Program-made: the position numbers and the translations under genes | Shown here: one piece after another, positions 1 to 13,851 of the stretch | Layout: the number at the start of each line of letters is the position of its first letter | How positions within the stretch are numbered: the first letter of the stretch is position 1 | The notes under the pieces: generated by a model | Databases searched by the model: none | Told to the model about the DNA's origin: nothing | Seen by the model: the letters and a program-made list of their open reading frames with translations, nothing else | IMG/VR virus record: IMGVR_UViG_2706794691_000018 | Source of the DNA: a virus | Taxonomy: Duplodnaviria > Heunggongvirae > Uroviricota > Caudoviricetes | Direction: 5' to 3' (one strand) | DNA: 13,851 bases

Positions 1-354
1 TTAAAAAAAGAACAAATGGTAGTGTCCGCTATTGCCAGTACACCTCAATTGCTCTGCGGCTTCGCTCAGAGCTGGCGTATGTTCCCGGCCTACTGATTCA
101 CACAGGTAATCAACGAAACCGGACACCAGTTTTCGTTCGCGAGGCGTGATCGCCCCACCGACCGGAGTCCAGTAATCGAAACCCAGTTGCAGGAGTTTGA
201 AAAAACGCTTGTGGAATGCGTAGTTACACACACGCTTAAAGTCTGCGTGTATCCACTCACCTATTTTGATTTGATGCAGAAAATCGCAACTCTCCGGCGT
301 CGCCGGGAGAAGTAATCCGGAAGAGGTTTGTTTGACCAGTTGTATATGTGCCAT
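1..354 (-). CDS. hypothetical phage protein, about 117 aa (MAHIQLVKQTSSGLL...), stop codon at window positions 1-3
   Basis: ORF 1..396 on minus strand; internal ATG at 354 is preceded by GGAGAAAG (reverse complement of 355-362), so it is the preferred start. No family recognised. Confidence 0.45.
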   Translation of the reverse strand: MAHIQLVKQTSSGLLLPATPESCDFLHQIKIGEWIHADFKRVCNYAFHKRFFKLLQLGFDYWTPVGGAITPRERKLVSGFVDYLCESVGREHTPALSEAAEQLRCTGNSGHYHLFFF

Positions 355-392
355 CGGCTTTCTCCGGTGGCACGGTGTTACACAGCAGGAGT

Positions 393-680
393 TCAATCCT
401 GCTCAAGATTGTAGATGAGTTTATTCTTCAGCAAAAGCAGAAAACCAGCCTTAAAACCAATCTCTTTCAAAACCCGTAATGATGTGACAAATTCGTCCTC
501 ACGCAAAATAAAACCGTCCGTCAGAAGTCCATTACAAAAATAAAATAACACAGCACCGCTCTTCCTTTGTTGAGATTGCAAACATCTAATGCGGCAATGG
601 CTGACAATCGCTCCATTCTCAACGCGCACAGCATAGAGGCCATTTTCACTAAAAATTTCACGCAATTCTTCGATTTTCAT
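393..680 (-). CDS. hypothetical small protein, 95 aa (MKIEELREIFSENGLYAVRV...)
   Basis: Minus-strand ORF with ATG at 680 preceded by GGAAGGA; lies downstream of a candidate promoter at 762-789. No family recognised. Confidence 0.5.
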   Translation of the reverse strand: MKIEELREIFSENGLYAVRVENGAIVSHCRIRCLQSQQRKSGAVLFYFCNGLLTDGFILREDEFVTSLRVLKEIGFKAGFLLLLKNKLIYNLEQD

Positions 681-761
681 CTTCAGAATCCTTCCAGATA
701 AATAGCTCTCCCCTGTTCGGGGTCCATCCCTCTTCTCCCTGCGCGCTACTTAAGTGAGTCG

Positions 762-789
762 ATTCTATCTGCGAAGGTGCGCGAATCAA
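762..789 (-). promoter_or_regulatory. putative sigma70 promoter (-35 TTGATT, 16-bp spacer, -10 TAGAAT) for the 95-aa and 117-aa genes
   Basis: Reverse complement of 784-789 is TTGATT and of 762-767 is TAGAAT; sits directly after the hok terminator and about 80 nt before the 680 start codon. Confidence 0.3.
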
Positions 790-796
790 ATTCACC

Positions 797-854
797 GGAA
801 ATAAACAACAAAAAACCCGCCGAAACGCTGAGAGATCACAGCGATGGGCGGGTT
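797..854 (-). terminator. Rho-independent terminator closing the hok transcript
   Basis: On the minus strand an 8-bp stem (814-821 with 847-854) with an inner 5-bp stem (826-830 with 839-843) is followed by TTTTTGTTGTTTATTT (reverse complement of 797-813). Confidence 0.5.
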
Positions 855-929
855 AAGTGCGGGTGCGTTGAGGATGCCTGACACATCAGAGGTGGGCGGG
901 GATGGGATCAGCTCCCCGCCCGGTCACTC

Positions 930-1085
930 TTACTTCCTGGATTCGTAGTCTACGAAGACAGCGACCTCCGTCTGGCCGGTTCGGATTCGTACCTCACAGA
1001 GGTCTTTCCTCGTTACCAGTGCCGTCACTATGACGGTTAAACAGATGACGATCAGGGCGATTAACATCGCCTTTTGCTGCTTCAT
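930..1085 (-). CDS. hok: Hok/Gef-family type I toxin, 51 aa (MKQQKAMLIALIVICLTVIVTALVTRKDLCEVRIRTGQTEVAVFVDYESRK)
   Basis: Strong resemblance to HokD/RelF and Gef as I recall them (single TM helix, LTRKDLCE, TEVAVF motif); AAGGAGAAG Shine-Dalgarno immediately upstream of ATG at 1085. The longer track ORF 930..1142 is an in-frame upstream extension. Confidence 0.8.
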   Translation of the reverse strand: MKQQKAMLIALIVICLTVIVTALVTRKDLCEVRIRTGQTEVAVFVDYESRK

Positions 1086-1291
1086 AGCCTGCTTCTCCTT
1101 GCCTTTCGGCATGTAAGAGGCTAACCTACATGTGCAAAGCATGAAATTGGCCTCAGATTAATGTTAAGCGTCTTGCCGGACGCGTAATGTTAACTGGGGC
1201 TTTTCTCTATCTGCCTTTTGGTGTTCATGCCTGAAGCAGATAGCCTCAAGCACCCGCAGTCATTCTACTTACCTCGCCAATATGAAATCAA
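1086..1291 (-). promoter_or_regulatory. hok mRNA leader with putative hok promoter (-35 TTGATT, 18-bp spacer, -10 TAGAAT, reverse complement of 1262-1291); region expected to carry mok start and antisense sok
   Basis: Promoter hexamers seen on the minus strand. Candidate antisense promoter on the plus strand is TTGCCT (1099-1104), 17-bp spacer, TAACCT (1122-1127). Inverted repeat CTATCTGC (1207-1214) with GCAGATAG (1236-1243) fits a structured leader. Confidence 0.35.
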
Positions 1292-1312
1292 TCAGAAAGG
1301 TGCCCCATAAAA

Positions 1313-1999
1313 TCACTCCTTCTCTTCTTTACCGTAGTGGAGTTGACCAATTTTGATAAGAGGGCGTCCCTGAGATTTGCGGTGTAGATTGGTATCGCGC
1401 AGAGAATACACACAGCCACAATATTCCTGCTGATAGAATTTTTCGCGCTTGCTGATTTCAATCATACGGGACGAGCCGCCCTGCTTGCGCCAGTTATAAT
1501 CCCAGTACACCATGCCCGGATAATGCGCGACGGCTCGCCGCCCACAGTCGTTAACCTGCTGCATATTTTTCCAGCGTGAAATGCCCAGTGAACTGCTGAT
1601 CACACTGAAACCATTTTCAGCGGCGTACAGCGCTGTCCGCTCAAAACGCATGTCAAAACACATGGTGCAACGGATCCCTCGTTCGGGCTCCCATTCCATT
1701 CCTTTGGCTCGTTCAAACCAGTTGTCTGTGTCGTAATCAGCATCAATAAACGGCACGCCGTGTTGTTCAGCAAAGCGAATATTCTCATCCTTACGAATTA
1801 AATACTCTTTCTGAGGATGAATGTTCGGGTTGTAGAAAAAGATGGTGTAGTCGATTCCCGAGGCCTGAAGCGCCTCCATCACCTCACCGGAACATGGAGC
1901 ACAGCAAGAGTGCAGTAGTAGTTTGTTTGCCCCGTTTGGGAGCTCCAATTTGGGCCGTTTGAAATCAGCAACTGTCATAAATATGTTTATTGGGGTCAT
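1313..1999 (-). CDS. DUF208 family protein, QueH-like putative epoxyqueuosine reductase (tRNA queuosine maturation), 228 aa
   Basis: N-terminal [11 protein letters not shown] motif plus later RCTMCFD and YCGCVYS cysteine motifs match what I recall of the Fe-S enzyme family QueH/DUF208. Start uncertain (ATG at 1999 or 1978; neither has a clear Shine-Dalgarno). Confidence 0.5.
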
Positions 2000-2146
2000 A
2001 AAAATATCAAAGAGTGTAGCATTAGAACGGGGCTATCGGAAACAGATGTGTGACTGCTCCCCGCCCTTTCGGGTGGTCTCCTGATGATTTGAGGGTGCAG
2101 AAATCCCTCCGGTTAAGGATTAAATTTTTAACAGTGCTAAATTTAA

Positions 2147-2503
2147 TTATTCAGTTCTGGATTTTGTCGCCCTGCGTATCCGCGCTTTCGCGTTACGCTC
2201 AATCTGTATCAGCTTTTCTATATTTCTCCGCCTTTCCTGTTCCTCCTGGCGCAATAGCCTTACATCATCTGCCAGTCTGGTTTCTCTTTTTGCCACAGAG
2301 AGCATCCAGTCAAACGGCTCCACAACCGCACCGCAGATTTTACAGCGGACCTGACGCTCTTTTTCGTCAACCCGTACAGAGGCGTGATGGCAATATGGTC
2401 TTTCCGATGGCTCATAAAGAAAATTAACCTGATTACGAGGGTCATCCTCTTTTACCGGAAATAAAACGATATTGCTTAACTCATCTTCTGGTTTTATTTC
2501 CAT
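2147..2503 (-). CDS. phage zinc-ribbon protein with basic coiled-coil C-terminus, 118 aa
   Basis: ATG at 2503 preceded by AAGGAGAGGAG; contains YCHH...CKICG metal-binding-like spacing followed by an R/E/K-rich helical tail. The track ORF 2147..2560 is an upstream extension. Confidence 0.55.
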   Translation of the reverse strand: MEIKPEDELSNIVLFPVKEDDPRNQVNFLYEPSERPYCHHASVRVDEKERQVRCKICGAVVEPFDWMLSVAKRETRLADDVRLLRQEEQERRRNIEKLIQIERNAKARIRRATKSRTE

Positions 2504-2560
2504 GCTCCTCTCCTTTGATGCGAATGCCAGCGGTAATTGAAGCCTGATAGCTAATTTCAT

Positions 2561-3252
2561 TCACAGTATCGCCTCCTGAAAATTACCCTGATAGAAAGCC
2601 AGTACACGCTGCATAGCTTCGCTCTTCCGGCACTCGCGACAGATTATATTCAGGCGCCTGTCGTAGCGGCGTATTTCTCCGTCAGGTAATGACCAGATAA
2701 GGTCCGGATCAACAACAACCGGTTTCCTCACCTTTACTCTCGAGAGTTTTTTGCGGGCGCTTTGCCAGTCCTTGCGAGCCTGTTCAGACGGGAATAAGCC
2801 GTAGCCAGAATTATATACATCACCACTTGCGACCAGTTCTATGCATAAGCGACCGACAGACGCACGACTGATACCTGTTTCATCTGACAACTGCCGANNN
2901 NNNNNNNNNNNNNNNNNNNNNNNNNNNNNNNNNNNNNNNNNNNNNNNNNNNNNNNNNNNNNNNNNNNNNNNNNNNNNNNNNNNNNNNNNNNNNNNNNNNN
3001 NNNNNNNNNNNNNNNNNNNNNNNNNNNNNNNNNNNNNNNNNNNNNNNNNNNNNNNNNNNNNNNNNNNNNNNNNNNNNNNNNNNNNNNNNNNNNNNNNNNN
3101 NNNNNNNNNNNNNNNNNNNNNNNNNNNNNNNNNNNNNNNNNNNNNNNCCATAGTTCGTTCAGCACTTCTTCACGACTGATATCAAGTCGCGCAGCAAGTT
3201 CTATGGATGTGGCTTTTCCCATTGCTTTCAGTGCGTCAAAAACAGTCTCCAT
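2561..3252 (-). CDS. phage HTH DNA-binding protein at the position of ydaW; interrupted by an N-run, full length unknown
   Basis: N-terminal part ([31 protein letters not shown]) starts at ATG 3252 with GGGAGGAAA upstream and overlaps the ydaV 3' end. C-terminal part (…[23 protein letters not shown]…) ends at 2561. The two parts are in different frames across the gap. Confidence 0.45.
2898..3147. other. masked or unresolved sequence (250 N)
   Basis: Run of N in the supplied sequence. Confidence 1.
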
Positions 3253-3274
3253 AAAAATTTCCTCCCGGTAAAAA

Positions 3275-4021
3275 TTACTTCTCAATTCCTGGCTGGACGA
3301 CATTCGGACGCCAGCTCTCCCAGTTAAAATTCACCCATCGCCCGCCGTTCATGGTCATGCGATCCATAATCCGCTCGCCGAGCAATGTTTTCATGGCCTC
3401 ATAGTTCAGGTTTGTCAGCATCCCCACGCTGCGCATCGACGCTGTCCGGCGATCAACAATCTGGTGCAGCACCACCTGCTCGTTTTTCGTCTCGCGCTGA
3501 ATGCCAATTTCATCAAGAACCAGCAGATCCACTTCGCACAGCTCCCGCAAAAATTTTTCGCCTGACTGCCCGTCGTCATAGCTGGCGTGCAGGGCGCTCA
3601 TAACATCAGCCACGGTAACCACAATCACTGTCTGACCGTCTTTCAGCAGGCGATTCCCGATAGCTGCCGCTAAGTGGTTCTTCCCGGTACCAGGTTTTCC
3701 GCTGAACGCAAAATTTGTACACCCGGTCATCAGTTCATCAGCGATGGATTTCGCCTGACTCAACGCGTATCGCTGCGCTTCGTTCTGCACCTGGTAATTC
3801 GAAAACGAGCATTTGCGGTGCAATGGCTGGATGCCAGAGCGATTCAGAATTTTTTCCACCCGCAACTGACGATTCTGACGGTTGATCTCCTCACAACGTT
3901 TCTGGCCTTCGGAAAGTTGCCACTCGCGCCACTCCGCTACCGTCTTGAATGGCGCGGTTACATGTGACGGGGCCAGTCTGCGGATACGTTCAAGAACGTC
4001 GCCTGTCGCAATATTTTTCAT
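3275..4021 (-). CDS. ydaV: DnaC-like replication ATPase (helicase loader, IstB-like AAA+), 248 aa
   Basis: Walker [18 protein letters not shown] and Walker B LLVLDEIG; same length as K-12 Rac YdaV; sits immediately after the O-like gene. Confidence 0.85.
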
Positions 4022-4027
4022 GGTCAG

Positions 4028-4855
4028 TTACCCCCTGAAGCCTGGCGGGATCGNNNNNNNNNNNNNNNNNNNNNNNNNNNNNNNNNNNNNNNNNNNNNNN
4101 NNNNNNNNNNNNNNNNNNNNNNNNNNNNNNNNNNNNNNNNNNNNNNNNNNNNNNNNNNNNNNNNNNNNNNNNNNNNNNNNNNNNNNNNNNNNNNNNNNNN
4201 NNNNNNNNNNNNNNNNNNNNNNNNNNNNNNNNNNNNNNNNNNNNNNNNNNNNNNNNNNNNNNNNNNNNNNNNNNNNNNNNNNNNNNNNNNNNNNNNNNNN
4301 NNNNNNNNNNNNNNNNNNNNNNNNNNNNNNNNNNNNNTCCAGAGGGTCAAACTTTTTGACACCTCGATTCCCCCGGGGGGGATTTAGGGGGGGATCTGTT
4401 TTTAGATCTTTATCTGTATCTTTATTAGTTGCCTTTGTGTTGACATCATGTTCAAACACCACTTCAACATCTGTTTGAACACCTGTTAAATTTCTCTCTT
4501 GTTTTGTTTGAACATCTGCTTCCTTTCTGCTTCTTCTGGCCTGAACAGATGCTTTTCCTGCGGCTGATTTTTTGGTTAATTTTTCCCTGACTGATGCCAG
4601 ATCTTCCTCAATCCGAAGATGCACCCATTCCTCGCCGTTATCGCAAAAAAACTCCTGCAAGGATGGTTCAACATCAGCCCATCGCTCGTTAGTCAGACGG
4701 GCAATTTTTGCCAGCCTGTTTTTAGGTATTGGCTTTCCTGTTTGCCAGTAATTGAACATCAGCAACAAATACGCACCATGCTCCTCTGCTGACAAATGCA
4801 TGGTGTCAGCCAGGTAATCAGCTATGTACAGTTGCATGTATGGTAATGCGGCCAT
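4028..4855 (-). CDS. ydaU: phage replication initiator-like protein (DUF1376-like N-terminus); interrupted by an N-run
   Basis: N-terminus MAALPYMQLYIADYLADTMHLSAEEHGAYLLLMFNYWQTGKP; position between ydaT and the DnaC-like gene. Start is one of ATG 4906, 4855 or 4837; the 3' end lies near 4028 but its frame cannot be verified across the gap. Confidence 0.6.
   Translation of the reverse strand: MAALPYMQLYIADYLADTMHLSAEEHGAYLLLMFNYWQTGKPIPKNRLAKIARLTNERWADVEPSLQEFFCDNGEEWVHLRIEEDLASVREKLTKKSAAGKASVQARRSRKEADVQTKQERNLTGVQTDVEVVFEHDVNTKATNKDTDKDLKTDPPLNPPRGNRGVKKFDPLXXXXXXXXXXXXXXXXXXXXXXXXXXXXXXXXXXXXXXXXXXXXXXXXXXXXXXXXXXXXXXXXXXXXXXXXXXXXXXXXXXXXXXXXXXXXXXXXIPPGFRG
4054..4337. other. masked or unresolved sequence (284 N)
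   Basis: Run of N in the supplied sequence. Confidence 1.
4449..4514. repeat. iteron-like repeats TGTT(C/T)(A/G)AACA, three copies, inside the initiator gene (candidate replication origin)
   Basis: TGTTCAAACA at 4449-4458, TGTTTGAACA at 4472-4481 and 4505-4514, with AACATCTG repeated at 4465-4472 and 4511-4518; preceded by two G7 tracts (4375-4381, 4387-4393) and an AT-rich stretch. Confidence 0.35.
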
Positions 4856-4918
4856 AATTGCCCCGTATGATGCTGCCCGGTGGCTTAGAATAAGCACAAA
4901 CAGCATGGAAACTTTTGC

Positions 4919-5341
4919 TTAATGAACAATGACAGAATCGTCGGAAGACCCGCCGCCGCTGAAATGCGCTTTCCGGTAAACGGCTTGGACTGCATCATCA
5001 TGCGCATCAATTGCCGTACTTAACGCTTCCTGCGCCGCCAGTAATGCACGGCGTTCCAGGGTATCGAAGATGCAGAGTCGGTGACGCAGCTCGCGCGGAA
5101 GGATTGCCAGAATTGCTGGGATCAGCTTCTGAATTTTTTCTCTTTGCGTTTTCGTTTCACCTTTCAACCAACGGTGATAGATATTCTGCTGATTATTCCA
5201 GTCCTTGCCTGGTACCAGGGGCAATTCGCCGCCCCCCTGGCGCAGATATTCTTCAGTAATGGCATTGGCTACCCATGCCTGCCCTTTTTCGGCTGCCAGG
5301 GCTAACAACACTGACTCGATGTGCTCATGCTTGATTTTCAT
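4919..5341 (-). CDS. ydaT: Rac prophage YdaT-like protein (putative toxin / cell-division inhibitor), 140 aa
   Basis: Sequence MKIKHEHIESVLLALAAEKGQAW... matches YdaT as I recall it; its start overlaps the ydaS stop as ATGA (5338-5341). Confidence 0.8.
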   Translation of the reverse strand: MKIKHEHIESVLLALAAEKGQAWVANAITEEYLRQGGGELPLVPGKDWNNQQNIYHRWLKGETKTQREKIQKLIPAILAILPRELRHRLCIFDTLERRALLAAQEALSTAIDAHDDAVQAVYRKAHFSGGGSSDDSVIVH

Positions 5342-5592
5342 GAATCAACTCCCATCAGCTTTTTCGTAGTAGTTTTATTTCTGCCAATAGTTAAAATTAC
5401 ATCAGCAGAAAATAATCCGTTTGATGCATGAGCGATTTTTTCAGCGTAATTTGTTTCGCCGGTATATTCTGTGCGAGGCAATTTTCCGTTATCCATCCAT
5501 TTGTAGATTGCTCTTTGGCTGACACCACAAACGTCGGCCACAACAGAAACGCGAACAGTTTTGATTACATCTTCAAGTGTTTTCTGGTTCAT
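5338..5592 (-). CDS. ydaS: Cro-like HTH regulator, 84 aa from the preferred start
   Basis: HTH segment VADVCGVSQRAIYKWMDNGKLP; ATG at 5592 preceded by GAGGGTGAT; divergent from the repressor gene. Confidence 0.65.
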   Translation of the reverse strand: MNQKTLEDVIKTVRVSVVADVCGVSQRAIYKWMDNGKLPRTEYTGETNYAEKIAHASNGLFSADVILTIGRNKTTTKKLMGVDS

Positions 5593-5653
5593 ATCACCCT
5601 CACAATGTGAACTTTGAGTACATGCTATAACAGAACTGACAGTACATTCAAGA
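5593..5653. promoter_or_regulatory. divergent promoter/operator region between the Cro-like and CI-like genes
   Basis: 61-bp intergenic region with direct repeats GAACTttgAGTACAT (5609-5623) and GAACTgacAGTACAT (5633-5647) and the palindrome CACAATGTG (5601-5609). Confidence 0.45.
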
Positions 5654-6091
5654 GTGAATATCATTGAACTTATGGTTCATGAAGATAAAGCGCGTAAAGA
5701 GTTCGCCAGTAGGCTTGCGCTAGCCTGTGAAAACGCTGGTTATGAACAACATGGAAGGCAGGCAGAAATTGCCCGTCGAATGAAATTAACACCAAAAGCG
5801 GTTAGCAAATGGTTTAATGGCGAAACAATTCCTCGCCGAGAGAAATTAAGGGAATTAGCAACACTCATTGGAACAACACCAACCTATCTTTTGGGAGAGG
5901 ATACAGAAGAAAGTGGACAGGTACGTTTCTATCAGGAGTTAAATCCAAGACAAAAAATCATCATTGACCTTCTGGACGAGCTCCCTGACAGTGAGACAGA
6001 TGAACTTTTAAAAACTCTTGAGGAGAAAAAACAGAAGTACAATGCAATTTACGAAGAGCTAGCACGAAAGAAAAAACAAAAAGCCTCTTAA
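5654..6091 (+). CDS. racR: CI-like prophage repressor (XRE-family HTH), 145 aa from GTG 5654 or 139 aa from ATG 5672
   Basis: HTH QAEIARRMKLTPKAVSKWFNGE with a C-terminal acidic/coiled region; divergent from ydaS at the Rac immunity position. Symbol assigned by synteny, not exact sequence recall. Confidence 0.65.
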   Translation: MNIIELMVHEDKARKEFASRLALACENAGYEQHGRQAEIARRMKLTPKAVSKWFNGETIPRREKLRELATLIGTTPTYLLGEDTEESGQVRFYQELNPRQKIIIDLLDELPDSETDELLKTLEEKKQKYNAIYEELARKKKQKAS

Positions 6092-6154
6092 ACCAGCATA
6101 AATCCGGTAGCGTCCCCCTCCGGGTTTGTGCTTCACTTTATCCCATCTCATTTT

Positions 6155-6212
6155 TTTACACACAAAATGTACTTATAGTACTTTACATCAATGAACACAA
6201 AGTACATTATAT
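6155..6212 (+). promoter_or_regulatory. second operator-like cluster with candidate rightward promoter (-35 TTTACA 6182-6187, -10 CATTAT/TTATAT 6205-6212)
   Basis: ATGTACT (6167-6173), AGTACT (6177-6182) and AGTACAT (6201-6207) recur here and share the core of the 5609-5647 repeats; ACACAAA precedes two of them. Confidence 0.3.
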
Positions 6213-6381
6213 ACCTACCAACCCACCCCGCCCCACAGAACGCAGGGCAATACTTCGAGTTACCAGGCAGTGGTCAGGGGTTAAGTAGCCAGCCCGAGGC
6301 GTATGAACATGACGGCAGGGTTCAGATTTTGCAGTGCAGCAGGTTTCAGTTCCGCCACCCGGCGTTAAGGGGAGAGATAAG

Positions 6382-6516
6382 ATGGTGCATTACGAAGTAG
6401 TTCAGTATTTGATGGATTGTTGCGGTATCACTTACAACCAGGCTGTGCAGGCTTTACGCAGCAACGACTGGGATCTCTGGCAGGCAGAAGTCGCTATACA
6501 CAGCAACAAGATGTGA
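6382..6516 (+). CDS. ydaG: small Rac prophage protein YdaG-like, 44 aa (MVHYEVVQYLMDCCGITYNQAVQ...)
   Basis: ATG 6382 preceded by AAGGGGAGAG; length and sequence match my memory of YdaG. Confidence 0.6.
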   Translation: MVHYEVVQYLMDCCGITYNQAVQALRSNDWDLWQAEVAIHSNKM

Positions 6517-6526
6517 GATTCGCAAA

Positions 6527-6682
6527 ATGCAAAAAATCGACCTCGGCAACAACGAATCCCTGGTGTGCGGCGTGTTCCCCAACCAGGATGGAACGTTCAC
6601 TGCCATGACGTATACCAAAAGCAAAACATTTAAAACCGAAACTGGTGCGCGCCGATGGTTGGAGAAGCACACAGTAAGCTAA
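6527..6682 (+). CDS. ydaF: small Rac prophage protein YdaF-like, 51 aa (MQKIDLGNNESLVCGVFPNQDG...)
   Basis: Hand-translated ORF below the track's length cut-off; 51 aa matches YdaF length and position; 3' end overlaps sieB by 4 nt. Confidence 0.55.
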   Translation: MQKIDLGNNESLVCGVFPNQDGTFTAMTYTKSKTFKTETGARRWLEKHTVS

Positions 6683-7167
6683 CGATTAAAACGTCTACTC
6701 CTGCTGTTCCAGAATAACTTCATAAAATGGGAGTATTTTTCGGTGACGAGATAATAAGAACAGTTTGCGCTATCACTCTGATGTTGAATGATGCCCTTCC
6801 GTTCTAATTTTTTCATAACCGGGTTACGGCAAGGAGAAGTGATAATAAGATTTCCTGTTTTAAGGAAATCTTTAAATACAGCGATTTCTTTCTCAGATAA
6901 ACGAAGCAATACTCGTTGCTCTGGTAGTAATGAATAATGCTTTTGAATATGTGCTCGCAATCTTGAGAAGGAAATGGCGACCACGAAAGAAAAGGCAAAA
7001 ACGATAATCTGAAAGAGCCAAGGTATTTCAGTATAAGCATTGAATGCGACAGTAAACTCTTTCGGTATCAGCCAGAGAGTGAGACCAAAAATGATAATCG
7101 TATACATAAGTATTTCGAGTGGCTCGTTAGCAAAAAGTTTCAACAATGGAGTAAATACATCCAACAT
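6679..7167 (-). CDS. sieB: superinfection exclusion protein B, 162 aa from MLDVFTPLLKLF
   Basis: Membrane protein with hydrophobic N-terminal half; sequence and length match Rac SieB as recalled. The track ORF 6679..7488 continues upstream into the N-run and is not supported. Confidence 0.75.
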   Translation of the reverse strand: MLDVFTPLLKLFANEPLEILMYTIIIFGLTLWLIPKEFTVAFNAYTEIPWLFQIIVFAFSFVVAISFSRLRAHIQKHYSLLPEQRVLLRLSEKEIAVFKDFLKTGNLIITSPCRNPVMKKLERKGIIQHQSDSANCSYYLVTEKYSHFMKLFWNSRSRRFNR

Positions 7168-7225
7168 ATCAATAACTCTCAACTGTAAGGGTATTGAAAT
7201 GTTAACACAAGCTCTCGCTGTAGGG

Positions 7226-7475
7226 NNNNNNNNNNNNNNNNNNNNNNNNNNNNNNNNNNNNNNNNNNNNNNNNNNNNNNNNNNNNNNNNNNNNNNNNNNN
7301 NNNNNNNNNNNNNNNNNNNNNNNNNNNNNNNNNNNNNNNNNNNNNNNNNNNNNNNNNNNNNNNNNNNNNNNNNNNNNNNNNNNNNNNNNNNNNNNNNNNN
7401 NNNNNNNNNNNNNNNNNNNNNNNNNNNNNNNNNNNNNNNNNNNNNNNNNNNNNNNNNNNNNNNNNNNNNNNNNNN
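7226..7475. other. masked or unresolved sequence (250 N) between sieB and kilR
   Basis: Run of N in the supplied sequence. Confidence 1.
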
Positions 7476-7616
7476 GCGCACGTGGCACAGTTAAAAGTCA
7501 TGTTAGTCCTTATTGGTTTGGGTGGGAAAGCCGACTGTAATTGTTAACTGGTTGCAGTCACCTGGAGGCACCAGGCACCGCATCAACAAAGTTCATTTGT
7601 AAAAATGGAGATAATT

Positions 7617-7838
7617 ATGATTGCACATCACTTCGGAACTGATGAAATACCACGTCAGTGTGTGACTCCTGGCGATTATGTTCTTCATGAAGGCCGGACA
7701 TATATTGCCTCGGCAAACAATATTAAAAAGCGAAAACTATATATTCGTAACCTGACCACAAAAACATGCATTACTGACCGCATGATTAAAGTCTTCCTCG
7801 GTCGTGATGGTTTACCTGTAAAGGCGGAGTCATGGTGA
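7617..7838 (+). CDS. kilR: killing protein KilR (cell-division inhibitor), 73 aa
   Basis: [46 protein letters not shown]... matches KilR; GGAG six nt upstream of ATG 7617. Confidence 0.8.
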
Positions 7839-8008
7839 TGACTAAGAAAATAAAATGTGCTTACCACCTTTGCAAAAAAGACGTTGAAGAAAGCAAAGCT
7901 ATTGAAAGAATGCTTCACTTCATGCACGGGATTTTATCAAAAGACGAACCGAGAAAATATTGCAGTGAAGCTTGTGCCGAAAAAGACCAGATGGCACATG
8001 AACTTTAA
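7838..8008 (+). CDS. ydaE: small Cys/His-rich (zinc-binding type) protein YdaE-like, 56 aa
   Basis: Hand-translated [56 protein letters not shown]; start overlaps kilR stop within ATGGTGATG (alternative start 7832). Confidence 0.6.
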   Translation: MTKKIKCAYHLCKKDVEESKAIERMLHFMHGILSKDEPRKYCSEACAEKDQMAHEL

Positions 8009-8082
8009 TTAATTGACTATTCGAAACTGAATTTATGCCAGAAATGGCAGGTATTCGCTCAACCTTAATTAAGGAGAAAAAC

Positions 8083-8358
8083 ATGATTACCAATTATGAA
8101 GCCACTGTTGTAACTACCGATGACATTGTTCACGAGGTGAATCTGGAAGGAAAGCGCATTGGCTACGTAATTAAAACAGAAAATAAAGAAACCCCATTCA
8201 CTGTGGTTGATATCGATGGTCCATCAGGCAACGTAAAAACACTTGATGAAGGTGTCAAAAAAATGTGCCTGGTGCATATCGGAAAGAATCTGCCCGCAGA
8301 AAAAAAAGCCGAATTTCTGGCAACTCTAATTGCAATGAAATTAAAAGGTGAAATCTGA
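8083..8358 (+). CDS. racC: RacC, 91 aa
   Basis: MITNYEATVVTTDDIVHEVNLEGKRIGYVIK... with AAGGAG upstream of ATG 8083; length and sequence match RacC. Confidence 0.75.
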   Translation: MITNYEATVVTTDDIVHEVNLEGKRIGYVIKTENKETPFTVVDIDGPSGNVKTLDEGVKKMCLVHIGKNLPAEKKAEFLATLIAMKLKGEI

Positions 8359-8363
8359 AAGAA

Positions 8364-8388
8364 ATAGCCTGCGTATGGCGCAGGCTAT
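8364..8388 (+). other. perfect 10-bp stem / 5-nt loop hairpin (ATAGCCTGCG tatgg CGCAGGCTAT) six nt after the racC stop; no U-tract
   Basis: Inverted repeat read directly from the sequence; possible RNA stability or processing element, or Rho-dependent pause site. Confidence 0.3.
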
Positions 8389-8459
8389 GAACAGTGTGTA
8401 TCCGGCAAGATCATTCACTGAACAAAACGAATTTTAATCTGAGTTGAGGTTAAAAAACA

Positions 8460-11060
8460 ATGAGCACAAAACCACTCTTCCTGTTACGGAAAGCGAAAAA
8501 ATCATCCGGTGAACCTGACGTCGTCCTGTGGGCAAGCAACGATTTTGAATCGACCTGTGCCACTCTGGACTACCTGATCGTTAAGTCAGGTAAAAAACTG
8601 AGCAGCTATTTTAAAGCTGTTGCCACGAATTTTCCTGTCGTTAATGACCTGCCCGCTGAAGGTGAGATCGATTTTACCTGGAGTGAACGCTATCAACTCA
8701 GCAAAGACTCCATGACATGGGAACTAAAACCGGGAGCAGCACCAGACAACGCTCACTATCAAGGCAATACCAACGTCAACGGCGAAGACATGACTGAGAT
8801 TGAGGAGAATATGCTACTCCCAATTTCTGGCCAGGAACTGCCCATTCGTTGGCTTGCTCAACACGGCAGCGAAAAACCGGTAACGCACGTTTCACGCGAC
8901 GGACTCCAGGCATTACACATTGCTCGGGCTGAAGAACTACCGGCTGTTACTGCCCTGGCTGTTTCCCACAAAACCAGCCTGCTCGACCCGCTGGAAATTC
9001 GCGAACTCCACAAACTGGTTCGTGACACTGACAAAGTTTTCCCTAATCCTGGTAATTCAAACCTGGGACTGATAACTGCTTTTTTCGAAGCATACCTGAA
9101 CGCTGACTACACCGATCGAGGACTGCTGACAAAAGAGTGGATGAAGGGTAATCGTGTTTCACACATCACTCGCACGGCTTCCGGTGCTAATGCTGGCGGC
9201 GGAAACCTCACCGATCGCGGCGAAGGTTTCGTACACGATCTGACGTCACTGGCGCGGGACGTAGCCACTGGCGTACTGGCCCGTTCAATGGATCTGGACA
9301 TCTATAACCTTCATCCGGCACACGCTAAACGCATTGAGGAAATTATCGCTGAAAATAAACCGCCCTTTTCTGTTTTCCGCGACAAATTCATCACCATGCC
9401 TGGCGGGCTGGATTATTCCCGCGCCATCGTGGTTGCGTCCGTAAAAGAAGCACCAATTGGGATCGAGGTCATCCCCGCGCACGTCACTGAATATCTGAAC
9501 AAAGTACTGACTGAAACCGATCATGCCAACCCTGATCCGGAAATCGTGGATATTGCCTGCGGTCGCTCCTCTGCCCCGATGCCGCAGCGAGTAACAGAAG
9601 AAGGAAAACAGGATGATGAAGAAAAACCGCAACCATCTGGAACAACGGCAGTTGAACAGGGAGAGGCTGAAACAATGGAACCGGACGCAACTGAACATCA
9701 TCAGGACACGCAGCCGCTGGATGCTCAGTCACAGGTAAATTCTGTTGATGCGAAATATCAGGAACTGCGGGCAGAACTCCATGAAGCCCGGAAAAACATT
9801 CCATCAAAAAATCCTGTCGATGCCGATAAATTGCTTGCTGCATCACGTGGTGAATTTGTTGACGGAATTAGCGACCCGAACGATCCGAAATGGGTAAAGG
9901 GGATCCAGACTCGCGATTGTGTGTACCAGAACCAGCCAGAAACGGAAAAAACCAGCCCGGATATGAATCAACCTGAGCCAGTAGTGCAACAGGAACCGGA
10001 AATAGCCTGCAATGCCTGCGGCCAGACTGGCGGGGATAACTGCCCTGACTGTGGTGCGGTGATGGGCGACGCAACATACCAGGAAACATTCGATGAAGAG
10101 AGTCAGGTTGAAGCTAAGGAAAATGATCCGGAGGAAATGGAAGGCGCTGAACATCCGCACAATGAGAATGCTGGCAGCGATCCGCATCGCGATTGCAGTG
10201 ATGAAACTGGCGAAGTCGCAGATCCCGTAATCGTAGAAGACATAGAGCCAGGTATTTATTACGGAATTTCGAATGAGAATTACCACGCGGGTCCCGGTGT
10301 CAGTAAGTCTCAGCTCGATGACATTGCTGATACTCCGGCACTGTATTTGTGGCGTAAAAATGCCCCCGTGGACACCACAAAGACAAAAACGCTCGATTTA
10401 GGAACCGCTTTCCACTGCCGGGTACTTGAGCCGGAAGAATTCAGTAACCGCTTTATCGTAGCACCTGAATTTAACCGCCGGACAAACTCCGGAAAAGAAG
10501 AAGAGAAAGCGTTTCTGAGGGAATGCGCAAGCACAGGAAAAACGGTTATCACTGCCGAAGAAGGCCGGAAAATTGAACTCATGTATCAGAGCGTTATGGC
10601 TTTGCCGCTGGGGCAATGGCTTGTTGAAAGCGCCGGACACGCTGAATCATCAATTTACTGGGAAGATCCTGAAACAGCAATTTTGTGTCGGTGCCGTCCG
10701 GACAAAATTATCCCTGAATTTCACTGGATCATGGACGTGAAAACTACGGCGGATATTCAACGATTCAAAACCGCTTATTACGACTACCGCTATCACGTTC
10801 AGGATGCATTCTACAGTGACGGTTATGAAGCACAGTTTGGAGTGCAGCCAACTTTCGTTTTTCTGGTTGCCAGCACAACTATTGAATGCGGACGTTATCC
10901 GGTTGAAATTTTCATGATGGGCGAAGAAGCAAAACTGGCAGGTCAGCTGGAATATCACCGCAATCTGCGAACCCTGGCTGACTGCCTCAATACCGATGAA
11001 TGGCCAGCTATTAAGACGTTATCACTGCCCCGCTGGGCTAAGGAATATGCAAATGACTAA
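8460..11060 (+). CDS. recE: exodeoxyribonuclease VIII (RecE), 866 aa
   Basis: Full-length 866-aa ORF whose N-terminus ([30 protein letters not shown]...) and C-terminal nuclease region match RecE; 3' end overlaps the recT start. Confidence 0.9.
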
Positions 11061-11905
11061 GCAACCACCAATCGCAAAAGCCGATCTGCAAAAAACTCAG
11101 GGAAACCGTGCACCAGCAGCAATTAAAAATAACGACGTGATTAGTTTTATTAACCAGCCATCAATGAAAGAGCAACTGGCAGCAGCTCTTCCACGCCATA
11201 TGACGGCTGAACGTATGATCCGTATCGCCACCACAGAAATTCGTAAAGTTCCGGCGTTAGGAAACTGTGACACTATGAGTTTTGTCAGTGCAATCGTACA
11301 GTGTTCACAGCTCGGACTTGAGCCCGGTAGCGCCCTCGGTCATGCATATTTACTGCCTTTTGGTAATAAAAACGAAAAGAGCGGTAAAAAAAACGTTCAG
11401 CTAATCATTGGCNNNNNNNNNNNNNNNNNNNNNNNNNNNNNNNNNNNNNNNNNNNNNNNNNNNNNNNNNNNNNNNNNNNNNNNNNNNNNNNNNNNNNNNN
11501 NNNNNNNNNNNNNNNNNNNNNNNNNNNNNNNNNNNNNNNNNNNNNNNNNNNNNNNNNNNNNNNNNNNNNNNNNNNNNNNNNNNNNNNNNNNNNNNNNNNN
11601 NNNNNNNNNNNNNNNNNNNNNNNNNNNNNNNNNNNNNNNNNNNNNNNNNNNNNNNNNNNNNNNNNNNNNNNNNNNNNNNNNNNNNNNNNNNNNNNNNNNN
11701 NNCTGGTAATAACGGGCCGTGGGTAACTCACTGGGAAGAAATGGCAAAGAAAACGGCTATTCGTCGCCTGTTCAAATATCTGCCCGTATCAATTGAGATC
11801 CAGCGTGCAGTATCAATGGATGAAAAGGAACCACTGACAATCGATCCTGCAGATTCCTCTGTATTAACCGGGGAATACAGTGTAATCGATAATTCAGAGG
11901 AATAA
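11053..11905 (+). CDS. recT: recombinase RecT (single-strand annealing protein); central part masked
   Basis: N-terminal 120 aa ([26 protein letters not shown]...) and C-terminal 66 aa (...[33 protein letters not shown]...SVIDNSEE) match RecT; the two parts are in different frames across the N-run. Confidence 0.8.
11413..11702. other. masked or unresolved sequence (290 N) inside recT
   Basis: Run of N in the supplied sequence. Confidence 1.
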
Positions 11906-11913
11906 TTCAGCCT

Positions 11914-11932
11914 GGCGGTGTAATGCACCGCC
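11914..11932 (+). other. 7-bp stem hairpin (GGCGGTG taatg CACCGCC) just after recT, followed by an A/T-rich tract
   Basis: Inverted repeat read from the sequence; weak intrinsic terminator or attenuator between recT and ralR. Confidence 0.3.
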
Positions 11933-11960
11933 AACTTGAAATATTTTTATGAGAAAAATT

Positions 11961-12038
11961 ATGAGATATGACAATGTTAAACCATGTCCATTTTGTGGTT
12001 GTCCATCAGTAACGGTGAAAGCCATTTCAGGATATTAC
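11961..12038 (+). CDS. ralR: restriction alleviation protein RalR/Lar, 5' portion only (3' end masked)
   Basis: MRYDNVKPCPFCGCPSVTVKAISGYY matches the RalR N-terminus (zinc-ribbon CPFCGC); the ORF runs into the N-run at 12039. Confidence 0.7.
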
Positions 12039-12255
12039 NNNNNNNNNNNNNNNNNNNNNNNNNNNNNNNNNNNNNNNNNNNNNNNNNNNNNNNNNNNNNN
12101 NNNNNNNNNNNNNNNNNNNNNNNNNNNNNNNNNNNNNNNNNNNNNNNNNNNNNNNNNNNNNNNNNNNNNNNNNNNNNNNNNNNNNNNNNNNNNNNNNNNN
12201 NNNNNNNNNNNNNNNNNNNNNNNNNNNNNNNNNNNNNNNNNNNNNNNNNNNNNNN
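12039..12255. other. masked or unresolved sequence (217 N) covering the ralR 3' end and downstream region
   Basis: Run of N in the supplied sequence. Confidence 1.
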
Positions 12256-12332
12256 TAAAACTGATAAATTTTAATTGCGAGAAACTTCAGTCCTCGTGAA
12301 TTGCATTGTATTCAAATTAAAACTTCATAGCT

Positions 12333-12346
12333 GATTATTAATAATC
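12333..12346. repeat. perfect 14-bp palindrome GATTATTAATAATC upstream of xisR
   Basis: Read directly from the sequence; lies 53 bp before the xis start in an AT-rich leader. Confidence 0.3.
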
Positions 12347-12398
12347 AACATCGGGCGTCAATTTAAGTCTAACATTGGCGCCTGCCAGAGGTGATGCG

Positions 12399-12614
12399 AT
12401 GGCACAAGTAATCTTTAATGAAGAGTGGATGGTTGAATACGGCCTGATGCTTCGCACTGGTCTGGGGGCCAGACAAATTGAAGCATACCGCCAGAACTGT
12501 TGGGTGGAAGGCTTCCACTTCAAACGAGTATCTCCTTTAGGGAAGCCAGACAGTAAGCGAGGGATTATCTGGTATAACTATCCAAAGATAAATCAGTTTA
12601 TCAAAGACTCATGA
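12399..12614 (+). CDS. xisR: excisionase, 71 aa
   Basis: [44 protein letters not shown]... matches Rac XisR (YdaQ); its stop is one nt before the intR start. Confidence 0.75.
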
Positions 12615-12615
12615 T

Positions 12616-13851
12616 ATGTCTAAATTACCAACAGGTGTCGAGATTCGAGGTAAATACATTCGCATCTGGTTCATGTTTCGAGGAAAACGATGTCGGGAAA
12701 CATTGAAAGGCTGGGAGGTTACTAACAGTAACATTAAAAAAGCCGGGAATTTAAGAGCGTTGATAGTTCATGAAATCAATTCCGGTGAGTTTGAGTATTT
12801 AAGACGTTTTCCCCAGTCCAGCACTGGGGCAAAAATGGTGACAACGAGGGTCATAAAAACGTTCGGGGAGCTTTGTGATATCTGGACAAAAATTAAAGAA
12901 ACAGAGTTAACAACAAACACAATGAAGAAAACGAAATCACAATTAAAAACACTCAGGATAATAATTTGTGAGAGTACTCCGATATCGCATATTCGTTATA
13001 GCGATATCTTAAACTACCGGAATGAACTGCTGCATGGAGAAACGCTTTACCTGGATAATCCAAGATCCAACAAAAAAGGAAGAACCGTGCGCACAGTTGA
13101 TAACTATATCGCCCTGCTCTGTTCGTTGTTACGTTTTGCGTATCAGTCGGGATTTATATCAACCAAACCATTTGAAGGAGTAAAGAAATTACAGAGAAAC
13201 AGAATAAAGCCTGACCCGTTATCTAAAACAGAATTCAATGCATTAATGGAAAGTGAAAAAGGACAGAGCCAGAACTTGTGGAAATTTGCCGTATACTCCG
13301 GGCTTCGTCACGGGGAACTGGCTGCTCTGGCGTGGGAGGATGTGGATTTCGAGAAGGGAGTTGTGAATGTCAGAAGAAACCTGACGATACTGGATATGTT
13401 CGGTCCCCCAAAAACAAATGCGGGGATCCGGACGGTAACACTACTGCAGCCTGCTCTTGAAGCACTGAAGGAGCAATACAAACTGACCGGGCATCATCGC
13501 AAAAGCGAAATCACTTTTTATCATCGGGAGTACGGCAGAACCGAAAAGCAAAAACTGCATTTTGTTTTCATGCCCAGAGTGTGTAACGGAAAACAGAAAC
13601 CTTATTACTCGGTAAGCAGTTTGGGTGCGAGATGGAATGCAGCAGTAAAACGTGCTGGTATTCGCCGCCGTAATCCGTACCATACGCGGCATACTTTTGC
13701 CTGCTGGCTGTTGACGGCAGGAGCGAACCCGGCGTTTATAGCCAGCCAGATGGGGCATGAAACTGCGCAGATGGTGTATGAAATTTACGGTATGTGGATT
13801 GATGACATGAACGACGAACAGGTAGCCATGTTGAATGCGCGGTTATCGTAG
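12616..13851 (+). CDS. intR: tyrosine-family site-specific integrase, 411 aa
   Basis: Full-length match to Rac IntR as recalled (MSKLPTGVEIRGKYIRIWFMFRGKRCRETLKGW...), with box motifs RHGELAALAWEDVD and YHTRHTFACWLL and a C-terminal catalytic Tyr region; stop TAG is the last three bases of the window. Confidence 0.9.
   Translation: MSKLPTGVEIRGKYIRIWFMFRGKRCRETLKGWEVTNSNIKKAGNLRALIVHEINSGEFEYLRRFPQSSTGAKMVTTRVIKTFGELCDIWTKIKETELTTNTMKKTKSQLKTLRIIICESTPISHIRYSDILNYRNELLHGETLYLDNPRSNKKGRTVRTVDNYIALLCSLLRFAYQSGFISTKPFEGVKKLQRNRIKPDPLSKTEFNALMESEKGQSQNLWKFAVYSGLRHGELAALAWEDVDFEKGVVNVRRNLTILDMFGPPKTNAGIRTVTLLQPALEALKEQYKLTGHHRKSEITFYHREYGRTEKQKLHFVFMPRVCNGKQKPYYSVSSLGARWNAAVKRAGIRRRNPYHTRHTFACWLLTAGANPAFIASQMGHETAQMVYEIYGMWIDDMNDEQVAMLNARLS

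What the first reader, a model, noticed from the sequence alone, without database searches (positions are those of the whole stretch)
797..1291. Complete-looking hok-type type I toxin locus embedded in a Rac-like prophage
The 51-aa toxin has a strong Shine-Dalgarno sequence, a plausible upstream promoter (TTGATT/TAGAAT), a structured 170-nt leader with an inverted repeat, a candidate antisense promoter on the opposite strand near the start codon, and a two-tier intrinsic terminator. In K-12 the closely related hokD is in Qin, not Rac, which points to module exchange between lambdoid prophages. The predicted mRNA length of about 450 nt is comparable to known hok mRNAs. Whether a mok reading frame and a functional sok are intact is not resolved; chromosomal hok loci are often decayed.
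Basis: partly seen in the sequence, partly recalled or inferred. Interest (0 to 1): 0.55.

Follow-up and report, generated by a model that had tools for sequence, protein, structure and literature searches.

The report
Intact hok/mok/sok toxin-antitoxin locus
This is a complete copy of the well-known hok/sok "host-killing" toxin–antisense-RNA module sitting in a Rac-like prophage; it is nearly identical to the hokW/sokW module of Shiga-toxin phages that has already been tested in the laboratory, so it is real but ordinary.

Summary
Window 803-1291 (minus strand) holds a complete hok/mok/sok type I toxin-antitoxin locus.

- **Leader:** it matches Rfam RF01794 at 117 bits, against a threshold of 59.
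- **Toxin:** the 51-aa ORF is a Pfam Hok/Gef protein. It is 50/51 identical to HokW of phage 933W/Sp5.
  - mok is intact. It is a 70-codon frame (930-1142) in frame with hok, exactly as in the annotated mokC/hokC and mokW/hokW pairs.
  - A sok gene is present on the plus strand (about 1134-1204). Its promoter hexamers are identical to those of sokW.
- **RNA elements:** the 5' end (tac) pairs with a 3' element (fbi, 861-873). This pairing covaries across 35 related loci.
- **"Two-tier terminator":** the first hairpin is not a terminator. It is the protective stem of the processed mRNA. fbi follows it, and then the real terminator.
- **Context:** the prophage is Rac-like (intR, recE, ydaSTUV). 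K-12 hokD in Qin is a 5'-truncated relative.
- **Prior knowledge:** the exact 701-bp sequence is in RefSeq, annotated as hokD. hokW/sokW has been shown experimentally to be a working toxin-antitoxin pair.

Verdict: already known, low interest. One caveat: a lineage-specific 10-nt deletion has rebuilt the hok promoter.

The parts
1262..1291 (-). hok/mok mRNA promoter: -35 TTGATT (1291-1286), 18-nt spacer, -10 TAGAAT (1267-1262)
   Evidence: Consensus scan gives a 9/12 match. The -10 TAGAAT is shared with 933W, HannyBb and other relatives. The -35 is lineage-specific: a 10-nt deletion removed the relatives' TTGGCG-N17 arrangement. Activity was not tested.
803..1255 (-). Full-length hok/mok mRNA, about 445-450 nt. 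The 5' end at 1255 (possibly up to 1258) and the 3' end in the U-tract are inferred.
   Evidence: The 5' end is placed by the Rfam RF01794 model start and by alignment to other hok mRNAs. Complementarity to the 3' element extends to 1258. MFE is -191.5 kcal/mol, z = -8.4.
1244..1255 (-). tac (translational activator element), GGGUGCUUGAGG at the mRNA 5' end
   Evidence: It pairs with fbi in the MFE of the full-length RNA. It pairs with ucb in 5' fragments, which is the open form and the Rfam consensus.
1196..1200 (-). ucb / anti-SD (GCCCC), which pairs with the mok Shine-Dalgarno in the closed form
   Evidence: The full-length MFE pairs mRNA 56-58/60 with 102/104-106, with the same single C x A mismatch described for R1 (PMC9841398). 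These columns are invariant in 35 loci.
1155..1195 (-). Sok-target hairpin in the leader. It is about 18 nt longer than in hokC or the Rfam consensus.
   Evidence: Rfam alignment, folds and alignments. The extension is shared by the 933W, HannyBb and 2009C loci.
1151..1154 (-). mok Shine-Dalgarno GAGG, 8 nt before the mok AUG
   Evidence: The sequence and spacing equal those of R1: GAGG at 104-107 and AUG at 116-118 (PMC9841398). In the window they are at mRNA 102-105 and 114-116. Predicted paired in the full-length RNA (unpaired probability about 0).
930..1142 (-). mok: a 70-codon frame in frame with hok that shares its stop codon
   Evidence: ORF list. Same 70-aa plus 51-aa layout as annotated mokW/hokW in 933W. 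Same in-frame layout as mokC/hokC in K-12. The start codon aligns with theirs.
1117..1121 (-). dcb (GCCUC), which pairs with the mok Shine-Dalgarno region in the open form
   Evidence: The fold of the first 140 nt pairs 102-106 with 135-139. The IncFII R1-type control gives the same pairing.
1095..1100 (-). hok Shine-Dalgarno AAGGAG
   Evidence: Read directly from the sequence. CAAGGA is invariant in 35 loci. Predicted paired (unpaired probability 0.01-0.02) in both full-length and truncated RNA. This fits the requirement for mok translation to open it.
930..1085 (-). hok toxin gene, 51 aa
   Evidence: Pfam PF01848 at 81 bits. 98% identical to HokW, 90% to K-12 HokD, 78% to HokC, 45% to R1 Hok. 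Annotated hokD (WP_014532198.1) in an identical RefSeq sequence.
944..947 (-). UACG motif at the Tyr47 codon, a candidate TadA A-to-I editing site (A at 946) giving Tyr to Cys
   Evidence: CUACGAA sits in a 7-nt loop when the site plus or minus 25 nt is folded. The motif and the editing of K-12 hokC/D/E at this position are reported in PMC5630033. Editing of this locus was not tested.
894..921 (-). Post-stop G+C-rich stem-loop (9 bp, 10-nt loop), the predicted 3' end of the processed, translatable mRNA
   Evidence: Perfect 9-bp inverted repeat and folds. The homologous helix covaries in 35 loci. Its role in R1 is described in PMC9841398.
861..873 (-). fbi (fold-back inhibition element), CCUCAACGCACCC, complementary to tac with one bulged C
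   Evidence: MFE. The duplex is -21.5 kcal/mol and starts 56 nt after the stop codon. The complementarity extended to 858-866 / 1250-1258 is 9/9. Compensatory U-A to C-G change across loci.
803..854 (-). Intrinsic terminator: interrupted hairpin at 814-854 (8 bp + 5 bp) followed by UUUUUUGUUGUUU
   Evidence: Fold. It is homologous to the short AACCCGC-TTCG-GCGGGTTTTT terminator of K-12 hokD and HannyBb, but with about 23 extra nt in the loop.
1099..1127 (+). sok promoter: -35 TTGCCT (1099-1104), 17-nt spacer, -10 TAACCT (1122-1127)
   Evidence: Sequence. The hexamers are identical to 933W, where a sokW promoter mutation abolished antitoxin activity. Only 7/12 match the consensus, so the automatic scan did not list it.
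1134..1204 (+). Predicted Sok antisense RNA, about 71-77 nt (3' end 1204-1210): a 5' single-stranded tail of about 15 nt, a long hairpin, then GGGGCUUUU
   Evidence: Placed by alignment to annotated sokW (71 nt) and sokC (59 nt). Each of these overlaps the first 9 nt of its mok gene, as here. The fold is -28.6 kcal/mol, z = -4.7, the same shape as SokW and SokC. No expression data.

Best explanation
It is an intact hok/mok/sok type I toxin-antitoxin module of the hokD/hokW subgroup. It is carried in the early-region cargo of a Rac-like prophage, between queH and a rem homologue.

Proposed mechanism, inferred by homology to R1 hok/sok and Sp5 hokW/sokW:

1. A weak promoter makes a stable mRNA of about 450 nt. 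Its 5' end (tac) pairs with the 3' fbi element.
2. In this closed form the mok Shine-Dalgarno is held by ucb and the hok Shine-Dalgarno is buried. Neither frame is translated and Sok cannot bind.
3. Slow 3' trimming back to the post-stop stem-loop removes the terminator and fbi. The 5' end refolds (tac/ucb, SDmok/dcb) and exposes the mok start region.
4. While the prophage is transcribed, the short-lived antisense Sok RNA (plus strand, about 1134-1204) pairs with the mok start region. This blocks mok translation and therefore hok translation, and it triggers RNase III cleavage.
5. If Sok synthesis stops, for example through prophage loss, prophage induction or transcription shut-off, ribosomes translate mok, open the hok start and make the 51-aa Hok. 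Hok inserts into the inner membrane and depolarises or lyses the cell.
6. Full toxicity may further depend on TadA editing of the Tyr47 codon to Cys. This step is inferred only.

Shown here: all the sequence elements, their complementarity and their conservation. Inferred: transcription, processing, Sok turnover, toxicity and the biological role.
For: - Leader: Rfam RF01794 match, full length, 117 bits against a gathering score of 59.
- Toxin: Pfam HOK_GEF at 81 bits. Hok is 50/51 identical to HokW and 46/51 to K-12 HokD.
- DNA: 91% identical to the 933W locus, where hokW, mokW and sokW are annotated. The sizes and overlaps are the same (70 aa, 51 aa, a 71-nt antisense RNA overlapping 9 nt of mok).
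- mok: it is in frame with hok, as in K-12 mokC/hokC.
- Long-range pairing:
  - tac and fbi pair in the MFE, z = -8.4.
  - A tac-fbi duplex of -17 kcal/mol or better is found in 52 of 61 distinct hok loci. In 50 of them it starts 45-58 nt after the stop codon.
  - RNAalifold on 35 loci recovers the pairing independently. One pair shows a compensatory change: U-A in 17 sequences and C-G in 15.
- Translation control: ucb/SDmok closure and hok Shine-Dalgarno burial are predicted. The 5' 140-nt fragment folds into the published open form. An R1-type plasmid locus behaves identically under the same computation.
- Sok: it folds like SokW and SokC. Its promoter hexamers are identical to those of 933W.
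- No lesion: there is no IS element, frameshift or truncation. K-12 hokD, by contrast, has homology starting only at the hok Shine-Dalgarno.
- Experiments on relatives:
  - HokW is toxic and sits in the inner membrane.
  - sokW expressed from its own promoter neutralises it.
  - The pair aids Sp5 release after mitomycin C (PMC8621323).
  - The HokW-identical peptide 35_712 is listed in a table of Hok peptide and coding sequences in the supplement of bioRxiv 10.1101/2025.08.07.668861. The text reports 45 homologs assayed, of which only three others were non-toxic.
Against: - No expression data exist for this locus.
- A 10-nt deletion, specific to this allele and its Shigella flexneri / FDAARGOS relatives, destroyed the relatives' -35 (TTGGCG-N17). 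It left TTGATT with a non-optimal 18-nt spacer, so hok transcription may be altered.
- The sok -10 (TAACCT) matches the consensus at only 3 of 6 positions.
- The fbi element lies upstream of an unusually large terminator hairpin. About 85 nt would have to be trimmed to activate the mRNA, against about 39 nt in R1.
- Chromosomal hokA, hokB and hokC loci were reported unable to mediate post-segregational killing or rifampicin activation (cited in bioRxiv 10.1101/2025.08.07.668861).
- The predicted MFE of the truncated RNA does not adopt the open form. The same is true of the R1-type control, so this is uninformative.
Confidence: 0.85

Rival explanations
1. The locus is intact in sequence but functionally quiet. 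It is transcribed and kept off, yet cannot be triggered to kill. Possible causes are the rebuilt hok promoter, the long 3' tail that must be trimmed, or a requirement for TadA editing that keeps active Hok too low. It would then be a passenger rather than a working addiction or lysis module.
For: - The 10-nt deletion in the promoter region is specific to this allele.
- The terminator is expanded, and this form is found in only 2 of 5426 complete E. coli genomes.
- Chromosomal hokA, hokB and hokC loci were reported not to mediate post-segregational killing or rifampicin activation.
- Tyr rather than Cys is encoded at position 47, and a Cys-Cys disulfide is needed for HokB toxicity.
Against: - Every regulatory element is preserved, which would not be expected under neutral decay.
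- The closest relative hokW/sokW, with the same Tyr47 codon, is active from its native prophage.
- K-12 HokD is listed among the positive toxicity controls, and the HokW-identical peptide 35_712 appears in the same study's sequence table. Both encode Tyr at this position.
Confidence: 0.12
2. It is a decayed hok remnant, like the K-12 chromosomal copies that are disrupted by IS elements, point mutations or truncation.
For: This is the general expectation for chromosomal hok loci in K-12. hokD in Qin lacks everything upstream of the hok Shine-Dalgarno.
Against: - There is no IS element, truncation or frameshift.
- mok and hok are open, with start codons and Shine-Dalgarno sequences.
- tac, ucb, dcb, fbi, the post-stop hairpin, the terminator and the sok promoter are all present.
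Confidence: 0.02
3. It is a chance small ORF with fortuitous hairpins.
For: None beyond the weak specificity of promoter-consensus scans.
Against: Rfam E = 1e-26, Pfam E = 4e-23, fold z = -8.4, and more than 90% DNA identity to annotated hok loci.
Confidence: 0.005

Closest known systems
hokW/mokW/sokW of Stx2 phage 933W / Sakai prophage Sp5 (AF125520; PMC8621323)
   Same: - Hok is 50/51 identical (only E50R differs), with the same VDY C-terminus and the same CUACGAA context.
- mok is 70 codons and in frame.
- Sok has the same size, start point, hairpin and promoter hexamers.
- The target hairpin carries the same extension.
- tac and fbi are identical.
- DNA is 91% identical over 84% of the locus.
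   Different: - Position: this locus lies between queH and rem in the early region of a Rac-like prophage, not near the right end of an Stx phage.
- The Sok 5' tail and mok start region differ at about 8 positions.
- The promoter region differs.
- The 3' end differs: 933W lacks the AACCCGC...GCGGGTT terminator.
hokD (relF) of E. coli K-12 cryptic prophage Qin
   Same: - 90% identical toxin.
- Same hok Shine-Dalgarno, post-stop hairpin, fbi and terminator core.
- The same downstream neighbour, rem (68% aa identity).
   Different: K-12 hokD has lost the promoter, tac, ucb, the Sok target, mok and sok. Homology begins at the hok Shine-Dalgarno, directly after relE. The window holds the undisrupted form.
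hokC(gef)/mokC/sokC of E. coli K-12
   Same: - In-frame mok (69 aa against 70).
- An annotated Sok RNA starting 9 nt inside mok.
- The same tac sequence.
- 78% identical toxin.
   Different: - In hokC the target hairpin is about 18 nt shorter.
- K-12 hokC has IS186 close downstream.
- It is a chromosomal locus, not a prophage locus.
hok/mok/sok (parB) of plasmid R1, the paradigm system
   Same: - The same set and order of elements: tac, ucb, Sok target, SDmok, mok, dcb, hok, 3' stem-loop, fbi.
- The same GAGG-N8-AUG mok start.
- The same behaviour in folding computations.
   Different: - Only 45% toxin identity.
- R1 mok is in the +1 frame relative to hok (start codons 58 nt apart), whereas here it is in frame (57 nt).
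- The R1 mRNA is 398 nt, against about 450 nt here.
- It is carried on a plasmid and serves post-segregational killing.

Membership tests
[quoted passage not shown] | Small (about 50 aa) Hok/Gef toxin with an N-terminal hydrophobic helix and a conserved periplasmic Cys | tested here: met
   Pfam PF01848 at 81 bits, cutoff 22. Cys30 and the invariant columns are shared with HokW, HokD, HokC and R1 Hok. The NCBIfam Hok subfamily model scores 55, below its cutoff of 73.
[quoted passage not shown] | Structured 5' leader matching the hok/sok covariance model (tac stem, ucb, Sok-target hairpin, SDmok/dcb stem) | tested here: met
   Rfam RF01794, model positions 1-157 of 157, 117 bits against a gathering score of 59.
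[quoted passage not shown] | A mok reading frame with its own Shine-Dalgarno that starts upstream of hok and overlaps it | tested here: met
   70-codon ORF at 930-1142 with GAGG 8 nt upstream. It aligns with annotated mokW and mokC.
[quoted passage not shown] | A cis-encoded antisense sok gene: promoter inside the mok/hok start region, 5' tail complementary to the mok start region, terminal hairpin plus U-tract | tested here: met
   The TTGCCT-N17-TAACCT promoter, the start at 1134 and the fold all correspond to annotated sokW and sokC. This is met at sequence level only.
[quoted passage not shown] | Long-range tac-fbi pairing that closes the full-length mRNA | tested here: met
   12 bp with one bulge, -21.5 kcal/mol. 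Present in the MFE. It covaries across loci.
[quoted passage not shown] | A stable stem-loop just after the stop codon that ends the processed mRNA | tested here: met
   A 9-bp perfect G+C-rich stem at 894-921. The helix covaries in 35 loci.
[quoted passage not shown] | 3' processing of a stable mRNA, an unstable Sok RNA, and RNase III cleavage of the duplex | not testable with these tools
   This needs northern blots or a rifampicin chase. For hokW, smaller RNAs were seen and partial RNase III dependence was reported (PMC8621323).
[quoted passage not shown] | Toxicity of Hok and its neutralisation by Sok | not testable with these tools
   Shown for HokW/sokW, which differs by 1 of 51 residues. 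Not shown for this allele.
hokD (K-12 relF) orthologue | Position downstream of relBE in the Qin prophage, lacking its own leader, mok and sok | tested here: not met
   The window has queH upstream and a complete leader, and the prophage is Rac-like. PGAP names the toxin HokD on protein similarity only.
Rac-like lambdoid prophage (context claim) | IntR-type integrase, XisR, RecE/RecT, KilR, and YdaS/T/U/V-type immunity and replication genes, integrated at ttcA | tested here: met
   Pfam hits for the integrase, Exonuc_VIII, YdaT, DUF1376 (YdaU), IstB-like (YdaV) and SieB. 97-98% DNA identity over 77-78% of the window to annotated Rac-like prophages next to ttcA. The attachment site itself lies outside the window.

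The most novel reading that the evidence does not exclude
In this Shigella-lineage allele the module may have been re-tuned. A 10-nt deletion swapped the hok -35 element. The terminator loop gained about 23 nt. The Tyr47 codon sits in CUACGAA, which is identical to the tRNA-Arg2 anticodon loop. Hok killing could therefore be gated mainly by TadA A-to-I editing (Tyr47 to Cys, allowing a Cys30-Cys47 disulfide) rather than by Sok decay alone. That would make it an editing-dependent prophage kill or lysis switch.
Probability: 0.15. Interest if true: 0.35.

Novelty: already known. Interest (0 to 1): 0.12.

Why it matters
It matters little beyond annotation. The locus shows what K-12 hokD looked like before relBE replaced its 5' half. 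It also adds a Rac-like prophage to the lambdoid elements known to carry a complete hokW-type module. RefSeq annotates only the toxin here. The mok frame, the Sok RNA and the regulatory RNA elements could be added to the annotation. If the module is active, it could stabilise the prophage or speed lysis on induction, as reported for Sp5.

Tried and rejected
- **Terminator scan:** it found nothing, because the terminator loop exceeds the 8-nt limit of the scan. Folding was used instead.
- **MFE of the 3'-truncated mRNA:** it keeps the mok Shine-Dalgarno closed and does not give the published open form. The R1-type control behaves the same way. Whole-molecule MFE therefore cannot test the refolding step. 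Only the 5' fragments reproduce the open form.
- **Shuffled-tac control for the tac-fbi duplex:** it discriminates weakly, because 12% of shuffles reach -17 kcal/mol in these G+C-rich tails. I relied on the fixed position of fbi and on covariation instead.
- **NCBIfam Hok models:** they score below their cutoffs, so they were not used as evidence of membership.
- **17-nt inverted repeat (819-835 vs 1094-1110):** this lies between the terminator-loop insert and the hok Shine-Dalgarno region. I considered it as an extra anti-SD element. It is 76% complementary and rests on a 7-nt seed, of which about 8 are expected by chance in 511 nt. I treated it as chance.
- **Exact peptide search:** I searched the supplement of the 2025 Hok survey for this peptide. 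Only the HokW form was found in the text held.
- **Decayed locus:** this idea was checked against K-12 hokD and hokC and rejected.
Full report
**Observation**

- The 51-aa ORF (930-1085) reads MKQQKAMLIALIVICLTVIVTALVTRKDLCEVRIRTGQTEVAVFVDYESRK. It is a Pfam Hok/Gef protein at 81 bits, cutoff 22.
- The 176 nt upstream of and into the ORF (1080-1255) match the Rfam hok/sok covariance model RF01794 over its whole length. The score is 117 bits against a gathering score of 59, E = 1e-26.
- The consensus scan finds TTGATT-N18-TAGAAT at 1291-1262.
- The whole predicted transcript (1255 to about 803) folds at -191.5 kcal/mol. Shuffles average -139.8, giving z = -8.4.

The feature is real and far beyond chance.

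**Anatomy: leader and mok**

Numbering the mRNA from 1255, the elements are as follows.
- tac (GGGUGCUUGAGG) is at nt 1-12.
- ucb / anti-SD (GCCCC) is at nt 56-60.
- A long Sok-target hairpin spans nt 61-101.
- The mok Shine-Dalgarno GAGG is at nt 102-105 and the mok AUG at nt 114-116. The 8-nt spacing is the same as in R1, where GAGG is at 104-107 and the AUG at 116-118 (PMC9841398).
- dcb (GCCUC) is at nt 135-139.
- The hok Shine-Dalgarno AAGGAG is at nt 156-161, and the hok AUG at nt 171.

It is intact: 70 codons (930-1142), in frame with hok and sharing its stop codon.
- This is the layout annotated for mokW (70 aa) and hokW (51 aa) in phage 933W.
- It is also the layout of mokC and hokC in K-12.
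- In R1, mok is in the +1 frame, with start codons 58 nt apart rather than 57.
- The frame relationship is therefore not a defining feature. Only translation up to the hok start matters (PMC9841398).

**Anatomy: 3' end**

After the stop codon come three elements.
- A perfect 9-bp G+C-rich stem-loop lies at 894-921.
- fbi (CCUCAACGCACCC) lies at 861-873.
- An interrupted terminator hairpin lies at 814-854, followed by UUUUUUGUUGUUU.

The "two-tier terminator" is therefore something else. The first hairpin corresponds to the stem that ends and protects the processed, translatable mRNA in R1 (PMC9841398). Only the second is a terminator.

In the minimum-energy fold, tac pairs with fbi (12 bp with one bulged C), the mok Shine-Dalgarno is closed by ucb, and the hok Shine-Dalgarno is buried. 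The first 140 nt fold into the published open form (tac/ucb stem, target hairpin, SDmok/dcb stem). An R1-type plasmid locus gives the same results in the same computations, including the failure of whole-molecule MFE to show the open form after truncation. The window locus therefore behaves like the reference.

**Sok**

On the plus strand, TTGCCT (1099-1104), a 17-nt spacer and TAACCT (1122-1127) precede a G at 1134.
- Aligned with 933W and K-12, this G is the annotated 5' end of sokW and sokC. Both start 9 nt inside their mok gene, as here.
- The predicted RNA (1134 to 1204-1210) folds into a 5' single-stranded tail, a long hairpin and GGGGCUUUU. The energy is -28.6 kcal/mol, z = -4.7. SokW and SokC have the same shape.
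- Both promoter hexamers are identical to those of 933W.

**Conservation test**

A protein-guided scan of one genome per species returned 80 hok loci.
- In 52 of 61 distinct loci the 5' 13 nt form a duplex of -17 kcal/mol or better with the 3' UTR. In 50 of these it starts 45-58 nt after the stop codon. The window's duplex starts at 56.
- RNAalifold on 35 loci predicted the tac-fbi helix without being told about it. One pair is compensatory: U-A in 17 sequences, C-G in 15, and only 1 broken.
- The post-stop hairpin also covaries.

**Context**

- The window encodes an IntR-type integrase, RecE, YdaT, YdaU (DUF1376), YdaV (IstB-like), SieB, DUF977 and DUF1367 proteins.
- It is 97-98% identical over 77-78% of its length to annotated Rac-like prophages integrated next to ttcA. 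Many of these also carry queH followed by hokD.
- The exact 701 bp around the locus occur in E. coli FDAARGOS_943 and 944, where PGAP annotates hokD (WP_014532198.1) and queH.
- Shigella flexneri SFBU1023 and E. coli ECMA0423 differ at 3 of 1553 nt.
- K-12 hokD lies in Qin, directly after relBE. It shares sequence with the window only from the hok Shine-Dalgarno onward.
- The ORF downstream of the window's locus (393-680) is 68% identical to Rem, the gene downstream of K-12 hokD.
- The window therefore shows the undisrupted hok-rem arrangement.

**What is known**

- hokW/mokW/sokW were annotated in the deposited 933W phage record AF125520.
- HokW is toxic and localises to the inner membrane. 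sokW expressed from its own promoter neutralises it. The antitoxic activity depends partly on RNase III and Hfq. The pair roughly doubles Sp5 phage release after mitomycin C (PMC8621323).
- A 2025 survey found hok enriched in prophages. The HokW-identical peptide (35_712) appears in its supplementary sequence table, and only three other peptides of the 45 assayed were non-toxic.

The kind, the subgroup and even this exact sequence are already public.

**Caveats and small peculiarities**

- The allele carries a 10-nt deletion between the relatives' -35 (TTGGCG-N17) and the shared -10.
- The terminator loop is about 23 nt longer than in K-12 hokD or HannyBb. This form is in only 2 of 5426 complete E. 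coli genomes.
- Activation would need about 85 nt of 3' trimming.
- Tyr47 is encoded by UAC followed by G, within CUACGAA. From memory of the tRNA sequence, this is the 7-nt anticodon loop of tRNA-Arg2. A local fold places it in a 7-nt loop. [quoted passage not shown] It was not tested.
- Chromosomal hokA, hokB and hokC loci were reported not to mediate post-segregational killing. A structurally intact but physiologically quiet locus therefore remains a real alternative.

**Verdict**

The locus is a complete hok/mok/sok module of the hokW/hokD subgroup in a Rac-like prophage. It is already known, and of low interest beyond better annotation of mok, sok and the RNA elements.

Noticed in passing
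window 1262-1291 (-): The window, S. flexneri SFBU1023 and E. coli ECMA0423 lack 10 nt (ACGGTAGTTA) that relatives have between GGCGAGGTA and AGTAGAAT. Those relatives are HannyBb, E. coli 2009C-3133, E. albertii and E. ruysiae. The deletion removes their TTGGCG-N17-TAGAAT promoter and brings TTGATT to an 18-nt spacing.
   Followed up: partly
window 814-854 (-): The terminator loop carries about 23 extra nt compared with K-12 hokD and HannyBb. This form occurs in only 2 of 5426 complete E. coli genomes. The insert is 76% complementary to the hok Shine-Dalgarno region (819-835 vs 1094-1110), which is probably chance.
   Followed up: partly
window 944-947 (-), A at 946: The Tyr47 codon UAC followed by G lies in CUACGAA, which is identical to the tRNA-Arg2 anticodon loop. 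It is a candidate TadA A-to-I site that would recode Tyr47 to Cys opposite the hard-coded Cys30. HokW has the same context, whereas K-12 hokD has UUACGAA.
   Followed up: partly
window 1110-1112 (-): There is an extra in-frame AUG at mok codon 11 (ACAUGCC). Relatives read ACGUGCC. Among the loci examined, only this window, L008 and L009 have it. It would give a 60-aa N-terminally extended Hok if used.
   Followed up: no
window 393-680 (-) and 762-789 (-): The 95-aa ORF downstream of hok is 68% identical to Rem of K-12 Qin, the gene downstream of K-12 hokD. It is preceded by a second TTGATT-N16-TAGAAT promoter-like site with the same hexamers as the hok promoter.
   Followed up: partly
window 1313-1999 (-): A prophage-borne epoxyqueuosine reductase QueH (Pfam 221 bits) lies directly upstream of hok. 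The queH-hokD pair is common in E. coli Rac-like prophages, and phage HannyBb has an unannotated ORF of the same length in that position. Its role in a prophage is unexplained.
   Followed up: no
window 11949-12299 (+): The start of a RalR-like ORF is present (MRYDNVKPCPFCGCPSVTVKAISGYY...). RalR is the toxin of the Rac ralR/ralA type I system. [quoted passage not shown]
   Followed up: no
window 2898-3147, 4054-4337, 7226-7475, 11413-11702, 12039-12255: Five runs of N (masked sequence) interrupt several prophage genes, including recT and ralR. None touches the hok locus.
   Followed up: yes
L009, L016, L018 (S. flexneri SFBU1023): One genome carries three hokD-type loci. Their mok start regions, and hence their Sok 5' tails, differ at several positions, while the rest of the leader is nearly identical. 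This fits insulation against cross-talk between paralogous Sok RNAs.
   Followed up: no
L003 (IncFII plasmid pMTY1886): A plasmid hok locus whose toxin matches the R1 Hok query sequence has mok in frame with hok (57 nt between the start codons). In R1 itself mok is in the +1 frame (58 nt), so the mok frame flips within very close relatives.
   Followed up: partly

Follow-up and report, generated by a model that had tools for sequence, protein, structure and literature searches.

Why would a lambdoid prophage carry a gene for the final step of queuosine synthesis when E. coli has an enzyme for this step already? The question is raised by a minus-strand open reading frame (ORF) in the stretch of DNA analyzed here (13,851 nt, the window), which is a Rac-like lambdoid prophage. 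QueH is an iron-sulfur, cobalamin-independent enzyme acting on tRNA-Asp, -Asn, -His, and -Tyr, in which it reduces epoxyqueuosine (oQ34) to queuosine (Q34), and E. coli is unable to make B12 de novo. The resident enzyme QueG is a cobalamin/[4Fe-4S] protein (PMC5175355), and the title of Frey et al. 1988, as cited in PMC5175355, describes the reduction of oQ as cobamide-dependent in both E. coli and Salmonella. The account that we consider probable as a whole is that an ancestor of the Rac/lambda-like phages acquired queH, native promoter included, from the chromosome of a member of the Enterobacteriaceae, that the gene would now form an accessory ‘moron’-type cassette occupying the variable slot that separates the replication genes from hok, and that it would encode a working QueH which, expressed in the lysogen, would free the epoxyqueuosine-to-queuosine step from cobalamin.

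Identity and extent of the prophage queH gene

The ORF product, which the preliminary description had likened to the QueH (DUF208) family, matches the Pfam profile PF02677 (QueH, formerly DUF208; COG1636) from end to end (profile positions 1–174 of 175) with an E-value of 1.9e-65 and 220.6 bits, so far above the cut-off of 23.5 that a chance ORF can be dismissed. A scan of the product against NCBIfam matched no model and adds nothing either way. The sequence search of the PDB returned only Thermotoga maritima QueH (TmQueH; 7lc5 and its relatives, E 5e-22, residues 20–196 aligned), at an identity of 30–31%. The predicted structure points to the same protein: with an AF2 model based on 29 homologues (pLDDT 80.5, pTM 0.80), the top five Foldseek matches in the PDB were all TmQueH (TM(target) 0.78–0.82 at ~30% identity), the best being 7lc5/7lc7 (TM(target) 0.80–0.82), and LarE, TtuA, and TilS, which are of the adenine-nucleotide-alpha-hydrolase type, ranked far lower. 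Profile, Thermotoga match, predicted fold, and cysteines thus all agree with the initial family assignment.

All seven conserved cysteines are present (221-aa numbering): C25, C26, and C29 in HSCCAPC, C104 and C107 in RCTMC, and C187 and C189 in YCGC. C25/C26 align with C9/C10 of the Thermotoga enzyme, C9 being mutated in the TmQueH entry 9d86, C104/C107 with its RCERC motif, and C187/C189 with its YCGC motif. The conserved cysteines of QueH reportedly bind a [4Fe-4S] cluster and an adjacent iron. The earlier expectation of conserved metal-binding residues holds for the cysteines; the position equivalent to Thermotoga Asp13 (CCAPD), the residue mutated by the depositors of PDB entry 9dco, is occupied by Cys29 (CCAPC). 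Cysteine is also able to bind metal, and the second metal site may differ from that of the only solved structure, the one from Thermotoga. Since C29, like the other conserved cysteines, is invariant across all 29 aligned proteobacterial homologues, it is a trait of this QueH branch and not of the phage copy; the Cys29 form may even represent the family majority rather than a departure. We regard it as very likely that this is an active QueH, i.e., that the prophage copy would catalyze the reaction of its family.

The 228-aa ORF of the preliminary description is intact in the six-frame ORF list (1313..1999) and contains the RCTMCFD and YCGCVYS motifs, but the real start of queH is almost certainly the second ATG at 1978, which gives a minus-strand gene encoding 221 instead of 228 aa. 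This placement follows from three observations. The identical gene in RefSeq/PGAP (WP_012421537.1, ‘epoxyqueuosine reductase QueH’) starts at 1978; in close homologues from other genera, the start codon is invariably the ATG matching 1978, with unrelated sequence preceding it; and the seven extra codons have diverged faster in the Escherichia phage HannyBb, where 4 of the 21 nt in 1979..1999 differ from the window, resulting in three amino-acid changes, at 95.6% identity over the whole gene. When the sequence was read directly, no recognizable Shine-Dalgarno motif was seen before either ATG. The non-coding gap of about 147 bp noted upstream is correct if counted from the 228-aa ORF (147 nt to the ORF ending at 2147) and amounts to 168 nt from ATG 1978.

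Public annotation already covers the molecule along with its family and name: RefSeq attaches the label ‘epoxyqueuosine reductase QueH’ to this exact protein in ~1000 genomes, in every row among the matches listed. Molecular novelty is therefore low, and that of a prophage-borne QueH had been overestimated at the outset. The prophage context and its implication, on the other hand, seem undescribed in the literature searched, since none of the full texts covered turned out to deal with QueH of E. coli prophages; moreover, Hutinet et al. 2019 report no QueA, QueG, or QueH homologues in the viruses they analyzed (PMC6884629). In a tblastn search of 50,697 phage records, the only convincing isolate was HannyBb, a temperate, free-living phage whose queH is annotated as ‘hypothetical protein’. 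The other matching phage records were set aside as oversized or unannotated, as they may be bacterial DNA. In PHROGs, the queH family is phrog_3217 (‘unknown function’), with a profile that starts at residue 34, so the gene calls of its members miss the CCAPC motif.

Table 1. Features of the prophage queH region and its surroundings (window coordinates)
Feature	Position	Strand	Remarks
queH CDS	1313..1978	-	221 aa + stop; cobalamin-independent epoxyqueuosine reductase by homology; PF02677, 7lc5, WP_012421537.1
Seven extra in-frame codons of the 228-aa ORF	1979..1999	-	upstream ATG 1997-1999; most likely 5' untranslated leader
queH cassette	1311..2049	-	gene + ~70 nt upstream of ATG 1978; mosaic breakpoints
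Putative queH promoter	2013..2041	-	possible -35 TTCCGA 2041-2036; 17-nt spacer with TG 2021-2020; -10 TACACT 2018-2013
hok/mok/sok type I toxin-antitoxin locus	930..1255	-	Pfam Hok + Rfam sok; neighbour of queH
118-aa zinc-ribbon-like phage protein, unknown function	2147..2503	-	phrog_1621, E 3e-56; outside cassette
cI-like repressor	5654-6091		faces cro-like gene
RecE	8460-11060		
Integrase	12616-13851		
Minus-strand run, right to left		-	YdaT, replication genes incl. DnaC-like ATPase, 2147-2503 ORF, queH, hok/sok, phrog_340 ORF, DUF1367

The queH cassette and its putative promoter

The gene indeed lies between phage genes and a hok locus, as had been stated. hok/sok is located downstream (Pfam Hok/Gef, E 9.8e-23 for 930-1142(-); Rfam sok RF01794, 117 bits for 1080-1255(-)), and genes for DUF1367, a DnaC-like ATPase, YdaT, cI/Cro-like HTH proteins, RecE, and the integrase surround the two (Table 1). 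The queH slot is situated between the replication module and a nin/hok-type region, and the orientation of the gene is that of the cro-like, YdaT, and replication genes, i.e., of the early rightward operon. The ORF at 2147..2503 shows a weak, sub-threshold match to Zn_Ribbon_TF.

Mosaic breakpoints became visible when 5426 complete E. coli genomes were searched by megablast with window positions 400-2600. Homology to queH-positive genomes mostly spans positions 848 to 2049; in queH-negative prophages sharing both flanks, hok-side homology ends at ~1300-1310, at the queH stop, and replication-side homology restarts at ~2061. The same flanks hold other genes in other strains, namely DUF7167 plus small ORFs (L004) or DUF4014, HNH, and DUF551 (L005), which bears out the description of queH as prophage cargo. 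The gene directly upstream varies as well, from the zinc-ribbon ORF of the window to DUF977 (ST131, NCTC10444) and, in the case of HannyBb, a methyltransferase fragment. Breakpoints and varying upstream gene together define the portable unit as queH plus ~70 nt of upstream DNA, of which ~55-60 nt are conserved in all four prophage contexts aligned. hok usually accompanies queH but is separable from it: some genomes with queH have little or no hok-side homology, and the HannyBb sequence diverges immediately past the queH stop.

About 43 nt upstream of ATG 1978, the conserved stretch includes the extended -10-like element TGCTACACT, a block that is invariant in the four aligned prophage contexts, with unrelated DNA further upstream. 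The sequence TGCTACA(C/A)T or a one-base variant thereof is likewise found 41-45 nt before the ATG of chromosomal queH in Scandinavium, Kluyvera, four Enterobacter, and Symbiopectobacterium, and the remaining upstream DNA of these genes does not align. Such a pattern would be the one expected of an extended -10 promoter under selection. The candidate -35 element TTCCGA is weak. A generic sigma-70 scan of positions 800-2700 predicted no promoter in 2000-2146 on the queH strand and did not flag the TGCTACACT site, and a terminator scan of the same region detected no terminator-like hairpin on the minus strand, neither in the queH-hok interval nor ahead of queH. From these scans, read-through from the phage early promoter could be the sole source of queH expression, and read-through into queH is also likely in the account proposed here. 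As the generic scan missed the site, it is from comparative conservation that we infer promoter activity of the element. Initiation at the putative promoter would take place near 2006, which would place the upstream ATG (1997-1999) in the leader. A riboswitch upstream of queH was considered as well and discarded: the Rfam scan found only sok, with no riboswitch or other RNA element upstream of queH, and the conserved leader is too short.

According to our proposal, retention of its own promoter means that queH would probably be expressed in the lysogen, and it would also be transcribed during lytic growth because it points in the same direction as the early rightward operon. The preliminary description had taken queH for an independently expressed gene. 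Such expression is plausible in view of the ~70 nt with an extended -10-like element shared with chromosomal queH.

The arrangement of the operon also bears on the idea that QueH serves the phage, in that early-operon transcription after induction would supply the enzyme and Q on host tRNAs would favour phage translation in lytic growth. Such a role is suggested by the orientation that queH shares with the cro-like, YdaT, and replication genes, with no terminator detected upstream, and by the retention of queH in HannyBb, a viable isolated phage. The conservation of a native-type promoter element in the cassette, however, suggests expression apart from the phage programme. The shares of NAU codons for Asn/Asp/His/Tyr are 0.49/0.60/0.50/0.42 in 22 prophage genes, near typical E. 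coli averages, and thus give no sign of a special Q dependence. Further, the tRNA genes of the related prophage L001 (Gly, Thr, Arg, and Met/Ile) do not include a Q substrate, and no tRNA genes are present in the window or in the HannyBb region. We therefore consider it rather unlikely that service to the phage is what queH is kept for; a lytic role is compatible with our main account, with nothing specific in its favour.

Distribution, selection, and proposed role

Among the 5426 complete E. coli genomes, 995 (~18%) carry queH, in 985 of these with at least 80% coverage and thus near full length, and carriers include ST131, APEC O1, strain 042, and O157:H7 and O111 isolates. K-12 has the hok part only, without queH. 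queG was found in every one of the 5426 genomes, so that queH is always a second enzyme in E. coli; the premise that E. coli normally uses QueG (queG 5426/5426 versus queH 995/5426) is thereby well founded. In a survey of one genome per species, the same prophage-borne copy, 99% identical, turned up in E. albertii, where hok and DUF977 adjoin it.

Prophage queH is under strong purifying selection. At a dS of 0.15-0.29, prophage copies differ by 2-7 amino-acid changes (dN/dS 0.025-0.054), and relative to the nearest chromosomal copy dN/dS is 0.04 at a dS of 0.89 and a DNA identity of 86.6%. At this level of synonymous divergence a neutral gene would have decayed, yet ~99% of the copies are near full length, and the promoter-like block is conserved too. 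It is thus very unlikely that queH is a neutral hitch-hiker, a chromosomal fragment kept only through the success of the prophage lineage, even if the presence of host queG in every genome, the fact that no oQ-versus-Q phenotype is known, and a slot that freely swaps unrelated small genes would fit such a passenger.

As to the origin of the gene, the prophage protein is 76-92% identical to queH products of many Proteobacteria, the highest values for chromosomal queH being found in Scandinavium (92%), Kluyvera (91%), and Enterobacter (89-90%); 76-80% identity is retained even to QueH of Sphingomonas and Stenotrophomonas, and the family evolves very slowly. The copies of Scandinavium and Enterobacter and the gene of the closest database protein are surrounded by ordinary chromosomal genes, e.g., for LysR regulators and acetyltransferases, and all eight homologue loci inspected have ordinary, non-phage surroundings. 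A tblastn search for prophage context in other genera, run with twelve phage neighbour proteins against 80 loci, gave a match in E. albertii only. Since the best chromosomal DNA match reaches only 86.6% (dS 0.89), none of the species sampled was the donor, and there was no recent capture from any of them.

Conservation of the protein also speaks to a possible recruitment of QueH to another job, either in acting on a modified base of phage DNA or on one side or the other of a defence that targets tRNAs, as a counter-measure or as a component. Phages do use 7-deazaguanine chemistry for DNA modification (PMC6884629), and Q has been connected with resistance to phages in a recent preprint (bioRxiv 10.64898/2026.03.05.709803). 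The 76-92% identity to chromosomal QueH with all conserved residues kept gives, however, no sign of neofunctionalization; no match to any PADLOC model was obtained; and no tgt/dpdA or preQ0-synthesis genes were found among the window proteins scanned or in two annotated related queH prophage regions. Hutinet et al. 2019 found no involvement of QueA, QueG, or QueH in phage DNA modification (PMC6884629). Recruitment of this kind appears extremely unlikely to us, and the earlier remark that the gene is not needed for the known phage 7-deazaguanine DNA modification routes is upheld by that paper and by the gene content of the regions scanned.

We return to our proposal of a B12-independent queuosine step in the lysogen. 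As QueG needs cobalamin and E. coli cannot make it, the prophage copy would allow Q synthesis to be completed whatever the B12 supply. QueH genes are said to complement an E. coli queG mutant, and in Acinetobacter baylyi, which has both QueG and QueH, the two enzymes are reportedly redundant. That B12-independent Q formation in the lysogen is the role under selection is a reading towards which we lean slightly. No growth phenotype is known for oQ versus Q in E. coli. In addition, a metE mutant given cobamides was reported to grow no differently after queG had been deleted (PMC11841063), and for these two reasons a selective advantage of queH is to be taken as putative; the gene may confer a fitness benefit on its carriers.

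In a broader version of the argument, whether host tRNAs bear oQ or Q would matter in nature, and phages would retain QueH for this reason, be it through a benefit to lysogens where B12 is scarce, through phage development, or through resistance to tRNA-directed attack; we consider this generalization distinctly improbable. The B12-scarce sites envisaged here are urine, blood, and other extra-intestinal sites. If it were true, about one-fifth of E. coli strains would have a tRNA modification state set by a prophage, and lysogens would be the first natural genetic handle on the purpose of the final Q step. Under the account favoured here, ~18% of complete E. coli genomes would possess a second, B12-independent queuosine route delivered by lambdoid prophages. 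Phage annotators gain a name for phrog_3217, and the tRNA-modification field gains a naturally occurring setting in which to look for functional differences between Q and the epoxide that precedes it.

Relation to known systems

Relative to TmQueH (7lc5, 7lc7, 9deu), the prophage protein shows a full-length profile match, the same predicted fold, and the HxCCAP, RCxxC, and YCGC motifs, but is ~30 residues longer, having a short lead at the N-terminus and a basic tail at the C-terminus. Both extensions recur in gamma-proteobacterial QueH, and proteobacterial QueH in general matches the prophage protein in length and C-terminal tail. Its genetic location also differs, the gene being phage-carried instead of lying at a chromosomal housekeeping locus. 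Chromosomal queH of Scandinavium, Kluyvera, and Enterobacter shares with the prophage gene the same start, the extended -10-like TGCTACA(C/A)T ~43 nt upstream, and 89-92% protein identity; no phage genes are nearby, unlike in the case of the prophage copy.

QueG of E. coli (b4166) performs the same reaction in the same pathway as QueH (PMC5372724; PMC5175355). The two enzymes are not homologous, QueG requires B12, and in E. coli QueG is core whereas QueH is accessory. The Acinetobacter-type QueH protein is 79% identical to the prophage protein. Acinetobacter baylyi ADP1 reportedly also has both reductases, but there both genes are chromosomal, whereas E. coli gains the second one via a prophage.

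The closest parallel on the phage side is provided by morons and lysogenic-conversion genes such as those of the lambdoid nin/hok region, which the queH cassette resembles as a single gene inserted between modules with presence/absence polymorphism. The cassette may also have a promoter of its own, the putative one described above; a terminator of its own was not detected. The usual cargo of such elements is a virulence, exclusion, or defence factor; here, it is a housekeeping tRNA-modification enzyme.

The cargo slot and its signals

The interval between the replication-side genes and hok in which queH resides is a point of cargo exchange: in two queH-negative prophages that retain both flanks (L004 and L005), it contains either DUF7167 with small ORFs or DUF4014 together with an HNH endonuclease and DUF551. 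On its downstream side, queH directly adjoins a complete type I toxin-antitoxin locus (hok/mok/sok), and a sigma-70-like site (TTGATT-18-TAGAAT, 1291-1262), located immediately past the queH stop codon, may act as the hok mRNA promoter. On the other side, a TGCTACA(C/A)T block, either exact or with one base changed, was found at -41 to -45 from the ATG in the queH loci compared upstream of the start codon (L008-L014 and L018). This element is common to prophage and chromosomal queH copies from several Enterobacteriaceae genera, and the DNA flanking it does not align between the copies; the block likely serves as an extended -10 promoter. The phrog_1621 ORF, present upstream of queH in some prophages only, encodes CxxC pairs and gave a weak, sub-threshold zinc-ribbon match.

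Features of the queH region, the left arm and a related queH-carrying prophage (L001); window coordinates unless stated otherwise
Feature	Position	Strand	Remarks
hok/mok/sok locus, complete	930-1255	minus	Pfam Hok, E 9.8e-23; Rfam sok, 117 bits
Cargo exchange slot	about 1311-2060; L004 1732-3098; L005 1733-3429		between replication-side genes and hok
Extended -10-like element of queH	2013-2021	minus	conservation upstream of ATG
118-aa ORF (longest ORF 137 aa)	2147-2503	minus	phrog_1621, unknown function
Masked (N) stretches	roughly 2800-3100, 4050-4340, 7220-7480, 11410-11710, 12040-12270		
RecE, 866 aa	left arm, within 7605-13851		domains Exonuc_VIII and PDDEXK
ORF in RecT position	left arm, within 7605-13851		partly masked
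ORF in excisionase position	left arm, within 7605-13851		
Integrase, 411 aa	left arm, within 7605-13851		ends at window edge
Four-tRNA array	L001 11102-11412		Gly-UCC, Thr-UGU, Arg-UCU, CAU-anticodon tRNA annotated Ile

QueH in protein families and phage records

Although labelled 'unknown function' in PHROGs, phrog_3217 is the QueH of the window (1313-1978), matching residues 34-221 of the protein with an E value of 1.7e-138. Since the 188-position profile first aligns at residue 34, the member gene calls appear to be truncated at the N-terminus and to lack the metal-binding HSCCAPC motif. Among phage records matched by tblastn (H123, H124 and H141), those named 'Acinetobacter phage MD-2021a', of 328-378 kb, and the 282-kb 'Staphylococcus phage SA 1306 Kay' carry QueH homologues typical of the respective host genus; these entries are exceptionally long, and bacterial chromosome may form part of them. 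The tRNA array of L001 lies between the Q-like region and the lysis genes, and none of its four tRNAs is a queuosine substrate.

Left arm and module shuffling

Because stretches of N, 1291 masked bases in all, interrupt their ORFs, the DUF977, replication, sieB-like, recT and other genes are only partly readable in the window. The left arm (7605-13851) is Rac-like in gene content and includes a small 77-aa ORF that is KilR-like in sequence. FDAARGOS_944, the genome with the best queH match, has a left arm unlike that of the window and also a different integration site (ybhA/modC), which shows that modules have been shuffled.

Follow-up and report, generated by a model that had tools for sequence, protein, structure and literature searches.

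The stretch of DNA analysed here (13,851 nucleotides, referred to below as the window) is a Rac-like Escherichia coli prophage, in which the genes follow the order ydaS-like, ydaT, ydaU and ydaV. The first nucleotide of ydaV is located 7 nt past the end of ydaU. The product of ydaU matches PHROG 6451 ('primosomal protein'), and that of ydaV matches the Pfam families IstB_IS21 and Bac_DnaA (ATPase) and PHROG 50 ('DnaC-like helicase loader', E = 4e-85). The annotated start of ydaU is at 4906, but translation probably begins with the ATG at 4855 (MAALPYM...), where the homologues of YdaU begin. The unmasked part of the gene, 4338-4906, is 100% identical to ydaU from E. coli K-12 and from many other strains.

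The rest of ydaU includes a run of 284 N. K-12 has 263 nt there, as does an O26:H11 genome that matches the window at 100% identity along the sequenced right flank (4338-5347). Further N-runs that were compared with K-12 also deviate in length (+8, +43 and -37), and the N-runs do not preserve the true lengths. Therefore, the 292-aa ORF is an artefact. Further iterons had been suspected to be hidden in the masked part of ydaU; in the unmasked version of this stretch, a search for a further copy tolerating up to one mismatch found none.

Table 1. Genes, domain-coding regions and origin-like elements of the ydaU-ydaV region (positions in the window)
Feature	Position	Strand	Description
ydaV	3275..4021	-	DnaC/IstB-like helicase loader
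ydaU	4028..4906	-	Initiator (replisome organiser) gene; 4054-4337 masked
YdaU C-domain coding region	4028..4369	-	Mostly masked here; DnaT-like tail ...IPPGFRG at the end
GC-rich boundary element	4370..4393		79% GC; + strand CCCCCGGGGGGGATTTAGGGGGGG; coding strand C7-TAAAT-C7-G5; palindrome CCCCCGGGGG
AT-rich stretch	4394..4431		38 nt, 23.7% GC (window 46.2%); presumed DNA unwinding element
Iteron g	4425..4434		Degenerate or half-site, GCAAC on coding strand; at the border of the AT-rich stretch
Iteron f	4437..4446		Degenerate GTGTTGACAT; coding strand GTCAAC; homologues conserve ..CAAC at the aligned position
Iteron e	4449..4458		Exact TGTTCAAACA, in the opposite orientation to b and c; counterpart of the conserved GTTTGAAC site
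Iteron d	4460..4469		Degenerate CACTTCAACA; coding strand GTTGAAG; homologues conserve GTTGAA at the aligned position
Iteron c	4472..4481		Exact TGTTTGAACA; counterpart of the family-wide CGTTCAAC site
Iteron b	4505..4514		Exact TGTTTGAACA; in an 11-nt unit unique to the Rac lineage
Iteron a	4540..4549		Degenerate CCTGAACAGA; 35 nt from b; weakest; not conserved in distant homologues
DUF1376 N-domain coding region	4595..4843	-	Pfam PF07120, E = 2.7e-26, aa 22-104

An earlier note on this DNA had placed a candidate replication origin in the 3' half of the initiator gene. The candidate does lie inside this gene, just upstream of ydaV, but in its middle (about 40-60% of the gene, minus strand). 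The replication genes contain no other origin-like structure. The sequence TGTTYRAACA has exactly three matches in the window, whereas shuffled sequences are expected to carry 0.12 and none of 200 shuffles reaches three. These matches (iterons e, c and b, 23 and 33 nt apart) are the 10-bp near-palindromic repeats of the earlier note, which had located them correctly; the copy at 4449 is inverted relative to those at 4472 and 4505. Together with four degenerate sites, they form an array of seven, in which five sites are at 11-12 nt spacing, iteron d being 11-12 nt from both c and e. Two extra core sites (4664-4673 and 4749-4758) are found in the DUF1376 coding region. The repeat core is GTTCAAAC in Rac, i.e. 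1 nt longer than the core of the family.

The sites differ in their variability. Among 35 Rac-like haplotypes, the core of iteron c does not vary; iteron e has one variable position out of ten among Rac-like haplotypes. Taken together, the cores of c and e display 1/19 variable positions versus 24/58 around them (p = 0.004). Iteron f varies within these haplotypes and iteron b is variable in some of them; as b, d and f are variable among near-identical Rac prophages, some of the seven sites may have no function. At iteron g, CAAC-(T/G)AATAAAGA shows no or almost no variation across 13 taxa.

The AT-rich segment with ATCT and AGATCT motifs described between the G7 runs and the repeats is indeed present. 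It contains ATCTKT-type hexamer repeats, for which TRF detects a 6-nt period only (ATCTTT x 3.3), with two GATC sites (4393, 4405) and one AGATCT (4404). The two G7 homopolymers (4375-4381 and 4387-4393, with ATTTA between them) were found as described and are the only ones in the window; a pair of such runs is by itself not unlikely, since 36 of 200 shuffles have at least two. The predicted single-strand DNA fold of this G/C block gives no better hairpin than shuffles (z = -0.8), and a comparison of the candidate origin segment with Rfam gave no match. The oriC 13-mer consensus GATCTnTTnTTTT has one match with two mismatches in the AT-rich stretch (4393-4405); window-wide, 13 matches were found for 7.3 expected (4 of 200 shuffles reach 13), a resemblance that does not clearly exceed chance. 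DnaA boxes (TTWTNCACA) are not enriched in the window (32 matches for 28.5 expected), and the sole match near the candidate origin is a 1-mismatch one at 4353-4361. A cluster of DnaA boxes, as in DnaA-dependent origins, was not found.

All these elements fall between the N-domain and the C-domain of YdaU, i.e. in DNA coding for the linker. The Pfam search of YdaU identified DUF1376 only and no Phage_rep_O domain, which is the N-domain of the lambda O family. The description of the gene as 'O-like' thus holds for the function and for the C-domain but not for the N-domain. The C-domain starts at about aa 172 in the 268-aa form beginning with MAALPYM (near aa 189 when counted on the annotated 285-aa form) and is also encoded, according to tblastn, by the 'replication protein O' genes of Gifsy-1, SPN3UB, mEpX1 and Klebsiella phages. 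YdaU ends in 19 residues, RQVNTVSLPDSAIPPGFRG, that match the C-terminus of DnaT, RDVNTVSEPDSQIPPGFRG (PDB 2ru8, E = 5e-4; 9zbt, E = 2e-3). A profile of diverse YdaU C-domains compared with PDB did not recover DnaT and gave spurious PPR matches; the similarity to DnaT is therefore firm for the tail alone. The AlphaFold single-sequence model of YdaU (pLDDT 49) was too poor to be used, and all sequences retrieved by a protein search were 100% identical over the query. DUF1376, listed by Pfam as a domain of "unknown function", is presumed to be the iteron-binding domain on the basis of the co-variation described below; if true, the role of origin-binding initiator would be a new assignment, and the few papers found that mention DUF1376 do not address origin binding.

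The region was compared with about 60 distinct homologues. In 46 non-redundant DUF1376 loci, the GTTSAA/TTSAAC core reaches 15.5 matches/kb in the 210 nt that follow the AGKAS motif versus 1.9/kb elsewhere, i.e. the GTTSAAC core is about eightfold enriched, with a peak 60-90 nt past this motif, in both orientations and in several frames. In a DNA alignment of 13 taxa, GTT and AAC triplets recur without variation at intervals of about 11 nt. In the iteron stretch, conservation at the three codon positions is 0.76/0.82/0.72 for an amino-acid conservation of 0.64, versus 0.89/0.92/0.64 and 0.87 in the N-domain; at codons 126, 127, 133 and 142, the third position is invariant while the amino acid varies. 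The comparison shows repeats conserved as DNA and not as protein, which points to selection acting on the DNA.

Furthermore, the sequence of the iterons co-varies with the N-domain of the initiator. vB_EcoS-673R7, which encodes an unrelated N-domain and the same C-domain, carries repeats of the GCGTTACAAA type instead, Gifsy-1 combines a lambda-type N-domain with ATCCCCGAAAACGGGGAT repeats, and a divergent DUF1376 subfamily carries AACCCAG/CTGGGTT repeats with 11-nt spacing at the equivalent place. Conversely, four or more distinct C-modules occur joined to the Rac N-domain and iterons, and all these mosaic joints lie exactly where the AT-rich stretch ends, at AAAGATCTAAAA. In every homologue, the iterons are followed by a low-complexity hexamer repeat, which can be (ACAGAT)n, (AACCAG)n, (AAGAAT)n or (GAAGAG)n at the position of the AT-rich stretch, and then by a GC-rich or palindromic block. 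A C-run / T+A / C-run motif follows the AT-rich stretch of at least ten other initiator genes. Each of the two frames free of stops is used to read it, and the peptides encoded in different genes are PPLNPP, PPKSP, TPLTPQ, PPISP, PPIPP and PPNP. The bias towards Pro codons in this motif was discounted, being partly circular since the motif was found through its C-runs. The elements are thus present and non-random, and their conservation at the DNA level extends over many initiator genes.

Three other explanations of these elements were weighed. According to one of them, the repeats, the AT-rich run and the C/G tracts would have no role as DNA and would be coding by-products of a disordered repetitive linker (VQT..VE..FEH, TNKDTDKD, PPLNPP). 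Indeed, V-Q-T is encoded by both b and c, in one and the same frame, and TNKD/TDTD-like low-complexity peptides occur in many homologues. Moreover, a single frame reads the iterons in Enterobacteriaceae and the linker RSTGV..PFEQ..N.TNKD is semi-conserved there, which may reflect some constraint at the protein level in this family. However, the inverted copy e is read in another frame and the core occurs in at least four combinations of orientation and frame across the family. Third positions of the iteron stretch, at some codons fixed under varying amino acids, are more conserved than those of the N-domain, the C-run motif encodes at least six different peptides in its two frames, and the repeat sequence tracks the N-domain and not the neighbours of the linker. 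That the elements are coding by-products is very improbable; for the repeats, repetition of codons is the explanation that the earlier note had named as counting against an origin. It is also quite improbable that the iterons are sites for a regulatory protein, involved in autorepression, in a roadblock to the transcription of ydaU-ydaV by YdaU or another Rac regulator, or in copy-number 'handcuffing', instead of a replication start. Such a role would fit sites lying inside a transcribed operon, as well as the second cluster of cores found in many homologues about 120 nt upstream of AGKAS, in the N-domain coding region; moreover, iterons of plasmids do double duty in copy-number control. Nevertheless, in every case the sites precede an AT-rich or low-complexity stretch, itself followed by a GC block, a pairing that is the hallmark of origins and not of operators, no promoter-like site was found in the candidate origin segment, and the Rac immunity operators are annotated elsewhere, in the racR-ydaS intergenic region.

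The G7 runs (C7 on the coding strand) might alternatively act mainly as a slippage switch producing a YdaU reduced to its N-domain, which could compete for the iterons. The loss of one C from the first run would lead to an immediate TAA and the gain of one C to a stop after 16 codons. However, 58 of the 59 Rac-type loci of a first scan carry exactly C7/C7, and a second scan added one C6. Homologues carry C4-C6 runs at the equivalent place, which are much less slippery and suggest a conserved element and not a mutable tract. Across about 100 distinct Rac-type contigs (two overlapping scans), the frameshift variants anticipated in the earlier note thus find almost no support: the first run is C6 in one viral contig (L249), a lone case that could be a sequencing error in an assembly, and a 12-nt duplication leads to three C7 runs in another (L062). 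A slippage switch as the main role is very improbable.

The conservation and arrangement of the elements make it very probable that a Rac-type lambdoid prophage has its vegetative replication origin at positions 4370-4551. The initial suggestion of a lambda-like origin within the initiator gene is thereby strengthened, as the repeats are conserved as DNA and co-vary with the N-domain, and as the elements are arranged in the order of the lambda ori. Copies of the DUF1376 N-domain of YdaU would bind the seven TGTTCAAACA-related sites, i.e. the five sites 11-12 nt apart and the two lying 33 and 35 nt further upstream. By analogy with oriλ, the resulting nucleoprotein complex would melt the adjacent 38-nt stretch of 24% GC, possibly aided by transcription of the operon after loss of the RacR-type repressor. 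The C7-TAAAT-C7-G5 block, conserved as DNA, may be the GC-rich boundary or a palindrome of the melted region. The C-domain of YdaU, with its DnaT-like tail, would then recruit the host DnaB through YdaV, as homology and gene order suggest.

The origin of the E. coli K-12 Rac prophage, oriJ, was reportedly described by Diaz, Barnsley & Pritchard in 1979. This prophage belongs to the same family as the window and carries the same replication module, and the candidate origin is, judging from its position and anatomy, most likely the genetically known oriJ. If true, this would pin a classical but poorly mapped origin to about 180 nucleotides inside ydaU. According to published papers, Rac has an active origin, oriJ, and oriJ plasmids replicate; one of the sources on oriJ is Potrykus et al. 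2000 (Plasmid 44:111), as cited in PMC11014345. In work from one group, a qPCR amplicon labelled 'oriJ' is located in ydaV (window 3610-3764), about 600 nt away and not on the repeats. One recent paper terms the K-12 Rac 'replication-defective', which counts against this reading. The literature search found no nucleotide-level map of oriJ, the defining papers being outside its reach. The element is of an ordinary kind, and no description of its fine anatomy was found in the literature.

The general view of origins remains unchanged, since the logic is that of phage lambda. The oriλ, which comprises four 18-bp iterons, about 40 bp of AT-rich DNA and a palindrome, is likewise embedded in the initiator gene (gene O), at a similar relative place: the four annotated iterons of lambda occupy nt 349-433 of 900 versus about 308-432 of 807 in ydaU. 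In both cases, iterons, an AT-rich stretch and a GC-rich or palindromic block follow each other in the direction of transcription, the origin codes for an interdomain linker, the helicase-loader gene comes next, and the genes belong to a rightward early operon controlled by the immunity repressor. The two systems differ by the N-domain of the initiator (Phage_rep_O in lambda, DUF1376 in YdaU), by the iterons (18 nt at about 20-24 nt in lambda, 10-nt TGTT-YR-AACA at 11-12 nt in Rac) and by the loader (P in lambda, the DnaC/IstB-like YdaV in Rac). Furthermore, lambda lacks the C7-TAAAT-C7-G5 block that Rac displays after the AT-rich stretch.

Counterparts of this block are found in Gifsy-1, mEpX1, Klebsiella phage GZ7, Cronobacter phage phiES15 and Pasteurella phage Pmp13, whose initiators have a C-domain homologous to that of YdaU, with a DnaT-like tail in Gifsy-1. 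As in Rac, their origins display C-run/T+A/C-run directly after the AT-rich stretch and have a DnaC-like gene as neighbour, but the N-domains and the iteron types are different (e.g. ATCCCCGAAAACGGGGAT, TTACCCGAATCAGGTAA). Their AT-rich stretch starts with ACACAAAAGA, as in lambda, whereas that of Rac starts with ACACAAAGGCAAC. In E. coli, DnaT (primosomal protein I) and the helicase loader DnaC are encoded by adjacent genes. A DnaC-like gene is also next to ydaU, but DnaT lacks both DUF1376 and an embedded origin. In Rac-SA53-type prophages, this N-domain and these iterons are joined by fusion to a longer C-module, which presumably resembles DnaT and is named 'primosomal protein I' in GenBank. 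Among natural plasmids, no clear full YdaU replicon was found, a 4.6-kb Klebsiella record being linear and maybe an assembly fragment; a scan for loci seeded with three C-domain sequences retrieved near-identical Rac-type loci only.

Beyond Rac, C-run/(T+A)3-5/C-run may be a distinct conserved cis element shared by a large group of origins in phages and prophages, served by initiators with a YdaU-type C-domain and by DnaC-like loaders, and may constitute with the 11-nt GTTSAAC iterons a widespread undescribed origin type. This extension, tentative and with slightly less in its favour than against it, would apply within DUF1376 initiator genes to Enterobacteriaceae, Pseudomonas, Achromobacter/Bordetella, Acinetobacter and others. 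The C-run block could mark a fixed edge of the unwound region or a helicase loading site. The Rac locus fits the proposed group, with GTTSAAC cores about 11 nt apart located 30-150 nt past AGKAS and followed by hexamer repeats, and has one extra 11-nt unit. If true, this would provide a sequence rule for prophage origins of Proteobacteria, i.e. GTTSAAC every 11 nt, then hexamer repeats, then a GC block. In practice, the candidate origin would indicate where replication of induced Rac-type prophages starts. IS elements are present in the origin region of some strains, in which the origin has therefore probably been lost.

Sequence comparison identifies the window as a Rac-type lambdoid prophage of Escherichia coli, distinct from K-12 itself. 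The 569 nt located right of the N-run within ydaU (4338-4906) match ydaU of K-12 MG1655 and of many further strains at 100% identity, and the remainder aligns with K-12 Rac at 96.7-99.4% identity, recE, recT, intR, ydaV and ydaT included. An O26:H11 genome is 100% identical to the window over 4338-5347. The immunity region (5348-6215), with its repressor and cro-like genes, fails to align with racR/ydaS of K-12 and matches O26:H11-type prophages; the replication module is therefore common to prophages of different immunity. The left part of the window, which does not align with K-12 Rac, holds a full-length match to the sok antitoxin RNA (Rfam, 117 bits versus a gathering score of 59; 1080-1255, minus strand; ORF 930-1142, minus strand), indicating a hok/sok-type toxin-antitoxin locus.

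Coordinates of the features discussed (window positions, or residues of YdaU where stated)
Feature	Position	Strand	Remark
ydaV	3275-4021	minus	DnaC/IstB-like ATPase
ydaU	4028-4906	minus	
ydaT	4919-5341	minus	
Small helix-turn-helix gene		minus	DNA-binding; one of the genes around ydaU
DUF1376 domain	residues 22-104		Pfam
YdaU C-terminal domain	from about residue 172		268-aa MAALPYM form; about 189 if numbered over the annotated 285 aa; tblastn
G7 runs	4375 and 4387		separated by ATTTA; the only G7 in the window
AT-rich stretch	4394-4431		23.7% GC (window 46.2%); two GATC, one AGATCT
Site g	4425-4434		degenerate
Site f	4437-4446		degenerate
Site e	4449-4458		exact
Site d	4460-4469		degenerate
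Site c	4472-4481		exact
Site b	4505-4514		exact
Site a	4540-4549		degenerate
N-run	7226-7475		+8 nt versus K-12
N-run	11413-11702		+43 nt versus K-12
N-run	12039-12255		-37 nt versus K-12

The masked runs do not preserve length. The run within ydaU (4054-4337) has 284 N versus 263 nt in K-12 and O26:H11 (+21), others deviate in either direction (Table), and K-12 lacks any counterpart to the run at 2898-3147. Therefore, ORF lengths and frames across masks are untrustworthy and the 292-codon ydaU ORF is an artefact, the annotated YdaU having 285 aa. The annotated start (MLFVLILSHRAASYGAIM...; 4855-4906, minus strand) is itself probably misplaced by 17 codons in the upstream direction; in Enterobacteriaceae and Pseudomonas, the close homologues start with MAALPY.

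The three 10-bp repeats and the AT-rich segment with ATCT/AGATCT motifs described in the earlier note are present, as are the two G7 runs. The three exact TGTTYRAACA copies (sites b, c and e), the only ones in the 13.85 kb, compare with 0.12 expected from shuffled sequences, none of 200 shuffles reaching three; copy e is the reverse complement of the two others. Aligned to its family, the Rac array is one of seven sites, more than the three initially seen. These sites follow each other every 11-12 nt from g to c, with b located 33 nt and a then 35 nt beyond. The Rac core is one nucleotide longer than that of its relatives (GTTCAAAC versus GTTCAAC), and an extra 11-nt unit, which holds site b, sets Rac apart from them. 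Among prophages that are nearly identical elsewhere, variation affects sites b, d and f; the essential portion of the array is probably the inverted pair c/e. The suggestion that the mask conceals more iterons did not hold: in the masked stretch, read from the O26:H11 relative whose right flank is identical, no further TGTTYRAACA copy occurs even with one mismatch allowed, and the sequence is ordinary C-domain coding sequence.

Such repeats could merely reflect codon repetition in a conserved protein motif, and this was examined using DUF1376 initiator genes taken from viral contigs, phage records and a single genome for each species. Over 46 non-redundant loci, the GTTSAA/TTSAAC core reaches 15.5/kb in the 210 nt following the conserved AGKAS motif versus 1.9/kb in the rest of the locus, matches peaking 60-90 nt past AGKAS. 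The core is found in either orientation, with orientation and codon phase combined in at least four ways; in Pseudomonas phage UFJF_PfDIW6, one DNA word is read as RST, VE, LN and NST. Along a 13-taxon DNA alignment extending from E. coli to Pseudomonas, GTT and AAC triplets are invariant about every 11 nt, up to a final invariant CAAC-(T/G)AATAAAGA. The N-domain displays the usual coding signature (conservation of 0.89/0.92/0.64 at codon positions 1/2/3; amino acids 0.87), whereas the iteron stretch gives 0.76/0.82/0.72 with amino-acid conservation of only 0.64, and at codons 126, 127, 133 and 142 the third base stays fixed as the encoded amino acid varies (for example GTT/TGT/CGT or CAA/TCA/CCA). 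Furthermore, among 35 Rac-like haplotypes, 1 of the 19 positions of the c and e cores is variable versus 24/58 in the surrounding linker (p = 0.004). By these results, the repeats are constrained as DNA. A second core cluster is found in most homologues within the sequence encoding the N-domain, some 120 nt upstream of AGKAS (motif VE..LNEFF; window 4664-4673 and 4749-4758, minus strand; also at 2687-2727 of L004 and 1676-1702 of L007); it could correspond to extra binding sites or simply to codons of a conserved peptide.

The iterons follow the N-domain. Phage vB_EcoS-673R7 combines a Rac C-domain (87% identity) with an unrelated N-domain and a linker carrying GCGTTACAAA-type repeats instead; Gifsy-1 has a lambda-type N-domain and six or seven ATCCCCGAAAACGGGGAT repeats; and in a divergent DUF1376 subfamily (Pusillimonas, Brachymonas and others) the place is taken by AACCCAG/CTGGGTT with 11-nt spacing. 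Conversely, at least four distinct C-terminal modules follow the Rac N-domain, iterons and AT-rich stretch, and the joint is always where the AT-rich stretch ends, AAAGATCTAAAA. Recognition of the repeats by the N-domain, with the C-domain serving the loader, would be expected to produce this modular pattern.

In every homologue, the iterons are followed by a low-complexity hexamer-repeat stretch, (ACAGAT)n, (AACCAG)n, (AAGAAT)n or (GAAGAG)n, which is short in Rac (ATCTTT x 3.3, plus strand), and then by a GC-rich, often palindromic block. In genes with a YdaU-type C-domain, this block consists of a C-run, three to five T/A and a second C-run: C7-TAAAT-C7-G5 in Rac, C5-TAAAT-C5-AC-G6 in enterobacterial viral contigs (L073-L081, 57-59% identity), C5-TAAAT-C5 in vB_EcoS-673R7, C5-TTTAAT-C5 in Gifsy-1, C6-TAAAT-C6 in Klebsiella phage GZ7, C6-TAA-C6-A-G6 in phiES15, C5-TATAT-C5 in mEpX1, C6-TATA-C6 in Pmp13 and C5-TAA-C5, then GCAAGCGGGGG, in Bordetella phage IFTN6. 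It is read in both frames avoiding TAA, as PPLNPP, PPKSP, TPLTPQ, PPISP, PPIPP or PPNP. Between Rac and L073, nucleotide identity is 33-50% in the iterons versus 70-80% in the AT-rich start and C-run motif. As the motif recurs across genes, the G7 runs belong to a conserved DNA element bordering the AT-rich stretch on its far side; this element may act as a melting boundary, a loading site or otherwise. The AT-rich start is ACACAAAAGA(C/A) in lambda, GZ7, phiES15, a Morganella phage and mEpX1 despite differing iterons, with a close variant in Gifsy-1 (ACACCAAAGACA) and ACACAAAGGCAAC in Rac (compared at L256 520-535, L008 1757-1775 and L250-L253); the AT-rich part of these origins may thus carry a conserved signal beyond low GC.

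The runs had also been proposed to slip and generate frameshift variants of the initiator. On the coding strand, loss of one C from the first run leads to an immediate TAA and gain of one C to a stop 16 codons on. A first scan found C7/C7 in 58/59 Rac-type loci (56 with G5, 2 with G4), the remaining one (L062, 1663-1698) carrying an in-frame duplication of a 12-nt unit that gives three C7 runs and PPLNPPLNPP; a second, overlapping scan adds one contig (L249, about 870-895) with C6 in the first run and TAA in frame. With one duplication and one C6, length variants are too few to support a slippage switch.

A charged low-complexity linker joins the DUF1376 domain to the C-domain of YdaU, and the DNA encoding it is exactly the repeats, AT-rich stretch and C/G runs. 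According to tblastn, this C-domain is also encoded by 'replication protein O' genes of Gifsy-1, SPN3UB, mEpX1, N7 and several Klebsiella, Cronobacter, Morganella and Pasteurella phages. YdaU ends in 19 residues that are near-identical to the C-terminal end of DnaT from E. coli (PDB 2ru8, 9zbt; E = 5e-4); this tail, RQVNTVSLPDSAIPPGFRG (window 4028-4090, minus strand; L001 9212-9270), ends in GFRG, as do Gifsy-1 O and L073-type proteins. Since the next gene, ydaV, encodes a DnaC-like loader, the pair ydaU-ydaV parallels dnaT-dnaC. Rac-SA53-type prophages carry the Rac N-domain and iterons in fusion with a longer C-module, named 'primosomal protein I' in GenBank, which we take to resemble DnaT.

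The order along transcription, repeats, AT-rich stretch and GC block, is common to lambda and Rac. Indeed, the four annotated ori iterons of the lambda reference record occupy nt 349-433 of the 900-nt gene O and are followed by an AT-rich stretch, then a palindrome; the corresponding Rac elements lie at about nt 308-486 of the 807-nt ydaU (from MAALPYM). A lambda-style origin inside the initiator gene, as the earlier note put forward, is therefore supported at the sequence level by DNA conservation, element order and co-variation of N-domain and iterons. The most economical model, each step of which we infer, is lambda-like: YdaU N-domains would coat the phased iterons, the adjoining AT-rich stretch would open, and the DnaT-like C-domain would bring DnaB in via YdaV.

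According to published papers, which also cite work on oriJ plasmids, Rac has an active origin, oriJ. The 'oriJ' qPCR primers of one group lie within ydaV (3610-3764), about 600 nt off the repeats, and one paper calls K-12 Rac replication-defective. Nothing in the literature searched, outside of which the oriJ-defining papers fall, links DUF1376 or ydaU to an origin sequence. The element is therefore taken here to be an already known origin belonging to a known type; its anatomy at nucleotide level and the pattern seen across the family did not turn up in that literature. Its interest is modest: the logic is that of lambda, the initiator domain differs, and the prophage was already known to carry an origin.

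A 4627-nt Klebsiella pneumoniae sequence, 'plasmid unnamed4' (NZ_CP080357.1), carries only cI-like, cro-like, cII, O-like, DnaC-like and ren genes, the gene set of the lambda-dv plasmid, its O-like gene having a YdaU-type C-domain; being marked linear, it may be an assembly fragment. Finally, some origin regions are interrupted by insertion sequences, in E. coli ECMA0423 and Shigella flexneri SFBU1023 (L093 and L094, from about 1612 onward) and in L066 (from about 1640 onward). The insertions are IS2, placed at site f beyond iteron e (after ...VFEHDA), and, inside the AT-rich stretch, a member of the IS3 family; loss of both initiator and origin is probable in these prophages.

Follow-up and report, generated by a model that had tools for sequence, protein, structure and literature searches.

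A probable lysis-lysogeny switch combining an exchangeable HK022-like immunity cassette with the Rac allele of ydaT

Published work describes YdaS and YdaT as the Cro and CII analogues of a lambdoid switch, and not as a toxin pair (PMC5917428; PMC8630535; PMC9986795; PMC11879457). Expression of the YdaT protein of the K-12 Rac prophage is toxic and causes filamentation, and the need to keep it repressed accounts for the essentiality of racR (PMC5700373; PMC5700377; PMC11014345; PMC11879457). These studies support, for YdaT, the statement in a preliminary description of the locus treated below that racR is essential because it represses toxic ydaS-ydaT expression. When derepressed, K-12 YdaT activates host rcsA and causes filamentation (PMC11879457), while YdaS was found to be non-toxic in one K-12 study (PMC11014345). 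The structure of YdaT has been described together with its box; the protein is a DNA-binding tetramer with a POU-like helix-turn-helix (HTH) and a four-helix bundle that forms the tetramer (PMC9986795). K-12 YdaT binds its own box, raises racR expression by activating a reverse promoter, and also binds the rcsA promoter (PMC11879457). In prophage CP-933P, whose YdaT shares approximately 30% identity with that of Rac (PMC11879457), the repressor is leaderless and the system behaves as a bistable switch (PMC8630535; PMC9986795); leaderless translation has been shown for PaaR2 (PMC8630535).

Here we analyzed a window of 13,851 nucleotides, by which we mean the whole stretch of viral DNA studied (IMG/VR record IMGVR_UViG_2706794691_000018). 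The region at 4919-6091 is very probably where a Rac-like lambdoid prophage controls lysis and lysogeny (immunity), by means of a repressor/Cro/CII-type switch built of two modules. Phage genetic switches of this kind are known, and the region is not a dedicated toxin system. The open reading frames (ORFs) and the sequence of the window place the repressor gene on the plus strand and cro and ydaT on the minus strand, and each of the three products matches a protein family significantly; the PHROGs labels are 'CII-like transcriptional activator', 'transcriptional repressor' and 'transcriptional regulator'. The arrangement first described, a CI-like repressor divergent from a Cro-like gene with ydaT behind it, is thus borne out. 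Downstream of ydaT in the PR operon lie ydaU and then the DnaC-like ydaV, whereas the other flank carries ydaG, ydaF, sieB, kilR, recET, xisR and intR. Unlike K-12 Rac, the prophage runs on past ydaV into nin-region genes. A terminator scan of positions 4850-6350 found no terminators, and no Rfam family matched within 4919-6091, the sole match being sok at 1080-1255.

The first module is an exchangeable immunity cassette of 868 bp (5348-6215) that comprises cro, OR, the repressor gene and OL/PL, and replaces racR-ydaS of K-12. Aligned to K-12 with blastn, the window is 99.3% identical up to 5347, has no counterpart at 5348-6215, and is 98.7% identical from 6216 onwards; alignments of the junctions agree with these borders. 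The cassette therefore ends at the YdaT box on one side and just past the -10 element of PL on the other. A near-full-length copy, conserved at 95-100%, can be found in 1047 of 5426 complete E. coli genomes, and the ydaT allele of the window in 1456 of the same 5426. The two are joined in 618/5426, so that they occur apart more often than together. Free reassortment of modules of this kind fits phage mosaicism better than it fits a co-adapted toxin-repressor pair. A literature search on phage Tritos, which carries the same cassette, or on a link between HK022 and Rac returned nothing specific.

The Cro-like gene of the cassette (5338-5592, minus strand) encodes 84 amino acids of HK022 type, with 58% identity to the Cro protein of HK75/HK022 (E 1e-32) and a match to phrog_35 (E 1.5e-14). 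We take the ATG at 5592 as the likely start, because a Shine-Dalgarno sequence (GAGGGTG, 5601-5595) precedes it and because the product aligns with the N-terminus of HK75 Cro; RefSeq calls the same 255-bp coding sequence. A longer ORF of 108 amino acids from an ATG at 5664 is probably unused, given the alignment with the HK75 protein and the RefSeq call. With YdaS it shares only 6/18 residues, in a single 18-residue stretch (E 0.028). No alignment with DicC was obtained, and no PDB sequence matched the Cro-like protein at E<=1.

The divergent repressor gene (5672-6091, plus strand) encodes 139 amino acids that join an HTH domain like that of HK022 CI to a DicA-like helical tail, without an S24 domain. 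The protein matches HTH_3 at 37.9 bits (cut-off 23) and is 47% identical to HK75 CI over residues 6-102; the recognition helices are nearly identical (TPKAVSKWFNGE here, TPKAISKWFNGE in HK75 CI). With DicA it shares 29% identity over residues 30-137 (E 5e-15), although its score against the NCBIfam DicA subfamily (56.8 bits) is below the cut-off of 101. A profile search found no Peptidase_S24 match, and the alignment shows that the repressor ends where the S24 part of HK75 CI begins, the whole of that part being missing. Induction by RecA-dependent autocleavage is probably not to be expected of such a protein. An AF2 model was all-helical; built without an alignment, it is of low confidence (pLDDT 53) and was used for secondary-structure content only. 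Similarity to RacR is confined to a 33-residue HTH stretch (36%, E 1e-4), a PDB sequence search found only P22 C2 HTH domains, and there was no match to PF15943. We placed the start at the ATG at 5672, since the N-terminus (MVH...) aligns with that of HK75 CI (MVQ...) and RefSeq calls the same 420 bp; an earlier GTG at 5654 was rejected on the same two grounds. We also rejected the idea of a truncated HK022 CI pseudogene, because the alignment with DicA continues through the C-terminus of the repressor, and because the whole protein recurs at 100% identity in the genome of phage Tritos, as its 'CI repressor'.

The operators bring the cassette close to the HK75/HK022 immunity region. The pattern TGWAC-N5-GTACW has 11 strand matches in the window, against 1.8 +/- 1.4 expected, a count reached in 0/200 shuffles. 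Five 15-bp operators are predicted, clustered at 5608-5679 (three, OR) and 6168-6206 (two, OL), and their sequences and spacings match the oR1-3 and oL1-2 annotated in HK75. The repressor and cro genes are separated by an intergenic region of 79 bp (5593-5671), and the three OR dyads begin at 5608, 5632 and 5665. The OR1-like site (TGAACTTTGAGTACA, 5608-5622) is positioned as oR1 of HK75, and the OR2-like site (AGAACTGACAGTACA, 5632-5646) follows 24 bp from it, as does oR2 of HK75 (GGAACTGATAGTACA). The OR3-like site (TGAACTTATGGTTCA, 5665-5679), which overlaps the repressor ATG, is 15/15 identical to HK75 oR3 and shares with it both the 33-bp distance from OR2 and the 7-nt offset to the repressor ATG. 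The two OL sites (TGTACTTATAGTACT, 6168-6182; TGAACACAAAGTACA, 6192-6206) are 24 bp apart, align with HK75 oL2 and oL1, respectively, and overlap a PL-like promoter; a third OL operator was not found here. [quoted passage not shown]

The promoters are predicted with varying support. A PRM-like promoter (CTGACA-17-TATCAT, 5636-5664, plus strand) matches the consensus at 10/12 positions. The PL-like promoter (TTTACA-17-CATTAT, 6182-6210, plus strand) emerged from the scan and aligns with the annotated pL of HK75; both promoters are placed as in HK75. The genes lying under the PL-like promoter are ydaG, ydaF, kilR, ydaE, racC, recET and onward. On the minus strand the consensus scan returned no PR at the 9/12 threshold. 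We assigned a putative PR (5624-5651, minus strand; -35 TTGAAT at 5651-5646, a 16-nt spacer, and an extended -10, TGT-TATAGC, at 5632-5624) solely by its alignment with, and equivalent position to, the annotated pR of HK75. No Shine-Dalgarno sequence precedes the repressor ATG at 5672, and the predicted PRM start falls at or beside this codon, so the repressor mRNA may be leaderless. Leaderless translation is established for lambda cI.

The second module is ydaT (4919-5341, minus strand), the Rac allele of a CII-analogue transcription factor, as judged from sequence identity and profile matches. Its 140-residue product is identical to K-12 YdaT at 139/140 positions, with L13 in place of F13. 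It matches PF06254 at 44.8 bits (cut-off 21) and phrog_163, 'CII-like transcriptional activator', at E 3e-37. There are distant full-length matches to the solved YdaT of CP-933P (8bt1) and to 3c4r, and the residues H56, R57 and W58, which are DNA-binding residues of YdaT (PMC11879457), are all present. The gene has its own Shine-Dalgarno sequence (GGGAG, 5353-5349, minus strand), 7 nt upstream of the start. The cro stop and the ydaT start share an ATGA at 5338-5341 (minus strand), where ...GGA GTT GAT TCA TGA is overlapped by ATG AAA ATC; the 4-nt overlap noticed earlier is therefore real, and the two genes may be translationally coupled.

The same overlap lies inside the spacer of a YdaT DNA-binding site, so coupled translation is not the sole possible reason for its conservation. 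The YdaT box is a perfect inverted repeat, TTGATT-N6-AATCAA, at 5331-5348, spanning the cro stop and the ydaT start, and is the only match without mismatches in the window. It is also the right-hand mosaic junction, since K-12 homology ends at 5347, and the junction alignment shows that this linker is common to the window, K-12 and Tritos. The K-12 site at the equivalent position, ATGATTCATGAAAATCAA, was footprinted by YdaT (PMC11879457), and footprints at the equivalent junction are on record for both K-12 and CP-933P (PMC11879457; PMC9986795). Sites with no more than one mismatch number 2 in the window against 0.13 expected, and two such sites were reached in 1/200 shuffles. The second of them, CTGATTATTAATAATCAA (12331-12348), has one mismatch to the consensus, lies 51 bp upstream of the xisR ATG, and is conserved in the Rac prophages of K-12 and O26. 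It is absent from the 10.4 kb of the Tritos locus that were examined, where the int module differs. The region upstream of xisR is at least 99% identical in 1636 genomes and is too uniform for phylogenetic footprinting of this candidate box, which may be an analogue of the lambda P_I promoter.

These features suggest how the switch could work. In the first module, the short repressor would bind the 15-bp dyads (TGAAC-N5-GTACA). Occupation of OR1 and OR2 would turn off PR and with it cro, ydaT and the replication genes ydaU and ydaV. Occupation of OL would turn off PL, silencing kilR, recET and xis-int, while OR3, placed on the repressor's own start, would provide negative autoregulation. Cro presumably acts at the same operators to shut PRM. 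In the second module, YdaT, as the CII analogue, would be translated from the PR transcript right behind cro, using its own Shine-Dalgarno sequence and the 4-nt overlap. By analogy with K-12 Rac and CP-933P, YdaT tetramers would bind the perfect box straddling the ydaT start codon and activate a reverse, PRE-like promoter reading through cro into the repressor gene, thereby favouring lysogeny. A looser scan of the plus strand between the box and the repressor gene found no good sigma-70 match for this promoter and only weak 8/12 candidates, at 5388-5416 and 5440-5468. Toxicity mediated by RcsA, which is likewise known from published homologues, would then be a side effect of YdaT as a regulator.

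An alternative is that the locus is a toxin-backed immunity switch, or addiction system, in which the repressor has been selected to silence toxic cro-ydaT expression, so that its loss kills the cell and the prophage is retained. The preliminary description leaned this way; its immunity region of repressor, Cro and ydaT stands, but its equation with a toxin control switch like racR-ydaS is unsupported. In favour of addiction, deletion of K-12 racR succeeds only together with that of ydaS-ydaT, and loss of kilR does not make it possible (PMC5700373). Silencing of racR leads to filamentation and death (PMC5700377; bioRxiv 10.64898/2026.09.06.749655), and YdaT alone is toxic through RcsA (PMC11014345; PMC11879457). 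The YdaT encoded here, one residue away from that of K-12, would be directly under the repressor-controlled PR, and lethality on derepression is plausible for the YdaT half of the module. However, only this half can be transferred from K-12, because the repressor and Cro of the cassette are unrelated to RacR and YdaS. Loss of the K-12 repressor also triggers excision of Rac and so rescues cells, which is the opposite of addiction (PMC11014345). Furthermore, CP-933P YdaT is non-toxic (PMC8630535), and lambda CII is toxic on overexpression too, yet is not regarded as a toxin (PMC5917428). The cassette is annotated as CI/Cro in the deposited Tritos genome, and its frequent separation from the ydaT allele also argues against addiction. 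Death on derepression cannot discriminate between the two readings, since the repressor is 'essential' in a lysogen of any lambdoid phage. We therefore consider addiction unlikely.

It is far less probable that the locus is a decaying remnant, with intact ORFs in a defective prophage and a circuit that idles apart from residual repression. K-12 Rac is indeed defective, the repressor lacks an SOS-cleavable domain, and late genes are not found within the window. Nevertheless, all three ORFs are intact, the operators and YdaT box are perfect or near-perfect, the strong conservation of the cassette extends across 1047 genomes and to a deposited phage genome, and the prophage continues into nin-region genes. 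The weakest reading, in which the Cro-like gene and ydaT would be a classical type II toxin-antitoxin pair with overlapping genes and proteins in complex, is scarcely credible: the Pfam and RefSeq names ('Bacterial toxin ydaT', 'toxin YdaT family protein') and the overlap of two small genes, of which the first encodes an HTH protein, would fit it, but the name stems from a 2007 prediction unconfirmed by experiments (PMC5917428; PMC9986795), YdaT is a DNA-binding tetramer of solved structure (PMC9986795), co-expression of YdaS leaves YdaT toxicity unmodified (PMC11014345), the HK022 Cro homologue upstream pairs with unrelated CII types (a lambda-like cII in HK75, a 33% identical YdaT allele in Tritos), and the published tests on homologues were negative (PMC8630535; PMC11014345; PMC5917428), which refutes the pairing for them.

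The main value of the lysis-lysogeny reading is a correction: the label 'toxin YdaT' and the K-12 racR story invite a toxin interpretation of every ydaT locus, while the module found here behaves like any other exchangeable immunity cassette of a phage, and its repressor and Cro differ in specificity, being HK022-like. Consequently, K-12 results on RacR and YdaS (operators, PracR4, OxyR control and C-protein cross-talk) should not be carried over to the approximately 1000 complete E. coli genomes with this cassette. Judging from the sequence, lysogens carrying it may be immune to phages of the HK022 immunity type, and YdaT-dependent filamentation upon derepression is still likely. The possible second box before xisR would be a small extension of the published YdaT regulon. 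More tentatively, an element of approximately 30 bp, made up of the YdaT box and the first eight ydaT codons, could serve both as a regulatory site and as a conserved linker for the exchange of whole cassettes between YdaT alleles that are only approximately 30% identical. The same speculative proposal adds control of integration by YdaT through the unreported xisR-intR box (the missing P_I arm), and HK022-type immunity conferred by a repressor that SOS cannot cleave.

Among known systems, K-12 Rac supplies the flanks, which are 97-99% identical in DNA and shared on both the ydaU/ydaV and the ydaG-to-intR sides. The layout of repressor, Cro analogue and CII analogue and the YdaT box overlapping the ydaT ATG are shared as well, so the earlier statement that the same organization is conserved stands for the architecture. 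It does not stand for the genes, since the non-homologous cassette stands in place of racR, ydaS, their intergenic operators, PracR4 and the OxyR site. K-12 has an imperfect box, with ATGATT where the window has the perfect TTGATT, and the 4-nt overlap of cro and ydaT contrasts with the 22 nt that separate ydaS and ydaT in K-12, where the reverse promoter PracR4 lies inside ydaS, a gene absent here. By sequence comparison, the repressor and Cro of this locus are not RacR and YdaS, to which they show only HTH-level similarity. As they belong to an HK022-type cassette, K-12 racR/ydaS genetics cannot be transferred by homology.

With HK022/HK75, the cassette shares the consensus, number and spacing (24 and 33 bp in OR, 24 bp in OL) of the operators, as well as their position relative to the repressor ATG, pR and pL. 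The CI protein of those phages has 235 amino acids and a C-terminal S24 autocleavage domain, whereas the repressor here has 139 and a DicA-like tail. HK75 also has a lambda-type cII with pE, put sites and Nun, while the role of CII falls here to YdaT. The paaR2-ydaS-ydaT region of CP-933P (O157:H7) likewise has a short, non-cleavable repressor, a Cro analogue and YdaT as CII analogue, and its box consensus at the ydaS/ydaT junction, TTGATT-N6-AATCAA, is identical to the site at 5331-5348 (PMC9986795); its repressor operon carries a paaA2-parE2 toxin-antitoxin pair, which has no counterpart here. The alignment of the repressor with DicA of Qin takes in almost the entire protein, the C-terminal tail included, and in both prophages a short S24-less repressor silences a cell-division inhibitor (DicB in Qin, KilR here), although DicC has no similarity to the Cro-like protein. 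In Escherichia phage Tritos (OV696610), the DNA of cro, OR and the YdaT box is nearly identical and the deposited annotation reads CI and Cro. Its YdaT allele, annotated 'Rha family', is only 33% identical to the one here; the left arm of this phage is of dicB/dicF type, and its integrase module is a different one. Finally, the lambda cI-cro-cII logic is shared throughout: divergent PRM and PR, a tripartite OR, OL/PL, a CII-type activator after cro, and replication genes downstream. The parts differ, in that lambda CII has no detectable sequence homology with YdaT, and lambda CI is RecA-cleavable whereas the repressor here is built without an S24 domain.

The three ORFs of the immunity region are present in the window where the preliminary description placed them, with a 139-aa repressor gene (5672-6091, plus strand; credible start ATG 5672) divergent from an 84-aa cro-like gene (5338-5592, minus strand; credible start ATG 5592, Shine-Dalgarno sequence GAGGGTG at 5601-5595), and the 140-aa ydaT ORF at 4919-5341 on the minus strand. 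The start codons are those called by RefSeq in a 99.9% identical genome and correspond to the N-termini of coliphage HK75 Cro and CI. The minus-strand junction reads GGA GTT GAT TCA TGA, with ATG AAA ATC in the +1 register, so the claimed ATGA overlap between the cro-like stop and the ydaT start (5338-5341) is real; a Shine-Dalgarno sequence (GGGAG) lies 7 nt 5' of the ydaT ATG. The 140-aa protein is identical to K-12 YdaT at 139 of 140 positions, matches PF06254 above threshold and the PHROG family "CII-like transcriptional activator" (E 3e-37), and aligns distantly, over its full length, with the solved YdaT of the O157:H7 prophage CP-933P (8bt1) and with 3c4r. By these matches it is a YdaT family member, of the Rac allele.

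The "same organisation" as K-12 that had been proposed does not extend to racR and ydaS. RacR aligns with the window repressor only over a 33-residue HTH stretch and YdaS with the Cro-like protein over 18 residues, and neither window protein qualifies as its K-12 counterpart. The Cro-like protein shares 58% identity with HK75/HK022 Cro (E 1e-32), and the first ~100 residues of the repressor share 47% identity with HK75 CI, including a nearly identical recognition helix (TPKAVSKWFNGE in the window, TPKAISKWFNGE in HK75). Both proteins conform to the HK022 type, except that the repressor has a DicA-like tail and no S24 peptidase domain by domain search or by alignment with HK75 CI. The C-terminal tail of DicA, the Qin prophage repressor, aligns with the remainder of the protein (29% identity, residues 30-137, E 5e-15); the NCBIfam DicA subfamily model scores 56.8 bits, below its cut-off. 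A low-confidence, single-sequence structure model of the repressor is all-helical. On this homology, the immunity cassette belongs to the HK022 type. RefSeq already holds the exact proteins, as does a phage record that labels them CI and Cro, and our literature searches turned up no experiments on the cassette.

A perfect inverted repeat, TTGATT-CATGAA-AATCAA (5331-5348), has the ATGA overlap in its 6-nt spacer. This repeat is exactly the YdaT box defined for CP-933P YdaT by footprinting and ITC (PMC9986795). The K-12 box, ATGATTCATGAAAATCAA, differs from it by one base; it is footprinted by K-12 YdaT and is needed for activation of the reverse promoter (PMC11879457). A ~30-bp block, TGATTCATGAAAATCAAGCATGAnCACATC, comprising the box and ydaT codons 1-8 (MKIKHEHI), aligns between the window, K-12 and the deposited Escherichia phage Tritos (OV696610). 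Upstream of this block K-12 departs from the other two, whereas downstream it is Tritos that departs: it carries the same cassette, but next to a YdaT allele with only 33% identity to that of the window. In blastn, the window matches K-12 Rac at 99.3% identity up to 5347, not at all over 5348-6215, and at 98.7% from 6216 onwards. This gap and the RacR and YdaS mismatches indicate that an 868-bp cassette stands in place of racR, ydaS, the DNA between them and the K-12 OL. Immediately beyond the PL -10, the window, K-12 and Tritos again have sequence in common; together with the block at the YdaT box, this delimits the exchangeable unit as cro-OR-repressor-OL/PL, ending at the YdaT box and the PL transcript start. 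The other cassette boundary, 6216-6240 (ACCCACCCCGCCCCACAGAA...), occurs in three different immunity/left-arm contexts in prophages and phages. Among 5426 complete E. coli genomes, the cassette is found in 1047, the window ydaT allele in 1456 and the two joined in 618; cassette and ydaT reassort freely.

We also observed a near-perfect 18-bp palindrome, CTGATTATTAATAATCAA (12331-12348), which fits the YdaT-box consensus with one mismatch and precedes the xisR ATG (12399) by 51 bp. It is present in the Rac prophages of K-12 (locus L002, 3504-3521) and O26 (locus L001, 14753-14770) and missing from the Tritos locus. By analogy with the CII-dependent P_I of lambda, it could be the P_I counterpart of a CII-like system; it could also be a chance AT-rich palindrome or the site of another protein. 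The region is nearly invariant, and its conservation does not discriminate between these readings. The published YdaT site-mapping paper reports only two YdaT sites in Rac, both at other positions, and is silent on xisR and integrase.

Elsewhere, window 1-3147 does not follow K-12 Rac, in which ydaV is followed by ydaW and then rzpR and trkG. Past ydaV it carries DUF1627, DUF977, QueH, hok and DUF1367 genes, an arrangement seen in fuller Rac-like prophages (O26, APEC O1), and the prophage has probably decayed less than K-12 Rac. The prophage-borne epoxyqueuosine reductase QueH (1313-1999, minus strand; PF02677, 220 bits) lies in a nin-like region; the 3.3-kb stretch containing it matches only two complete E. 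coli genomes (86% coverage, 99.8-99.9% identity), in which the match covers bases 48 to 2897 and stops where a masked N run begins. The minus strand also carries a hok/sok type I toxin-antitoxin locus (930-1255), with a Hok/Gef ORF at 930-1142 (PF01848, 79.9 bits) and sok antisense RNA at 1080-1255 (RF01794, 117 bits). Five masked N runs (217-290 nt) interrupt several genes, namely an ORF beyond ydaV (2898-3147), ydaU (4054-4337), sieB (7226-7475) and recT (11413-11702), and the ralR/DUF1187 region (rcbA in K-12; 12039-12255); ORF lengths across them are uninformative.

Operators were sought by a repeat search and then a search for TGWAC-N5-GTACW, which located five sites in the cassette (5608, 5632, 5665, 6168 and 6192) and one further site in the window; the 11 strand matches compare with 1.8 +/- 1.4 expected, and none of 200 shuffles reached 11. 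In the GenBank entry for HK75, the annotated oR1, oR2 and oR3 are each 15 bp long, with 24 and 33 bp spacing, and oR3 starts 7 nt 5' of the cI ATG. The window sites match this spacing and offset exactly, OR3 is identical at 15/15 positions, and HK75 oL2, oL1 and pL align with the window OL pair and PL hexamers (TTTACA-17-CATTAT, 6182-6210). A putative PR (TTGAAT-16-TGT-TATAGC, 5651-5624, minus strand), weaker than the promoter-scan threshold, was placed by its position relative to HK75 pR. The PRM-like promoter (CTGACA-17-TATCAT, 5636-5664) stops 7 nt short of the repressor ATG, and no Shine-Dalgarno sequence was seen there, which suggests a leaderless repressor mRNA. The lambda cI mRNA is leaderless. 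So is that of PaaR2, the CP-933P repressor (PMC8630535).

From HK022 homology and this operator layout, the repressor would most likely bind OR1/OR2 and OL to silence PR (cro-ydaT-ydaU-ydaV) and PL (ydaG, ydaF, kilR, ydaE, racC, recET, on to xis-int), OR3 over the repressor start would provide autoregulation, and Cro would compete for the same sites. The PR transcript would also supply YdaT, whose translation may be coupled to that of cro. Experiments on the 99%-identical K-12 protein and the CP-933P homologue (PMC11879457, PMC8630535, PMC9986795) make it most likely that a YdaT tetramer on the YdaT box would then activate repressor-sense transcription, following CII/PRE logic. In K-12 the reverse promoter, PracR4, is located within ydaS, a gene that the window lacks, and the window cro gene contains only weak reverse-promoter candidates. 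The repressor has no RecA-cleavable domain.

The preliminary description had an immunity region doubling as a toxin control switch; the immunity region stands, and toxicity on derepression is plausible, but the toxin switch is best not taken as the function of the module. In K-12, racR deletion fails unless ydaS-ydaT is removed, even with kilR deleted (PMC5700373), racR silencing leads to filamentation and death (PMC5700377), and YdaT is toxic via activation of host rcsA, YdaS being non-toxic in one study (PMC11014345, PMC11879457). Since the window YdaT differs from the K-12 protein by one residue, its toxicity upon derepression is a fair expectation. However, the same body of work identifies YdaS and YdaT as the switch's counterparts of Cro and CII (PMC5917428; PMC8630535; PMC9986795; PMC11879457), and lambda CII is likewise toxic when overproduced (Jobling letter, PMC5917428). 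CP-933P YdaT is non-toxic (PMC8630535), and in K-12 repressor loss leads to Rac excision, which rescues the cells (PMC11014345). Given this work, the reassortment of cassette and ydaT, and the finding that a deposited phage genome carries the same cassette, toxicity is best regarded as a by-product of a phage regulator. The classical type II toxin-antitoxin reading that the names in Pfam and RefSeq imply is not supported. The region qualifies as a lambdoid immunity region and works like one, and its cro-OR-repressor-OL/PL unit is a textbook "imm" cassette.

Follow-up and report, generated by a model that had tools for sequence, protein, structure and literature searches.

The 13,851 nucleotides of DNA analysed here, which we call the window, represent a lambdoid prophage of the Rac family in Escherichia coli, and we consider it highly probable (roughly 85%, on sequence comparison) that its immunity cassette contains an HK022-type genetic switch, in which dimers of a CI-like repressor would bind five GWAC-N5-GTWC palindromes. 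Exactly five matches to this pattern are present in the window, all within 600 bp, three of them where the cro-like and cI-like genes diverge (OR) and two downstream of the cI-like gene (OL). These sites exist and are statistically exceptional. Genetic switches of this kind are common in phages and well understood, and the present one reveals no new kind of regulation; its only unusual feature is that the CI, a protein of 139 amino acids, is devoid of an S24 domain.

Operators and promoters of the cassette

An earlier note on this DNA had reported repeats on both sides of the repressor gene, namely the direct repeats GAACTTTGAGTACAT at 5609-5623 and GAACTGACAGTACAT at 5633-5647 on one side, and the cores ATGTACT (6167-6173), AGTACT (6177-6182) and AGTACAT (6201-6207) on the other. 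All of these positions are correct, but the units are imperfect palindromes: the AGTACAT heptamers are pieces of the 13-bp palindrome GWAC-N5-GTWC, the 15-bp form of which is TGWAC-N5-GTWCA. The direct-repeat reading was dropped for one of dyad symmetry, as GAAC/GTTC and GTAC are palindromic half-sites and one downstream site (OLa) is a perfect palindrome. Both repeats between cro and cI are real, but a third site (O3, 5666-5678) had been overlooked there; the three downstream cores are correctly placed, but ATGTACT and AGTACT together make up one operator, at 6169-6181, of which each is a half-site. The gap of 61 bp given for cro and cI holds only with a GTG start at 5654, and is 79 bp with the ATG at 5672. 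The GTG was rejected as the cI start on the conservation of the MVHE N-terminus, on the RefSeq start (ATG 5672) and on the position of the promoter. The features of the cassette are as follows, in window positions.

5338 to 5592, minus strand: cro-like gene, 84 aa, homologue of HK022 Cro
5609 to 5621 (15-bp form 5608 to 5622): O1 operator, GAACTTTGAGTAC, 18.4 bits, just downstream of the PR -10
5624 to 5629, minus strand: inferred PR -10, TATAGC with TGT before it, between O1 and O2, at the offset of the HK022 pR -10 from O1
5633 to 5645: O2 operator, GAACTGACAGTAC, 17.2 bits, within the PR spacer
5636 to 5664, plus strand: PRM-like promoter CTGACA-17-TATCAT, from the promoter scan, 10/12 matches
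5646 to 5651, minus strand: inferred PR -35, TTGAAT, at the same offset as the annotated HK022 pR -35
5666 to 5678: O3 operator, GAACTTATGGTTC, 22.2 bits, the top matrix score of the window, including the cI start codon
5672 to 6091, plus strand: cI-like repressor gene, 139 aa, with Xre/CI-type HTH, disordered linker and C-terminal helical hairpin
6095 to 6132, plus strand: stem-loop after the cI stop, -19.4 kcal/mol, z = -5.5
6169 to 6181: OLa operator, GTACTTATAGTAC, 21.4 bits, perfect palindrome, abutting the PL -35
6182 to 6210, plus strand: PL-like promoter TTTACA-17-CATTAT, from the promoter scan, -35 at 6182-6187 and -10 at 6205-6210
6193 to 6205: OLb operator, GAACACAAAGTAC, 17.2 bits, between the PL -35 and -10

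From centre to centre, the OR sites are 24 and 33 bp apart and the OL sites 24 bp. On the cro side, TATAGC is a poor -10 hexamer, which the consensus promoter scan did not call, and the spacer between the putative PR -35 and -10 is 16 nt long and filled by O2. With O1 and O2 apparently bracketing the PR -10 and O2 occupying the PR spacer, binding at both sites would exclude RNA polymerase and silence cro-ydaT-ydaU-ydaV. On the cI side, the centre of O2, CTGACA, is at the same time the -35 of the cI promoter, which accounts for the invariance of the O2 spacer bases CTGA across the family, and a TATAAT-like hexamer at the position of the PRM -10 is conserved across loci. Transcription of cI would start at or next to the ATG and yield a leaderless mRNA, as has been reported for cI transcripts of related switches (PMC8630535, PMC9638921). 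O3 would lie over the start point of this apparently leaderless mRNA and subject cI to autoregulation; since O3 covers the cI start site, autorepression is expected at high repressor levels. O2 lies directly over the cI promoter -35, centred near -33. Judged from this arrangement, lambda-style activation of PRM is not to be assumed, and autorepression appears equally plausible.

Beyond cI, the PL-like promoter faces ydaG-ydaF-kilR-recET, and OLb fills its spacer and touches its -10. Two proposals of the earlier note, that the second set of sites overlaps a rightward promoter and that it serves the ydaG-ydaF side, agree with the promoter found by the scan and with the genes that it faces, and the latter also with K-12 Rac, where the same ydaG-ydaF-kilR-recET operon rises 40-70-fold or more upon RacR depletion (PMC6765115; bioRxiv 10.64898/2026.09.06.749655). 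Occupancy of OLa and OLb would be predicted to silence these genes. The stem-loop at 6095-6132 may terminate transcription of cI, although its U tract is weak and it was not called by the terminator scan. An Rfam E-value scan of the entire window, made to see whether a structured RNA (put-like or other) follows PL, returned only sok, at 1080-1255.

Prophage context and exchange of the cassette

Several complete E. coli genomes show 99.9% identity to window positions 5300-6700, which comprise the cassette and part of its flanks, and at least 80% of this interval is present in 645 of 5426 complete E. coli genomes (~12%). Five stretches of the window are N-masked. According to the RefSeq annotation of one such genome, the minus strand carries ydaV, ydaU, ydaT and an HTH gene (cro-like), and the plus strand an HTH gene (cI-like), a gene for a small hypothetical protein in the position of K-12 ydaG, and then ydaF, kilR, ydaE, racC, recE, recT, ralR, xisR and intR, with sieB between ydaF and kilR on the opposite strand.

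The window is ~99% identical to K-12 Rac at 4338-5347 and again from 6216 on, and only 5348-6215 is replaced. This segment begins at the end of cro, reaches as far as the PL -10 and contains cro, OR, cI and OL/PL. At both equivalent places K-12 has palindromes of the RacR consensus, TAGGC-N3-GCCTA: four between racR and ydaS, the last of them over the racR ATG, and, beyond the 3' end of racR, a further two that surround TTGACA-17-TATAGT at a spacing of 25 bp. Therefore, both operator sets change their specificity with the repressor. Published work on K-12 describes footprints of the intergenic racR-ydaS sites and a leaderless racR promoter (PMC9638921, PMC11879457). The two prophages are alike in their backbone, in having several palindromes between the divergent repressor and cro-like genes with the last over the repressor ATG, in the leaderless repressor mRNA, predicted in the case of the window (PMC9638921), and in a second pair of palindromes downstream of the repressor and before ydaG, but the intergenic sites number four in K-12 and three in the window. 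The K-12 RacR/YdaS immunity type was nevertheless rejected for the window: the likeness of CI to RacR is confined to an HTH stretch of 33 aa (12/33 identical), and the RacR operator WTAGGC-N3-GCCTAW is absent from the window, where a single match with two mismatches, below chance expectation, was found (K-12: six matches).

The cassette also occurs, with 96% identity, in a different phage backbone, that of Tritos. This bears on the possibility that the operators are genuine but belong to a relic switch, the repressor being inactive or unexpressed in a defective Rac-type prophage. The K-12-Rac-like flanks, the annotation of K-12 Rac as a cryptic prophage and the weakness of the PR -10 would fit such a relic; however, cI and cro are intact, and Tritos, a phage of AIEC LF82, is active: it forms plaques, and its lysogen transcribes CI at a level 24-fold over background (PMC9928086). 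Moreover, K-12 Rac still needs its equivalent repressor to silence the toxic ydaS/ydaT (PMC5700373, PMC9638921). We therefore regard a relic as unlikely and a functional HK022-type switch as the preferred reading.

The CI-like and Cro-like proteins and the homology with HK022

When the phage collection was searched by tblastn with the N-terminal domain of CI, two informative matches were obtained, Tritos, which is identical over the domain, and HK022 cI (58%, 72 aa). By BLASTP, CI has 47% identity with HK022 CI over 99 aa (E 6e-32), and the Cro-like protein has 62% identity with HK022 Cro over 73 aa (E 6e-33); the latter protein also matches phrog_35 and, weakly, HTH_17. The CI helix reads TPKAVSKWFNGE in the window and TPKAISKWFNGE in HK022, so that one conservative residue differs.

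The homology extends to the sites. The HK022 record (GenBank X16093; locus L046) annotates three 15-bp oR sites at 430-444, 454-468 and 487-501, with cI starting at 494, within the third of them, and with the pR -10 at 446-451 and the pR -35 at 468-473. Its oL sites lie at 1262-1276 and 1286-1300, the pL -35 at 1276-1281 and the pL -10 at 1299-1304. In order, the five HK022 sites are TGAACTTATGGTTCA, GGAACTGATAGTACA, TGAACTTATGGTTCA, TGTACTATTGGTACT and TGAACTTTAAGTACA, and the 15-mer of O3 in the window, TGAACTTATGGTTCA, is identical to both oR1 and oR3. The corresponding positions are set side by side below.

Starts of the 13-bp sites at OR: window 5609, 5633 and 5666; HK022 (L046) 431, 455 and 488
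Starts of the 13-bp sites at OL: window 6169 and 6193; HK022 1263 and 1287
TTTACA: window 6182-6187; HK022 1276-1281

The window and HK022 have in common the TGWAC-N5-GTWCA operator, the 24/33-bp oR spacing, the cI ATG inside oR3, the oL pair 24 bp apart, TTTACA as the pL -35 and the pL -10 at an equal offset. They differ in the OR-OL distance, ~560 bp in the window and ~700 bp in HK022 (PMC8053113), and in the flanking genes, which are Rac-type (ydaT, ydaG, recET) in the window but nun/cII-type in HK022. HK022 possesses a further operator ~300 bp downstream of OR (PMC8053113), and HK022-like loci have an extra site ~267 bp from O1; for counterparts of HK022 OL3 and of this far-right operator (~270-300 bp beyond OR), no sixth site above 6 bits was found in the unmasked window. 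According to PMC8053113, which cites Carlson & Little 1993, HK022 CI binds its operators cooperatively, and OL-OR looping by HK022 CI has been shown experimentally (PMC8053113). For the window, it is by inference that we speak of binding by this CI, of the order in which the sites would be filled, of autoregulation and its sign, of cooperativity from one site to the next and of OR-OL looping across ~560 bp.

The main difference between the two repressors is at the C-terminus, which is a short helical hairpin in the window CI but an S24 LexA-like domain in HK022 CI. Pfam assigned only HTH_3 / HTH families to the 139-aa CI, with no S24 peptidase domain, and the protein, tail included, matches phrog_5736. 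The AlphaFold model (mean pLDDT 82.9, from a shallow alignment of 6 sequences) shows a five-helix HTH at 2-74, a disordered linker at 77-86 and the helical hairpin at 92-138. Comparison of this model with the PDB using Foldseek gave generic Xre-HTH matches, none with E <= 0.001, and SinR-like proteins and small phage repressors had weak scores only; thus, the hairpin is unassignable to a known oligomerisation domain. A sequence search of solved structures with CI gave only a weak match to the P22 C2 HTH.

The CI homologues occur in two forms. The short one, of 138-151 aa, is found in E. coli and Salmonella, and the long one, of ~235-240 aa, in Raoultella and metagenome assemblies, where the same N-terminal domain is fused to an S24 LexA-like peptidase (PF00717). 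On alignment the short form diverges after the IDLLD segment, and the helix TPKAVSKWFNG is invariant across short and long relatives. Because the S24 domain is absent, RecA-stimulated self-cleavage of this CI is not expected. In lambda and HK022, it is through the S24 domain that the repressor binds cooperatively and forms loops. That the window CI, with a C-terminal domain unrelated to S24, is also cooperative and capable of OR-OL looping is a conjecture.

Conservation of the sites across related loci

The sites were followed through 43 non-redundant loci encoding relatives of the repressor HTH domain, which were drawn from the loci of the homologues and from 35 loci obtained by scanning a single genome of each species. 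The O1-O2-O3 triple is present in 37 of the 43, with spacings of 24 and 33 bp in nearly all, and in most triple-bearing loci the cI ATG falls within the O3 spacer. These loci come from Escherichia, Shigella, Salmonella, Klebsiella, Raoultella, Enterobacter and Kluyvera, among others, and also from Brenneria, Pantoea, Providencia, Vibrio, Photobacterium, Haemophilus and Pseudomonas. O3 of the Haemophilus loci precedes the start of the gene instead of overlapping it, and the conservation of O3 is therefore not just coding constraint.

The downstream OL pair, with sites 24-25 bp apart, is present in 29 of the 43 loci. When 28 pairs were aligned, the -35 hexamer (mostly TTTACA or TTGACT) stood directly after the first site, and the -10 overlapped the end of the second. 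The distance from OLa to OLb is 24 bp in the window, in HK022 and in 21 others of these 28 loci, and 25 bp in the remaining 6. The distance from O3 to the OL pair ranges from 503 bp in the window, the shortest seen, up to 3.1 kb elsewhere, as the pair moves outward with a longer repressor or with cargo genes after it, such as, in Salmonella, a HigB-toxin gene and its HTH partner and, in Raoultella, a gene for an AAA ATPase. An OL/PL that lies where the repressor operon ends would be expected to shift outward in just this way. Short and long repressors go with an identical 24-bp operator spacing, so that the geometry of the promoter, and not contacts between proteins, may determine it. The motif tracks the HTH domain across genera, and the HK022 record annotates the same layout of five operators (3 + 2), which supports the earlier note in its view of lambda-like OR and OL sets flanking the repressor.

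It could be argued that the protein recognising the palindromes is not the CI-like repressor but the Cro-like protein or some other factor. Homologues of Cro and CI co-occur in most of the loci, and covariation by itself cannot separate the two; however, three loci (L008, L009 and L015) keep the triple and a CI relative without an HK022-type Cro, so the motif is tied to CI rather than to Cro alone. In addition, the CI helix does not vary within the family, and the HK022 CI is reported to bind the homologous operators (PMC8053113). Binding by another protein in place of CI is accordingly very improbable, and recognition by the CI-like repressor is preferred; the Cro-like protein very probably binds the five palindromes too.

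Every one of the sites overlaps or abuts a promoter hexamer, as would be seen if the conserved blocks were only promoter elements (-35, -10, discriminator) and not operators. On the other hand, the dyad half-sites recur at five places, which differ in promoter context, and stand to either side of the hexamers, and they are more conserved than the hexamers themselves. In terms of information content, calculated from 23 divergent loci, the half-site columns average 1.87 bits, the spacers 1.25 and other intergenic columns 0.79. Moreover, where the repressor is swapped, as in K-12, the palindrome is a different one. Promoter elements alone are thus a very improbable explanation of the blocks, and we continue to read them as operators.

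The statistics point in the same direction. With a weight matrix built from 106 sites of other loci only, the five sites score 17.2-22.2 bits, the sixth-best position in the window 6.0, and the best position in shuffled sequences has a median of 7.3. AGTACAT itself occurs 4 times in the 13.85 kb (both strands), always within 5617-6207, where dinucleotide shuffles expect 0.85 copies. A sample of 100 kb of E. coli host DNA, half of which comes from a strain carrying this prophage, has 10 copies (0.062 per 620 bp), with a maximum of 2 in any 620-bp window and no enrichment in AT-rich windows (<42% GC; mean 0.043), and the Poisson probability of at least 4 copies in one 620-bp window is ~6e-7. The motif enrichment test proposed in the earlier note has thereby been carried out on this sample: the heptamer is not equally frequent in its AT-rich DNA, so an explanation from AT-rich background fails, and the clustering around the repressor, which the note had called unlikely to be random, is far beyond chance. 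A chance pile-up of an AT-rich heptamer in AT-rich intergenic DNA is negligible as an explanation, for although the region has 40% GC and 2 of 200 dinucleotide shuffles of the window reach 4 copies anywhere in it, the host frequencies just given and the occurrence of the motif as a longer palindrome at fixed offsets in 37 of the 43 related loci speak against it.

Comparison with other switches and implications

The layout resembles that of lambda in that the repressor gene is flanked by operator sets on divergent lytic promoters, OR has three sites, cI and PL are read in the same direction, and cI is leaderless, as predicted for the window. The operator sequence is unrelated, however, and the window has two OL sites against three in lambda; O2 lies on the PRM -35 in the window but next to it in lambda, and the window CI is without the S24 domain. 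PaaR2/YdaS of CP-933P in E. coli O157:H7 likewise has a lambdoid OR and OL/PL with a short, leaderless repressor of non-LexA type, and its cro-like gene is followed by a ydaT (CII-like) gene (PMC8630535, PMC9986795), whereas its operators are 18-bp palindromes of the GTTTAGTAA type and the paaA2-parE2 toxin-antitoxin pair forms part of its repressor operon. The switch of the window is modelled more closely by HK022 than by lambda.

The comparison with K-12 Rac means that cro, OR, cI and OL/PL are swapped among Rac-family prophages as a single block with sharp boundaries. Furthermore, the HK022 layout (24 / 33 / 24 bp) is conserved in Enterobacterales, Vibrionaceae, Pasteurellaceae and Pseudomonas, and it holds with S24-type repressors and with short repressors that have no S24. 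The analysis also provides a precise map of operators and promoters for an immunity type found in ~12% of complete E. coli genomes. We can suggest only tentatively, and consider it rather doubtful, that the S24-less CI is still cooperative and loops the DNA by means of an unrelated hairpin, so that the module for oligomerisation and induction has been exchanged and the DNA architecture frozen. If this is true, the Rac-type prophage and Tritos would confer an SOS-insensitive immunity, which would extend to superinfecting phages of the HK022 family.

Boundaries of the immunity cassette

When the window is compared with the Rac prophage of E. coli K-12, identity is about 99% on either side of 5348-6215 and absent inside it; the immunity cassette is a mosaic block with sharp boundaries. 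The right-hand junction lies directly 3' of the PL -10 element, at the predicted transcript start. The 5' leader of about 165 nt from this predicted start to ydaG (6216-6381) is inside the segment about 99% identical to K-12 Rac, and the Rfam scan of the window gave no match there. At the left boundary, a perfect YdaT (CII-like) box, TTGATTTTCATGAATCAA (5331-5348), coincides in position with the edge of the cassette and overlaps both the cro stop and the ydaT start. It was recognized by sequence match to 5'-TTGATT-N6-AATCAA-3', described in PMC9986795 and PMC11879457 as the site through which a reverse, PRE-like promoter is activated.

The following features were also recorded in the window:
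2898-3147, 4054-4337, 7226-7475, 11413-11702 and 12039-12255: sequence masked as N, in five runs
1080-1255, minus strand: Rfam match (RF01794) of 117 bits to sok, the antisense RNA of a hok/sok toxin-antitoxin locus

The runs of N distort the ORF calls, for example making recT look truncated. The sok RNA adjoins an annotated Hok/Gef family gene.

Operators in K-12 Rac and in other phages

Downstream of racR, the repressor gene of K-12 MG1655 Rac (L002), two palindromes of the RacR consensus are present:
L002 4631-4643: RacR-consensus palindrome
L002 4656-4668: RacR-consensus palindrome

These are spaced 25 bp apart and are placed around TTGACA-17-TATAGT, with ydaG downstream. The pair constitutes an OL/PL-like set. 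The RacR operators described in PMC9638921 and PMC11879457 are only those in the racR-ydaS intergenic region, and no mention of ydaG was found in these two papers.

Three comparison loci (L008, L009 and L015, 3880-4010) combine the O1-O2-O3 triple with an S24-type CI gene. Opposite these stands, in place of cro, a Q-like antiterminator gene, followed by lysis and tail-sheath genes; no OL pair was found. These loci look like a different phage architecture that uses the same operator set. Furthermore, the HK022-like loci (L020, L024, L025 and HK022 itself, L046) have an additional perfect site about 267 bp beyond O1, with the sequence GTACTAAAAGTAC in L020, L024 and L025. This is probably the far-right operator that PMC8053113 mentions about 300 bp downstream of OR in HK022. 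No equivalent site is present in the window.

Cargo genes and exchange of the repressor C-terminal domain

Some relatives carry cargo genes in the interval from the repressor gene to OL:
L003/L004 (Salmonella), about 4550-5260: HigB-like toxin gene and HTH partner
L006 (Raoultella), 4808-6250: gene for a 480-aa AAA_15/AAA_21 ATPase

Their placement resembles that of lambda rexAB and of paaA2-parE2 in CP-933P. Moreover, one DNA-binding domain has two C-terminal partners (variants noted in L006, L012-L018 and other loci, and in proteins P0021 and P0034), namely a short helical hairpin in the E. coli and Salmonella prophages, and an S24 LexA-like domain in Raoultella and metagenome proteins, the same fusion as in HK022 CI itself. 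The operators are identical in kind for hairpin-type and S24-type repressors, so the C-terminal domain of the repressor has been exchanged on a constant operator architecture.
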